Shown: one piece after another, positions 1 to 64,000 of the stretch
Layout: every line of letters begins with the position of its first letter
How positions within the stretch are numbered: the stretch's first letter is position 1
From: Podarcis tiliguerta
Taxonomy: Eukaryota
Reading direction: 5' to 3' (one strand)
Length of the DNA stretch: 64,000 nucleotides
NCBI GenBank assembly: GCA_965153285.1
Contig: OZ229115.1
Translations under genes and position numbers: made by a program
Notes under the pieces: model-generated
What the model saw: only the letters and a program-made list of their open reading frames with translations
Database searches by the model: none
What the model was told of the DNA's origin: nothing

Positions 1-721
1 TCAAAACTGTGCTTAGTTCCCTGCACTGAAACAGTACGTGTGTGCTATTGTATTAAATTAGAATGCCCAGTAGGTGATTGCTTTTGTTCAAAAGCTCAGT
101 CTCTCTATATAAAATTAATAATTTTCCTCAGCAGCTATGCTGCCTAAGCAAAGTTTAGCCTAAAACAATTCTTCTACTCACATTATAAACCCATGAAAAT
201 AGGGGGCTTATAATGCGAAGGCAGCTAGACCTTTAACAATAGCGTCATGAAAGACGCTGCTATAATTAATGATACTTCAGGAAGATTTATGGGCCTCAGA
301 CGGAGATAAAACAGAAATATCATTGCTTCTTTGCCTCCCATCATTTTATCCTCTATAAAATTTTATGTGAAATAAGTCAAATGAAAAATGTAAGCTCTTA
401 ATCTTTTCCTCGAGTCCCATCTATTACTTGATGAACACTTTTGTAGAATAAATTAGAGCTTTTTATTTCTTATGTATGCACCATTTTGTATTTGAAAAGC
501 AGGGGGAAAGACATTGTTGGACTGGCTAAGGCACCATCCAGAGTATGGATAGTGAGGAAATGAAAAAGCAACAACTTCGGTTGCAATATATTCTTTGATT
601 TTTGGTAAAATCTTCCCTGAAATTATTCCACATTCAAGCAGTCGATAGGACTGGCCCTTTGCTGTACAGTTTAGCTCTGGACAATGGTGAATTTTCAGAA
701 ATCCCAGAGTAAACCTTATCC

Positions 722-722
722 A

Positions 723-755
<33 letters not shown>

Positions 756-783
756 ACTACTACTACTACTACTACTACTACTA
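722..783. repeat. Compound trinucleotide microsatellite (GCT)n(ACT)n
   Basis: Direct reading: a gctgctgct run that switches to actactact; explains the poly-Ser ORF 453..791. Confidence 0.95.
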
Positions 784-1083
784 GGAAGCAAGAGTCAGGA
801 ACAAAAGTAGAGACAAATATAGGAAATGACTTAAACAAGTGAAATTGCTTTAGCAAATATTCTAAATCATAATATGCTCAGTATCAATAGCAGTAAGAGA
901 TGAAAACCGAAAGCAGAGCTAGACATCAGGGCCAGAATGGAGATAATGAAGAAGGAGCAAGGGAAGGGATTGGGGCTGCCACACAAAGCAGAGATGGAAC
1001 TCTTTACAGTGGACAAGTATTACTAAGTCTTCTTTTGTGTGGGGATAGCAGGAAAACAGGCATTAATCAGGCCCTTCCAAACA

Positions 1084-1426
1084 TAAAGGTAAAGGTAAAG
1101 GGACTCCTGACCATTAGGTCCAGTCGTGACCGACTCTGGGGTTGCGGCGCTCATCTCGCCTTACTGGCCAAGGGAGCCGGCATACAGCTTCCATCATGTG
1201 GCAGCATGACTAAGCCGCTTCTGGCGAACCAGAGCAGCGCATGGAAACGCCGTTTACCTTCCTGCCGGAGCAGTACCTATTTATCTACTTGCACTTTGAA
1301 CTTTCGAACTGCTAGGTGGGCAGAAGCAGGGACCGAGCAACGGGAGCTCACTCCGTCGCGGGGATTCAAACCGCCGACCTTCTGATCAGCAAGTCCTATG
1401 CTCTGTGGTTTAATCCACAGCGCCAC
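1084..1426 (-). mobile_element. Sauria SINE, near full length
   Basis: Reverse complement of the (ACCTTT)n tail (taaaggtaaaggtaaaggg) at 1084; body gactctggggttgcggcgctcatctcg...; tRNA-derived head near 1360-1426; homologous to the copies at 11560 and 20461. Confidence 0.92.
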
Positions 1427-1979
1427 ATAACAAATTTGGGAGAAATTCCACCTGTGAGGCACTGCAGGAAACAACTAAGGGAACTCAAGTGGTCCAGAGC
1501 ACTAACGCTGAACCACAGCACCCCCTCCCCTACATTATACATAACACTGTCTCACATAAGTAACATGACTGGTGAGGACCCAGCAGCCTCAGTGACCCAG
1601 CAGCCTAGGCACTGCATACATTCATTCATTCAGTGCAGCCTAGGCGCTGAATTTAGAATCTGAGTTCTCCTTAATGACACACATCAATTCTTTATAGAAG
1701 CAAACTTTACTGGGGTTATTTAAGTAACAACAGAAAAAGATCCTGTAGCCCAATGCAATATAAATGAGTAAAACAAATTAGAAGTTCAGGGACCCTTGGA
1801 GTATAGAACCAGTACACACTAAAGTAAGAAAGGCTTTCCCAGCTAACATTAGCATATACCTTTCTCTCCAGCGTCAAACCAACCAGTCCTAGCACTGCAT
1901 CCAGGCACCAGCTTAAAAGTTGGGTGTCATCATTGTGCCCCAAGCCTAATAACTATTTCCAATAGCTTCATATATACAT

Positions 1980-2170
1980 TAAAGGGAAAGGACCCCTGGG
2001 CAGTTAAGTCCAGTCAAACTTGACTAGGGGGTGCAGACCTCATCTCGCTTCAGGCCGAGGGAGCTGGCGTCTGTCTGCAGACAGCTTTCCGGGTTATGTG
2101 GCCAGAATGACTAAACCGCTTCTGGCACAAAAGGACACTGTGATGAGTGCCAGAGCACATGGAAATGGCG
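1980..2170 (-). mobile_element. Sauria SINE 3' half (second subfamily)
   Basis: aaagggaaaggacccctg...gtctgtctgcagacagctttccgggttatgtggccagaatgactaaaccgcttctggc; reverse-complement match to the 3' part of the 7037 copy. Confidence 0.85.
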
Positions 2171-4944
2171 CATTGGGGGGTGGAATAGTGCCCTGCTGGA
2201 CATACTCTCCTACAGAGTGAATAAAAAATTGTGATTTATAAAATAATAAAAGAAAACTTTTTTTAAAGTAAACACCAAGTTTCTCTATAATAATAACTTA
2301 TTTAATAGTAATTAATCTGAGTACAAGTATGCAAGCCTTACACTTAATTTCAGAACTGAATTAATGCCTCCTTCCAGATACATTGAGCTAAAGGAGGCTC
2401 TTCTATGTAAATGAACCAATTTGATCATTTCTCAGGATTCTTTTCCACTCTACCTACCAAGCACAGGTACTTCATATTCACTTTATAGTGAAAATAAACT
2501 GCTCCAGTTCATCCAGTAATTATCACACTTTTCTTCAACCTGTCAGTTATGAGCTTTTCATTTTTGCTACTTTGTTTTTGTGAGTGGGGGGCTGGTCCAA
2601 AGCCGAGTAAAGCAGAAAGGAGCAACGCTGGAAAGAAAAGGAGGCAATGTGCTGTGTGCAGGTTTCTTATATACGCACGTTGAGCTTCACAAATACCATG
2701 GCAGATAGTCATAAGGCAGGCCCTATATATGGGAATATATAGGTAGGGAAAAAGGGAAAACACATTCAGTACAACAAATAAATGCTACACCTGGTTGTAA
2801 AAATGAAACAACAGTGCAAAAAATGCACCATTTACTTGCAACTTAACACAAGTCCTTGCTCAAATTTGTACCATTGTTCATCAAGCATATGAAGTTTCCA
2901 TGAGAAACTTGATTTAAGTAGGTATCTCACTTCCCCCGCCCCTGCCAATTTAAAACATTTCTTTAAATTACCTTGATTGAAATCAGTTCTGCCTGCTTTT
3001 ACAACTTCTGTCCATAAACTGCGAGAAATCCTGGCGAATGAGCTGGAGACAAGCAAATGGTTCGATAGTGGAACAATTGATGGTAGTCCTCCCTTGTTGA
3101 AGGTCTTCAGAGAAGGAACTGGACAGTCAACTTTTGCAGATGCTCCAGTTCTGGATTTCCTGTCTTGAGATTAGAGTATGCATGTGCGTGGAGTAGGTGG
3201 CCTATGATGCTTCCTTCAACCAGCGGTGGAGTGTATCTTCCCCGTGCCCAGAGTGATGTGAGGAGGATGCAACAGGGCAGGCACACGCCCTTCCAATCAT
3301 CCCCGAGGCAATGCCCCCCCCCCCGTTACCCTGCGCATGCTACACTGTGGACTCAAACTAAGCATTACCTCTTGGTTCCTCCTTGGTGAATCTCAACATC
3401 TTCTCCACCTTATTCCACAAGGAGAACTGGCTAGATCAACCATATAGGAAGAGGACAATTCAAGGGCCATTCAGTATGTCAGAATCAGCATGCAACTGTC
3501 GATTTTTGCAGTTCTTTCAGTATAACCAGCAACCTGTGTAAGCTGAAAGAGTGCTTCACGACTCCCTGTAACACCACAAAAGCAGATTATGGGGTAGGTT
3601 GCCCATTTCCTGTGGGAAGCCAGCATGCTAGAACAATACATGGATCTGGGTTCTCTTGCTGCTATAGAGCATTGGCTGCACCAATGGGATTCTCCGTGGT
3701 AGCGGGTTCTAGAATGTCTTCTAAATATATGCTGTAACATTCCTTTGAACTGATCCCGCCCACAGAGCTTGGTGGCTAACTAGGTTTTCAGCCCATCTAT
3801 TATTGATCATGCCTCTTAAGTCTGCAGGAGATTACTTTAACATAAGATTATTGCTGCTCTGCATTGTCTGACTTTTAAGTTTCGGAAGCAGAATTGATCT
3901 TTGATGTGTTTTAAGTCTATAGTAATTTGAAGCTCAAACAGACTGACTGCAGCTTTATGGGAACAAAGCTATTGGAACATGATAGACCTTGCCATGACAG
4001 GGCTCCGTCTGACCTAATTTTTCTTCTGGGCTTATCTTTTTCATTCATCAAAGTTGCACAAAGCCTTTGGAAAGCTGGGTTTCAATGGAAACACCTGCAG
4101 AACTCTGAAAGCCACCTCATAAGTGGGTTTCTGCTTCTCTACCACCAAATATACTATGTCTAAATGTGCTGTTTTGCAGTTTCTACACCCCCTTTTGTTG
4201 AAACTAATGAGTCACGATTAGAGTAATGCTTTTCTGTGACTTCAAAACCATTTTGCTTAATGAGGTACTAAGTCTTTATAATTAGGCCCAGAAGGGAACT
4301 GGGACATGGCCCCTTAAGAACAATAATTATTTAGGTTATTTATGGTAATAAAATGTAGAAAATAGGAATGCTTCCTCAGAATGTGGCTATTTATTCTTTT
4401 ACATATTGCCTAACAGGCAATTACCCTATTAATGCAACGTTTTGTTGCTAAAGACATTAATTGAAATGTAAATTAAATGTAAATTGGCTAATTAAATTGA
4501 TATGTAATGAACTTGTCATGCAGGCCTCTGAGATCAGATGCATTTGGCTAATAAACAAGTATTACTGAAGTACAATTGTGCCAGTAGAGTTTAAGTTGCA
4601 TAAGCACTGCCTTTATATGTAGCCTCAATATCAAGTGGTTTGCAATGAGTGGTTACAATGAGATGTTTCAACTTTAGTAATATGACTCTTCGTGTGCAGC
4701 AAACTCCTGAGCAATTTCAGTGGAGTTGTTAATTTCATTCCTTAATTTTTTTGGTGGTTGATAGAGTTAAGCGCTGAATGTTTTCTGGGCCACTGACGGA
4801 GCCCACTGAGCAGTAGTCATGAGAACTGTGGGACTTTATGAAGAATGAAAACTTAGCATTTATATTGCACTTCATAGTGCTTTGCATACATATTCTCAGC
4901 AAACCTTGAAATTTTCACAGGCAAGCCAATATTTATTAATCGCA

Positions 4945-5382
4945 GAAGGCCTGATCCAGAGGCTTCAGCTGGGGCAAAATGCTGCAGCTAAGCTGTTGAT
5001 GGAGACAGACTGTTGCCAGCTGATAACTCAGGTGCTCAAAAGCTTCCACTGGCTGCACATATGCTGCTGGGCCAAATTCAAGGCTCTTATATTATTTTAC
5101 AAGGCCTTTAACAACTTGGGTCCAACTTGGGACTGCCTGTTAGCGGCTCGGATGCACAGTTTATATCCACCAGTTGCTTGTGTTCGGTGTTGCGGTCCCA
5201 GTTTGATGGAACTTTTTTCCAGCTGAGGTCAGACAGACCCTCTCCCTGTTGAATTTCCTGGGCCTTTTATTGCAGCAGGTATTTGAACTGATTTTATAGT
5301 TTTAACTCATTTTTAGTCTCCTGCACACTGACTATAATTAAGCAGTATGCAAGCTGTTGAAATTAAACCAATAAATAAACTA
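4945..5382 (+). mobile_element. L2 LINE 3' fragment (ORF2 C-terminus plus decayed 3' UTR)
   Basis: Peptide LIQRLQLGQNAAAKLL...ITQVLKSFHWL...KFKALILFYKAFNNLGP matches the L2 motif LQLVQNAAARLL...HITPVL..LHWLP...FKVL.L.YKALNGLGP; AATAAA-rich tail near 5370. Confidence 0.85.
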
Positions 5383-5555
5383 ACTCTCTTTCATTAGAAG
5401 CTTCTAAGCAGAGTCTGGACAGTCTTATCAGGGATCCTGTCGCAGTGGGTTCCAAAGGCCTAGTGGCTGTTGCTTAGATTAGGCTAAAACGTTGCTTATA
5501 CTTTCAGAAACCTCTAAATAAGTCAAGACAGACTCAGAAATCTCTTATGAGTTCC

Positions 5556-5658
5556 ATTTCCCATCACTTGCTATGTGATAGCTGGAGATGTCAAGGATCA
5601 AAGCTGGGGGTTTTTTGCATGCAGAGTGTGTGCTCTGCCACTGAGCTGTTTCCATCCC
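5556..5658 (-). mobile_element. Short tRNA-derived squamate SINE (Squam3-like), decayed
   Basis: Reverse complement gggatggaaacagctcagtggcagagcac...tgcatgcaaaaaacccccagctttgatccttgacatctccagc shows an A-box and a degenerate B-box head. Confidence 0.6.
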
Positions 5659-5885
5659 TACAGTCACTGTACACTTTGCCATTGCCACGGTGCCTGTACC
5701 CGCTTGCTAACTGCTGCTGCCATTTTTATTTTATGCATATTAGGCTCTGTTCAGAAGATCAAACCTAAAAATGGTCATAGCAGAAATGAACCGTGGTGGT
5801 GGCTGGGAGGGTCAAGGGGAGGCAGAATCAGAAGGCATTTGCATTGGGTAGCAGGTAGTTGGTTCCAAATATGTGAAAATGATGA

Positions 5886-6068
5886 GGATTTTATTATTTG
5901 TATCCCACCTATCTATATCCCACTCTGGGCAGCTTCCAACAAATATAAAAGCATGCTAAAACATGGGAGATTAAAAACTTTCCTATACAAGACTGCCTTC
6001 AGATGCCTTCTAAAAGTTATATAGTTATCTGTCTCCTTGACATCTGATGGGAGGGCGTTCCACAGGGA
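5886..6068 (-). mobile_element. L2 LINE 3' end
   Basis: ttattatttgtatcccacc...ctgccttcagatg...gacatctgatgggagggcgttccacaggg; clearly homologous to 26209-26450. Confidence 0.8.
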
Positions 6069-7036
6069 CTCTCAATAAAACAGGCGCATGGATACAGGGG
6101 AGCACATGCCACTGATCCCAAATCCCAGCATTTTTTCTTTCTTTCTGTATCCTTTCAGGGGGGAGGGATTGTTATTTGAGCCTGAGAATCTCTGCCGCTT
6201 CAAAATCAGCCTCTCAAATTAAAAAGAAGCATGGTTAGAAAATGGATCAGCTGGCTGCATCTATGGTAATGAGCGTAAAACGTATGCAGTCCAGTCACTT
6301 TGCTTGTCCTGTATCATATCTTTCAGCAGGCTAATTTTCCAGGCTGAAATGCACAGAGGATTTTGGTTCAGTGGGTTTAACTGAAGCGCAGCTATCTGGA
6401 AATGGCAGCGTTATCTACTATAAAGTAATGCCTTTCATTTGATCTCCTATTTTAGGCTAGGCCAGCAAAGTCTTAAATGCCTGGAAAAGTATCTCATCAT
6501 ACGCTGGTCCTCGGGTAGGTCATCTAGTCCAAGGCTGCCAAGTCATTTTCCAGCACCAGTTTCTGAGATGACCCAAGATCTTAACAATCTCCCTTCTTGT
6601 TGTGCTGCACAACTGCATTTTGTGCACAGGAAACCATTTCCCCCTTCATTTTTTAATTTAAGGAGCAACCTGCCTTCCTAGAGTTCCAGTTCTTCTGGGA
6701 GTATTTAGAAACACACACATACCAATTTATACAGCTATCTTGTTTTCCATTATATACCTTCAAAGTGCTCACAATATGAAATATATTCCATGGGTGAAGA
6801 AATAGTAGCCAACATTGGCCTACAGTACAAATTAATTATGAGGAGGAATTGAACGAGAATTTGAAAATAATAAAGCTTGACGACTTTGGAGTATTCAGAG
6901 TAGTTCACATATATTTAAATATAGGAAAGCACTCTCCTAAGGGTCCCAAACATTAACTGACCAGTAGTCAGTGCATTTATTAAAATGTTCAACATGCACA
7001 CTACTGCTTGTCATCCCGAGGTCTTACTCTTGCGTA

Positions 7037-7420
7037 GGGATGCAGATGGCGCTGTGGTCTAAACCACTGAGCCTCTGGGGCTTGATGATCAAAAGTTGAC
7101 AGTTGGAATCCCCACAATGGGGTGAGCTCCCGTTGCTTGGTCTCAGCTCCTGCCAACCTAGCAGTTCGAAAGCACGCCAGTGCAGGTAGATAAATAGGTA
7201 CCGCTGTGGCGGGAAGGTAAACGGCGTTTTCGTGCACTCTGGTTTTCTTCACAGTGTTCCATTACACCAGAAGCGGTTTAGTCATTCTGGCCACACACCT
7301 GGAAAGCTGTCTGTGGACAAATACCGGCTCCCTCGGCCTGAAAGCAAGATGAGTGCTGCAACCCCATAGTCACCTTTGACTGGACTTAACCATTCAGGGT
7401 TCCTTTACCTTTTACCTTAC
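7037..7420 (+). mobile_element. Sauria SINE, full length, with TSD
   Basis: Head gggatgcagatggcgctgtgg, tail tcctttacctttacc; flanking direct repeat cttactcttgcgt (7023-7035) / cttactcttgcat (7416-7428). Confidence 0.93.
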
Positions 7421-7594
7421 TCTTGCATCTGCCTTTCCCACCCTTCCTGCCAGTCCCCCCCCCCCCCCCCCATCTTCCACAGGAGGGAAATATTGCCTTG
7501 GGAAAAGGGTTAACAGGTGAGGGAGAGCAAAAGAGTGGATCAGGCAAGTGGACAAGGCGACATCCTGCATGAAGTGTTGGACACACAATCCCTA

Positions 7595-7840
7595 AGACTG
7601 GAAGAGGGCCTTTTTGGTGGTGGGCCCTGTTTATGGAATGCTTTCCCCAGAGAGGATTGCCCGATGCCTATTCTTGCTATCGTTCTGTCACCAAGTGAAG
7701 ACCATTAAACATTCTCCATGGTCTTAGTTTTAAAACCAAAATAGTACTACTTCCAGTTGTTTGCCTACCGGTTTGGCTTTCATATTTATTTATTGCGTTT
7801 TTCATTGTGTAAATCATTCTGAGGCTATTTATATTGAAGG
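7595..7840 (+). mobile_element. L2 LINE 3' end, decayed
   Basis: agagggccttttggtggtgggccctgtttatggaatgctttccccagagagg corresponds to the L2 RAFSVVAP.LWNALP motif, followed by a T-rich 3' UTR. Confidence 0.65.
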
Positions 7841-9278
7841 AGAGGTTTTGACAATACCATGTACATCTTCAAAATGGGTGTATTCCTCACTCCTATTCTC
7901 AGGAGTAGAAGTGGGAGATTTGGATGGCTCAGCTAATGTGGCAACAGCTTCACTTGCCAACACAGGGTGTCTTCCTTACCTTTTCAGCCTTTGCACCTCA
8001 ATCCAAACCGGTCCTGTCACTGCAGTGGCAATGAGGAGCAGGGAGTATTCCCATAGCTCAGGTCCTTTAGCTGCATAGCTGGTCATGCTCGATTATGATC
8101 TTCGCACGGTAGGTAGATAGTTTGCATCAGTCTAAAGCTCACTTTGGTTCCTTCCATTTCATTTCCACTAATGGCATCTTGACATGCACTTTATGGTGTC
8201 TTCACTTCTTTCAAAGATCTAGATTTTTGGAGAAACGGCCAGTAAATGTAGTTAGGAAATCCATTGCACTCTTGCAATATTATTAATCAAACATACATCA
8301 TCACTCCCCACAGCCCTTCAGGGTGTGACCTTTGCTCAGTTCCCTACCCCCCCCCCCCTTTACAGGCATTAAATAAATCAGTCCGAGCACAAAGTCAGTC
8401 AGCTTCTGATCCTGATATTACTTTAGCTGATTTGTTTCCACCAGGTGTCCCTAAATGGTTAACATCTGCGGTTTCCAGAGAGAGAAACGTGATGAACACA
8501 GCAAGAGGGTAAGAGCTGATTAAAATTCATCCTGCTATATCATCCATAAATAAGAAATAAAGATGAGAAGAAAGAAAGAGACATGTCTGTGATTAATCAA
8601 TCTTAAAATGGTCACTGCCTGCTTCCTGCTTTTCATACAAATGCAGCTCACATACAGACCCCCAAAGAGTGGCAAGCATATTGCTTTTATTAGCCAGAAA
8701 TATGAAATTCAACAAATATCAGGTATTTTATTCAGATGCACACTCAAACAGTATTATAAATCACAACATCATCAAACTATGCAAAGTCAAGTATTAACGA
8801 TCTGGGTCTCCATTCAGCTGCTGATAGTATTGACATGTTAGGGAAAGCTGAAAGTCTTCATTGATTAGTCCATGTGATTAACCAGTTGATTAATCACAAA
8901 TTCAAGGAGCCTTTTCAATGAGAGCTATCCCCAGGGGTTGCAGTGCTGATAGCATCATTGTGATGAATCTGTGATCTCTTGAATTAAGCCATGTGTTTTG
9001 ATGATGTTCTAAACAAGGAGCTGCCAGGGTTATTTAAGTAAAGGTAAACTAATCTATACTAAGAGGATCCTGTTCTGCTATCAGTTACACATAGCCACAT
9101 GTTGAAATGGTGGGCAGGGTTGCAAATAAGAGATGCTGTAATCTTGATTGTGCAGTCAATTTGCCCAATTAAAAAGATAATATGCAAAAGAGTGAACTGA
9201 TTTAAAAGATCATCAGTTTATTGCACAGTGTTGCAATGTTCAACCCAGTGAATTAGAATGAGAAAATTCTACAAATCT

Positions 9279-9800
9279 TAGAATAATAGAATTGTACAGT
9301 TGGAGTCTACCCCAAGGGTCATCTAGTCAAACCCCATGCAAAGCAGGAATCTCAACTGGATCATACATGACAGATGGCCCTCAAGAACTTCCAAGGAAGG
9401 AGAATTCACAACCTCCCAAGGGAATCTGTTCCACAGTCTCATAGCTCTTACTGTCAGAAAGTTCTTTCTGATGTCTAGTCAGAATCTCCTTTCTTGTAAC
9501 TTGAACCCATCCAAGTTTGCTTCATTTTCCATGTGGCAGCCCTTTAGATATTTGAAGATGGCTACCATATCTCTTCAGTCTCCTCTTTAACAGGCTAAAC
9601 ATATCCAGCTTCCTCAACTGCTCCTCATAAGGCTTGGTTTCCAGACCCCTGATCATCTTGGTTGTCCTCCTTTGCACATGGTTCCAGCTTATATCCTTCT
9701 TAAATTGCGGTGCCCAGAACTGGACACAGTATTGCAGGTGTGGTCTGACCAAGGCAGAATAGAGTGGGACTATTACTTCCCTTGATCTAGACACTTTTCT
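9279..9800 (-). mobile_element. CR1 LINE 3' end (RT C-terminal region and tail)
   Basis: Minus [37 protein letters not shown]...[23 protein letters not shown] is a canonical CR1 ORF2 segment; ATTCTA-type tail seen as tagaataatagaat at 9279. Confidence 0.95.
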
Positions 9801-11559
9801 CAATTTCTAGATTCCAGTCATGGGTCTCATCCCACCAAGTTTCAGTAATGCCTAGGTTAGTTGATCAAAAGAGGAAAATGAAACCTAGCTTTCTCTGGTC
9901 CAGATATCGGTGTCCCTAGTTGGCTGCCTATGATTTTTTTTTATTCCTGATTCTTGTCCTACTGTTGCCCCTTGTCAAACCAAAAACCCAAACTAAAAAC
10001 CCAACACTCAACCACAGCATCTGTTTATAACACAAATCTTCCAAACTGCCTTCAACTCTGAGAAAAATATAACCAGCCTGGATCCCATTTAATCATCTTC
10101 TTCATCATCCATATCCATCATAGAAGGAATGGGTGTCTTTCATATTTTAAAGTAACCAAAACTCCCTGTGACATCTGAACTGGGGAGACTGGCTTCTTTG
10201 AATTATGGTTTGAGAATCAAGTCAGGTCCTGAAAACATGGTTTAATCCTGGCTTGTTCTCATTAATGAACAGTAGATTTGCAGCAGCTTGCTCACATAGT
10301 AGAAAGCCATAGTTTCCCATTACATGTGGAGCGAGCGAGTGAGAGAAAACGATCTCTGAACAATGTTGTGTTTGCACTATCTCCAGGTAAGGCAGCAGGC
10401 ATGCTTTTTTATTTCTGAACTTGCAGCTGTATATATATTGTTTCTTTTTAGGTTATAGCAGTTCACAGTGGTTTCCAGCAGATGAACTATTCAATTACTT
10501 CAGGGCTTTTCCATTTGTAATAGTATGGAGCAGTGATAGCCAGAAGACTTCACCTGTCTTTTAGAGATAGCCAGACTGGCAATTTGAAACTGTTCATTTT
10601 ATCCACACCAGTAAATTTCATAAAATGGTTATAGAAAGATTCCTTTTCTGTCTGCAGAACCTTCTCCCGGGAATTCCATATACAATATTGTCGGAGCCGT
10701 AATGGACACAACCTGAGATTGCATTAATGTTCCCCTAGCAAAAGAGTCAACTCATTTTGTGTTTCTGTAACAGGTTTGCAGCTTGGCAGTAAAGGTGCTT
10801 GATGGTGTGACAGGACAAAAAGAATAATTTTAAATGAAGCCCACCCCACCCTGTCACTGAAAAGTGCCTAATTCCACCATCAGAGAGAGTCCAATTCAAC
10901 CTAAGACTATCTGTGTTTGGGGGTTATGGTAGGATTTGTTTGTCAGAAGAGCAGAATGCGCAGAAAACAAAGTAATTTTATTCTTTTTTTTAAAAAATAT
11001 ATATGGTGAAAGGTCATCTTTAGTGGTTCACCTTTGGGTCACATACTGTTTGCTTAACCCCTTCATCAATAATAACACCAGTGGAACAATCGAGTTGTAA
11101 AATTAAGAGGGACCTCAGATGCTTATTTATTTACCCCCTGTACTGTTCCTAAAATGTCTCCTGCTTTTTCTTAGAAACTCTTTATTGGTGAAGATTCCAC
11201 AGCCTTGCTAGGTACCTCATTTTACTGCCCAAATATAACCCCTGACACTCTGCCTTTTGTTCCTCTATGTAGCAGCTAGGTTGGGTGGGGTGGGGTGAGG
11301 AAAGGCCCACCCATTAGTTCTATGGCACAGAGCAAATTATTTGGCTATGCAAAATCCAGGTCCTTAGCTAGCCAGCCAAAGCTATTACCTTGACAAAGGA
11401 ACTGATTTGGCAAAGTTCCCTTTGTATATTTTACGCTCACAGATAGAGGATTGCAGGCTCAGAAAGGGGAACCAGGGTTCCATCCAGATTAACCCCACCC
11501 CCAACTCATAACAGTACCTAAGAGAAAATGTGTATTTCTGTACCACCATCTCACCAAAT

Positions 11560-11900
11560 GGGACACGGGTGGGGCTGTGGGTTAAACCACTGATCCTTGG
11601 GCTTGCTGATCAGAAGGTTGGCGGTTCGAATCCCTGTGATTGGGTGAGCTCCTGTTGTTTGGTCCCTGCTCCTGCCCACCTAGCAGTTCGAAAGCACATC
11701 AAAGTGCAAGTAGATACCGGCGGGAAGGTAAATGGCGTTTCCATGTGCTGCTCTGGTTCACCAGAAGCGGCTTAGTCATGCTGGCCACATGACCCGGAAG
11801 CTGTACGCCGGCTCCCTTGGCCAATAAAGCAAGATGAGTGCCGCAACCCCAGAGTCGGTCACGACTGGACCTAATGGTCAGGGATCCCTTTACCTTTACC
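11560..11900 (+). mobile_element. Sauria SINE, full length, with TSD
   Basis: Head gggacacgggtggggctgtgg, B-box ggttcgaatccc, tail ccctttacctttacc; TSD atctcaccaaat / atctcacaaaat. Confidence 0.93.
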
Positions 11901-12240
11901 TATCTCACAAAATATCATAGCACTGTACAACACAATTAAAAACACAAGCACACAATTAAAAACAATATACATAATCATTAAAGCAAGTTGCTCATTTAAA
12001 AGCTGCCAAGGCCTGTTGGCATGAAAAAGAGATACCTGAAAGTCAAAAGCGAGTGTGTTTGCAGCATCTCTTCTGGAACAGCGTTCCACAGCATGGGAAC
12101 TAAATGTCCAACTTCTAGTTGTGGCCAGTCAGTCCTTTGTAACACAGTGCCACACATGTACATGTCAGGGCACCTTAATCAGCTTTCCTTTTTTGTGAAC
12201 TCTTTCACCAGCAAGCATGGGAGAGGTACCATCAGAAAGC
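11901..12240 (-). mobile_element. Old L2 3' end interrupted by the Sauria SINE (also extends to about 11530-11559)
   Basis: AT-rich tail remnant, then gcatctcttctggaacagcgttccacagcatggg, the reverse of the LWNAL/P motif. Confidence 0.55.
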
Positions 12241-13334
12241 CGAAAGAGATGGATGGAAGAATACTGCTTTTGAGGGACTTGTGATCTTCCACCCGGAAAT
12301 GTCCCGTTTAAATAAGAAGCTACCAGTAGTCCACACTGCAAATTAATGCTAGTTGGTAGACAGCCAAGTTCCTTTTTGCATATTTGGACAGTTTTGCTAT
12401 GAGTGATCTGCAGTCTTCACTGCAAATGGTGAGCTGCTTTAAAAGCCAAGAAACAGACCGTGGTAAAGCTAGGAAGTTGTGCAATAGCATGACTGAAGGC
12501 ACAGGATACAAGGGAGAAATGGGAATGAGGGAAGGGTGCAGAGGAGAGCATGGGCAGAGGTGAGGACCCAAAGGTACTCAGAGCAAGAAGAGCCGAGGGA
12601 CTTCAGAAAGAAAGGAGGGAGCAATCAATTGGAAAGGGAATTTGAGCTAAGCAACCCCCTCAACTACAGGCCTGCTTAAAGCTACATTTCCATAAAATTC
12701 CCCACCATATGGCCTGTATTACACTTAAATACAGTTGTTTTCACATGCACACAGTGTTACTATTTCTGACAGTGAATTTCAAGTTCTAGTGGCATATGCT
12801 GGGAAACAACTCAATACATGCATCAAGGAAAAATGAAATAATGGGCTTACCTACGTTGCCTGTATAGAGTTGAAACTTCCCGCAGAGCTTGTCGATCAGA
12901 AGATGTAAAGGGAACTGCATACTCGTTCAGGAAATCATGCTTTTGCCTATATTGCAGTTGTTGACAGTCCAGGGATCTGCTTTCGTTGCAAGGTGACCCA
13001 TGAATTCATTCAGTAATGAGGGAAAGTAGTCCTGCACATGTTCAGAGACTCCTTTTTTCTTCTTCTTCACAACACATGTTCAGCAGTAGTACTGAAAACT
13101 AATTCCAGGACTCAGAGCTGTTGTCTGAAATTAAATCTAGCAGCTCTGCCTATATTCAGAGGCACTTTGAAAGTTTGGATAGGTGTCATGGCATGCTACT
13201 ACAGACTGGAAGTTCCTTCCAGGGCCAAGGGTTGGTTCAAATTGAGTCCTGAGTTTACCAGTGCTATTGACCCCTATGCAATTTAACAAATTATGCTGCT
13301 ATATAGCATAACCTTGCTTATTTTGCATCACGTA

Positions 13335-13552
13335 CAGTGGTACCTCAGGTTAAGTACTTAATTCGTTCCGGAGCTCTGTACTTAACCTGAAACTGTTCTT
13401 AACCTGAAGCACCACTTTAGCTAATGGGGCCTCCTGCTGCCGCCGGAGCCCGATTTCTGTTCTCATCCTGAAGCAAAGTTCTTAACCTGAAGCACTATTT
13501 CTGGGTTGGTGGAGTCTGTAACCTGAAGCGTATGTAACCTGAGGTACCACTG
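13335..13552. mobile_element. Tc1/mariner-pogo (Tigger-type) MITE
   Basis: Perfect 18-bp TIR cagtggtacctcaggtta / taacctgaggtaccactg, TA on both sides, internal repeats of taacctgaa; same family as 45196-45408. Confidence 0.92.
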
Positions 13553-14204
13553 TATTTTGAATGGTCTATTTGGGCTTTGTTGGAAGTTCAGCATTTTTTG
13601 CCATTACTGTTACAAAAAAAAAAGAAAAAGTCTAGGTCTCTGAACATGGACAAAGTCTTGAGCAAACAGCACAGAGCCATGGTAAAGAACTGTGCATTTA
13701 GAAGTCATTCTCTCTAAGCAATGAATTTCCTGTCCTACGCTTCTTTTACTTTTCCAGTAGATGCTATATGATCACCTGCAACTTTTAACACGGATGAGGA
13801 CTAGAAACAATTTTTGAAAAAATTATAATAATGAAAGCCAACTTTCAATATTTCTCAGGAATCCACACTCGGAGCAAGAAGCAGATTCTGCATAGTATAT
13901 TTTCAAGGCAAAATGTTAGTAGAAACATTTGCGAAGAAGACTGCAAAAACAGTTGGGGGAAGGAAATAAAGTTCTGTGGAATGGAGATGTAGTATAGTAG
14001 TTCCCACAGATCTCAATCTGTGCTGTTCCCTTGATGTAAAGAAGAAGTTAGAAGAGGTAGAAGCATTTCAATTGATTGAAAGAAGAATTTTGAAGGCGTG
14101 AAGGAGAAGAAAACTGAAAAATGGCACCCAGCCTGTAATGAGGAGGGATGGTGGTTACACTCAAACAAGTTAGGGTAGAAGATACAAGGGAAGAAGAAAA
14201 AATA

Positions 14205-14450
14205 CAATTTTATTTATTTAAAGCCTTTTTATACTGCTCTTGCACACCAAGAGTCTCCCAAAGTGGCTTGCAAGACTCAGATTCTACCTCAGGTTCATAA
14301 TCTAAAAGACACAATGCTGAAAGAGAAGAGCTGGCTCAGAGGCCCTGAGGTACTAGTCCTCTTACTAGCCTGTAGGAATGACTGCAAATGACAATTGAGG
14401 GAAGAGCCTGATGGAGCTGGTTTTTCAACAGAGCAGAAATAGCTATGCTG
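14205..14450 (-). mobile_element. Probable L2-family 3' UTR relic
   Basis: tttatttatttaaagccttttatactgc...aagtggcttgcaa...ctcaggttcataatctaaaagacac resembles squamate L2 tails; decayed. Confidence 0.4.
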
Positions 14451-14599
14451 AATTAAAGCTGGCATTAAGTGATTCTAAATATATTAAGACAGAATAACAA
14501 AGGTGTGTTAAGGAAGCAGATAAGAAGACATTGCACAACATGGCTTCTGTGTACAATTTAGCTGAGGTTATGGCGTGGGGTCTGATCTATAATCTGACC

Positions 14600-15022
14600 C
14601 TTAGGATCCCTTTCCCCCATATGAACCAAGCTGGACCTTGAGATCAACATCTGAGGCCCTTCTCTGTGTCCACCTCCCAAGAGATGTGCAGAGGGTGACA
14701 ATGAGAGAACAGGCCTTCTCTGTGGTGGCCCCTTGATTCTGGAATTCTCTCCCCAGGGAGACCTACCTGGCATTGACGGTGTTATCCTCCTGGCACCTGG
14801 AAAACTCAGTTTTCTTTTCTTGGGCATTTGGACAGCACCGATGGTTTGGCATTTCTTCTGGTGTTCATCCTTAACGTGGGTGGGAAGTTATTTTATGCTG
14901 CTGGGTGAACACTTTTATCATATTTGTTTGGTTTTAGTGGATTTTTTATTATATATTATAGATATTCTCTGTAAATTATTTCGGGACTGCTTTCGTGTGA
15001 AGTCATACATACACTGAATAAA
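14600..15022 (+). mobile_element. L2 LINE 3' end
   Basis: cccatatgaaccaagctggaccttgagatcaacatctgaggcccttctctgtgt...caggccttctctgtggtggccccttgattctggaattctctcccc, then a T-rich UTR and aataaaa. Confidence 0.8.
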
Positions 15023-15221
15023 ATCTCATCTAACAAGTGAAAAGCAGCAGCAGTAAAGCTCTTATTTGCCTTTGGTAACTAAGTGAAGAAACATGCCAAT
15101 GAAGAAACATGAGCATGGACCAAAATAAAAAATAAAAGCAACAGTTGCATTTAACTCTTTATTAAGTGCTCCAAGAGCAAGTAACCAGATTTCAGCTGTT
15201 CTTGTATATAGCATAGCACAG

Positions 15222-15332
15222 ATTTCCTCAACCCGGTGCCTTCCAAATGCTTTGTCCTGCAAATCCCATCAGCTTGAGGCAGTACAATTGTTTTAATCCA
15301 AAACATTTGGAGGGCACCAAATTGAAGACTGA
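15222..15332. mobile_element. Short hairpin MITE relic (hAT-like family)
   Basis: Inverted arms gtgccttccaaatg / catttggagggcac with a cccatcagc core; related copies at 20263, 22406, 30866, 34120 and 36328. Confidence 0.6.
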
Positions 15333-15336
15333 CATG

Positions 15337-15445
15337 ACATAGCATAACATAGCATAACGTAAGTAACATAACAACATAACATAACATAACATAACATAAC
15401 ATAACATAACATAACATAACATAACATAACATAACATAACAACAA
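15337..15445. repeat. Pentanucleotide microsatellite (ACATA)n
   Basis: Direct reading; produces the spurious CYVML ORFs. Confidence 0.95.
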
Positions 15446-15512
15446 CACTCCATTCAGAAAGCAGCAGCAGCAAACTTTGCAAGTATTTTGATTCCATCAA
15501 CATGTTGAATGG

Positions 15513-15537
15513 ACACACACACACACACACACACACA
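15513..15537. repeat. (AC)n microsatellite
   Basis: Direct reading. Confidence 0.95.
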
Positions 15538-18350
15538 TCAACCAACTTTGAAAATATTCAACTGAAACCTTACAAAACTCAAACATAGTATCAGTAGTTT
15601 CACGCACAAGGCTCCCTCTGCCTGCTTTTTAATCCATACTGGTAAGAGGTCATTTTGATTATCAAACTGTCTTTGCGAGTCATTACTTTGCATATATTCT
15701 AGAGGAGCCAAGAGTAGATACATTGGCATTCAGTGGATGTATTACAGGAGTTTCCCTTTTCCTACAAGGATTTCTCTTTCCCCTATTCCCCCTGAAAATT
15801 CTGCACCTGATTCCTCAATCTTTTCTGGAGGTTTCAGGGATGCTCCAGAGCAGATCGAAGGGGCATGGTGCCGGTACTGAAGGGAACAGGAAAGGAGGGG
15901 AGGGATTCATTTACTCCTGTCCACACAAACTTGGATATCATCCACTCTTTAGATATTAAAGATGACACATCACAGTGTCCTAGGGAATATTGCCAGGACC
16001 TGTATCCATGTGAATTAACCCCTTTAACACTTGCAAATGATATATGTCTTACGCAATAAATGTAGAGATTACCCAGCATTGTTGAATGCATTTTTCTGTT
16101 TGCTGAGTGCTTCGAAAAGCTCTTAACATGGCAGGAAGTAATCTGTTGGTTTGCTTTTGAGGGAAAAGGCTTGCGATTAAACAACCAATAACAAAATCAA
16201 CAGGAGCATTTGCAAGTAAAGTAGCACCTCCCCCCCCCCTTTCAAAAATGATTGGCTGGAAAGAGAAAGGGAAGCCATTTTGAATCCAGTTTTGTTGTCC
16301 CAGCTTCTCTGAAGGGTTTATCGCTTTAGTGCTTTATGATGAGTGCGTGGGTTCCTTAAGAGTTGCCTGAGTTCTCTTCTCGGTCTTAGTGGAAGGTTGG
16401 TTATTCCCTTGAGCCCGATGGTAGGAACATCTATTGGAAGATGCTTTGTCCTTCCTGCCAAGAAGTGAAGACAACAAGATATACTGGTAAAATACATTCC
16501 AGTGTTGACAGTGCTGCATATGTGGAATGATCCTATGAAAATACTTGGGAAGAATCTCAGAGCACAATTGTTTGCTGCCAGGAAAATCCCAAAGAAAGAT
16601 ATAATTTGTTTAAAAAGCTCAAAATGAGTCCTATTCAGGCACTGAACAAACACAGAGAGAAAGCTATTCTAGCTATACGATTTATTCCTTCTGTCTCTCG
16701 TTTCAGGGATAGCACTCACAGTTTTCTTTTAACAACACAACACAACACAACACAGAAGACTTGTGGTGTCTTTGTAATACTTGTCTTATTTGCAAATGGA
16801 ATACCAGAGCAAGCTGGAAGCAAATCAACACCCCTAAAAGATGCAGCCAGTCTGCTAACCCTGCCTTAGATTCCCAAAGGGCAGCTTTAACTTCTGTAAT
16901 ATTGCAAATGAAATCCTCCCAGTTTATATTGATTCCATCCTGAAGAGGGGCAAGCAACGGCCCTCTAGACCTCTATATTTAGAATATGAGACACTCTCCA
17001 GACCACACCCCTCATTGGCCTTGTACCAATATTTTGTACTAGTTTCTTTGCTTGCCACAGTAAGAACTTAAAGTGATATGATTAGTGAGGTGATATTTCT
17101 TGGTAGCACCATAAGCCTTATGGCTTAAGATAAACACATGAAGCACACTTTCTAAAAGGTTGCTCCTTCATTATGTATGATCTCGCAGCATCAGATAACA
17201 TAGGCATGCAGAGTACGAAAGAAGAGGGGAAAACACAGTGACTTATTTAAAAGCGAGTTTATAGGTGGGTGGAAATTTTCTTGGGGAAGAGATCAGAACA
17301 TGTAGGTTATCCCTGCTAAACTGAAACACCTGGGACTTTAACCGTACGGTGCAAAGCAGAGATTTCATTGCCTATCAGATTCTTCATCTCAAAGAGACAG
17401 CAGGATAAGGCATTGTCATTACATGGAGGGCCGTGCATGGGTCGGAACAGTTCCTGGTGCTGCTCCTGCTGAGATGAAGAGGTTAACTGCCCAACTTTTC
17501 CTTCTCTTGTGCTTCTGCCGAAAGGCACAGCCTCAATTTGTGTGTTTGCTGCATCTGCATCCATGCAGCCTGTGCGCAAAATATGGGGCTGCATTGTTCC
17601 AGACGGCATTTTGATTTCTAAAGCCCTTGACAGGGTAATTGTTGTAATAGGGTATTTTGGTGAGCCCTCTGCTTGAGGCTGTCCAAGCAATGCAAATCTC
17701 TCTGATTTCTGTAAATGGATCCCTTTCACCGAGCCCACGCAAATGTGTCACAGTTTAAAACTGAAAGGGTTTTATTTTTCTGCCTCCAGCAGCAGCTACA
17801 AGCATTGAGATCTGCAATTAAAATGTGCAGACGCATGTAGGAGTAAAACTGACAGATTATAATTATCAATAGACAAGGGGGGAAACAAAAATTAATTTCT
17901 GAGGCAAAACATATAATTTGCCTTTAAACGGTAATAGCTATTCCATTCCTCATGCAATTTACTGCTCGACAAAATCAGACTTAAGTTGTTTGGGATTCCA
18001 GCATCTCTCCCCTGCCCCAAATTACATTGACCTATGGGAGTGTGATGTGGGCTTTCAAGTGGATGTCAGTGGACAGTATATGAAAATGCAAAGATAGCAG
18101 ACAGCAGAGGCTATGGGTGCAATCCAACTGGTGGTCCTAGTAGTGTTGTAACTGGAGAATTTGCTAATGGGGGTGAAGGGAAAGTATCTGACAATTACCT
18201 CTCCGCCCTGCAGCCCCAAAGGTTTCTGATAATCTGTTCTAGAGGGGTGGGATAATGCAATGCAAGAGAACATCTCAGATAGCAACACTTGCTTTGAATA
18301 GGGTGGGGGGACAGTGCCATGTGTGTGAGGCAGTTTCCTATAGGCTTGTA

Positions 18351-18378
18351 GTGTGTGTGTGTGTGTGTGTGTGTGTGT
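18351..18378. repeat. (GT)n microsatellite
   Basis: Direct reading. Confidence 0.95.
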
Positions 18379-19809
18379 TAGATCAATTGGAACTGCTTTT
18401 CTCATCGTGCTGAAAGGCACGGGCCTCACTCCTGCAAGAGCAGTGCAATTGCTGTACAAATGTAATCTTAAGAAAATGCAATGTAAATTTAATAAATGTA
18501 ATAGAGGGATAGAGGGATAACCTTTCAACAGAAGAAATGCTTAGGAACAAAGAATGGTGATGGACCTGAGGATAGTCCGTTGGTAATGTGAGGGTGCAGT
18601 GCATATCTTACAATGAACAGATTTTTTAAAATCCCCGAAATGATACAGCATTACTCTGGAGAGGCAATCTTGCCCTTCCTTGTTTTTAAAAGCCTGCATG
18701 AGAACTTGTGTGATAAATCAAGTCAGCACTCACTCACTATTATAAACTGTAGCGATGGAGATGGGTCACAGGATTGTGCCTAATCCTCAGTGATATCACA
18801 GATATTGTTAAAAAGGCACTCATGATGGTCCTAGAGGAATGTACATATGTTTTTCACAGGACATGGCACTTGTGATTTGGGGAATGGGTTTCAGATCCAG
18901 GTTATGGAATCTGAAGGAAGGTTCCCCCAAAGCCCAAATACTTCCCTTGATCTCACACACTGGTATCACTTCGTATTGACTAACTAGGGGCAAAATGACA
19001 AAATTATGACACTCAAGCAATAGACTTTCCCCTTTCTACCTCACACAAATAGCTTCTTAAAAAAAATATGTGTGGCATCTTATGCTGCTGAAATGTAAAC
19101 TTTAATACTCGAGTCACTTCCTTATCATCAGAAGTAGAAGAATGTGTATTTTATGAAAATACTCTCAGTCTGTGATGACATTTAATTAAATTGGATTTAC
19201 TAAATGGTTCAGAAAGCCTGTTTTCCAATTAACTGAAGCGTTTCACAGGCAGGCTATTTCTCTACCTGCTGTGGTGTCTTAACAGCGCAGGCATGGTGCT
19301 CAGGCTCAAAGATTTACCAGGGCCAGGCCCTTCTCGAAGCACTGTGCTAAAATAGAAAGAGGGACATGCTCTGATCTTATCTTGCCGATTCTAGTGTAAG
19401 AAATACAGCTGATATAATCACTGAAAGATTTCAGAATTATCTGTTTACAGGCGAAATATGATTTGCTCAGTATTTCTGTAGTCGCTGACTGCATATGGAT
19501 GGACTATGAGCTGCATGTAATACAAACACATCAAAGATTGTGTAGCTGAGAGAAGTGTATTTTGTTTTGTCAAAGTCTGCTGCTTCACAATGCATCTGTG
19601 ATCACTCTTGGCTGCGAGGTGGGGCAAAGTAAAAGGTGCAGAGGTGTCGCAGCCCGAGTGCAGGTTCAGTGAAAGAAACGATAGTGGCATCGTGAAAATG
19701 CACAAAACCTGGAAATTCAATAATCCACCCCCCGTTCTCGCACTCTGGTAGTTTTGTTTCATCAGTCTCAATAACCACCTCATTCTATATGAGTTTGTCT
19801 GTGAATCCC

Positions 19810-20125
19810 TCTCAGTGGAACACCTTCTGTCTTCAGAGTTGTGGTGAGGGTGCACAAGAGACAAGATTTTTTTATATGGTGCCTAGACTGTGGAACAGTG
19901 CCCCAAGAGTGGTATTCCTGCCCCATGACAGCCCTCTTTTAGGTAGGCAGTCAAGCTTACATCATTCCAGCAAATTTGTAAGCAATTGTGGCCTTATGTC
20001 ACTGTTTCTGTCCGTTGCAGTTTTTTCTTGGAAGATATGTTTTTCTACTGTTTTATAGTTTTATGGCAAGCTTCCTCAGATATCAGCTTACAGAAAAGCA
20101 GGGTATAAATTGTAGTAGCAAAGAA
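19810..20125 (+). mobile_element. L2 LINE 3' end, decayed
   Basis: Peptide TRFFYMVPRLWNSAP resembles L2 RAFSVVAPRLWNSLP; followed by a T-rich UTR and gcagggtataaat. Confidence 0.6.
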
Positions 20126-20262
20126 ACAGTTATTATTTATTTGTATGTTTATATTTTGCATTTCTTCCGTCATTGAGCTCATGGTGGTGTAGGTGGGGTT
20201 TCCAGATCCAGATCTACTTATTTCAAGTGAGATACCTTCATTCTTATTTGTCTACATGCCTT

Positions 20263-20388
20263 CAGGGGTGGAGCACTTGTGGCACTCCATATGTTGCTAG
20301 AGAACATCATCCCTGACCATGCATGAAAAAGGACCAAGCTGGCTGAGTTCCAACTTCAGCTCTTGGGCTACATGTTGCCAACCCCTGG
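20263..20388. mobile_element. hAT-like hairpin MITE
   Basis: Termini caggggt ... acccctg; catcatccctgacc core shared with other copies. Confidence 0.65.
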
Positions 20389-20460
20389 CCTACCACTTCC
20401 CAATCATTAGTACTTGTGTGAGAGCATAGCCCTCTCAGTTATGTCATTTAAATACACATA

Positions 20461-20769
20461 CTAGGCTTGCCGATCAGAAGCAGTTCAAATCCCCGCGACG
20501 GTGTGAGCTCCCGTTGCTCGGTCCCTGCTCCTGCCCACCTAGCAGTTTTAAAGCACGTCAAAGTGCAAGTAGATAAATAGGTACCGCTCCGGCGGGAAGG
20601 TTAACAGCATTTCCGTGCATTGCTCTGGTTCGCCAGAAGCAGCTTAGTCATGCTGGCCACATGACCTGGAAGCTTACCGGCTCCCTCGGCCAGTAAAGCG
20701 AGATGAGTGCCACAACCCCAGAGTCATCCATGACTGGACCTAATGGTCAGGGGTCCCTTTACCTTTTAC
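20461..20769 (+). mobile_element. Sauria SINE, 5'-truncated
   Basis: ctaggcttgccgatcagaag...ggacctaatggtcaggggtccctttacctttt; homologous to the 11560 copy. Confidence 0.92.
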
Positions 20770-22405
20770 TGAACTCAGAAAGCTTAGGAAAGTAATTTGT
20801 CATTAGGGAGGCAGGTCGCCAAGCAAGTGCATGTATCCCTGGAGGTTTTTAAGGAGCTCTTCCTGAAGAAGCTTTTACCCAGGGAGTAAAACTGAGTTTT
20901 TAATAATACTAGCAACATTTTTTAAAAAAAATTGTGGAAAGCAAGCTCATCAACGATTCCATCCCACACCCACCACTGTATCACTGTCATTCAGGAACAT
21001 AAGATACCACATTCTGGAGATTTCATGCTAAATCAGGATGGCTTTGCTAGGTACACAACTGACCAAGTTTAATTACATTAAAAAAGGTAAAGAATTCTTT
21101 TTCAAAAAAGCAGCCAGGTGCATTTTGAAACCTACCATGTACTGGAGATTGGTGCCAATGGTCTCTCTGTGATGCTGTTTAGCCTGTAGTAATCCAAAAA
21201 GGTTCTGGCCACATTCCTTCCTAGTTTCATATCTGTGAGTGTCTAATTAAGGAGAACTGCTTAAAAGGGGTTTTTAAAATCCAAACCAGCTGCAAAGGTA
21301 AATTACAGTGATACGATGCATAAGCAAATTTGAGTTTAATACTCCAATAGATCTGAGCTTAATATTTATTAACAGGTTTACAAGTGTCATAATTGGGTAT
21401 CACTTTTGTTCAAACCAAACAATAATATGTTGCTAAAATTGTAACGTATGCTCCCACTGGAATTACCTCACGCACACTCATGTGACTTGGCTACTCTAAA
21501 GAGGATTCTCAGCTCCTGAAAGGGAATGTTATGTACAGCTTTATTATGTATCACCTTTACATAACCTACTGAACCAAACACCCTGTCCCTTCAGCAAACA
21601 CCAATGATTGTCCATGATTTTGTATGCACTTCCATTTTGTGCACACATACATTATATTATTAGCTTTTCGTCCATTCTGAAACTTAAATCTATTTGTGTC
21701 TTGTACAAATGCAGTTATCAGTAATTACCTGATGCAATTTCCAATAGTGGGAAATTCCAGAAGTATAACATTTCAGGGTTTCCAGGCATCTTATGTAAAG
21801 ATGCCAACTTCTAAATGAAGCATTTGTTATTACCCGCCTACTCACATTAGGGATATCAAAACAAATGAATTTAAGATGCAGAGTTCACACTCTGTGGGGG
21901 GAAATATCTCTGCTCATTATTTTTTCTTCAAATGGAGAAGATGACTAATGTGAAATCATGTAAAGTCTTAGCTCTGTGGCTGAAAGCTGGAAGTATTATA
22001 CAGAGAAACTAATCCAAGAGGTTTGTAAATGAGCTACAGTCTAATTGTAGAAATGACCCTGAAGCCTTTGCAGGATTATTATTCAACTGGGGCAAAGGGA
22101 GACAAAGTAGTAGAAATACCTTTTTATATATATATTCAGAACCAACTTTTATTAGCACGAATGTGCCAGGTTTCACCTTGAATCAAGCTATTTCTCATAA
22201 GGGGGGTAAACCTGAGTCTGGATTGTTCCACTTCTGACTGTAGGTGGGGGAATCACATCATGGGAATCTGTAAGAACAAGACTTCACACTCTTGGAAATA
22301 ACTGAGCTTTCATTTAAGACAAGGACAATAATCGCTTCAAGTAATGTTTGATGTCAGCTCAGAACCAACCACTGTTTGTCATGAGGGACCTAACCCAAGA
22401 TCTAG

Positions 22406-22492
22406 GCAGGGCTAGAGAACCTGTGGCCCTCCAGATATTACAAAACTATTGTTCCATCATCCTTGAACATGCTTGCTGGGTCTGATGGGAAA
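22406..22492. mobile_element. hAT-like hairpin MITE, partial
   Basis: gcaggggctagagaacctgtggccctccagat...ccatcatccttga...gggtctgatggga. Confidence 0.6.
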
Positions 22493-23101
22493 GTTTTTAA
22501 AAAAGAAAGAAAACATTCATGATATCATTCAGAAGGTATTATTACCCTGCTTCTTAATGTAGCACAAGTCTCAGCGACCAAGACCTTTTCTAAAGTCCTG
22601 CAGATACACTGTGCAGCACCTGTTTCATTTATTCTTTCTCCGGATTTCAGCTTAACTACATTTGATGTAGGTGCATATGAGATGTCAATTGTTTCATCTA
22701 TCATTGGCTCCAGGTGTTTAGTACTTCATAGATCTCCTGCAGAAAGCTGCATTGGTAGTCTGAAAAAGCTTGATCTTGGGATGTTTCTCAGTCACTTTTT
22801 GCAGACAATTGCATCTCTCACATGCAAAGGAGATAAAGGCTTTGCACTTTTGCTATTGTAATGATTCTCTTATCTCAACTTCAGATGCGCTCCATGTGTC
22901 TTTGTCCTCTAATCAGTTGAGCTGGTAACAAATGAAATAAGGGTGCTGAAAAAGGCGGTCTGGTTCTTAAAATCCACTCTTTGTCCACTATAATCGCAGC
23001 AATGTCTTCAACTGGTTCCTTTTTCTTTCTTTTGCGTGACTTTTATTTTCAGTTTTTCCTCTTACACTATCCTGCATTTGCAATCTATAAAATTATGCCA
23101 C

Positions 23102-23103
<2 letters not shown>

Positions 23104-23132
<29 letters not shown>
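23104..23132. repeat. (GA)n microsatellite
   Basis: Direct reading. Confidence 0.95.
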
Positions 23133-23135
<3 letters not shown>

Positions 23136-25099
23136 TTACTTGACCCAATGCAGTGCTTACTTCAATGGAACTAACAATGGCTGCTTCCCTGGATTTCAAT
23201 TTTCCAGAGGTGTTCCCCAGAACATTGGTTCCTGCCTTAATTACCATCCTCGTGATGGCTATTGGATTAGTATTCCTTTCTCTTTTCTGGCCCAAATGAC
23301 ATGGTGAAAGACCTGCTCTTGGAAAAACAGAAGTGGCAGCAGTTCCTCCTCTGCTAGTGGCTACATTTCAATACATTTGGAAGGAATATAAGAAACCTTA
23401 GCCCCCTAGGAAAGGATATCATTTGAAGTTAATGGTGGGTGAAATTTCCTGTAACGCTATCAATTACCCATTTTTACCCATCCCAACTGGTCAGATAAAG
23501 GCGCGTAAAACCTTTCTCTTTATTTAAATCCAAGTAAAACACCATATTTCTGATTAGTTTCAGTTTCTTATTATGCAGTATCCTTTCCACTTCTATAGTC
23601 CTCTTTGCTGTCATATTGAAACACTTTGGGGAGTCATCCATTGCCAGTTTTCACTCAAGAAGATTTGTTGCTCCTGTTTAGTGTCAGTCTGCTCACAACC
23701 ATTCCCTGTAATCGCAGCTTCAAGAACTGCACACAGAGCCTTCTTCCAGCAATAAAAACCTCAATTTGGAAACCTGTTAGCGCTATGAGTCTTTAGGGGA
23801 GATACTAAGCACTGTAGCTTTAATAGCTCACTGATCATTTAATAATGTTGCCACTGCAGAGACCAGTCGCACTATGATCCATCCTTGCGCTTGTTTTACT
23901 TCTTAAAATGTGGGGTCATTTTGCTTTCAAGATTGTGGGTTGACTTTCCACCCCCCGTTTTGCAAAGCAGTGGCAATTATTGGAAATAATAAGACTCCTT
24001 TCAAAGCCACAATCTCATTTTAATAAGATCTGTTGTGTCATTTCTATGCCACAGTGAGTGAGGCTTCTGCCGCGATAAGGATTTGACAAGGGCAAAGCCA
24101 GTTAGCAGCGCCGTTCAATATTTGATAAGTCCTTTGGGGGTCTCCATCAAACGGATTGGATCTTAACTTTTATGTCTCTTCTAGAGGACAGCACCTCCAT
24201 CAGCCTGAAATGCTATTGGCTGGGTTATTAGTTATGGAACTCATCCAAGTCTATCCCCCTAAGAGGATTAAGAACTATGACCTTCTAGACTGGAGGTATC
24301 ATTTGACAGACCTGTGTGCTTCTTTGTTTTATGCAAGCAGTTAAATTATGAAAAAAGAGGAAGAAGAGGGAGGGAGATGCATACAGAGGAAAAAGCCAAC
24401 AACAAGATACAGCTCTGCTGAGTATGCCAACTTTGCTAGAAAGTCAGTTTTCCATTACAGAAATTGCGGTGTTTATCAAGAAAAGAATTTCCTCTCTTTC
24501 ATGTAACTATGGCCTAGGAATATATTTTTGTCGGTTTCATTAAGAAATAGGTCCTTAGGTGTGTGGGTACTGATGTTCAAGACTATGGAAGCTTTTCCTG
24601 AGTTGAAACTCTGTCATGTATGTCTCTTTCATCACAGTTGCACTAAATGAGCAATATAAATCATTCTCTCCTCTCACACACCCCATCTAGCAAACCAAAC
24701 AATTCTCCCCACTATCTGGCTGGATATTTTCTCAGCTTCAAAATGCAATTTCCCCCCCTTTAATGGTCACCTGCACTTGTGAATGCATGTAGAAAATTAG
24801 AATATCAAAGAGAATGGTCCAAGCTAGTCAACTTCCTGATGTGCTAGTTTTCTATGTACATGGATTTTTAAAAACAGGATAATAGAAAGACCCGCATTCA
24901 GTTACCATAAGTCTGTTGTAGTGGGTTGCAGGTTGGACACTCCATATGAGATTTTGAGCTGAGTTGCATGTTTAAAAGAATAATGAGAATGTATATATAA
25001 ATACCTCCCAACATACTTGCATGTAGAAAAGCTGCATGTTGTGAATGAGCTTAGCCTTCTCTGTGTAGTGCTAATTTTCTCTTTGCAGATAGTTGTTTG

Positions 25100-25410
25100 T
25101 AGGGATGGGGGACAAAATTGGTTGAGTTCACATTTGAAGGTGAACCTGCCTACCGTAATTTGCTCTGCCCGAAGCAAAAAAGTGAACTGGAGGACAGCTA
25201 TTTGCACTTCTCTGAATTTTGCAATGCAGTTCTCCAGAAAATGTGTACAAAAAAATGCATCTACTTGAGTAAAGTGTGCATCAAAATGCATAGATTTGTG
25301 AAGACAACATCAATGCATTACATAAATGCTAATGGATTTTCACAATGACCCTTTAAAGAAAGGAAATTTGCAACTGATATGGACAACGACAGAAGCGTCC
25401 GGATATAGCT
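25100..25410. mobile_element. Decayed squamate interspersed repeat (probable DNA-transposon derivative)
   Basis: tagggatgggggacaaaatt...tgaacctgcc...aaaatgcat-rich interior resembles an abundant squamate repeat; family not assignable. Confidence 0.4.
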
Positions 25411-25639
25411 TGTTTGTTTTCAATAGTGGACTGTGTTCAAACATGTGGTCCTGCACCTGTGGTTTGCAGTGGTGCAATCCAAGAAAGACTGTACTTTATT
25501 CTTCTCCTCAGCATATACATTAGCAAGCAGAGAAAACTCAGCAACATCAAGTGCTTTCTCTCTTTCATTCTTTTTTAGAAACAAGGTGCCAGTACTCTCA
25601 CCATGTAGTTGTTATAGGAAGTGACACGCTTTAACATGG

Positions 25640-25666
25640 GTGTGTGTGTGTGTGTGTGTGTGTGTG
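25640..25666. repeat. (GT)n microsatellite
   Basis: Direct reading. Confidence 0.95.
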
Positions 25667-26162
25667 AAGGTGCCAGTACTGTGTATTTTTGAGTACCCCC
25701 CAGAAAAAGCACTGCCAGCATCAATAGCTCTATATCTATGTGAAAGGAGATACAATTCACTGCCCAGTGATTTAATACAGATTCTTTCTAAAAGAATATA
25801 AGCTGTTCCCACAACGTATTTTAAAGCGTTATAAATTGTACTTCAAAAATTATGTTCTGTCAAGATGGTGGCACAGACTGCTTTACAACTACTTGCCTAC
25901 AAGCTGAATCAGAAATGGATCCCTTTACAGCACATTCCTATACATACTGTACCTGTTTAGAAGACCATCTCATTGAATTGAATAGGAATTACTCTCAGAT
26001 GAGCATGTCCACTAAGCGACTAAAATTAGCTACCACAACCTGGTCAATGGTAATCTGGTCTAACACGTGCAGTGGAAATCATGGGAATGGCATACTTAAG
26101 CTCGTATCCAGTGAGGCGTTAAGTAAGCCTCCTGTCAGCACAAGGATTTCCACTTGCACTAG

Positions 26163-26450
26163 TAATAATAATAATAATAATAATGATGATGATAATAATA
26201 ATAATAATTTATTATTTGTACCCCGCCCATCTGGCTGGGTTTCCCCAGCCACTCTGGGCGGCTTCCAACAAAGATGAAAAATACACTAAAATGTCACATA
26301 TTAAAAACTTCCCTGAACAGGGCTGCCTTCAGATGTCTTCTGAATGTCAGGTAGTTGTTTATCACTTTGACATCTGATGGGAGGGCGTTCCAAAGGGCGG
26401 GCACCACTACCGAGAAGGCCCTCTGCCTGGTTCCCTGTAACTTGGCCTCC
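26163..26450 (-). mobile_element. Relatively young L2 LINE 3' end with (ATT)n tail
   Basis: Minus peptide QGTRQRAFSVVVPALWNALPSDVKVINNYLTFRRHLKAALFREVF is the L2 ORF2 terminus; (AAT)n/(GAT)n at 26163-26208 is its tail; CpGs partly retained. Confidence 0.9.
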
Positions 26451-27982
26451 CCCCTCCCCATTCCGTCTCCTCTCCCCATCCATCCCCTAAATCTATTATG
26501 GGGTTTTCTCCAATGCTCCAGAACAGATATAGAGAGAATGCAGGTCACATGCATTGGGGGAGGGGGAGCCCTAATGCGCATGTGGAAATCCTTGCACTGA
26601 CAGGATGCGGGACTTTGATATTACCTTAAGCAGAACTCATATTGCACATGTCAGTTTGGGTGCGGCCTCTGAGCACAGAAGAAACAAATACAAACATTCC
26701 ATGCAAACCAAGGGCAATGTTCAAATGTCTTGCCTGGTACAATGCATCACAAAGAAACGAGAGGAATTACCTTATAAACGCTACTTGGCACGCCAAATTG
26801 AAATGGATCAGATTTACTGGAAAAGAGTAAGGAAATCTGATGTCCGAGGACCTGGGCTGAATTAAGTAGAAAGGTTTTCAGTCTTCTCGTTGGATGTTGG
26901 ATATTGCTGTCATGCAATCACAACAAGGGAAGGGCTCCCATAACTTATCCCGTTTGACCCCCTGCCAAATCAGGATTCCCAGCCTTATACTGTACAATAC
27001 CTGATTAACAGCCATCCATTCCTTTCTTGGAGACCTTTTGGGAAGGCTGTTCTGCAACTTCCTTGTGGTATTTGCTCTACAGCCCACCTGTTCTTATGTC
27101 TAAAGCATTTTCTTCACCCCTAACGTTAAGAGCAGATGAAGTGGCATGGAAGCCAATTTGCTTGCACAGAACCAGCAGGCTCTATCATGATAGAGCTCCC
27201 CGGGGGAAAGGTTGACAGCCTCTGATGCTGTACCTTTAAAAAAAGACTTGCAGTCCCTAAGTAATAGTCATGCTCCAGTGTGTTTAGTATTTTGGCTGAG
27301 CTCAGTGCAAACCACAGTGATTTAAAGCTTGGAGATCAAGTAGGATACAGCAGATTCAGAATTATTTATTTCTTTACTGCAGAAAGCCTCACTACGGATT
27401 ATTTACTGCATGTGGGGCTATTTAGGATGGGGGGGTTGTAGATTGATTGAAATTTTTCAATTAAAACAAGCAGTCTTTTAAAAAGATTTAAGGTTTTATC
27501 AGTGAGAAGAAAATAACTCAAAGAGGCAGAAGCTCTGGTAATTCTCTGGCTGCAAATAGGGGCCAAAGGGAAGGGGGACTAAGGAAACTTTATTTTTCAA
27601 GGGAAGGTCAAAATTAAAATGGGGGAGAACCTACCAGCATTACTGTTCTCTCCTTCACAACATTCATGTTATCTCTCCTCCTCGGTTATCTATGATGTCT
27701 GCTAATATTTAATGGGAGCAAGGAATTGTTCTGGGGATTAATTACAATCAGAGAGCTGTTTCAGTCCACAGCACCATACGTTGCATCTGAATGAGATCTA
27801 GAGATATTATTCATATAGCATCAATGTATGTGATGAGGGGGATGAAAACAAGGTTTGCAGAGGTCAGGATTTTTCAGCCTAATTTAAGGTGCTGCATCTT
27901 TTATCTGAAGGAGTTCAGCATTTTTTAGGAACATTAGTTGCATTCAGGCATCTCAGTAATAGTGCAAGTTCAGATTTTTAAA

Positions 27983-28004
27983 ACAACAACAACAACAACA
28001 ACAA
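27983..28004. repeat. (AAC)n microsatellite
   Basis: Direct reading. Confidence 0.9.
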
Positions 28005-28394
28005 CTCCTGATATTGCATCTCAATCGCTTCCATAAATGTAGTGCTTCTGTATGCAATGGAAAGCGGGAATTCAGCTGAAAGTTCTACTCAACACAGTTC
28101 CAATGAATTAAGAAGCAAGAACTTGGCAAAACCTATTTTATAGCCCCGAACAAAATTATTAGGTGCTTATCAGGACTGCAGTAGGTTAAAACATTACTCT
28201 AGACACCTTTAAAGGTGAAGAGGGGAATAGACAGCGGTATTCATGAGATTCAGACTAGAATGGGCAAAGGGCAAATGGAGAAATTACATGGGGTGATCTG
28301 CAAGGTTAGTCAGAGTAGTGTTATTGGGGAAAGAGGAGACAAGCAAAATGAGGAAGAGGCAATAATGGAAAAGTCAGAGGATTAAACCAAGGGG

Positions 28395-28525
28395 GTTTAG
28401 TCCTCTGAGGGTCTGAGGGCCACATTTTCTTGTGGGCAAGTTTATGCGACCTGAATGCCAATGGTGGGTGTAGACAAAGGCAAAAGTAGAGGCCTGAAGG
28501 GGCACATTTGGCCTCTGGGACTGAA
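28395..28525. mobile_element. hAT-like non-autonomous fragment
   Basis: tctgagggccacatt...ggggcacatttggcc motifs shared with 42888-42970 and 49530-49833. Confidence 0.4.
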
Positions 28526-29174
28526 GCTTCCCGGCCATGAAAACTACCCTGCACATCCCTGGGGGACACCCCCCCCCAGGTTTTTACTTTGCTCACCCCT
28601 GGAAAAATTCCTGAAGATACCCATGCACCTCATAGATCATACAGGTATTGGTATATAAGACTGCAGCATGATTTAGTTTTGATTAAGATCCATCTGCAAA
28701 TGTTAAAGCACTGTAACCATCTCTACCAATGGGTTCTAGGTGTTGTTTTTGTCCTCAGGTGTGTTGGTTCCCCCCACCCTAAATGCATTGCGTTGCTAAG
28801 AAGAGAGAAAGAACCTGCTGAGGGATGCTTGCCCCATGAGTTATGGCAGATTAGAATTTTATAGGATAAAATCCTGGTACAAGAGCACTGTTTTTTCTAA
28901 AAAGCTTTTATGTAAGTAATCTATAATTTATTATAAAAATGGGGTATTAGAAGGGGCTGGAGGAAAATAATTGACTGGAGGAGAATAAGTAACACTGTCA
29001 GCTCCAATCCCTCAAGGCCCATAGATTTCCCCAGCCTCAGCTTCCATTCCCTGCTTAGATCCTGGGCACCTGCCAAGTAAGCAATCTGAAGAGCTACATA
29101 TTGACCAAGCACAATTGTAGTTCTGATTGTGCCCATTAACAAGGAAAGATGGAGCATGGGGTTGAGAGGCAGAC

Positions 29175-29180
<6 letters not shown>

Positions 29181-29213
<33 letters not shown>
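29181..29213. repeat. (GA)n microsatellite
   Basis: Direct reading. Confidence 0.95.
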
Positions 29214-29217
<4 letters not shown>

Positions 29218-29521
29218 TGTATGCCCCCACACCACTTTTCATTTATAGGAAAATACCTAAATGGTTTCCAGTGTATTAAAACTATACAAAATCCTATTAA
29301 AATCAATGATAAAATAGCATCAAGCAACAAAAATAAACAGCACAGTAATCCGGTGTGAGGTATCAGTACTAACTGTCAGCAAATGCAGGCTAAAGCACAT
29401 TGCAGATCAGCTGCGTTTAGTTTGGTAGATCGCAAGTTGTGCAAGCCTACCGTCATGCCCTCACTCAGAATAAGCTAAACAAACCAATGCTCTGATTCAG
29501 CCCCTCCCCTTATATCCCCAC

Positions 29522-29637
29522 ACCTGATAGACTCCCTAAGCAGTTGTTAAATCCTGTCTCCCCCCACCCCAAGTAGTCATAACCTGATAGACTCCCTAAG
29601 CAGTTGTTAAATCCTGTCTCCCCCACCCCAAGTAGTC
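29522..29637. repeat. 60-bp tandem duplication (2 copies)
   Basis: acctgatagactccctaagcagttgttaaatcctgtctccccc(c)accccaagtagtc at 29522 and 29582. Confidence 0.95.
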
Positions 29638-30865
29638 TTAATTTCCTGGCCAGTAATATTTTTATAGTTCATTCTCTCCAGGAATCCTCTTGCTCCTCTC
29701 AAATTGTGTCAAGTCTCCCAAGGAATTCCTGGGCCACCATCTGCCTTAAGGAAGATGTGACTATGGACAGAGTTCAGATACAGTCAAGAGCAAATGATCA
29801 AAACAGTGTTGTCATATCCACCGGCAAGGATATTTTGAGGTCTAGGCCTAGACTGGATGAGTGAAGAAGGAAAGGAGTGCTGGAGCAAATACAAGGGCCA
29901 GAAAACATTGCCAAAATAGTCTGTTTCCTAGACCCTACTACTGGAAATCATGTCTGGACAAAAACAATTCTGAAGATGCATGGCAGGAAAGTGATTTTAT
30001 GCGTAATTTGCAATGGTAGATGGAAAAAACAAAACAAAACACCAGCACCGCTTGCTGTGTTTTGGGGGCTAAGCTTACAATCCCAGCCCAAGATGTATAA
30101 ACAAGATAGCCACTGAATCCCACTGATGAGAATTTAGTGCAAGTCCTTAATTAAAGAAGAACTAGAAGAAGAGTGCATGTCAGTTGAACACACTCAGGAG
30201 AATGCAGGAGCTTGGTGAAATTGAACAGGGGGAAAGCAAAAAATAGAAAGTAAATGGAAATTGTTCAAAGGTAATTGAATGTATGTCTGAGCATTTATGT
30301 GTGCTAGCTAGCAATAAATACACTTTGCGGCAAAGCAAGCCAGTATGGGCAAATAAAGAAAGTGCAGAAAGCAATCAAGGGGAAGGAAGAAGCATAAGCA
30401 AGCTGAACTAAAGTACTGTTTTGAGCTGGAATGGGAGAGGAATAAAAGCCAGAGTGAGAGAGTCAGTTTGCCCTCCTGCAGCTGATGCAGAATTATAGAC
30501 ATGGCAAGTAGGACAAAGCCCACACAATTCTCTTAAAAATATAAATATACTGTACAGATACCAGAGTGAGGTACAATGCATAAAATAAATAAACCATATG
30601 ATATGATAGATGCAGTAGAAAGTCTAGCAAGATATCAGGCAGACATTCCAGGTCACTAAGTTGCTCAGTGTCAGGAAACAGGGAGCTTTTGCTGGGCTAA
30701 GACTATAGGGAGATTTAATGGGAATTCTGGGTTGACTTTTCTAAGGTGTGTGTGTATGGGGGAGAGGGAGGTGCTGCTGACAGGTGAGCATCTTTCATTG
30801 CTCTATGTACAGGGAGTTAATACAGAGAGTATAATCCCTGCAGGACAAACAGCACCATTTAGAAC

Positions 30866-30978
30866 AGCCTTGGGTCCCCAGCTATTGTTGGAATACAACT
30901 CCCATCATCCTTAGCTAGTAGGACCAGTGTTCCAGGGTGATGGGAGTTGCATATAGGGAACCAAGGTTGAAAGAGGCT
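30866..30978. mobile_element. Hairpin MITE relic
   Basis: caactcccatcatcc ... gggtgatgggagttg inverted arms. Confidence 0.7.
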
Positions 30979-31420
30979 AAGCGTTTCTGGGACTCTGAAC
31001 TCCTGCTGGGGAATGAAAATCCATTGCTTTGTCTCCAGTCCACTTTCCCAGCTTGATCCTCTGAAATGTTTGGTTCAGAAGCATGAAGAAGGTGGAAACT
31101 TATCTAGATAAATTTATGTTTGGCTCCCTTCAACAGGTGCATAAGGAATGGAGCTTAGTTTGCCATAGGTCCATGTTAAACTCTGTCTTAAGAAGGGGGA
31201 CTGGCTTCCACTGGTCACAATTTCCCATTAACGTGATGAATAGTCACATGATTAATAGTTCTCCTTTGGGAATCACATACACTGAAATCCAAGACTCTAC
31301 TCAGGCCGGAAGGGAAGTGTTGAGATATCCTAGCAGCTGGATTCATTTTCTCAATTTTCTATTGGCAAAATCAGGAACTGCAAGTTTCTAAATTTTTTTG
31401 GGAGGAATTATTAGAGCCTT

Positions 31421-31441
31421 CTGCTGCCACCTGCTGGACCA
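31421..31441 (-). promoter_or_regulatory. Putative CTCF binding site
   Basis: Minus strand reads tggtCCAGCAGGTGGCAGcag, a close match to the CTCF core CCASYAGRKGGCRS. Confidence 0.5.
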
Positions 31442-33461
31442 GGATCGATTGCAGTGCTCCAAATGTTTCCATTTTCCAATGCTCTTGATTCCCACTTACC
31501 CCCATTCTACACTCTCAATTTTTGGCAGAGCAAGCAAGGGACTCCAACTCCATGAGACGGGCCAAAGGAAACAGACTTTCAACTGTGCATTTAGACCTTG
31601 GGAGGAAATGGGAAGTTTTGAAGTTCAGAATATCTATGTATCTACAGTCTTCTGGCTGCTAATACTGCTGGGTTTTTAAAGAACCTTTTAAAAATATGGT
31701 TGTTTGGCCATCTCTCAGGTGTGTGTGAGAGGTTACAGAAGCAGCTATCCAGACATCCAGATTGGGGTTCCAGGTGTGTGTGGTTGTTGTTTTTTTGGGT
31801 GGGGGGTTTCTTCTAGCTAGAACCAAATATAAAAGAAGAAAATCTCTAAACGCTAAACCTGTCCCTGGTCTCTGACCCATGGGTTTTATTTACGGGGGTT
31901 TGCCCAGAATCTTATTTAAATTGCTGAGATAAATCTGTGTAGCCATTGCTCAAATCCTGAACTGGTGAATTAGCATTTCAGACATTTTATAATATGTATT
32001 AAAAGTAACAATGGAGGGTGTGTCAGGTAATAGTAGTAGAAGTAGAAGTAGTAGTAGTAGAATGAATGAATGATGTGTGATGTTGAACAAAGCCATTATG
32101 ATAAGTTTACATCTGCACAGCAAAGCAACACACATGGAGGGAATATGTACAGAAATTCTTCTAGATCTGAAATGCCCCCCCCCCTTTCTTAGGTAATGCC
32201 TACTTTTGGGGCCGAATTGCTACTGATGTGTAGTGGCTGTTCTCATGATCAACATCGGCCACCATTTCACCACTGCGTGATTAACTTCCAGTCACATGGC
32301 TACCATAGTCAACGCTGCTAGACAGCTCAATGTTTTTAGCAAGGAACAAAGTCTTTTCACCTTTCTTGCACCTTCAACGACTCACTTAAAAGGCTGGCAG
32401 TGAATTTTACCTGCAAGGATAACCCCTATGGGACCCAGATATCACTTATCGAGTCTAAAGATTGTGCCCTCGTCTAGGCTGATGTGAAGTGCTGCACCCT
32501 TGGCTTGAGTTCTTTCCCCTTCCTCGCTTCAACCCCAGCACAAAAAAACCTGTCACCTTGGCTAGGAAACATACTACCTCAATCACAATCACACTTCAAT
32601 CACCAGACTGTCTCTTTCGCAGCTCCTGTCCTTGGTTCTGAGTATTTACAGCCCATCTGTCAGTCTCAAACACACTTCTCATTCAAGAGGGGAATTAATC
32701 TCTCTCCTCCTCCACCTCCACCACACATTTGCCATTTGCCATGAACTGCTTCCCTTTATCTCATCAAACATTTTCTTTGACTTGGAAAATGCTTTGCACC
32801 CACCATATCTGGGCAGGTAATTGACTGCACTGTTACTTAGTTGCCCCCATATGGCTTCCCCAGCTAACAGACATATCCACTGCAATTTTTAAAGTAGGTA
32901 CAGAATTCAGATGCCACATGAGTGCCGTCTCTATGTCTGCACATTAAATAACAGCCAAATTCTTGTAGAACATGTCAACAATGTGTCATTAATGTAGAGT
33001 ACCCCATTCCAGATTCCCTAGCATTTTTGCTTGGGAAAGAAGGGTGTGTGTGACAAGGGTGGCAGTGACAAAGATATACTGCTGCAGAACTGACCTTCTC
33101 GTTACTTTAATATCAACCCAGTGCGGGATTTAAGGTGGTGTGAGCTGTTCTGCCATACAGGGAGCTGAGCCATGGGGGCACACAATTGAGATGATCCATA
33201 ATGGTGAAGATTTTGGGGTGCCAAATGTTGGCCTTGCAAAGGGTGCCATATTTTGAAAAATTACCAAAGTCTGCCTCCAATCAACCTCCCACGCTATGGT
33301 AACCAGGAAGTTCAGATTTCCTAAAAAGAGAAACATACTCCAATTCTATAATTGCCATTGACAGTTCTTTTCAGATAGCTGCGAATAAAATGATAGAGGT
33401 GTTGTATGTGTTTTCCCAATACAACCCCATTGTCATTCTCAGATTTCTGCAGTACTTATTT

Positions 33462-33481
33462 GTTGTTGTTGTTGTTGTTGT
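33462..33481. repeat. (TTG)n microsatellite
   Basis: Direct reading. Confidence 0.9.
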
Positions 33482-34119
33482 TTTTAAAAAACCTTCATAA
33501 GCCAGTTGACTGTATGCTCCACAGGAAATAGCACCTGTATTAAACCACCTTCAACACTCTTATCTAAAAAAGCTTGCCTCCTAAATGCTTATACCGCAAC
33601 AGACATATGCACTTATAAGATAGAGTGATCTTTATTACATTCCTCTAATTGTGCTACATGTTTTATTTAACTGTAATAAGTAAAGCCCAATGTGGAAATG
33701 ATAAAAAAAACCAAAGGATGTTAAACTGTGCACGCAGGCTTGCTGTCATTTACTGGTGTTTATATTAAACACTGCCTCTTCCTGTCTTGTTCTTCTGCCA
33801 ACATTAATGCCTGGCTAATGATGCAGATTGCAACTCCTGTGACAGAAGATAATTGTGCAGGCATGGTTCCTTCACACTTGAATTTACAGTGTCTGTTAGC
33901 ATGGTAAAAGAAAGAGCAGAAGGGACTGCAAACAAACTTGGCTTCAAGTGAACTAAAAAAAAATCTGCCTAACATTCACCCGCATATGTGGTTTCATATG
34001 CAGTTGCTAATGTGTGCAGTGTTCATCCACTAGCCCTCCTAGGCTAGATCAGTTTAAAACAAGTGAGAAGGCACTCATTCTTCACATGGTGGCTGTACAG
34101 GAAGTCAGTCTGGTTCTTT

Positions 34120-34420
34120 CCAGCTATTGTTGGACATCAGCCCCAGGCAGCATGGTCAGTGGTCAAGGATGCTGGGGCTGAAGGCAAACAATATCAGAGG
34201 GCACTGCATTGGCTACACGTGGATGAATACTGGGTTAGAAGATTTGGATTTAGGAGCCCTATGGTCAAAACCCCACTTGGACCATGAACATCACTGGGTT
34301 GCTTTGAGCCAAACACTGTTTTTTAGCCTAGGGTTGTTGTAATGAAGACAAAGTGAGATAACTCCTTCCATGTACAATGTTCTGAACTCCTTGGACAAAG
34401 GATGGGATATAATTGCAAGG
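34120..34420 (+). mobile_element. Hairpin MITE relic followed by a MIR/CORE-like SINE relic
   Basis: cagctattgttggacatcagcccc...gggctga; then ...aaaccccacttggaccatgaacatcactgggttgctttgagccaaacact...ctagggttgttgtaatgaagac. Confidence 0.45.
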
Positions 34421-34671
34421 GGCATATTTTATATTAGAAGTATATCCAAATTGTGAAAGTGTCTCTTGATTACCTAGATGGAGGATGCAAAGATATGTCT
34501 GTATGTGTGTGTAGAAACCTCTGGTTTTTATATGGCTGATCTTTTCCACATCTGCTTATTCCCCCACTTTTGCCTCTGACTACACTCACTGGCTGCATCT
34601 AGCTGTGCTTGTCACTGGTGTGTAGCCAAGAGAAAACGTGGCCTTTGGGATGAAAATGTTTCCCTCCCTGC

Positions 34672-35075
34672 CCTATTTTGATTTTATTTCATAAAATTTA
34701 TACAGTGTAAATAAAACCCCTCAAAGCAGTTTACAAAAAAAGATAAAACAATAAAATTTCCATTATAAAAATTAACAACAATTTAAAATTTTCAAGAAGC
34801 TGAAATAACAATAAACTAAAAACTGATTAAAACTCACATCAACTTTCTAAACATCTGGGTAGGATTGTCTAAATAAGAAGTTTTTAACTGGCACGGAAGA
34901 GAGCACAGTGAAGGTGCTTGCCTGGTGTCAATAGGCAGGGCTTTCCAAAGTGTAGGTGCTGCCACACTAAAAGATCAAGTTTTTGCAATGGGTATTATGG
35001 AACACCTGTAACAGTGCCATTTCCACACAAGTAGTTGTGTGGGCATGTATGGGGTAAGGCAGACTCGTAGGTAAG
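34672..35075 (-). mobile_element. L2 LINE 3' end
   Basis: AT-rich tail, then ggtgcttgcctggtgtcaataggcagggctttccaaagtgtaggtgctgccacactaaaaga, the reverse of FSVAAPTLWKALP. Confidence 0.75.
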
Positions 35076-35952
35076 CAGATCAAATGTTACACAAACACAA
35101 TAGCTGTTCATTGAGACTATGGTTGTGTGTAGAAGAGTTTTTGCGTTGCAGTTCAGCCATTATATGAACAATGTGGAATTATTAATTGAGGACAGCGGAG
35201 CTGGGTGTTTAGTAATGCATCATCTAATGGACAGTATATGTGCCTGTTCTGTAGCAAGCATCCTTCTTTTATGCTTTCAAAAAAATAAAAATGTAGCAGT
35301 AGCCCGAGGGAAAGAGGGGAGGGAAGAGAAACAATTTACCTTAATGACATGGTTTGCTTAAGAATTAAGTGTTGATGAAAGTTGAAAGCTAAAGCTTACT
35401 TTTTAATTCACAGACCAGCTGCAACACAGCATGAGGAGAGAGTGGGGGGTTGGCCGTTTCATTTGCTAAAACACCTTTCTCCTGGTACGATGATGACTAT
35501 ACTCTTCAGTAATTCAATTTAATTGAAATGCCACGCTTGTTAAATTCTAAGTCCTATATTGATCAACATATGTCAACTGTGGAAAATTGCACTAAATTGT
35601 GTTACATTTCCTGGGATGAGTCAACTGTCCACTGGTGTCTGAAGCAAGCTTAGGCTACCGAGGTAAGATTGGTCCAGGACTGATATTGCATCTAGAATTG
35701 GATTTTCTTATCAAGTCCTTTCTTTTCTTTTTAAAGAACAAATGAAAGAAAAGAGACATACCCTGAAAAACTGCAGGATCTCATAAGCGTCGGTAATCAG
35801 GCTATGCCAGCCCAGCACTCTTTAAGAGCAAATATCGTGGCAGTGGTGGCAATGGGAAGATTAATATCAGACTGTACTTAAGCAGCAGAGTAGTTGTAGC
35901 TATTTGGACCTGAGGTCTAAGTAGGGCGAGTTCACATGTGATTCATTTCCTA

Positions 35953-36225
35953 CAAGAACATAAGAGCTCTGCTGCATCACACACAACACCAACCAGTCCA
36001 GCATCTTGCTCCCACAGTGGCTAACCAGATATCTGTGTGATAGCACTCCCTCCTCATGATCCCAAGAAACTGGAATCCAGAGGCATTCTGCCTCTGATAG
36101 CGTAGATAATAGGTAGCCATTAGTAGCCAATGACAGCCTTAGCTTTGAATTTATCTAAGCCCATTTTAAAGCCATCCAAGTTAGTGGCTATCACTACTAC
36201 ATCTTCTTGTAGCTGATTCCATGGC
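35953..36225 (-). mobile_element. CR1 LINE 3' UTR/tail
   Basis: aagaacataagag...agtccagcatcttgctcccacagtggctaaccagat...tgaatttatctaagcccattttaaagccatccaagttagtggc, typical of a squamate CR1 3' end. Confidence 0.75.
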
Positions 36226-36327
36226 TAAGCTATCCTTTAGAATTCACAGAGTCAGTTGCCTGATCCACTGGGCAGCAGTAATGAAACAGAAACCCCAAAC
36301 CACTTTCATTTTTTAAAGCCGAAACAT

Positions 36328-36462
36328 GGCAGGGAGGCTTTGGGCATCCAGATGTTGCTGGACTACAACTCACAGCATTCTTAAGAATAGGCCAAGGTGG
36401 CTGGAGTGGATAGAAGGACTCCAACAACATCTGGAGAGTGTGAGGTTCCTCCCCCTGCCTTG
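36328..36462. mobile_element. hAT-like hairpin MITE
   Basis: ggcaggg...tccagatgttgctggactacaactc ... ggactccaacaacatctgga...ccctgcc inverted arms. Confidence 0.75.
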
Positions 36463-37082
36463 GTTTAAATATGGCAGCAATCCACACATCAGAGTGTGTT
36501 CAGATCACTTCTCAACTTGGACAGACTAACCACATGGAGTTAAAGAGATCAGCACCTGGCAGTTTCTCCTTTTCAAGTGAGGATTCTCAGTAGCAACTGA
36601 TTACACTGCACTTTCAGTATGTTGCTTCACCTGTTAAGTGCCTCTTGCGTAACACTTTGAATGATAGGTGCTTTTACTTTCAAAAGCATTCAGAAGCCAT
36701 ATTCAAACACACACATGCACACATGCACATGGCTTAATTGACGCTGTTTTCACAAGTCCTTCAAGTCACCTGCAATATCAAGTCATTTAAGTGATATTTT
36801 CACAACCTATTTACTGAGGTACCTGCCAATCAATCCGCCCACACGGTAAAACAGAAAGTGTTTGGAGGATGGGAAGAGCTTGGAAAATGGCAGAGAAACT
36901 GTCACTTTCCTCCAATGGCAGTCATCATGGTAGCTTTGCTGGATTACATTGCTTGACACTTCGCTGGAAATAAAATTTACAGGCTAAAGCCTCCACAATC
37001 TTGACAGCAAAAAAGCCCTGCTCTGCAAATCAATAAAATTCCACAGAGAAGAGTGTGCCACACATGTGCACAAACACATAGT

Positions 37083-37160
37083 GAAATTCTATATAGATCT
37101 ACTCAGATATAAGCCCATTGAATTGACGGTCCCCAGGTAAGCAGGTTTAGGGCTGCAGCC
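37083..37160. mobile_element. About 80-bp palindromic mini-element
   Basis: ctactcagatataagcccattgaattga...cccaggtaag...agggctgcagcc; homologous to copies at 39503, 43257, 43362 and 25928. Confidence 0.6.
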
Positions 37161-37914
37161 AAAATAGATGCATTTTGCAAACCTCCACCACTTTACTGCT
37201 TCTTTTCCTTTTAAATGTATAAAAGGAAAGGCAACTGAACAGGACAAAAAGCTGTAGCCCTTTGACTGTCATTATATATAAGTGACAATTACAGAATAAT
37301 CTGTAATTTCAGACTACTTTTATTTCACTATTTGTTTTATGCCATTGTTTTCCTCTGTTTCTATCCCAGCAAACAATGAGTGCTTGAGGGCATGGCCAAG
37401 GGCTTGGGGCTTTGTCTGGTTACCTAGTCTGTAGCAAGCAGCGCAGGAAAAGGTTCGTTCAAGAACGCTGAAACGCCGCTCAGTGTCCTTACTGCTTCTC
37501 TTTGCACAAGAGAGTTCAAGAGGTAAGATATTTTGCAGTGTCCTCCATGGAGGCAGACTTGGGGACACTAGTCTCATCAGTGAAGAATAGTAGCTGCACA
37601 TTTTGCCATGTATCTCTGATTCTACAAGGACACAAGGACTCCAAGCTAATGAATGGTAGAAACAGGCAGTGGGTGGCATGGATAGAATTAGGGTGAAACC
37701 CGGCTCACCGCCCCCACTTTCTAGTGAGCAGCAATGGCTCATTGTGGCTCCGTTTTTCTTTTTGCTCTGATTTTGCAGGATTCACCATCCTCAGGAAAGA
37801 AAGATGAATCCAGACAGCAAATGTTAAGGTGGGTGAAATAGAAATGAATGGCTTCTTCTCATTTTGGACCAGCCCTAGTTTGATGTGTACTATTGATGAG
37901 CACTCTTTTGAGTA

Positions 37915-38262
37915 TGGCTTTCCAACCAGTTGTGAATCCACTTGAGAGTATTGCCGTCTAGCCCACATTTAACTCGTTTGCTAACCAAAAAACATGGACA
38001 ACTTTGTCAAATGCTTTGCTGAAATCAAGATAAATTACATGTGCGGCATTCCCACAACCCATTAAGCTAGTCATCGAAGTAAAAGAGGGAGAGATAAAAT
38101 TAGCCCGGCAGGATTTATTCTTGACAAAGTCATGCTGGCTCTTACTAATCATTGCATTTTCAACAAAACACAAATGAACTCTTTTTATAATCTGTTATAG
38201 TGTCTCCCCTTGTATCAAATATAAACTTGACCTGCAGTTTCCCAGAACCTCCTTTTCCCTGT
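37915..38262 (-). mobile_element. CR1 LINE internal RT fragment
   Basis: Minus peptide ISKSQHDFVKNKSCRANFIS...GNAAHVIYLDFSKAFDKV matches CR1 RT SQHGF..KSC.TNLISF...VD.IYLDFSKAFD.V. Confidence 0.92.
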
Positions 38263-39502
38263 CTCCTTTCCACCTCACCCGCGGGCAAATTCAGAGTGGA
38301 GAAAGGCAAGAGGAGCAATAAAAGGTGGAGCTGGAATATAGGAGGTCCACAAGATATGGAGTAGTTGCCTATTTAAGTGACCCCACATGCTGATATTTGT
38401 GAAGTGTGCGCAGCACAGGGCAAAACAACAGCAAGCACATTCCCTAGCAACTGTTTACAAAAGCAGATAGCTACCTACCATTTATCTCACAGAGCTGGAC
38501 ACCACCTATAAGCTGGAATGCTAAAGGTCATGTGTCCGTGAGCACCACTTCCTCCTGCTTGCTTTAGTGTGATAAAACCGAGAGCCTGCCCTGTTCTGAT
38601 GAGTTGGCGCATCATGACTTCAGAACCATTATCTCAATTCTGAGTCACCTGCTGTGTGGCTATTGCAGGAACTTTGGCAGCTAAATGGTTTAAAGCACGT
38701 ATCCTTTCATCTGCCAGACCCCCCTACAATACAAATGATGTTGGCATGGCTGCATTTTGTCTACAGCAATTCAATAATTTGGAGACAACAATGTCTCACA
38801 GATCTCTGCTGGAAAGCATATTCAAACATGTACCATTGACTCCTGTGTTGATTACTCACACAGGGGGCTTAAAAAAGAATGCAGTCATCAGCAAACACAA
38901 CAGTGCACACAGAAAACAGGAAGATGGAAGCATTCAAAAGTACTAAAGAAAACCCTCCCCGTGCTCTTGCCAAACTCCTAATAATTTTGGCTTTCCAAAA
39001 AATAAAAAATAAAGTTGGATTATTCTGCTCTTCATGTATCAAAACAACCAATTAACACAGCTAATTAACGTCATGAACAGCAGTCAAAAGAATGGTAATT
39101 TAAATTCAGGATTTCAAAGCTTTGCTGATCGTGGGCCAATGCAGCTAAGCACAGGGAGGCTGAAAGTGTTTGCTTATTGCAATACAATTTTATAGTGTAC
39201 CATCAATTAGCAGCATCACAGGGAATGCTCACTCGCATGATTCATTTGTCTAATCAGAACAAAAAAAGGGACGAAAAAGAGAGGGGGAGAAATAACACTC
39301 CTTAATGTATGCAGTATCAATTTTTCCAAATAATTTATACCGTAGCTGGAAATGATTGTGAAGAACAAATTGTCCTTCTTTAAAGTGTACTGGCATACAG
39401 AGTTTGTTTTTCTTCCCTCTAGGGTGTTCAGAATATGAAATATGGCACAACAGGGTCAAAGAATCATAGGACATTTTTGAAATCATTCCTTAAGAAGTTT
39501 GC

Positions 39503-39588
39503 AGCACAGTCCCAGACATGTCTGCTCAGATGTAAATCCCACTGAGTTCAATGGAACTTACTCCCAAGTAGGTGTGTACAGGATTGCA
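39503..39588. mobile_element. About 80-bp palindromic mini-element
   Basis: gcacagtcccagacatgtctgctcagatgtaaatcccactgagttcaatggaacttactcccaagtaggtgtgtacaggattgca, an imperfect hairpin. Confidence 0.7.
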
Positions 39589-40077
39589 AATTACTAGCAA
39601 AATAAAGACTGTCAGAGGATATCATGATTTGCCCCTAGCATCTTGGTATCTTTTGGACACAAAATGCCTGTAGTGAACATGGCCAAGAATATCCAGGAAA
39701 GGATATTGTAACTTCTGTTGTGAAATTCTCTCTTGCCATTGCTTTCAACACTGCAGACATCCTCATCATCCAGACACTCCGCCTCTTGCTTCCTCCATGC
39801 GCACAGTGCACTGGTGCTGCTATCTTGCTTAAAAACAGCCATTTCTTGTGTTTTCTGTCACATCTGCCCACTCTTTAGATTTTGAAGATTCTACCAGCAA
39901 CCCATCCCTGTCCTCAACACTTGAGAAGTTTACTCCTCTCTTCCAGTAAACTATTCTCCTAGATCACCTTTTCTTTCTTTCTTTCCTTCCTTCTTTCTTT
40001 TTTTGAAATGGACTTCGCTGAGTTTCTAGAATTTCCTTCTAAGTCTGAGGTTGGAGAACTTTTACCAGTTTCTTATA

Positions 40078-40318
40078 CAGTCGTACCTTGGATCTCGAAT
40101 GCCTTGGCTCCCAAACAAATTGGCTCCCAAACTATCAAAACCCGGAAGTGAGTGTTCTGGTTTTTGAACAATTTTCGGAAGCCAAACGTCCAGCATGCCT
40201 TCCGATTGGCTGCAGGAGCTTCTTGCAGCTAATCAGAAGCTGCGCTTTGGTTTCCGAATGTTTTGGAAGTCGAACGGACTTCCAGAACGGATTCTGTTTG
40301 ACTTCCAAGATACGACTG
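40078..40318. mobile_element. Tc1/mariner-pogo (Tigger-type) MITE, second family
   Basis: TIR cagtcgtaccttgga / tccaagatacgactg (1 mismatch), TA on both flanks, internal inverted gattggctgcaggagct / agcttcttgcagctaatc. Confidence 0.88.
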
Positions 40319-43256
40319 TACTCTGCTTAACCAAACTGAAGCCTGGTTGCCAGTGGCAGCCAGTCTGGTGGGGGCAGAGCTGCAGAATCACTTTGCTAAT
40401 GCTGGCACTGCTATAGCTTATCAAGATGGAAATGGGGCTGCATGGAAACTTCCACCACGGCCATTTGCCATTACTGCCAGTGGGCCCCCACAACCTTGTC
40501 ACCACGACAACCCTGCTCTTCTCCAATCCCATCCAGGTAAACTATAGGGACATGGCTCTCTTTCACCATACTGGTTGCTCAACTGAATGTATTGTCTCCT
40601 TGTGTCCCTGCTTCCCTCCCTCCAATTTTAGATAATAAGCTCCTCAGTCAGGAAACTGGTTTTTCATTCACTAGGTTGTAAAGTGCAAAGTACATGGATG
40701 ATACTATATTATTAACAGACAGCAACAGCAACAATAATCATGGTTCTATTTCTATTATACAGAGAAACAGTGGTGAAAAAAGTTAGCATGCAGCTCAGAG
40801 TGGTTTTCTGTAAATCCTTGGGACTATTACCACTTTTTAAGGCATAAAGCTCTAATGAAGATCTATAGACTCAATCTCCTGAAGTCACGGTTTGAATCCC
40901 TGCCTCCTTTTTATTAAGCTCTGGCCGCTCTTGCCCACTCAATCATCCTTAGCATAAAGGAGTGCATTAGCTGCTTCTTTCATCCTATATAGAAAGAGAT
41001 TTTCATATCATGTTGCAGATTTTTGATAAAATGCCTAAATAATGGGCATTTATTAAAAGTCATGTGCTTTATGTGAATGTGCTATCAATTCTGGTAGTGA
41101 AAGACAGAGGCAGCTGTAAAGGTCAGATCGTAATCAACAAGATGAAGCTGAAGGCCCAACAATCATCCTATTTATTATGTATCTGATGTAGCTCATCTCC
41201 CACCTCCCAGAACATGAGATTCAACACAATGTACTTGTTTAGCCAACTTAGGGACTCAAAGCCACATCTTGCAGCATGAAGACTGCTGTGTTTTGCCCTG
41301 TTTATCCTTTAGTTCTAAAAGTATTTCTATGCAAAATCTGCCAGTCAGACAAGTCAGGAGGAGGCTGAGTCATCCATAGTTATTTACTTATTGTTCACTT
41401 ACTTAGAGTCATTAACCATAGAAAATAGTGCTGTTCTGTTCTAGTAGTTTCAGCTAGCACTGTAAGAACATCTTTGGGTAGATCAAACCATAGGTTTTGG
41501 CTCCAACTATGTTTTATTCTGGAGAGCTTATCTCTGTGAGAATGAAGATAAATTGCAATCTCTTAAGTTTTAGTTTCACATCAGGCATTGCAGTCTTCAC
41601 CCAAGTTCCACAAAGTCTACCATTTGTGAATTTACACCAATGACTAAACTTAATCTGAACTTCATTTGTGTGCATTTTAATTGTGACTTAATGGATATGC
41701 AAAATGCTATACATTACAATTAATAAGCCCAGCTAGCAGGGGGGAAAGGAAGTCTCATAATGCACCTTGTAGAGTCAGGCCATTATCAATCACCATTTTA
41801 ATGAAGCATAATTACATCCGTTTATGGTTCCCACCAGGTAAGGCAATAATGGTAGGTGCAACCAAACAAACAGAGAAAACGAGTTGCTTCTTAGAGCTAA
41901 TATTAATTGAACAACAGTTAACTGGGCAGGCCAAAGCTGCCCCCCTACAAAGCCATAAAAATAACAGTACTGGTTAAAATCCAAGAGAATATAAGTAATG
42001 TGAACTGGAAGTAGTTAATTAACAGTGCAGAAACCACTTTAGGTGAAGTAAAGCCACACACTATTGGGTCAGTTAAATTAAGAAGTCATTTTGGCACAGT
42101 CAGTATCTTCAGACCACATAGTAGCTCATGAATTTTCCACTTTAAAAAATGTTGCTCTTTAGATGCATGTTCAAACAGGGGTTTCACTTTAGTTCAGATG
42201 TTCAAATGCATCATTTCCAGTAGTGGATGGCTTGGTGGGGCACCATCAGTCACTCAACCTCTGGTTGGCCATGATACTACTGCTTTCTGAAAGGCAGAGC
42301 TAGGAGATGAGGCAGTGGGCAGATTAGCATGGTGCAAACACATGGGCTGGAGAGCTAGATTTGCTCTGCCAGTGTGTTCGCACCACCATTGTCCCTCCCC
42401 CTCTACTCCCTCAAACTTCTCAACTGAGGAGAGGCATATTACACATGGACAACTTGAATTTCCACTGCCTTATTCACATTTCTGATGGACAACTGGCGAT
42501 CAGGAGCGAGATCAGCAGGCACTATCCCAGTCCCTGTCCATTCATGCATTGAAAGAACATGTGAAAAGCACATGATACAATTCTGCTGATGAAGTTAAGC
42601 AGGTCTGGCCTGGCCATGTAAGCTGTATCACTGAGAAACAGCATGGGAACCATATTTAAGCAGTTCCAAGCTCTTTGGGGGAAGCAGCAAGATACTGTAT
42701 GAGTTCCCTAAGCTCCTGCTATCTATAGTAAGAGATGAGAGAACTCTTTCAAATCTATGCCTCAGAGCTTCATGCATGTAAGTAGCAGGAGGCAAATATG
42801 TATAGAAGCACAAGTTCAGAAGAAACAGTGTGTGTTTGGGAAAGTGTTGGGCTAAAAAAATAAGCTTTAATACACAGACTAGAATAGTGACTGCCAACCT
42901 TTTTGGGCCCAGGGGCACATTTGAAATGTTGAGAGTATGTTGTGGGCTCCAGTCACAAAATGGCTGCCACAAGAGAGTGTGACTTGAAAGAAAATTGATA
43001 ATGCTCATATTCCTATATAAAAAGCCACAAGTGATTGGTTGACCTGAAAGACCAGAGTACAAATCCCTACACATTCACGAAGATGACTGGCCAATTTTGC
43101 ATCAGTCACTGTCATGCAATCTGACTTACCTCACAGGATATATTTCAGCTGCCTGGAAGATAAAACTGCAACAGCCAGCCCCAAATGTTTAATCTATCTA
43201 ATTTAATTTCTCCACATTACGTTCCAAGGGCTAGCATAACTACAATTTCTATCTGG

Positions 43257-43448
43257 ACTCCTAGACATGCCTACTCAGAAGCAAACTCTGTTTAGTTTAG
43301 TGGGTGTTAGTCCCTGGTAATTGGCTATAGGATTGGAGCCTAAAAGGTCTCCTCTCCAGTGACTGAAATCCTAGACACACCTTCTTGGGAGTAAGCATCA
43401 CTAAATACAGTGGGACTTACTTTTGTATAAACATGCATAGGCTCACAC
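43257..43448. mobile_element. Two adjacent, oppositely oriented 80-bp palindromic mini-elements
   Basis: Copy A cctagacatgcctactcagaagcaa...ataggattggagcc; copy B cctagacacaccttcttgggagtaag...gggacttacttttg...catgcatagg. Confidence 0.6.
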
Positions 43449-44789
43449 TGTGAAGCCATTCCTTCTGGATCGCTGACTCCACACCAAGTAGTGTTGCTGT
43501 CTCTTAAGATACATTCTTAATGAAGCCACTTTAATGATTATATATATAATTGAACTTACCCAACCTGGCTAATGTAGTCACCTACATCCCTGCCCCCCAT
43601 CCCACTCTGATGTTTATTTGCATTAAGTCCTGTGTTATTTGGATCTTGTTAACTAAGAAAGAGCATCTCAACCTGCTGCAGTGGCCACAACATTGAAAGG
43701 AGTTGAATATACAGCAGGCATTTTCCACTACAGAAGCAAATAGGTTACTTTCCTCCCCTATATGACACAAAACATATTGCAGCCAGCAAATAAAAGGATG
43801 GGAGGAGGAACCCAATCAGCAGAAAGAGGAACCCAGTCTGCATTGGGCTCAAGCTACCAGTTGAACCGTATTCCATTTGTTGCTACAGAGATTGAAAGTG
43901 GGAGGAGAATTTCACTAGAAAGAAAGAGCTAGCCAAACAAATGGCAGAAAGGGGACAGAAAAGGAAATCAAGTGCTCTGCAGCTCATGTACCCAGAGTGA
44001 CTCACTGTGGACTGCTTTGAATGGGTACATGATGCACCTGACACCAAGGGCATAAAGCCCCAAATAGAAATGCCCTTCAGGGCAAGGAAAAGCAAAGAGA
44101 CAAGACTCAAGGCAGGGGGGGCATCCCATTTGCCGCTCCCTCCCCCACTCTAAACCAAAATGCATAAAAGAGCAGGAAGGCAGTCTATGAAGCAAGGGAG
44201 GGGAAGGCATCTAAAATGGCTAATACAGCACTCCTAAAAATCAACAGGTTTTACTGTCACCTTCTGGGACCCTTAGAAAGCTCACCGATTCTAAGATGAT
44301 GCAAGCTGAGCAGGCATCCCCATTGCCTCTTCTCTCTATACCCCCCCCCCACCAAAATGGCCTCGAGGTCTAAATAAAGAGGAAAGGTATACCCCTCCCT
44401 GCTTCTCCACCTTCACCAAAATGCCCTCTGGGGCAATAAAAGGGGGAAGACAGTCCCCTCACCACTACCCCACAAATAAAAATGCCTTCCTATGCTAGAG
44501 AAGTAGGAAGGTCAACTATAAGGGGAGTTAGGAATTCTTCCCTGCTGCTTATCTGTCCCTCAAAGGAGGGGAGCTGTTGACTGCCCAACCAATTGGAATA
44601 AAAGGGGGTGGATTCTTCCAAGGCTAGGAACTGCTCTGACGTATGGGGCAATATGAACCTCATAAAGGGTACTTGCACATTTTGCTGCATAACTTTTTTC
44701 TAGGAAGTTTTGGGACCCTATCTACGCAGGCATCATGGCACCAGTTGGGCAACCCCCGAACTAAAAGTTCAGTATGCTAGACTGAGATG

Positions 44790-44895
44790 TAAAGATTGGC
44801 CCAAAGTTAACACAAAATTTCAGGCTGAACAGGAATTTGAATCCTGATAACTTTGGTCTAAGTCCAGCACTTTAGCCGCTATATTACAATGTCTT
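44790..44895 (-). mobile_element. MIR/CORE-like tRNA SINE relic
   Basis: ggcccaaagttaacaca...ggctgaacaggaatttgaatcctg...agtccagcactttagccgctat (reverse B-box/A-box). Confidence 0.45.
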
Positions 44896-45006
44896 GGGAA
44901 AGGACAGTGCCAAGACAGACTCAAATGCTCAATAATGATGCATATACTTTATCCAAATGCTTGCTAAAAGCAAAGCCTGTGATTAGCTCATGGCGCCGTT
45001 CAGATA

Positions 45007-45146
45007 ACAGAATCACAGAATTGTAAAGTTGAAAGGGACCATGAGGGCCATCTGGTTCAATCCCCTGCAATGCAGGAATCTTTTGACCAACATGAGGCTT
45101 GAACCCACAAACCTGAGGGTAAGAGTCTTGTGCTGTACTGAGCTAT
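45007..45146 (-). mobile_element. tRNA-derived SINE with CR1 3' tail (lacertid POM/Squam2-like)
   Basis: Reverse complement atagctcagtacagcacaagactcttaccctcaggtttgtgggttcaagcctc...ggtccctttcaactttacaattctgtgattctgt has A/B boxes plus a CR1 (ATTCTRTG)n tail. Confidence 0.8.
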
Positions 45147-45195
45147 ACCTGATAATATTTCTCCATGGGGCTATTAGCAGTGGACCAAAACAGTA

Positions 45196-45408
45196 CAGTG
45201 GTACTTCGGGTTAATAACTTCACTCGTTCTGGAGGTCCGTTCTTAACCTGAAACTGTTCTTAACCTGAGGTACCACTTTAGCTAATGGGGCCTCCCGCTG
45301 CCGCCGTGCGATTTCTGTTCTCATTCTGAAGTAAAGTTCTTAACCTGAGGTACTATTTCTGGGTTCTGAGGCTGTAGCCTGAAGCGTCTGTAACCCGAGG
45401 TACCACTG
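45196..45408. mobile_element. Tc1/mariner-pogo (Tigger-type) MITE
   Basis: TIR cagtggtacttcgggtta / taacccgaggtaccactg, TA flanks; homologous to 13335-13552. Confidence 0.92.
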
Positions 45409-46866
45409 TAGTTATTAGAACATGAAGTCTCCCCTAACCCTGGGGGAATAAACCACTGACACCCCCCCCCCATCTATGATTTTTCGCTGAGACCAATCCT
45501 GTGGAGAAATGAAATCTGAATGTGTGGTTTCCAGTGAAGAGAAATTGAGTCAATCTTGTTTTTCCTTTGACTGTGCTGAACTCCTTCTCCTTCTGCCCTC
45601 CTCCCCCTTTTGCTGCAGCTTGCAGGAGGAGCCAAGACGCCATGGGACATAATGTAACATCACAGCCAGAAAGTTGGAGCTCTTTTATGATTTCCTTGCC
45701 TGGAACCATTGGAGGAGGAATACCTCCTAGTGGGTTGGGCATGATCAATATTACACCCAGGATTTTCTTTTTTTCATGGGAGAGATTCATATGAAGGTGG
45801 CTGACTTTCAGCCACCTCAGACCCCCCCCCCCCTTAGGGCCTTCTGAAGCAATAACTATTAATACATTACTTGCCATTTGTCTGATGCAATTCCTTGCTC
45901 CACATCCATCTTTGGAGAGCTGACTTTCATTAACACTTCAAAAATAATTTAAGGTTTTCGCTGTGAAGGTTAGAAACTTTTCACAGCTCAGAGCTAATAG
46001 CTCTGCTGTTTATATGCTATAATGTCTTGATAACCTTTTCAAACCCACAGTGGCCAGCAGCTGGGACCAGCTCTTGCTATTTTTGTTCCCGGAAAGTAGC
46101 AGCAGAAATGCTGTGACTTTCTGCCCTTCGAATGGGCATTTCTTCTCTTTAGGCTTTTCTTTCATATTCACGCTAACAGAAAAGACCTCACCTTTTCTCC
46201 TGTACTGAAAGGCAACCAAACCTGCCTTTCCCAGGAGAAATGAACTAGTCAAACTGAATCGCAGAAACCCAGCTCCAAATCAAAGCTTTAATTTGGGTGA
46301 AGCATTGGGGAAAACAGTGGAGGAGTGGGGGAGAAAAAAAATCTCAGGACCTCTCCCTAAAACATAGAAGCACTTTGTATATGTGCACACACACATACAT
46401 GATCTATGGCAGAGATCTTTCTGATATTTGACAGAGGTGACTGTCAAAGCTTATGTAATGGCACAAGACATGTCCAAGAGGTATCAGCAAGCTTGTGTGT
46501 ACACCTGGGTTTGCAGAAATAGTATCCAGCATGCATACACATCCACCCATACCCCCACTTGATGTTTGGTTTGCAATAAGACAATGTATAATTTTTTATA
46601 ACAGAAAATATGCATAAATCTAAGAGAAACAGTAATATTTGCTGTTGGAAAGGGGGGGGGGAGAGAAATGAGAGTTACTAACAAGAGCGATTCCAAACTG
46701 CCACTATTTTCTGGTGGGATTCAATCACATACTGGAAAATTAAGGCTGTGCAATTAAAATGGATATGGGGGGGGGGAGCAAGCTACACACCTCAAAAAAT
46801 CAGACTTTTTGCGATAAGAAAGGTGATGCACTGGAAAGTGTGGAATATCATTTGCTTGATATAATA

Positions 46867-46970
46867 TCATCTACCCTCCCTGAAAACAAATCAGAATGAA
46901 TTCTTAGTAAGTAACCAGTGTCATCTAATCTTCCTGAAAACAAATCATGATGAATGATCCATAACCAAGG
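46867..46970. repeat. Diverged 54-bp tandem duplication
   Basis: tcatctaccctccctgaaaacaaatcagaatgaat (46867) versus tcatctaatcttcctgaaaacaaatcatgatgaat (46921). Confidence 0.8.
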
Positions 46971-49529
46971 TGCTTAGAGGAAGCCCAAAGCTGGAGGGTT
47001 GTCCTGATCCTCTCTGGGAGATCTCCCACTTGCCTCTTTGCCTCCCTTTATCTACTTGTAGATTTGTAAATAAAGCAAATATTCCAGAAATTCTGTTAAG
47101 TCTCTGTTCCTTCTCTCCCATTTAAACTGCTAAAGTACTATTTGCCCTTATAGCAACCCAGCCAGGTTTTGTAGGCAGCTTAGCTAAATTCCCCAGAGAA
47201 AGTGACAAATTTAGTGGAAAGCAGCAATGAGTCAGGGTTACAAAATAAGAATGGCTACAGATCAGGCAGTGGAACAGAAAGGAGATGAAATGGCCGAAGT
47301 AGCTAAATTAGGTCAGTGCATATGACTTTCCTGCTGCCGTTTTTAGGTTATGCAAATGACTCGGGGAGACAGAATTTTTAGGCTTCCCAAATTCACTGGC
47401 AGGTCTGAGAAAACACAGCCAAAAAGCAACCCACGATTTACAGCTACTCCGGAATTGGGTCAACATACGGCAATGTGAAAATTAAAGTCAACAAATGCAA
47501 AGTAATGTTTGTTGCTGTGCGATTCTGGGAGCCCCTGCTAGGCCTAATTTATATAAATGGCTCTGAGAAGCTGACTGAAAACTGGTTAAGTCTGCTGACA
47601 ACATGGAATTGGGCATCCGAGTGGATGCAGCAGGAGGGGGGAGACCAGAAGAAGAAAGAAAAGCCAGCATAGAAATGTTAGAGTCTCTTTCTCCCAGCCA
47701 TGTTGCTTGGCTGATGCGCAGCAAATGAGGCTTAATGTTGACAAATGCAAAAGCAATGCTTTTTATTTCTTAACAAAAGCAGATGACAGAATAGGACTTT
47801 CCTGGGATCTCAGCAGGAGTAAGTTTGCAACATCCAGAGCAGATAAAGGGGGAAGGAGGGGAAGAGGCTCTTTCTTCACATAGCACAACCAAGAGATGCA
47901 TTTTCACATAAGGAATAAGAAAGCAGAACTGCAGAAATAACTTTCACCTGCTCAACTTTTCTTCTAAGTAAAAAGGAATGAATTGGAAAATATATTTGCA
48001 AAAAGATGTATTTGAATAGTAAAAACTCCATTACTATCCTGCTCAGAACTGCCCCCTCCTGTAAACAGGCAAAATACCTATACCTCCCTCAGACAAATGC
48101 TACACAAATTTTAAAAAGCAGAGAGCACCCCCAAACAAGCAACAATAAAAAGCCTATAAGCCTCAACTAAAAAAAAAGGGGGGGGAGGAAGTGACAGGAT
48201 GCCTTGGTGGGTGTCAAGGAGAATGTCTGAGGGTGTTACGGTGCCCATGGGTTCCACGCTGGGGACCCCTAAATGAAATAGCACGAATAGCCAGAGATTA
48301 GCTGGAGACCAGGTTGAGGGGTTTTCATTCCCACCATGATGATTGCTGATGGATGGATAGCCTTTGTGCTTAATTTATGCTTCTGAGTTCATTTAGCATG
48401 TATCTACATGGCTTAGAGGTGGGAAAGGGAAAGTATAACCTACAGGTCTGCCAGCTAATTGGGTCTCCTTAGCTGGGCCATGTTTAGGAGTCATTTCCCC
48501 TAAACTCTGATGCTTTTCATATTCCAGGCATTCCAGAGTGGTCTTTCCCATTCAAAATGTAAAACGAGAAACACTGTTGTTAGGCTGAGTGAGAGAGCCA
48601 TGTCAGACATCTGATTTCAGGTGTCATGAAAGGGCAATAAATGGTTTGCTATTTAATTTGTTTCTATTTTACTTTTACTACCAGGGAGGGAGGGAGGTAC
48701 TTGTGGGATTTTCTGACTCAGGTACTAAATAACTTGGCTGGCCTTGGTTATTACACACTTTGGCTTTCATTCATTCATTGGTTTGTCTGTATTCCACTTT
48801 TTGGCTCAAAGGTCCCCCAAGCAGTGAACAGATTAATACAAAAGCAAATATAATACAAAATAGCAAACATCAGGTGCCCCATCATCCACACTTTGTGCAC
48901 TAGTGAGCTGCATCAATGCTCTCACCACAAAGGCAGTTCCCCAGCATCTACCTCTCACTTAGAAGTCAGGTTGACCCACCCCTCCATCTTTGACGTAGGA
49001 GCAAGCCCATTCACAAACAATTGCCAATGGGGAGTTTCCTCGCTCTCATCCTAACCCAAAGGACCAACTCAAAGAGTAACCTTCACCTTCAGCATCAGCT
49101 CCCCCTTTAGTGCTGCCTCAATCAGCCCACAGACACCTCCAATTAAACAGACTTCTCCTTAGAAACAGCTAAGGTGTGGCCAAGTTCTCACTTTTGCTCT
49201 CCACAGGTGAGGCTAGATGGCTCCACCTTCTGGCTCCTCAACAGGCTGCTGTTCTCCACAGGTGCAAGACAGATGCCGTAAAGAAGAGTTGGGGAAGCTA
49301 AAGTTGGCATTTGCCTTCCTATTATTGTTACCTGCTGTCTCCATTTGTTTGTGTGAATGGAGGGGACAGGGGCACCATCTGCTTCTGCTCTAAACGGTGA
49401 ATGCCTTGGGCTGGCCCTGCTTCCTAGCCATTGGGTCCATTAGGAAACACCTGTCAAACATTTGGCACATTAGCAAGCAATGTCAAGCAAAAAAGGGTTT
49501 GACCAGACAGCATCCATAACAGCATGGTA

Positions 49530-49833
49530 TAGAAAAGGAGTGGGAATGTTTTTCAGCTCAAGACCCGCTTTTCTTTCTGAGGAACCACCAGAAGCTAAAT
49601 GCAAGGTGTTGGTAGAGCCAAAGGCAAAGGTGGGCAGAGGAACGAATATGAATTTTACCTGTGTTCTGTGGACTAGTTTCTACACACAAACACACACAGC
49701 CACACCCTCTCCATCCATTCAGGAAAGCATAAAGACTCAAGAAGAATGGAAAGCAAGGTTGGGAAGGGGTGTGTGTCCTGGGAGTACAAAGGGCCGGATA
49801 GAGAAGCCCTGCAGACCTGCGGTTCTTCATCCC
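49530..49833. mobile_element. hAT-like non-autonomous element, decayed
   Basis: aggagtgggaatgtttttcagctcaagacccgc ... agggccggata...cctgcggttcttcatccc, degenerate terminal inverted motifs. Confidence 0.45.
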
Positions 49834-50836
49834 GGATCCAGGTTAATGATACAGACATTGGGAAGCACAACGCACACCAGAATTACCATAGAAGCCACAA
49901 GGAATAGTTGCAACTACAATAGGAGAAAAAGCAATGTCTAAAGTAAAAAAGGAGGACATTGAGGATAAAATGCAAGGTCCTACCTTGACCACCAACTTTA
50001 TAGCACAATTAAAGGGTGTCTCCATTTAAAACAACATTCGGTCTAAAAGTTCCAGTGAAGCAAGAAGCGTCTGTTGACACCAGCATTAGAGTGACTAAAT
50101 GAATAAAAAGTCCTAAGCCACTGTAAAGAAGACCTGTGAAAGGAAAGGTAATATAAAGGGCTAGACACAGATGTACTGTATCAAATAAAATCCCAGTGCG
50201 TGACCCCTTTAAAAACAAATCAACTCAAGCTTTCAGACCTTCTCTGTGCATTAAACCACTTGAAGCACAAGTCAAATAGTACAGAGATCTCTGCAAGACC
50301 ACTGTTAACTCAGTGTTGAATCCGAATTCCCACCCCCAGTAATCCTTCAAGGGCACGTGGCCATTGGCAGATTTCAAGAGACTTGCTTAACACCTTGCTA
50401 AAGAAAGAAACAATGGAAAGTACACCTAGAGAGCAGGTCATAAATTGCTAACCTAGAGAGCAGGTGGTAAATAGCACAAGTGGTTTCTGTGCTAGCAGAG
50501 GGGAAAAAACTATCTCCAGTTTTATCCAAATTATACAACAAAAGTTTAAGGTATTTAAAATCAGGGATGTATGAAACCTACCCGTTTAGTTCTATGGATA
50601 TATCCACCTTGTGGAACAGTGATATTGCATGCCCAGGGTGATTATGCTCATTAGAGTTATATGTCATACCATTGCTGCAAAGGTCATTTGCATTCTCGTT
50701 TAACTACTCTGTAATCAGAACATATTCTTCCCCATCATGCCTCATTCCATGCAATTGGTTTAACTGTCAATACTTTGGACAAGTCATCACTTCTTTTGCA
50801 TATTTGAATCAGCAAGAACTGCTTGGAAACTTATTA

Positions 50837-51166
50837 CAGGAACACCCTGTTTTATTGTATTTCACCTACATTACTGCTTAGGAGGAGGTTGCGGGTGCAG
50901 CTGCAGGCAGCCCAGCTGCTTCCAGGAGAAGGAAGCCCCCTGCTCCTGCCGTCCCGCTTCTTGCCACAGAAGTGGAGCTGGCTAGGGCTGGAGGTGGGTT
51001 TTCCCTTCCCATTCCTGCAGCCAGCAGGTCATGGCTTAATAAGCAACTCTATAGTGTCAACATAACTTCTAAATGCACTGGGAAACCATTGTAACTCACT
51101 TTAGTACAATATTCACTTTATTGTGCTAGTCTGGAACTGAACCTGTAATATCTATGAGTCTATTTA
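50837..51166 (+). mobile_element. Tigger1-like non-autonomous pogo element
   Basis: 5' end TA|caggaacaccctgttttattgtatttcac and 3' end cttaata...tatagtgtcaacataac...atgcactgggaaacca...actcactttagtacaatattcactttattgtgctagtctggaactgaacctgtaatatctatgag both resemble the recalled Tigger1 consensus ends; GC-rich filler at 50880-51030. Confidence 0.7.
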
Positions 51167-54100
51167 ATCCTCTGTTTATTCCTCTCACACATCTACAACT
51201 ACAAATCTCATGGTGGTTAATTTCAGTACCCGTTAACTATAACTAATAAGGTATTTAGGAAATTATTGCCTGATTATTAAAGTTTGATTGCTACTGATAG
51301 TGGTCCCCTCTGGTGGAGAAGTTCATAGCAAATTTATTACAGAGAGAGAGAGAGAAGACTGACAGTCACATTGAAAGTCACCTCTTAAATCATTACAATA
51401 TTAATTGTATAGATCGTATTTAACTTTTGGGACCAAATTCATGACACACACAAGATCAAAATCATGACAAGATTCAAGCAAACACTCGTGCTTCTAGATC
51501 TGCTCATGTTCCTATACATACATACAACTCACAAACCTGTATCTTATCCATGTTGTCACAGAAGCTACTCAAACTCGCATTGCCCAAACCATAAGTGTAA
51601 ACATTTCCTGTTACAAAGCTAAAAAGAAGCAGAGAAAGTGCCTTATATCGGGTGAAGATGGGCAGGGAAAAGGTACTATGGGAAAAAGCTCAAATGCAAA
51701 TCCCTGGTCTTTGGAGCAGCACTAGAGTTCAGAGACAGCGAGATTATGGGAATGAGCAAGATAGAGGTAGGAGGAAGACATTAATAATTACCTGTCCCAA
51801 GGAAGGGAGAGTAAAGAGTTTTATTGCTTTCAGAGTTTTACTGTGACCTGCGGGTGCAAGGTCAGGGCTGGGTCTCGGACTCTCAGCAAAAACTAAGCAC
51901 AAATTATTTGAGGCTAATCCGCCTGGACATCATTAACAGCAAGCTTGTGAGCTTTCAGTAAACGAGCAGAAAAACATTTTCTAGTCTCAACTGTGCCTTA
52001 GCTCAGGGTAGGCTAGGTTTCATAAATTCCCACTGAGATAAATCCTCTCCCTACCCTAGGTAGGCTACCTTTCAGGGTAACACTGGCTTGTGCTTCCTGC
52101 AAGGGTCTTGACTGATGTAAGAGGAGGAAATGGGCATGGCTAAGAAGCAGGGAAGCAGAAAGGAGGCAAGATTTGTGATCCAGGTAAGCTGAAGAAGTAG
52201 TCTGACTCCCAATGGCATCCATGGTGTCAGAGAGTTGGAACAGGATGTTGTGGAAGAGCATCCTGGAGGATTTCAAAAAGCTGAATGAATAGAGACATGG
52301 GACAGCTTCAGTGGAGAAAGATTGGTCATAGTGGAGAATGAGAAGTGTCCAGTTAGTTGTAAGAAAGAAACTTCTTGATGGGCATGAGCTGTAACACAAA
52401 GAGTGATCTCATTAAGGACAGGGCTGGAAGGAAGGGGCATTGAATGCCAAGGATATAGCTGTCAATAAACATCACAATACAATTTTCCTGCCAGAGAGAG
52501 GCAGGGAGGTCATGAGAGAGCTCTGGTTAATCAAAACTCACAGCCAGGTGACTGAGATGTCCCTCATTGGGAAAGGTGGGGATGTTTCCAAAGGAATATA
52601 ATCCAATTAGTGGGAGAAGATGCTTGCTGGAGGATGGCCTATTGTTACTTTCCTAGAGTTAATTGATAATTGAATAAGAGTTTAGTGGCAAAAGTTCCAG
52701 GAACTAATTAGGCTTGAGCATATGTCTTTCAGACCCTTGCACAGTTCAATCTCAAGTACTGTTGTTGTTGGGGACTTTCTTTAGCTTACTGCTAAACTGG
52801 GATGCGCTTAAATTTGAACAACAATCACTTTCTCTGATTCACCACAATGGCACCAGGTGCGCTGCTCAGAGCAAAGCTAAAATGCACACACAGTCTCCGG
52901 GCAAGTGCAGAGTTTCAGTTTAACTGAGTTCTCAGCAACACTAGATAACAAAAGATAGAACCACCTTCGCTTTTAACAATTTGGAAGCTCAAAATGCAGT
53001 GGTTGACAATTAGCAACATCTTGATGAATGTCTGTATTTCTGGTTCTGACCAGCAACCAAACTTTTGGCGGTTCAAAATGCCTGGATTCCTACTGCCCCC
53101 TTAACTCTGGGGCACAGATGCAGCTTCTCATTAATATGAGGTAGTGTAGCAGACTAGCAATTGTGGAGGACATGATGAAGGCTGGACCACTACTGTGGGT
53201 GAGGCAGAGGATACCAGTTGAAGCCAAAGGCTGTTAAGGGCTGAGCTTCCTGATTCATTTGAGTCATTGTGCTTAACAAACACTGTGATAATTTCCTAGT
53301 GCACTACAGGGAAGAAAGACAGATTGATAGTTACTTCTCCTTTTCTGGTCTAAGAGTAAGCAGTAGAACATTGTGCCCTTGAAATCTGTAGAAGAGAGTG
53401 TTGGTTTCACTGTTGCAGCTGGTTGACAGAAGACTGCATATTGGCAATGAAATGTTCAAAGAGGTATGAGCTGAAATCAGCTAAAACAAGGAAAGGTTCA
53501 CCAATGCAAGTGAGGCGGCAACCAGCTCTGTCAGAAATGCATAAACATAATGCTGAGGCAGGCCACATATTGACCTGGAAGATTGATTTCACGGCCTCCT
53601 AGAAGGAACATTAACTGTCTATGGCTGGAGTCTGAAGGTGTACTTCGCTCTGGGCTTTCACTGCTCTTTAGATCTGGAGTCTTTGCATCAAAGGTCATCA
53701 AGATCAGCCAGTATATGATCCAAGTTAGGGGCCTGTCAGAAGAAAATCTCAGAAACAAATCACCCTGTAGCAGCAGCATTAGTTCCAGGTAGTTTAATGG
53801 GCCCGGGGTGCTTTGAAACAAGAGCTGCTCTTTATGTTTTAGGGAGATATGATGGAATGCCACCTAAGAATAAGAGTTTTCTGGAAGCCCTGGTTACAGG
53901 CCTCTGATTACTTGTGCTATAGATTAACAGGAAAAATACTAACAGAATATTAGGGAGCAGGTTCATTATATTCTTTAAACACAGTGAAACACAGTAGTAC
54001 GTCTTGGGGCTTTTTATGTTAAATCTGCACATTAGCCCTTGCCCATTTCCCACATGCTTGTGGCTGCATCTGATATACTTCATACAGGCTAGAGATGCAT

Positions 54101-56741
54101 GCCCTTGTAAATGTCAAGGTCAAACACAAATATATTGTACAGCACTTCCCCTGCAGTTCCCATGGACTCCCCATAGGCTCTGATGGACCCAGTTCCATAT
54201 TAAGGGGAAATCAAAGCAAAAGTTCTCTCACGCAGCAAACCCACTGCACTACATCCCAACAAATAAGCATGCATGTCCTGATAATACGTTAAATACTTTG
54301 CGGTATGGAGCTAGAAACAACACCTGTTAGAAACAAGGTAATTCCGGAAAGAAACGAGTACCAGAATGAGGAGGGAAGAGGATGCACAAATCTTTTTTGC
54401 AGGTTGCGATAAGGGAGAGCAGGGATTTTGCTTACATTCTGACCCCACTTGAGTAGCACCTACACACAGATCCTTAGTTTCTTATAAACATGCCACATAA
54501 ATCCACGTGACTCTTAAGAAACAAATACCGCATCCATATAAAATACAATCCAGATTCCATCAGAGGCTGTTCTGTATTTGTGTCTCTCCCCACCCCCCCA
54601 GCAGTTTCCAAAGTGTAGAAGAGTTTGCAAATTGTATCATGCTGTTCCTGTTAATGCAGCTCAGGCTGTTGAGGGTCCTCATCCCCAGTCAGAGCAGGAG
54701 TCAAGTAGATTTGCTAGGAAACTGTTCTGACTTCTGCAATGTTTCCCCTCCTCCTCTAGCTTATTTTCCATTGACACCTCTAGCCTGGTTTTCTGGTTCT
54801 TGGCAGGGTTAACTGGCAGACCCAGCAGGGGGAAAAGGAATGTCTCTGCCCCCTAACCGATTTCCTTTTATCACTGCTTGCTGTCCAGTTTGCAATGAAC
54901 AGTTGGCTCCTGAAAGGGTTACATTGCCAGTTCAACATGCAGGCGATTTATTACAATTCCACGATGAGGCCTAGTTTATACCACACAGACACAAAAGTGT
55001 GACCTGCAGCTGTAGAAAAGTTGTTGCCACCGTGAAAGAGCACAGGTAGTTCATTGAAGCGACACTATTTAGACTCTCGCCAAGCAGAGCAAGATGGTCT
55101 AGAGATCTCAGCAGATCAGGAAATCTTGATCTTGTCAGCCCAGCTAAGGCAACCATAAATAAAAACAGCCCTAGGGATTGTTCTCAGTTTCACCAACAGG
55201 GACCACTTTGTTCCCTGCAGTGGGTTAAGGTGGGGGGAGGGCTGTTTTGTTTTTAACAGGCCAAATGACTCGATCATGTCAAGAAATACAACTGGCCATT
55301 AAGTGAATTGGTATGAGGAAGCCTCAGCTCACTGCCGATATCTATGAAGTTGTAATTCTTAAACTGCTTCAGAACAGAACATAAAGCATAAAAGTGATTG
55401 CATTAAACAGAAGCTGGGACTTTCAGGAAACAGTTTAAGATGGACAAAGCACTGTGCAGCTCAAGATGGAAACCTGGTGTCTGTTAACTTCATTATTCAG
55501 CATGACACACACACCCCTCCTTTAAACCTATTCGATATGATTGCATTTGCCCCCAGGAGCACATAACCATTTACCCTCCTACTCAATGAAGAAATCTAAA
55601 ATAACTCGGTTTGAAAATGATGATGGGACCACTTTTTTCTGAAAAGGACATCTATTTGCTTAAATTTTGCAGGATACTTTTAAGAGAATGTCAGAAAGAA
55701 GTTTTGCCAATTTTTGATGGAAGGGAAGGGGAAGAAACCTTTATTTTGGCAGAAGGTGTTGTGCGACCTTCTGTCTCAACAGGCTCAGATCAACCTCCAA
55801 GCCTATAGGAATATGTGCCATTATAAATTTATTTTAAACAATTTACATCCCATCTTCTTTCCATGCGAGAAGCAGAGGCAGCAAGATTTCACACCATACC
55901 CTGGAACCACAACTGGGGAATGACCCTGCTAATCCACTAGTTACAGCATACATGGATATCAATTTAGACATAAGTTGAGGCGGGTGGGCAACTGCACCAG
56001 CAACGATAAAGGTCTGTCCCCACAGGGTACAAATGTGTTATGTATGAACCCCAACCCAATTTTCTTCATCAAAATTTTAATATAGATTTAACATGTGCCA
56101 GGCAGTAGTGATTGGCTCCATGGGGTTCCAAGAGCAGACTATCTGAAAAGTAGCCTACTGCTTGCTCACATTCCCCTGTTACCTTCTTTGGCTGGAGCTT
56201 ACCATGCACTGCTTTATATCAGTATTTACTCAGCCCTTTTTATGGAACACATACTGTTTTAGATATAAGTGGTGCTATTACAGGCTCACAAAAACAACAT
56301 GCGCTCAGCATTCTTAAAACATTGGCCCAAGCTCTGGTTTTTGGTGGGTTTTTAAAAATATCATTATTGCTACATTTCTACAGCATTCTCTGGCTTTACT
56401 CTTTCGAGGAACAACACATCTAAACTGCGTGGCTGCTTTTGGTTTCCTGACGCTGGGTGGCTGCATTTTGTTTCTATTCATTTTTAATTTACAAGCAGGT
56501 GTTTGAAAGGAGCCATCCCAGTAAGAGGCCCATTGATTTATGTTCTATTCCAGTAAGTTTCCTTTATTAAAAATGGCACCAGCAGGAGTAGCTTCTAAAA
56601 ATGAAGGTCTCCTATTGGTTTGACAATATGCTTGCATAGTTCACCTGCTCACATCTCACCCAACTGATTTTTAATTATTTATTTATTCACATTTTTTATT
56701 TATTCACATTATGTATGCATTGTGAGGATACAGGGTATGTA

Positions 56742-57726
56742 CCGTATTTTTCGCCCTATAGGACGCACCGTCCCATAAGGCGCACCTAGTTTTTTGGGGG
56801 GGAAATAAAGGAAAAAAATTATTTCCCCCCCAGGCGCGAGGTTGGGGAAGCCCGAGCTTCCCCCGACCCCAGCCCCCAAACAGGCAGCTCTCTGCAAGCC
56901 GTGGGAGCCCAGTGCTGGCTCCCACTGCTAGCGGAGAGGTCCGCGAAGCCTGGACGCGCTGAGCTCAGCGCGCGCAGGCTTCGGCATGCAGGCACCTCTC
57001 CGCCAGCAGCGGGAGCGCTCCCGCTGCTAGCGGAGAGGTCCGCGAAGCCTGGGCGCGCTGAGCTCAGCGCGCGCAGGCTTCGGCATGCAGGCACCTCTCC
57101 GCCAGCAGCGGGAGCGCTCCCGCTGCTGGCGGAGAGGTCCGCGAAGCCTGGGCGCGCTGAGCTCAGCGCGCGCAGGCTTCGGCATGCAGGCACCTCTCCG
57201 CCAGCAGCGGGAGCGCTCCCGCTGCTGGCGGAGAGGTCCGCGAAGCCTGGGCGCGCTGAGCTCAGCGCGCGCAGGCTTCGGCATGCAGGCACCTCTCCGC
57301 CAGCAGCGGGAGCGCTCCCGCTGCTGGCGGAGAGGTCCGCGAAGCCTGGGCGCGCTGAGCTCAGCGCGCGCAGGCTTCGGCATGCAGGCACCTCTCCGCC
57401 AGCAGCGGGAGCGCTCCCGCTGCTAGCGGAGAGGTCCGCGAAGCCTGGGCGCGCTGAGCTCAGCGCGCGCAGGCTTCGGCATGCAGGCACCTCTCCGCCA
57501 GCAGCGGGAGCGCTCCCGCTGCTAGCGGAGAGGTCCGCGAAGCCTGGGCCCGCTGAGCTAAGCGCGCGCAGGCTTCGGCATGCAGGCACCTCTCCGCCAG
57601 CAGCGGGAGCGCTCCCGCTGCTAGCGGAGAGGTCCGCGAAGCCTGCATTCGCCCCATAGGACGCACCCAGATTTCCCCTTCATTTTTGGAGGGGAAAAAG
57701 TGCGTCCTATAGGGCGAAAAATACGG
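56742..57726. mobile_element. Young Tc2/pogo-type (CCGTA-terminus) MITE carrying a tandem array
   Basis: Perfect 27-bp TIR ccgtatttttcgccctataggacgcac (56742-56768) / gtgcgtcctatagggcgaaaaatacgg (57700-57726); TA at 56740-41 and 57727-28; subterminal TIR-like repeats at about 56769-56787 and 57648-57667. Confidence 0.93.
56922..57645. repeat. 99-bp palindromic GC/CpG-rich minisatellite, about 7.3 copies
   Basis: Units start at 56922, 57021, 57120, 57219, 57318, 57417, 57516 and 57615 (partial); unit ccgctgctRgcggagaggtccgcgaagcctgggcgcgctgagctcagcgcgcgcaggcttcggcatgcaggcacctctccgccagcagcgggagcgctc. Confidence 0.97.
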
Positions 57727-60700
57727 TAAGCAACTCAGCTCTGGTTAATACATTTGCATGAAATAGTGGGGCATAGGGTCCCTCTTTGCAAATAACCTCC
57801 CATCTGAGCCAGACCCTATGGGGGAATGCCTGGAAGATACAGAGGCCTGCTTCACTTGATTCTTTCGGGGAAGGCGGTCTGTGAACTGGACTGCCATGAG
57901 ACTGAGCTCACACAGGCAAGAGTTTTCTACGTGGAAGAAGGGAGGGGTTTGTGTCCTGTTTTGCCAGTGCTTCTGCAGTACGGATGCTGACTGCCAAAGG
58001 GCTGTTTAACACTTTGCACAGCCAACATGATTTCAGCATGTCTATCACAATGAACACCATACCAAATGAAAGGGAGACTCATCCCGGTGAATGCGCTGAA
58101 AGCAAAATGGGTATGTTACAGTTGAGGTGCGGCCCTAAGCAGAAAAGACTAAACGAGAGGTGAAGGCGGGGCGGTTGAAATGAATTTGCCCATTAACCTA
58201 CAGCAGGGCGGGGGCGGGGGGGGGCTACTTTTCCACTGAACTGTTATTGAGAAATGAAATGACATGATTTTAATTATGCTGATCTCGTGTTGTACTCTGG
58301 CTAATTAACATTGCCCCACTGGTAGAAAAGCAACCACAACAGACAGCAGAACCAATCCCAAGTGAATTAGCCTATTTAACTGTAGCAGTTCTTTGTTGGC
58401 CTATCAGCTCTGTGAAAGAATACTGTATCACCTTTCCCTTTACTACAGTGTAAAGAGCATAGCCAAGAATAAGCATTCCCTCAATGCCTTTCTTAGGTTT
58501 CTTTTCCACCCTATTTTCAAAGCAGTTGGCAAAATATCCTATTTTATTTAACCATTCAACCTTGTTAGACTGAGGGACAAAAGTCTTGCCTAAGAATGAC
58601 TTGGAGGGGTCAGTTCTTCAGTATTCCATGCTCAACTATTTTATGCTCTACAATGTTGGTTTTTTATTTATTTCTTTTTTTGTTCTGCAGTGTTTCAGAA
58701 ATGCCCCTGCAACACGATCATCTATTGACATAGCTCCCGGCACCTAATGATTGTGAGACCCACCACTGGCACCTCAGTTACACTTCCACACAAAATCCTA
58801 AACAACTCCTGCAATGTTAGAAGGAGGCCCAAAGAACACCTATGAATGAATAGATGACATCAGTGAACATTTTGGAGTGATTTACAGCAGCTTTGGTATC
58901 AAACAAATGTGGTGCCTGGAAACTATCCTAAAGGGACGCCAAGAGAGCTTTTGAGCCGGTTTTAAAACTCTGTTGATTGCTGTTTTGACAATAAATAATC
59001 CCAGAAGGGAGTTACTGAACAGATTGCAGCACTGGAGGATTTTGAAACAGAGAATACAAAAAAAAGGGCGGACCATTTCTCCAAGGACTGACAGACAGTA
59101 TGTCCATTACATTTGTGCTGCACTGGGTGATGACGAACATATATTCCCTATGGGATACAAGGAAACATATATCCATGCTGCATAAAGACTCAATGCCTGT
59201 TTACAGCATTAAGATTTAGAGGTTGCCATGCCCAGGTTTCATCCTAAGACTGTTAATCTTTGATGATGATTTTCCAGTTAAAATCCCTAGACCAGTCACA
59301 GATTCTTGTATTTCTCTGTGAAATCTCTAGTCTGATGGGCACTCTGTCAGCAACTCCACGCTAGAATGTTGTTGGTTCAGATCCACCTCTGCCCTTGCTC
59401 TCTACTCCTCCAAGGTTGTGACTTAGTGCTGGTGGCTTGTTTCCATATGCTACACCTGCTCACAAGCCACAGGCAGATTAAAGAGAAGTTAAGACTCCCT
59501 GATCTCGTCATGGACTTGTTCAAATGTAAACAAGTCTGAGTGGCAATCAGGTCATCTGTAAACATGATCCTATTATACCAATCTAAAGAATGTTTCTGGA
59601 ATTTTGTGAACTAATGCAATATACAACAATATTGTTGGGAATCACACTGCCCAACTATACAAGGTGGAGAGACATTTGGTATGGTATACCCTGTTTCCCT
59701 AAAACAGACTCTAATAGGAACCTGGCTGCAATGCAAAAGCTGAGGACAAAAACACCTGCCTGAGTTGAGTCACCGTCCAGTTTTCCCTCAACATGCTGAT
59801 TGGGAAGCAACAGCTAGTTTTTTTAATTTTTATTTTGATGTGACAAGAGCTAGGCTGGCTTTGGAGTTGATTAACATCATCTGTTGCTGCCTGTGCACTT
59901 GTCCCTGCACCCTCATATGTACAGGTGTTGGTTCATGATACACATTTATAAACAAATGGGTTGTTGTTGTTGTTTTTTTTAAAAAATACCCTATAACCCT
60001 TGTACCTCACACCCCGTAGGTACCCCGTAGGCAGAAACACACCCCGTAAAGATTGTTCCTGAACTTCCCACTATAATGAGATGATGACACTGAAAGAAAT
60101 ATTGCAGAAAGGTTTGCAGAACAACTTTGTAGTATGAAGTTATCTTTTAAGAATGCCCTTCTTCAATACAACAAAAACCCAAATGTAAACCAAGCTTTGC
60201 CTCCTATAACAACAACAAAGTAAATGTCCAGATCAACTGATCCCTAACTTGACTCACAAACTTCAGCTACAATCAATGGCAGCGTGAAACGTTCCATAAA
60301 TATTGTGAGAATGCGAAAACACCTGCAACAGCAAGCAATTAACTCCTTCCTTTTATTAAAGCCTCGTTTAAATCCAGCTACATACTTCCACAGTGACTGC
60401 TAACCTTGAATTCACATTGGCAAGTGTGTCCGCAACTGGCTTTCTGTGTGGATCACTTTTGAGAACGTTTAAGACAAATGTCTGCCTGTTCTTCAGTCAC
60501 CTCTTTCCTAACCAATAAGCCGTGAAGCTACTGAAATCATTGGCAAAATTACTCTTGATGTTAACGGGGGATGGTTTGGCATAGCACACTGCAGTAAGGG
60601 GATGAATTGAGGCTGATGCATATACTAGGCTGATCCTGGCATGGTCTGACAGGCTAGTGCTCCAGTTTATGCCTGATGAGGATATAACCCAAAGAGAAGA

Positions 60701-62337
60701 ATGGAGCAGAGACAAATGTCTTTCATCTATTTACAGCAGCATCTGTAACCCTAAATATGATTATTTGCTATCTTCTGTATGTAAGAAAAGGATGAATCTC
60801 AACCTATTATAGCTACAATGTGGATAATTTCTTTCCCCCAGCTATTACAGAAATGCTTGAATCACCATGATGATAACTACTGGCCACCATCGCTGCCTGC
60901 CAAGTGAAACTGAAGCTATAAAGATTTTAAAAGCAGGGGCAGTGGCTTGACTTTATTTCACAGCAACAAAGAAAACATACAAATATTTCTCCTGTAAGGA
61001 CATTTGGAGGAAGGAGGAAAATCTCGTTTTGTGCCACAAGAGGGCAGTTTAACTACAGACAAATGCGATCTATGCTGTTTAGGAATCACCCAGGAAAGAA
61101 GGTGATGGAGGAAGAGGAAAACTGCTTAGTTATCTGCTAGGTTATAGGATGATGGCATTTGACTGCAGAGATACAGAAAGATGCACCAAGCCAGTAGTTT
61201 GCAACAGAATTGCCTATTTGCCTGTTGTTGTTTTCTTTTTCTTTTTTTAAGTCATAGGGGCTAACCCATATATACTGCAAAAGGGGCAAACTGTAAGGAA
61301 AAACGAAGATCGTATTGACCAGATGCAGGACACATGGCATTGCTTTTCAAATGAAAAGCCACAAGAACATCAAAGCCCATGGGTCCAAATCAGTCTCCTA
61401 GATTGGACATGCATGACCCACCAACCCAAGTGCAGATCGCCAGCCATGCAGGACAGGACTGTTCATCGGGGCTTGAGAAACCTATGGGGATCCTTTCTTT
61501 TGCACTTTGGCTGGAACTGCCAAGCAGAAGGCAGAGATTGCTATGCATATATATGGGAGGCCACAATACAGGGATGGGAAGCTAAATCTGGCTTGGTGGT
61601 CACAAGTAGGGCTGGCCTGTCACTATATGTGCTCCTTAACTCCCCGTACTATTTCTGATCCCCTTTCTAGGGATCTTTCTCTTTACTTGCACTCTGCGTG
61701 GAGAGGGAAACCTTTAGGGCACCTTTGCAGATATAGCCACAAACTTTACTAGCAGAACACATTTTTATATGGTGAAATTATGCTCATTTGAGGCTTGAAA
61801 GCCACCCCCTCCCAAATAAACTCCCTATTTGCAGCCCCTTACCTGCACAGCTCCCTGATTTCACAGAGCTCCATGTGAACATGAGTCTTTCTGTGTGCAC
61901 TGGAGCTGCTGAAATCTTGTGACTGGTATCTGCCTCACACACGACGGCAATTACGGTTTTGGAATAACCCAGAAGGCTGTTTTAAGTTTGTCTGGTGTAA
62001 GTGTTTAAAGTTAGCAGGCACATAAATAAGCCAGGCACGGACAAACTGGGGATGAAGGTGTGTTTCTCAGACAGAGCTGGCAGCTGCCTTCGTTTATCGG
62101 CAGGCCATTTATCATCTCAAGAAAAATATTGACGGTTCACAAGATTCACACTTGCCCTGGCCCTGGGCTGAAGAAATGCTGTCTTCCAGGAAGGCTTTGA
62201 AAATGGAACCAAATCAAGGAACTGTGCCTCAAAAAGAAAGGGAGAGCATTGTATTAAGCAAGCAGAGGAAAGCAGGAAGACTTCTTGTGCGAAAAGGATA
62301 ACACTGGTGCCAGCCACTAGGAATACATTTCTAGTAG

Positions 62338-63436
62338 ATTCCATTCTTCTATCCCAACAAAAGTAGGCCTAAAAAGACTGATGAGGGAATATTCAGGATA
62401 TTGCCAGAGAGAACAGCTGGCCGTGAATTACAAGAAAACCCAAGTCATGGTTTTCTCAAGAAACTATAGAGCCCATAGCTGGTGCATGGACAACCAGCTC
62501 ATTGAACAGGTCAAAGTTTTCAAATATCTCGGCCTTATTTTCCAGTCTATGGGGTCATGGGGAGCACACCAGAAATGTGCAAAAGAAAAAGCATCCTAAA
62601 GTACCAAAATTCTGACACGCTTTTTCTACACAAAAGGTGGTAAACGTATACCATTAGCCCTGGAAGTGTTCCAAGCTAAACCCCTAGCACAGTTATTATA
62701 TGGGGCTCAGATTTGGACAGCCACTCAGCTTGGATCTATGGAAGCTGTCCAATCAAAGTTCTTAAGGCAAATTTTCTCTGTACCACCTCATTGCACCTAG
62801 AGGCTAATCTTCCCTCGGTAGGATTACAGATATGGCATAGGACATTTAACTATTGGCTTTGCCTAAACTGAAATCCCCCTGGTCTAATATCCCTAGTGCT
62901 GCAAGATTGTCACAAGAGTGCCTGGACTAAAACTGTCTATCAAAAACTTCACTCTTGTGGCTTATCACCACAACAGCTACTCACACTGGATTTTAGTAAA
63001 GCAAACAGTCTAATTAGTCAGCGCCTAAATGATATTAAGCGAGAGAACAACTTGGCCATAATAAGGAAATTTTGTCCATGGTACGACTATTTCCTACCTA
63101 CCCATTTCAACTTGGTGGTGCATGCCCTTCTGGCTTGCACTCTTTATAAAGACTTGAGGAATGAGGTTATCACCCCTCTTTTATTGTCCATTCCGGGTCA
63201 CCCAGCCACTGTCACAGTGTCCTTTCTTTTGGCAGATCAAGGTGAGCAGGTGACAGCAAAGATTGCAGGGTTTTTAGCTGGGGCAATTAGAATAAAATCC
63301 ACTATTTGACTATTGATTCAAAACCCAAAAATGTATTTTATATAATTGATTTTTTATCTTTATTCTTTGTATATTGTATTGTTGTTTTATTGCTATGGCC
63401 GGTGGCTGATGCAAATAAAGATTCATTCATTCATTT
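62338..63436 (+). mobile_element. 5'-truncated non-LTR retrotransposon (RTE-X-like), decayed ORF2 3' part
   Basis: Peptides GLKRLMREYSGYCQREQLAVNYKKTQVMVF...IEQVKVFKYLG (post-YADD RT/thumb region), LLYGAQIW and HALLAC (Zn-knuckle remnant); aataaa followed by an (ATTC)n tail; TSD atttctagtag (62327-62337) / atctctagtag (63437-63447). The clade assignment is less certain than the LINE call. Confidence 0.85.
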
Positions 63437-64000
63437 ATCTCTAGTAGCTGCATACTGCAGAAGTTGCTTCGGACAATAGCTGAACCATTATGTCTTTGCT
63501 CCTGTAAATGTAGATATGTGGACAACGCACACCTGTGCCACAACTTAACTAATGTCATTCCAGGATGGCGGGCTCAGAAATAAGCTGTATGTCTCAGAAA
63601 AGGATTTTAGCACACTGTTTGTCTAGCCTTTCTTAAACCAATAACTTAAGGGCAAGGGCCAAGAACGGAGCGTTATGAGCGCTGCGTTCCTGGTTTGTGG
63701 GGCCACTGGTCAGTGGCAAGGAGTTCTGAGCAGGGCTTCTGCTAAGGTGACACATCGAGCTGGGTTTAAGGTCTTACCCTTGGCATAAGAGGGCAAGTGG
63801 GCGAGGATGCACATCTGGGTTCCCTAGCAATTTCCTGTGCCCTTCCCTATTGCCTCTGGATGGCGCCGGCTTACCCATGATGAGGGGTGGAAATCATAAA
63901 GCGAGAACTAGCCATGCCCAGCTGAGAAGTACTGCGTCACTTTGAATGGAGAAACATATATGCTAGTTATAGGTAGTAGTTAGTAGTTAAATTTGTGGGG

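What the first reader, a model, noticed from the sequence alone, without database searches (positions are those of the whole stretch)
56922..57645. The 99-bp unit is a double palindrome: a spacerless array of alternating inverted half-units
Seen: each unit has two dyad axes, GCGCGCTGAG|CTCAGCGCGC and CAGCAGCGGGAGC|GCTCCCGCTGCT. The arm ggagcgctcccgctgctggcggagaggt-ccg-cgaagcctg-g-gcgcgctgag is the reverse complement of ctcagcgcgc-g-caggcttcg-gcatgcaggc-acctctccgccagcagcgggagcgctcc, apart from one internal loop (ccg versus gcatgcaggc) and one mismatch. The array is therefore A-A'-A-A'... with about 14 dyad axes. Inference: it can extrude cruciforms, fold as one long or many short hairpins as ssDNA or RNA (a Dicer/ADAR substrate), and probably grew by fold-back/template switching and slippage. 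The (CG)n runs are also Z-DNA prone.
Basis: partly seen in the sequence, partly recalled or inferred. Interest (0 to 1): 0.7.

Follow-up and report, generated by a model that had tools for sequence, protein, structure and literature searches.

The report
Jumping gene carrying a hairpin minisatellite
The palindromic array is real, but it is the variable-length core of a young 985-base jumping element found at hundreds of places in this genome, and its two hairpins have stayed paired across related elements while their letters changed, likely because one arm is copied from the other during DNA repair rather than because the host uses them.

Summary
The 99-bp double-palindrome array is confirmed (13 perfect axes, 1 broken). 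It is not a stand-alone locus. It is the internal minisatellite of a 985-bp miniature transposon (56742-57726) with 27-bp terminal inverted repeats and a TA target duplication. At least 440 copies exist; lengths are 292+99n with n = 0-18. The orthologous site is empty in another organism's run. An intact Passer-type (pogo, DD35D) transposase element with the same terminal repeat is present in 8 near-identical copies and carries its own 119-bp double-hairpin array, from which the 99-bp unit descends through intermediates with shortened hairpin tips. Across 31 related hairpins, 17 of 30 base pairs changed on both sides. All 65 copies examined have different unit orders although 29 have identical arms, while 147 of 165 minor alleles sit in one unit only. 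Likely mechanism: arm-to-arm template switching plus slippage, mostly tied to transposition. Small RNA, editing and cruciform claims are untested. Minisatellite-bearing MITEs are known; this hairpin-keeping lineage was not found in my searches. No look-alike earlier finding of this scan was returned.

The parts
56740..56741 (.). TA target-site duplication, left copy
   Evidence: TA on both sides in every copy with both ends (57 of 60 loci had both ends; all 57 TA/TA); single TA at the empty site in run X6
56742..57726 (-). Non-autonomous Passer-type (pogo) MITE, 985 bp = 292 + 7 x 99; strand given relative to the autonomous element
56742..56768 (+). 27-bp terminal inverted repeat (3' end in the autonomous element's orientation), identical to the 3' TIR of 7 of 8 intact autonomous copies
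56769..56917 (-). Subterminal arm, about 85% like the autonomous element's 3' end over MITE bases 1-118; ends in a diverged copy of hairpin 1's arm and a 9-nt loop (56909-56917)
   Evidence: sequence
56918..57645 (.). Tandem array, 7.4 x 99 bp, each unit = hairpin 1 (46-nt palindrome) + linker + hairpin 2 (40-nt palindrome) + linker
57093..57138 (.). Example of hairpin 1, perfect spacerless 46-nt palindrome (axes at 57016, 57115, 57214, 57313, 57412, 57511, 57610)
57142..57181 (.). Example of hairpin 2, 40-nt palindrome with one G-G mismatch (axes at 56963, 57062, 57161, 57260, 57359, 57458; 57557 broken)
57646..57699 (-). Subterminal arm, 95% like the autonomous element's 5' end over 88 bp (with the TIR); holds an inner copy of the TIR motif at 57648-57667
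   Evidence: (family D3)
57700..57726 (-). 27-bp terminal inverted repeat (5' end in the autonomous element's orientation)
57727..57728 (.). TA target-site duplication, right copy

Best explanation
The array is the variable-length internal minisatellite of a young non-autonomous Passer-type (pogo) DNA transposon, likely moved by an intact transposase element of the same genome, and its hairpins are likely kept paired by arm-to-arm copying (template switching) and multiplied by slippage during DNA synthesis linked to transposition. Shown: element boundaries, TA duplication, dispersal, empty orthologous site, autonomous element with the same terminal repeat and a homologous 119-bp double-hairpin array, paired changes in hairpin arms, unit-order diversity. 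Inferred: (1) the 425-aa transposase cuts at the shared TIRs and inserts at TA; (2) the gap left at the donor is refilled from a sister or ectopic copy, and the single-stranded template or nascent strand folds into the two hairpins; (3) pausing and re-annealing on another unit adds, removes or shuffles whole units; (4) brief copying from the opposite arm writes mirror-image changes and trims hairpin tips, which turned a looped 119-bp unit into the spacerless 99-bp unit; (5) once inserted, a copy mostly sits still and gathers point mutations. The host most likely has no use for this copy.
For: Boundaries and TSD. Dispersal: 40 of 40 scored candidates are 96-100% alike over 905-989 bases; an arm-specific 26-mer occurs 440 times, one allele of a unit 26-mer 1818 times, TA+TIR 2611 times, reversed-pattern controls 0. 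Unit number 1-18 in the 29 other loci picked on the left arm alone; n = 0 form exists (4 pattern hits; 292-300 bp). Empty site: one 5474-nt contig of run X6 covers the left flank to 56741 and the right flank from 57727 sharing one TA (record 1435-1954, then 1953-2531). Partner: 8 copies with an intact 425-aa ORF, 0.37% mean nucleotide difference, TA after each 3' TIR, HTH_Tnp_Tc5 + DDE_1 + weak BrkDBD, D172/D279/D315 = DD35D; 7 of 7 extended copies have 119-bp arrays of 11.4-17.9 units, L095 has 6. Homology of units: iterated profile reaches the window's units at E about 4e-7 in round 3, 0 hits on reversed or shuffled elements; alignment shows graded tip deletions and one-base gaps on both arms. 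Covariation: 17 of 30 pairs changed on both sides, score 0.26 against 0.11 shuffled, 0 of 500; RNAalifold independently finds the stem, 10 of 16 pairs. All 3 differences between older and young majority units close a mismatch; 4 of 9 widespread derived alleles do so against 12 of 297 possible, p = 2e-4, and 4 of 5 among A/T to G/C changes, p = 1e-5. 65 of 65 unit-order maps differ, 29 copies with identical arms span 1-18 units; single-unit substitutions 0.0030 per base equal arm divergence 0.0032; 147 of 165 minor alleles are in one unit only; block duplications are visible.
Against: No step of the mechanism was observed; transposase activity was not assayed. Covariation cannot tell mirror copying from selection on structure, and the 31 rows are related and were picked by me from profile hits, with the structure taken from the window's own axis (warns of both). 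The allele test uses a threshold chosen after seeing the data and uncertain polarity (position 66 is G in deeper relatives); 3 of the 9 widespread alleles break pairing and the commonest of them is in 154 of 457 units. 18 of 165 minor alleles (8 of 49 strictly private ones) are spread over several units, so some change after insertion is possible. The MITE's 5' TIR differs at 2 of 27 bases from the autonomous 5' TIR and its arms are 85-95% alike, so the partner is a close relative, not the direct parent. Membership of Passer was not tested on a tree.
Confidence: 0.8

Rival explanations
1. The hairpin array is a selected cis-element of the transposon: it raises transposition or replicative gain (end synapsis, fork stalling and repair, or promoter/CpG-island activity upstream of the transposase), so paired changes are kept by selection among copies.
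For: Hairpin interiors are nearly universal in the lineage: local fold z below -3 in 68 of 74 elements, median -7.4; the array sits in the same 5' subterminal place in MITE and autonomous element; array-free forms are rare, 4 exact junction hits against 440 arm hits (different patterns, rough); pairing-closing alleles reach high frequency.
Against: 41 of 75 sampled elements are of other subfamilies without a TRF array of period 30 or more, and 5 more of this subfamily have none; unit number is unrelated to arm divergence (rho -0.04, n = 58); Passer donors work in cells with TIRs alone (PMC9976928, passages).
Confidence: 0.2
2. An ordinary hypermutable GC-rich minisatellite that happens to ride in a MITE and keeps changing at each locus after insertion, independent of transposition.
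For: Every copy has its own unit map; within-copy unit distance 1.86 against 3.39 between copies; 8 of 49 private alleles are multi-unit.
Against: Single-unit substitutions accumulate at the arm rate and 147 of 165 minor alleles were never duplicated; older copies have decayed, unhomogenised arrays (77-96% matches).
Confidence: 0.2
3. A host-functional palindrome at this locus: source of small RNA, editing substrate or regulatory cruciform.
For: Very stable predicted RNA fold; high CpG content.
Against: The site is empty in organism C and likely empty in two runs of the best-matching organism A; hundreds of equivalent copies exist; Rfam matches are all far below gathering score and on both strands, as any GC-rich palindrome gives (39 of 39); no Pfam family above cut-off in 21 of 31 long frames scanned in the window.
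Confidence: 0.04
4. Assembly artefact.
For: None beyond the general difficulty of palindromic GC-rich repeats.
Against: Same architecture with integer unit steps at 65 loci with unique flanks and individual unit variants.
Confidence: 0.01

Closest known systems
Passer (PS) family of pogo transposons (PMC9976928: passages, section 17, rows of Table S1; PMC7386202: passages)
   Same: TA target, TIR under 30 bp starting CCGTA, 425-aa transposase with Brk/HTH_Tnp_Tc5 and DDE_1, DD35D. The listed Anolis carolinensis PS TIR differs from this one at 2 of 27 bases (compared by eye).
   Different: The passages searched contain no mention of tandem repeats ('tandem' 0 hits) or of MITE radiations; here autonomous copies reach about 3.1-4.7 kb through a 119-bp hairpin array. 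The first 400 bases of the Podarcis muralis entry also show GC-rich repeats near the 5' end (by eye), so the trait may be wider in lizards.
miDNA4, the Tc1/mariner MITE of Xenopus tropicalis with an internal satellite (seen only through reviews PMC12628747 and PMC9659126, passages)
   Same: Non-autonomous TIR element whose internal unit occurs as one monomer or a variable array.
   Different: miDNA4 is said to have captured a pre-existing repeat flanked by AT-rich microhomologies and to seed free satellites; here the unit is inherited from the autonomous element, is a GC-rich double hairpin, and no run beyond 18 units was seen.
Xstir/Xmix and Angel stem-loop models of MITE-derived tandem repeats (through review PMC12628747, passages)
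   Same: Stem-loop formation during replication is invoked to make tandem units from MITE interiors.
   Different: Those models use whole-element stems or two neighbouring elements; here small internal hairpins are the unit and show paired arm changes.
Template-switch mutation that creates and maintains hairpins (PMC8794818, abstract and outline)
   Same: Copying from the opposite arm fixes pairing and gives multi-base compensatory changes.
   Different: Described for functional RNA genes; here the pattern is in transposon DNA with no known RNA function.
Abortive gap repair/SDSA with template switching as source of MITEs and Pack-TIRs (PMC3814204, PMC8277862, passages)
   Same: Repair synthesis after excision rearranges element interiors.
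   Different: Those cases concern deletions and captures; repeated unit shuffling in each copy is not in the passages I saw.

Membership tests
MITE / non-autonomous TIR transposon | Terminal inverted repeats | tested here: met
   27-bp perfect TIR
MITE / non-autonomous TIR transposon | Target-site duplication and unique flanks | tested here: met
   TA/TA in 57 of 57 loci with both ends; 73 of 75 in the wider TIR sample; empty site with one TA
MITE / non-autonomous TIR transposon | No coding capacity | tested here: met
   The two longest frames over the element (289 and 286 aa, stop to stop) match no Pfam family above cut-off
MITE / non-autonomous TIR transposon | High copy number, high similarity | tested here: met
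   440 exact arm motifs; arms 0.3% from majority (sample biased to copies like the window's)
MITE / non-autonomous TIR transposon | Small, homogeneous length | tested here: inconclusive
   Core is 292 bp but length runs 292-2074 bp in 99-bp steps; long copies exceed usual MITE size
Passer (pogo superfamily) | DD35D catalytic triad in the partner transposase | tested here: met
   D172, D279, D315 by motif position; motifs picked by me, DDE_1 match
Passer (pogo superfamily) | Brk + HTH DNA-binding motifs, 400-500 aa single ORF | tested here: met
   425 aa; HTH_Tnp_Tc5 E 8e-17; BrkDBD E 4e-4, below its cut-off
Passer (pogo superfamily) | TIR under 30 bp beginning CCGTA, TA TSD | tested here: met
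   compared with Table S1 rows
Passer (pogo superfamily) | Placement in the PS clade on a DDE-domain tree | not tested
Passer (pogo superfamily) | Cross-mobilisation of the MITE by the transposase | not testable with these tools
   Needs a cell assay
Minisatellite (VNTR) | Variable unit number and interspersed variant units | tested here: met
   Between paralogous copies: 0-18 units, 65 of 65 maps differ
Minisatellite (VNTR) | Allelic length variation at one locus | not testable with these tools
miRNA/siRNA precursor | Match to a known family or processed small RNA | tested here: not met
   39 of 39 Rfam matches below gathering score; processing itself not testable
Free satellite DNA | Long arrays without element ends | tested here: inconclusive
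   1818 exact unit motifs against 440 arm motifs; the 100 listed hits fall in short runs; unlisted hits and unassembled DNA not seen

The most novel reading that the evidence does not exclude
This Passer lineage carries a structure-conserved, sequence-fluid double-hairpin cassette that is rebuilt at each round of transposition and promotes the element's own spread: a DNA structure inherited and selected at the level of the transposon, whose arm-to-arm copying produces covariation that mimics a functional RNA and gives each insertion a unique barcode of its descent.
Probability: 0.2. Interest if true: 0.65.

Novelty: new variant of a known kind. Interest (0 to 1): 0.38.

Why it matters
For the finding as posed, the result lowers it: a transposon's internal repeat, not a host device. 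What remains of value: (1) a natural series of hundreds of dated copies in which hairpin arms change in mirror image, a test bed for template-switch mutation and a warning that covariation need not mean functional RNA; (2) unit maps that may record transposition pedigrees, making it testable whether interiors are rebuilt during gap repair; (3) a near-identical set of intact Passer-type transposase copies in a reptile, a family already used as a gene-transfer tool (PMC9976928); (4) several hundred recent CpG-rich, palindromic insertions, likely polymorphic, that could be fragile sites or population markers.

Tried and rejected
For X5 and X14 only the left flank was laid. The first alignment mixed orientations and was discarded. 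The top 30 DDE_1 loci (L061-L090) had no element TIR; the partner came from lower-scoring, near-identical hits. PDB sequence search of the transposase found nothing. No relation between unit number and arm divergence or arm divergence and single-unit load (rho 0.22, p 0.11). Rfam miRNA hits rejected as palindrome artefacts. Host gene context not found: 21 of 31 long frames scanned, none above cut-off; short exons were not sought. Literature searches for this combination returned no paper describing hairpin arrays in Passer elements or their MITEs; Repbase/Dfam could not be searched, so a library entry for the family may exist. The primary miDNA4 and Xstir papers were not read. Sequence look-up in earlier findings returned nothing.

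Full report
Observation. The array is there: 99-bp unit, 7.4 copies, 99% matches, 56918-57645. It has 13 perfect spacerless dyad axes with arms of 9-23 bp and a 14th broken by two substitutions; the rest of the window has one axis of 9 bp and none longer. One unit folds into a 46-nt and a 40-nt hairpin with 3- and 10-nt linkers, z = -10.5; the whole array as RNA gives z = -40.

What encloses it. 176 bases to the left and 81 to the right lie a perfect 27-bp inverted repeat pair flanked by TA. A search of the own genome with the 989-base stretch gave 2494 candidates, 40 scored, all 96-100% alike over 905-989 bases and on many contigs. Of 60 loci had both ends in view and all 57 have TA on both sides with unrelated flanks (three loci repeat earlier ones); the other three proved to have 16, 18 and 18 units. 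Length is 292 + 99n. Among the 29 other loci picked on the left arm alone n runs from 1 to 18, and an array-free form exists (4 hits; 292-300 bp). An arm-specific 26-mer occurs 440 times, one allele of a unit 26-mer 1818 times, TA plus TIR 2611 times; reversed controls 0. Arms differ by 0.3% from their majority (sample biased towards copies like the window's).

Empty site. In run X6 (organism C) a single 5474-nt contig covers the left flank up to 56741 (record 1435-1954) and the right flank from 57727 (record 1953-2531): the flanks are joined over one TA. In X5 and X14 the left-flank contig leaves the window at 56741. X4 is unresolved.

Partner. A DDE_1 search gave 110 matches. The top 30 lack the TIR; 17 lower-scoring loci were fetched and all show a TIR-like end. 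Eight carry an intact 425-aa ORF, 0.37% apart, seven with a 3' TIR identical to the MITE's. Domains are HTH_Tnp_Tc5, DDE_1 and a sub-threshold BrkDBD, triad DD35D. These are the stated marks of Passer (PMC9976928, section 17; PMC7386202, passages); no tree was built. The MITE's right end is the element's 5' end (95% over 88 bp), its left end the 3' end (about 85% over 118 bases). The autonomous copies have their own array 150 bases inside the 5' end: 119-bp unit, 11.4-17.9 copies in 7 of 7 extended loci, 6 in L095, also two hairpins per unit.

A lineage of hairpin interiors. From the first 100 exact TIR hits on contig C1, 87 loci gave 75 distinct elements (6 loci had no partner TIR in view); 73 of 75 have TA on both sides, 17 belong to the window's subfamily, and 17 others carry arrays, with basic units of about 99-123 bp. 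Interiors fold better than shuffles at z below -3 in 68 of 74. A profile seeded with the autonomous unit reached 55 of 76 sequences in round 3, including the window's units at E about 4e-7, with 0 hits on reversed or shuffled sequences. The alignment of 31 hairpin-1 copies, chosen by me one per element from these hits (one partial row dropped), shows a graded loss of the tip, from the long looped stem of the autonomous unit through forms 10-15 bases shorter to the window's spacerless axis, and one-base gaps on both arms. On the window's axis 88.6% of cells pair and 17 of 30 pairs have changed on both sides; covariation 0.26 against 0.11 in shuffles and at most 0.09 when slid. These controls do not correct for relatedness. 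RNAalifold finds the same stem, 10 of 16 pairs with double changes.

Inside the young subfamily. 65 copies, 461 units, 457 of them 99 bp; seven common variant sites; units are closer within (1.86) than between copies (3.39). All 65 unit-order maps differ, and 29 copies with identical 257-bp arms span 1-18 units. The three differences between the older and the young majority unit all close a mismatch; 4 of 9 alleles carried by 10 or more copies do so, against 12 of 297 possible changes (p = 2e-4; 4 of 5 among A/T to G/C changes, p = 1e-5, so GC bias alone does not explain it). Against this, 3 of the 9 break pairing, polarity is uncertain, and the threshold was chosen afterwards. Outside the common sites 147 of 165 alleles sit in a single unit, at 0.0030 per base, the same as arm divergence (0.0032); 18 are spread, and long arrays show block duplications. 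So the shuffling mostly predates each copy's private mutations, which points to the transposition cycle.

Mechanism. Shown: boundaries, TSD, dispersal, empty site, partner with homologous array, paired changes, map diversity. Inferred: cut-and-paste by the Passer-type transposase; gap repair of the donor with template switching, as proposed for MITE birth and Pack-TIRs (PMC3814204; PMC8277862; passages); hairpin-induced slippage between units; arm-to-arm copying of the kind described for RNA hairpins (PMC8794818, abstract). Rivals: selection on the hairpins for the element's benefit (0.2, compatible with much of the same evidence), plain post-insertion minisatellite mutation (0.2), host function (0.04), artefact (0.01). 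The first two overlap with the main account in all shown steps.

Known relatives and novelty. MITEs with variable internal satellites are known: miDNA4 and Xstir/Xmix of Xenopus, seen through two reviews (PMC9659126; PMC12628747; passages). The Anolis DNA-transposon survey has no mention of hairpins, palindromes or minisatellites in a term search (PMC3014272). Five searches found no description of hairpin arrays in Passer elements; repeat libraries and subscription papers were out of reach, and only the first 400 bases of the Table S1 sequences were seen, so an existing entry is possible. I rate it a new variant of a known kind. Interest 0.38: ordinary as a locus, moderately interesting as a natural experiment in mirror-image hairpin evolution and as a pointer to a probably active reptile transposase.

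Noticed in passing
L095 317-3462; L096-L099, L102, L103, L111; L142-L148: Eight near-identical intact Passer-type elements (425-aa ORF, 0.37% mean difference), each with a 119-bp double-hairpin array; candidates for a currently active transposase.
   Followed up: yes
L100, L101, L109, L110: A second young autonomous subfamily with an intact 425-aa ORF, identical in 4 of 4 copies by eye, and a different TIR variant; its interior was not examined.
   Followed up: partly
L123, L135, L137, L141, L161, L191, L198, L201, L204: Other MITE subfamilies with the same TIR carry different arrays (units of about 99-123 bp), most folding as two hairpins; some (L123, L161, L201) were not hit by the 119-bp profile and may be a second hairpin lineage.
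   Followed up: partly
L007 577-836; L091 2215-2474; L092 754-1011: An older, abundant 257-259 bp MITE with a related TIR and one central hairpin.
   Followed up: no
L060 about 196-202: Two elements of this TIR family lie within a few bases of each other, tail to head.
   Followed up: no
L061-L090: About 30 DDE_1 reading frames without this TIR, many on contigs C2 and C25, most with long open frames; possibly domesticated Tigger-like genes (label from recall).
   Followed up: no
window 56674-56716: A 17-bp AT-rich tandem duplication just left of the insertion; all four laid runs differ from the window by 11-21 base deletions here.
   Followed up: partly
window 29522-29641: A 60-bp tandem duplication, 96% alike.
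   Followed up: no
window 723-783 and 15332-15441: Compound (GCT)11(CTA)10 microsatellite and an (ACATA)22 array.
   Followed up: no
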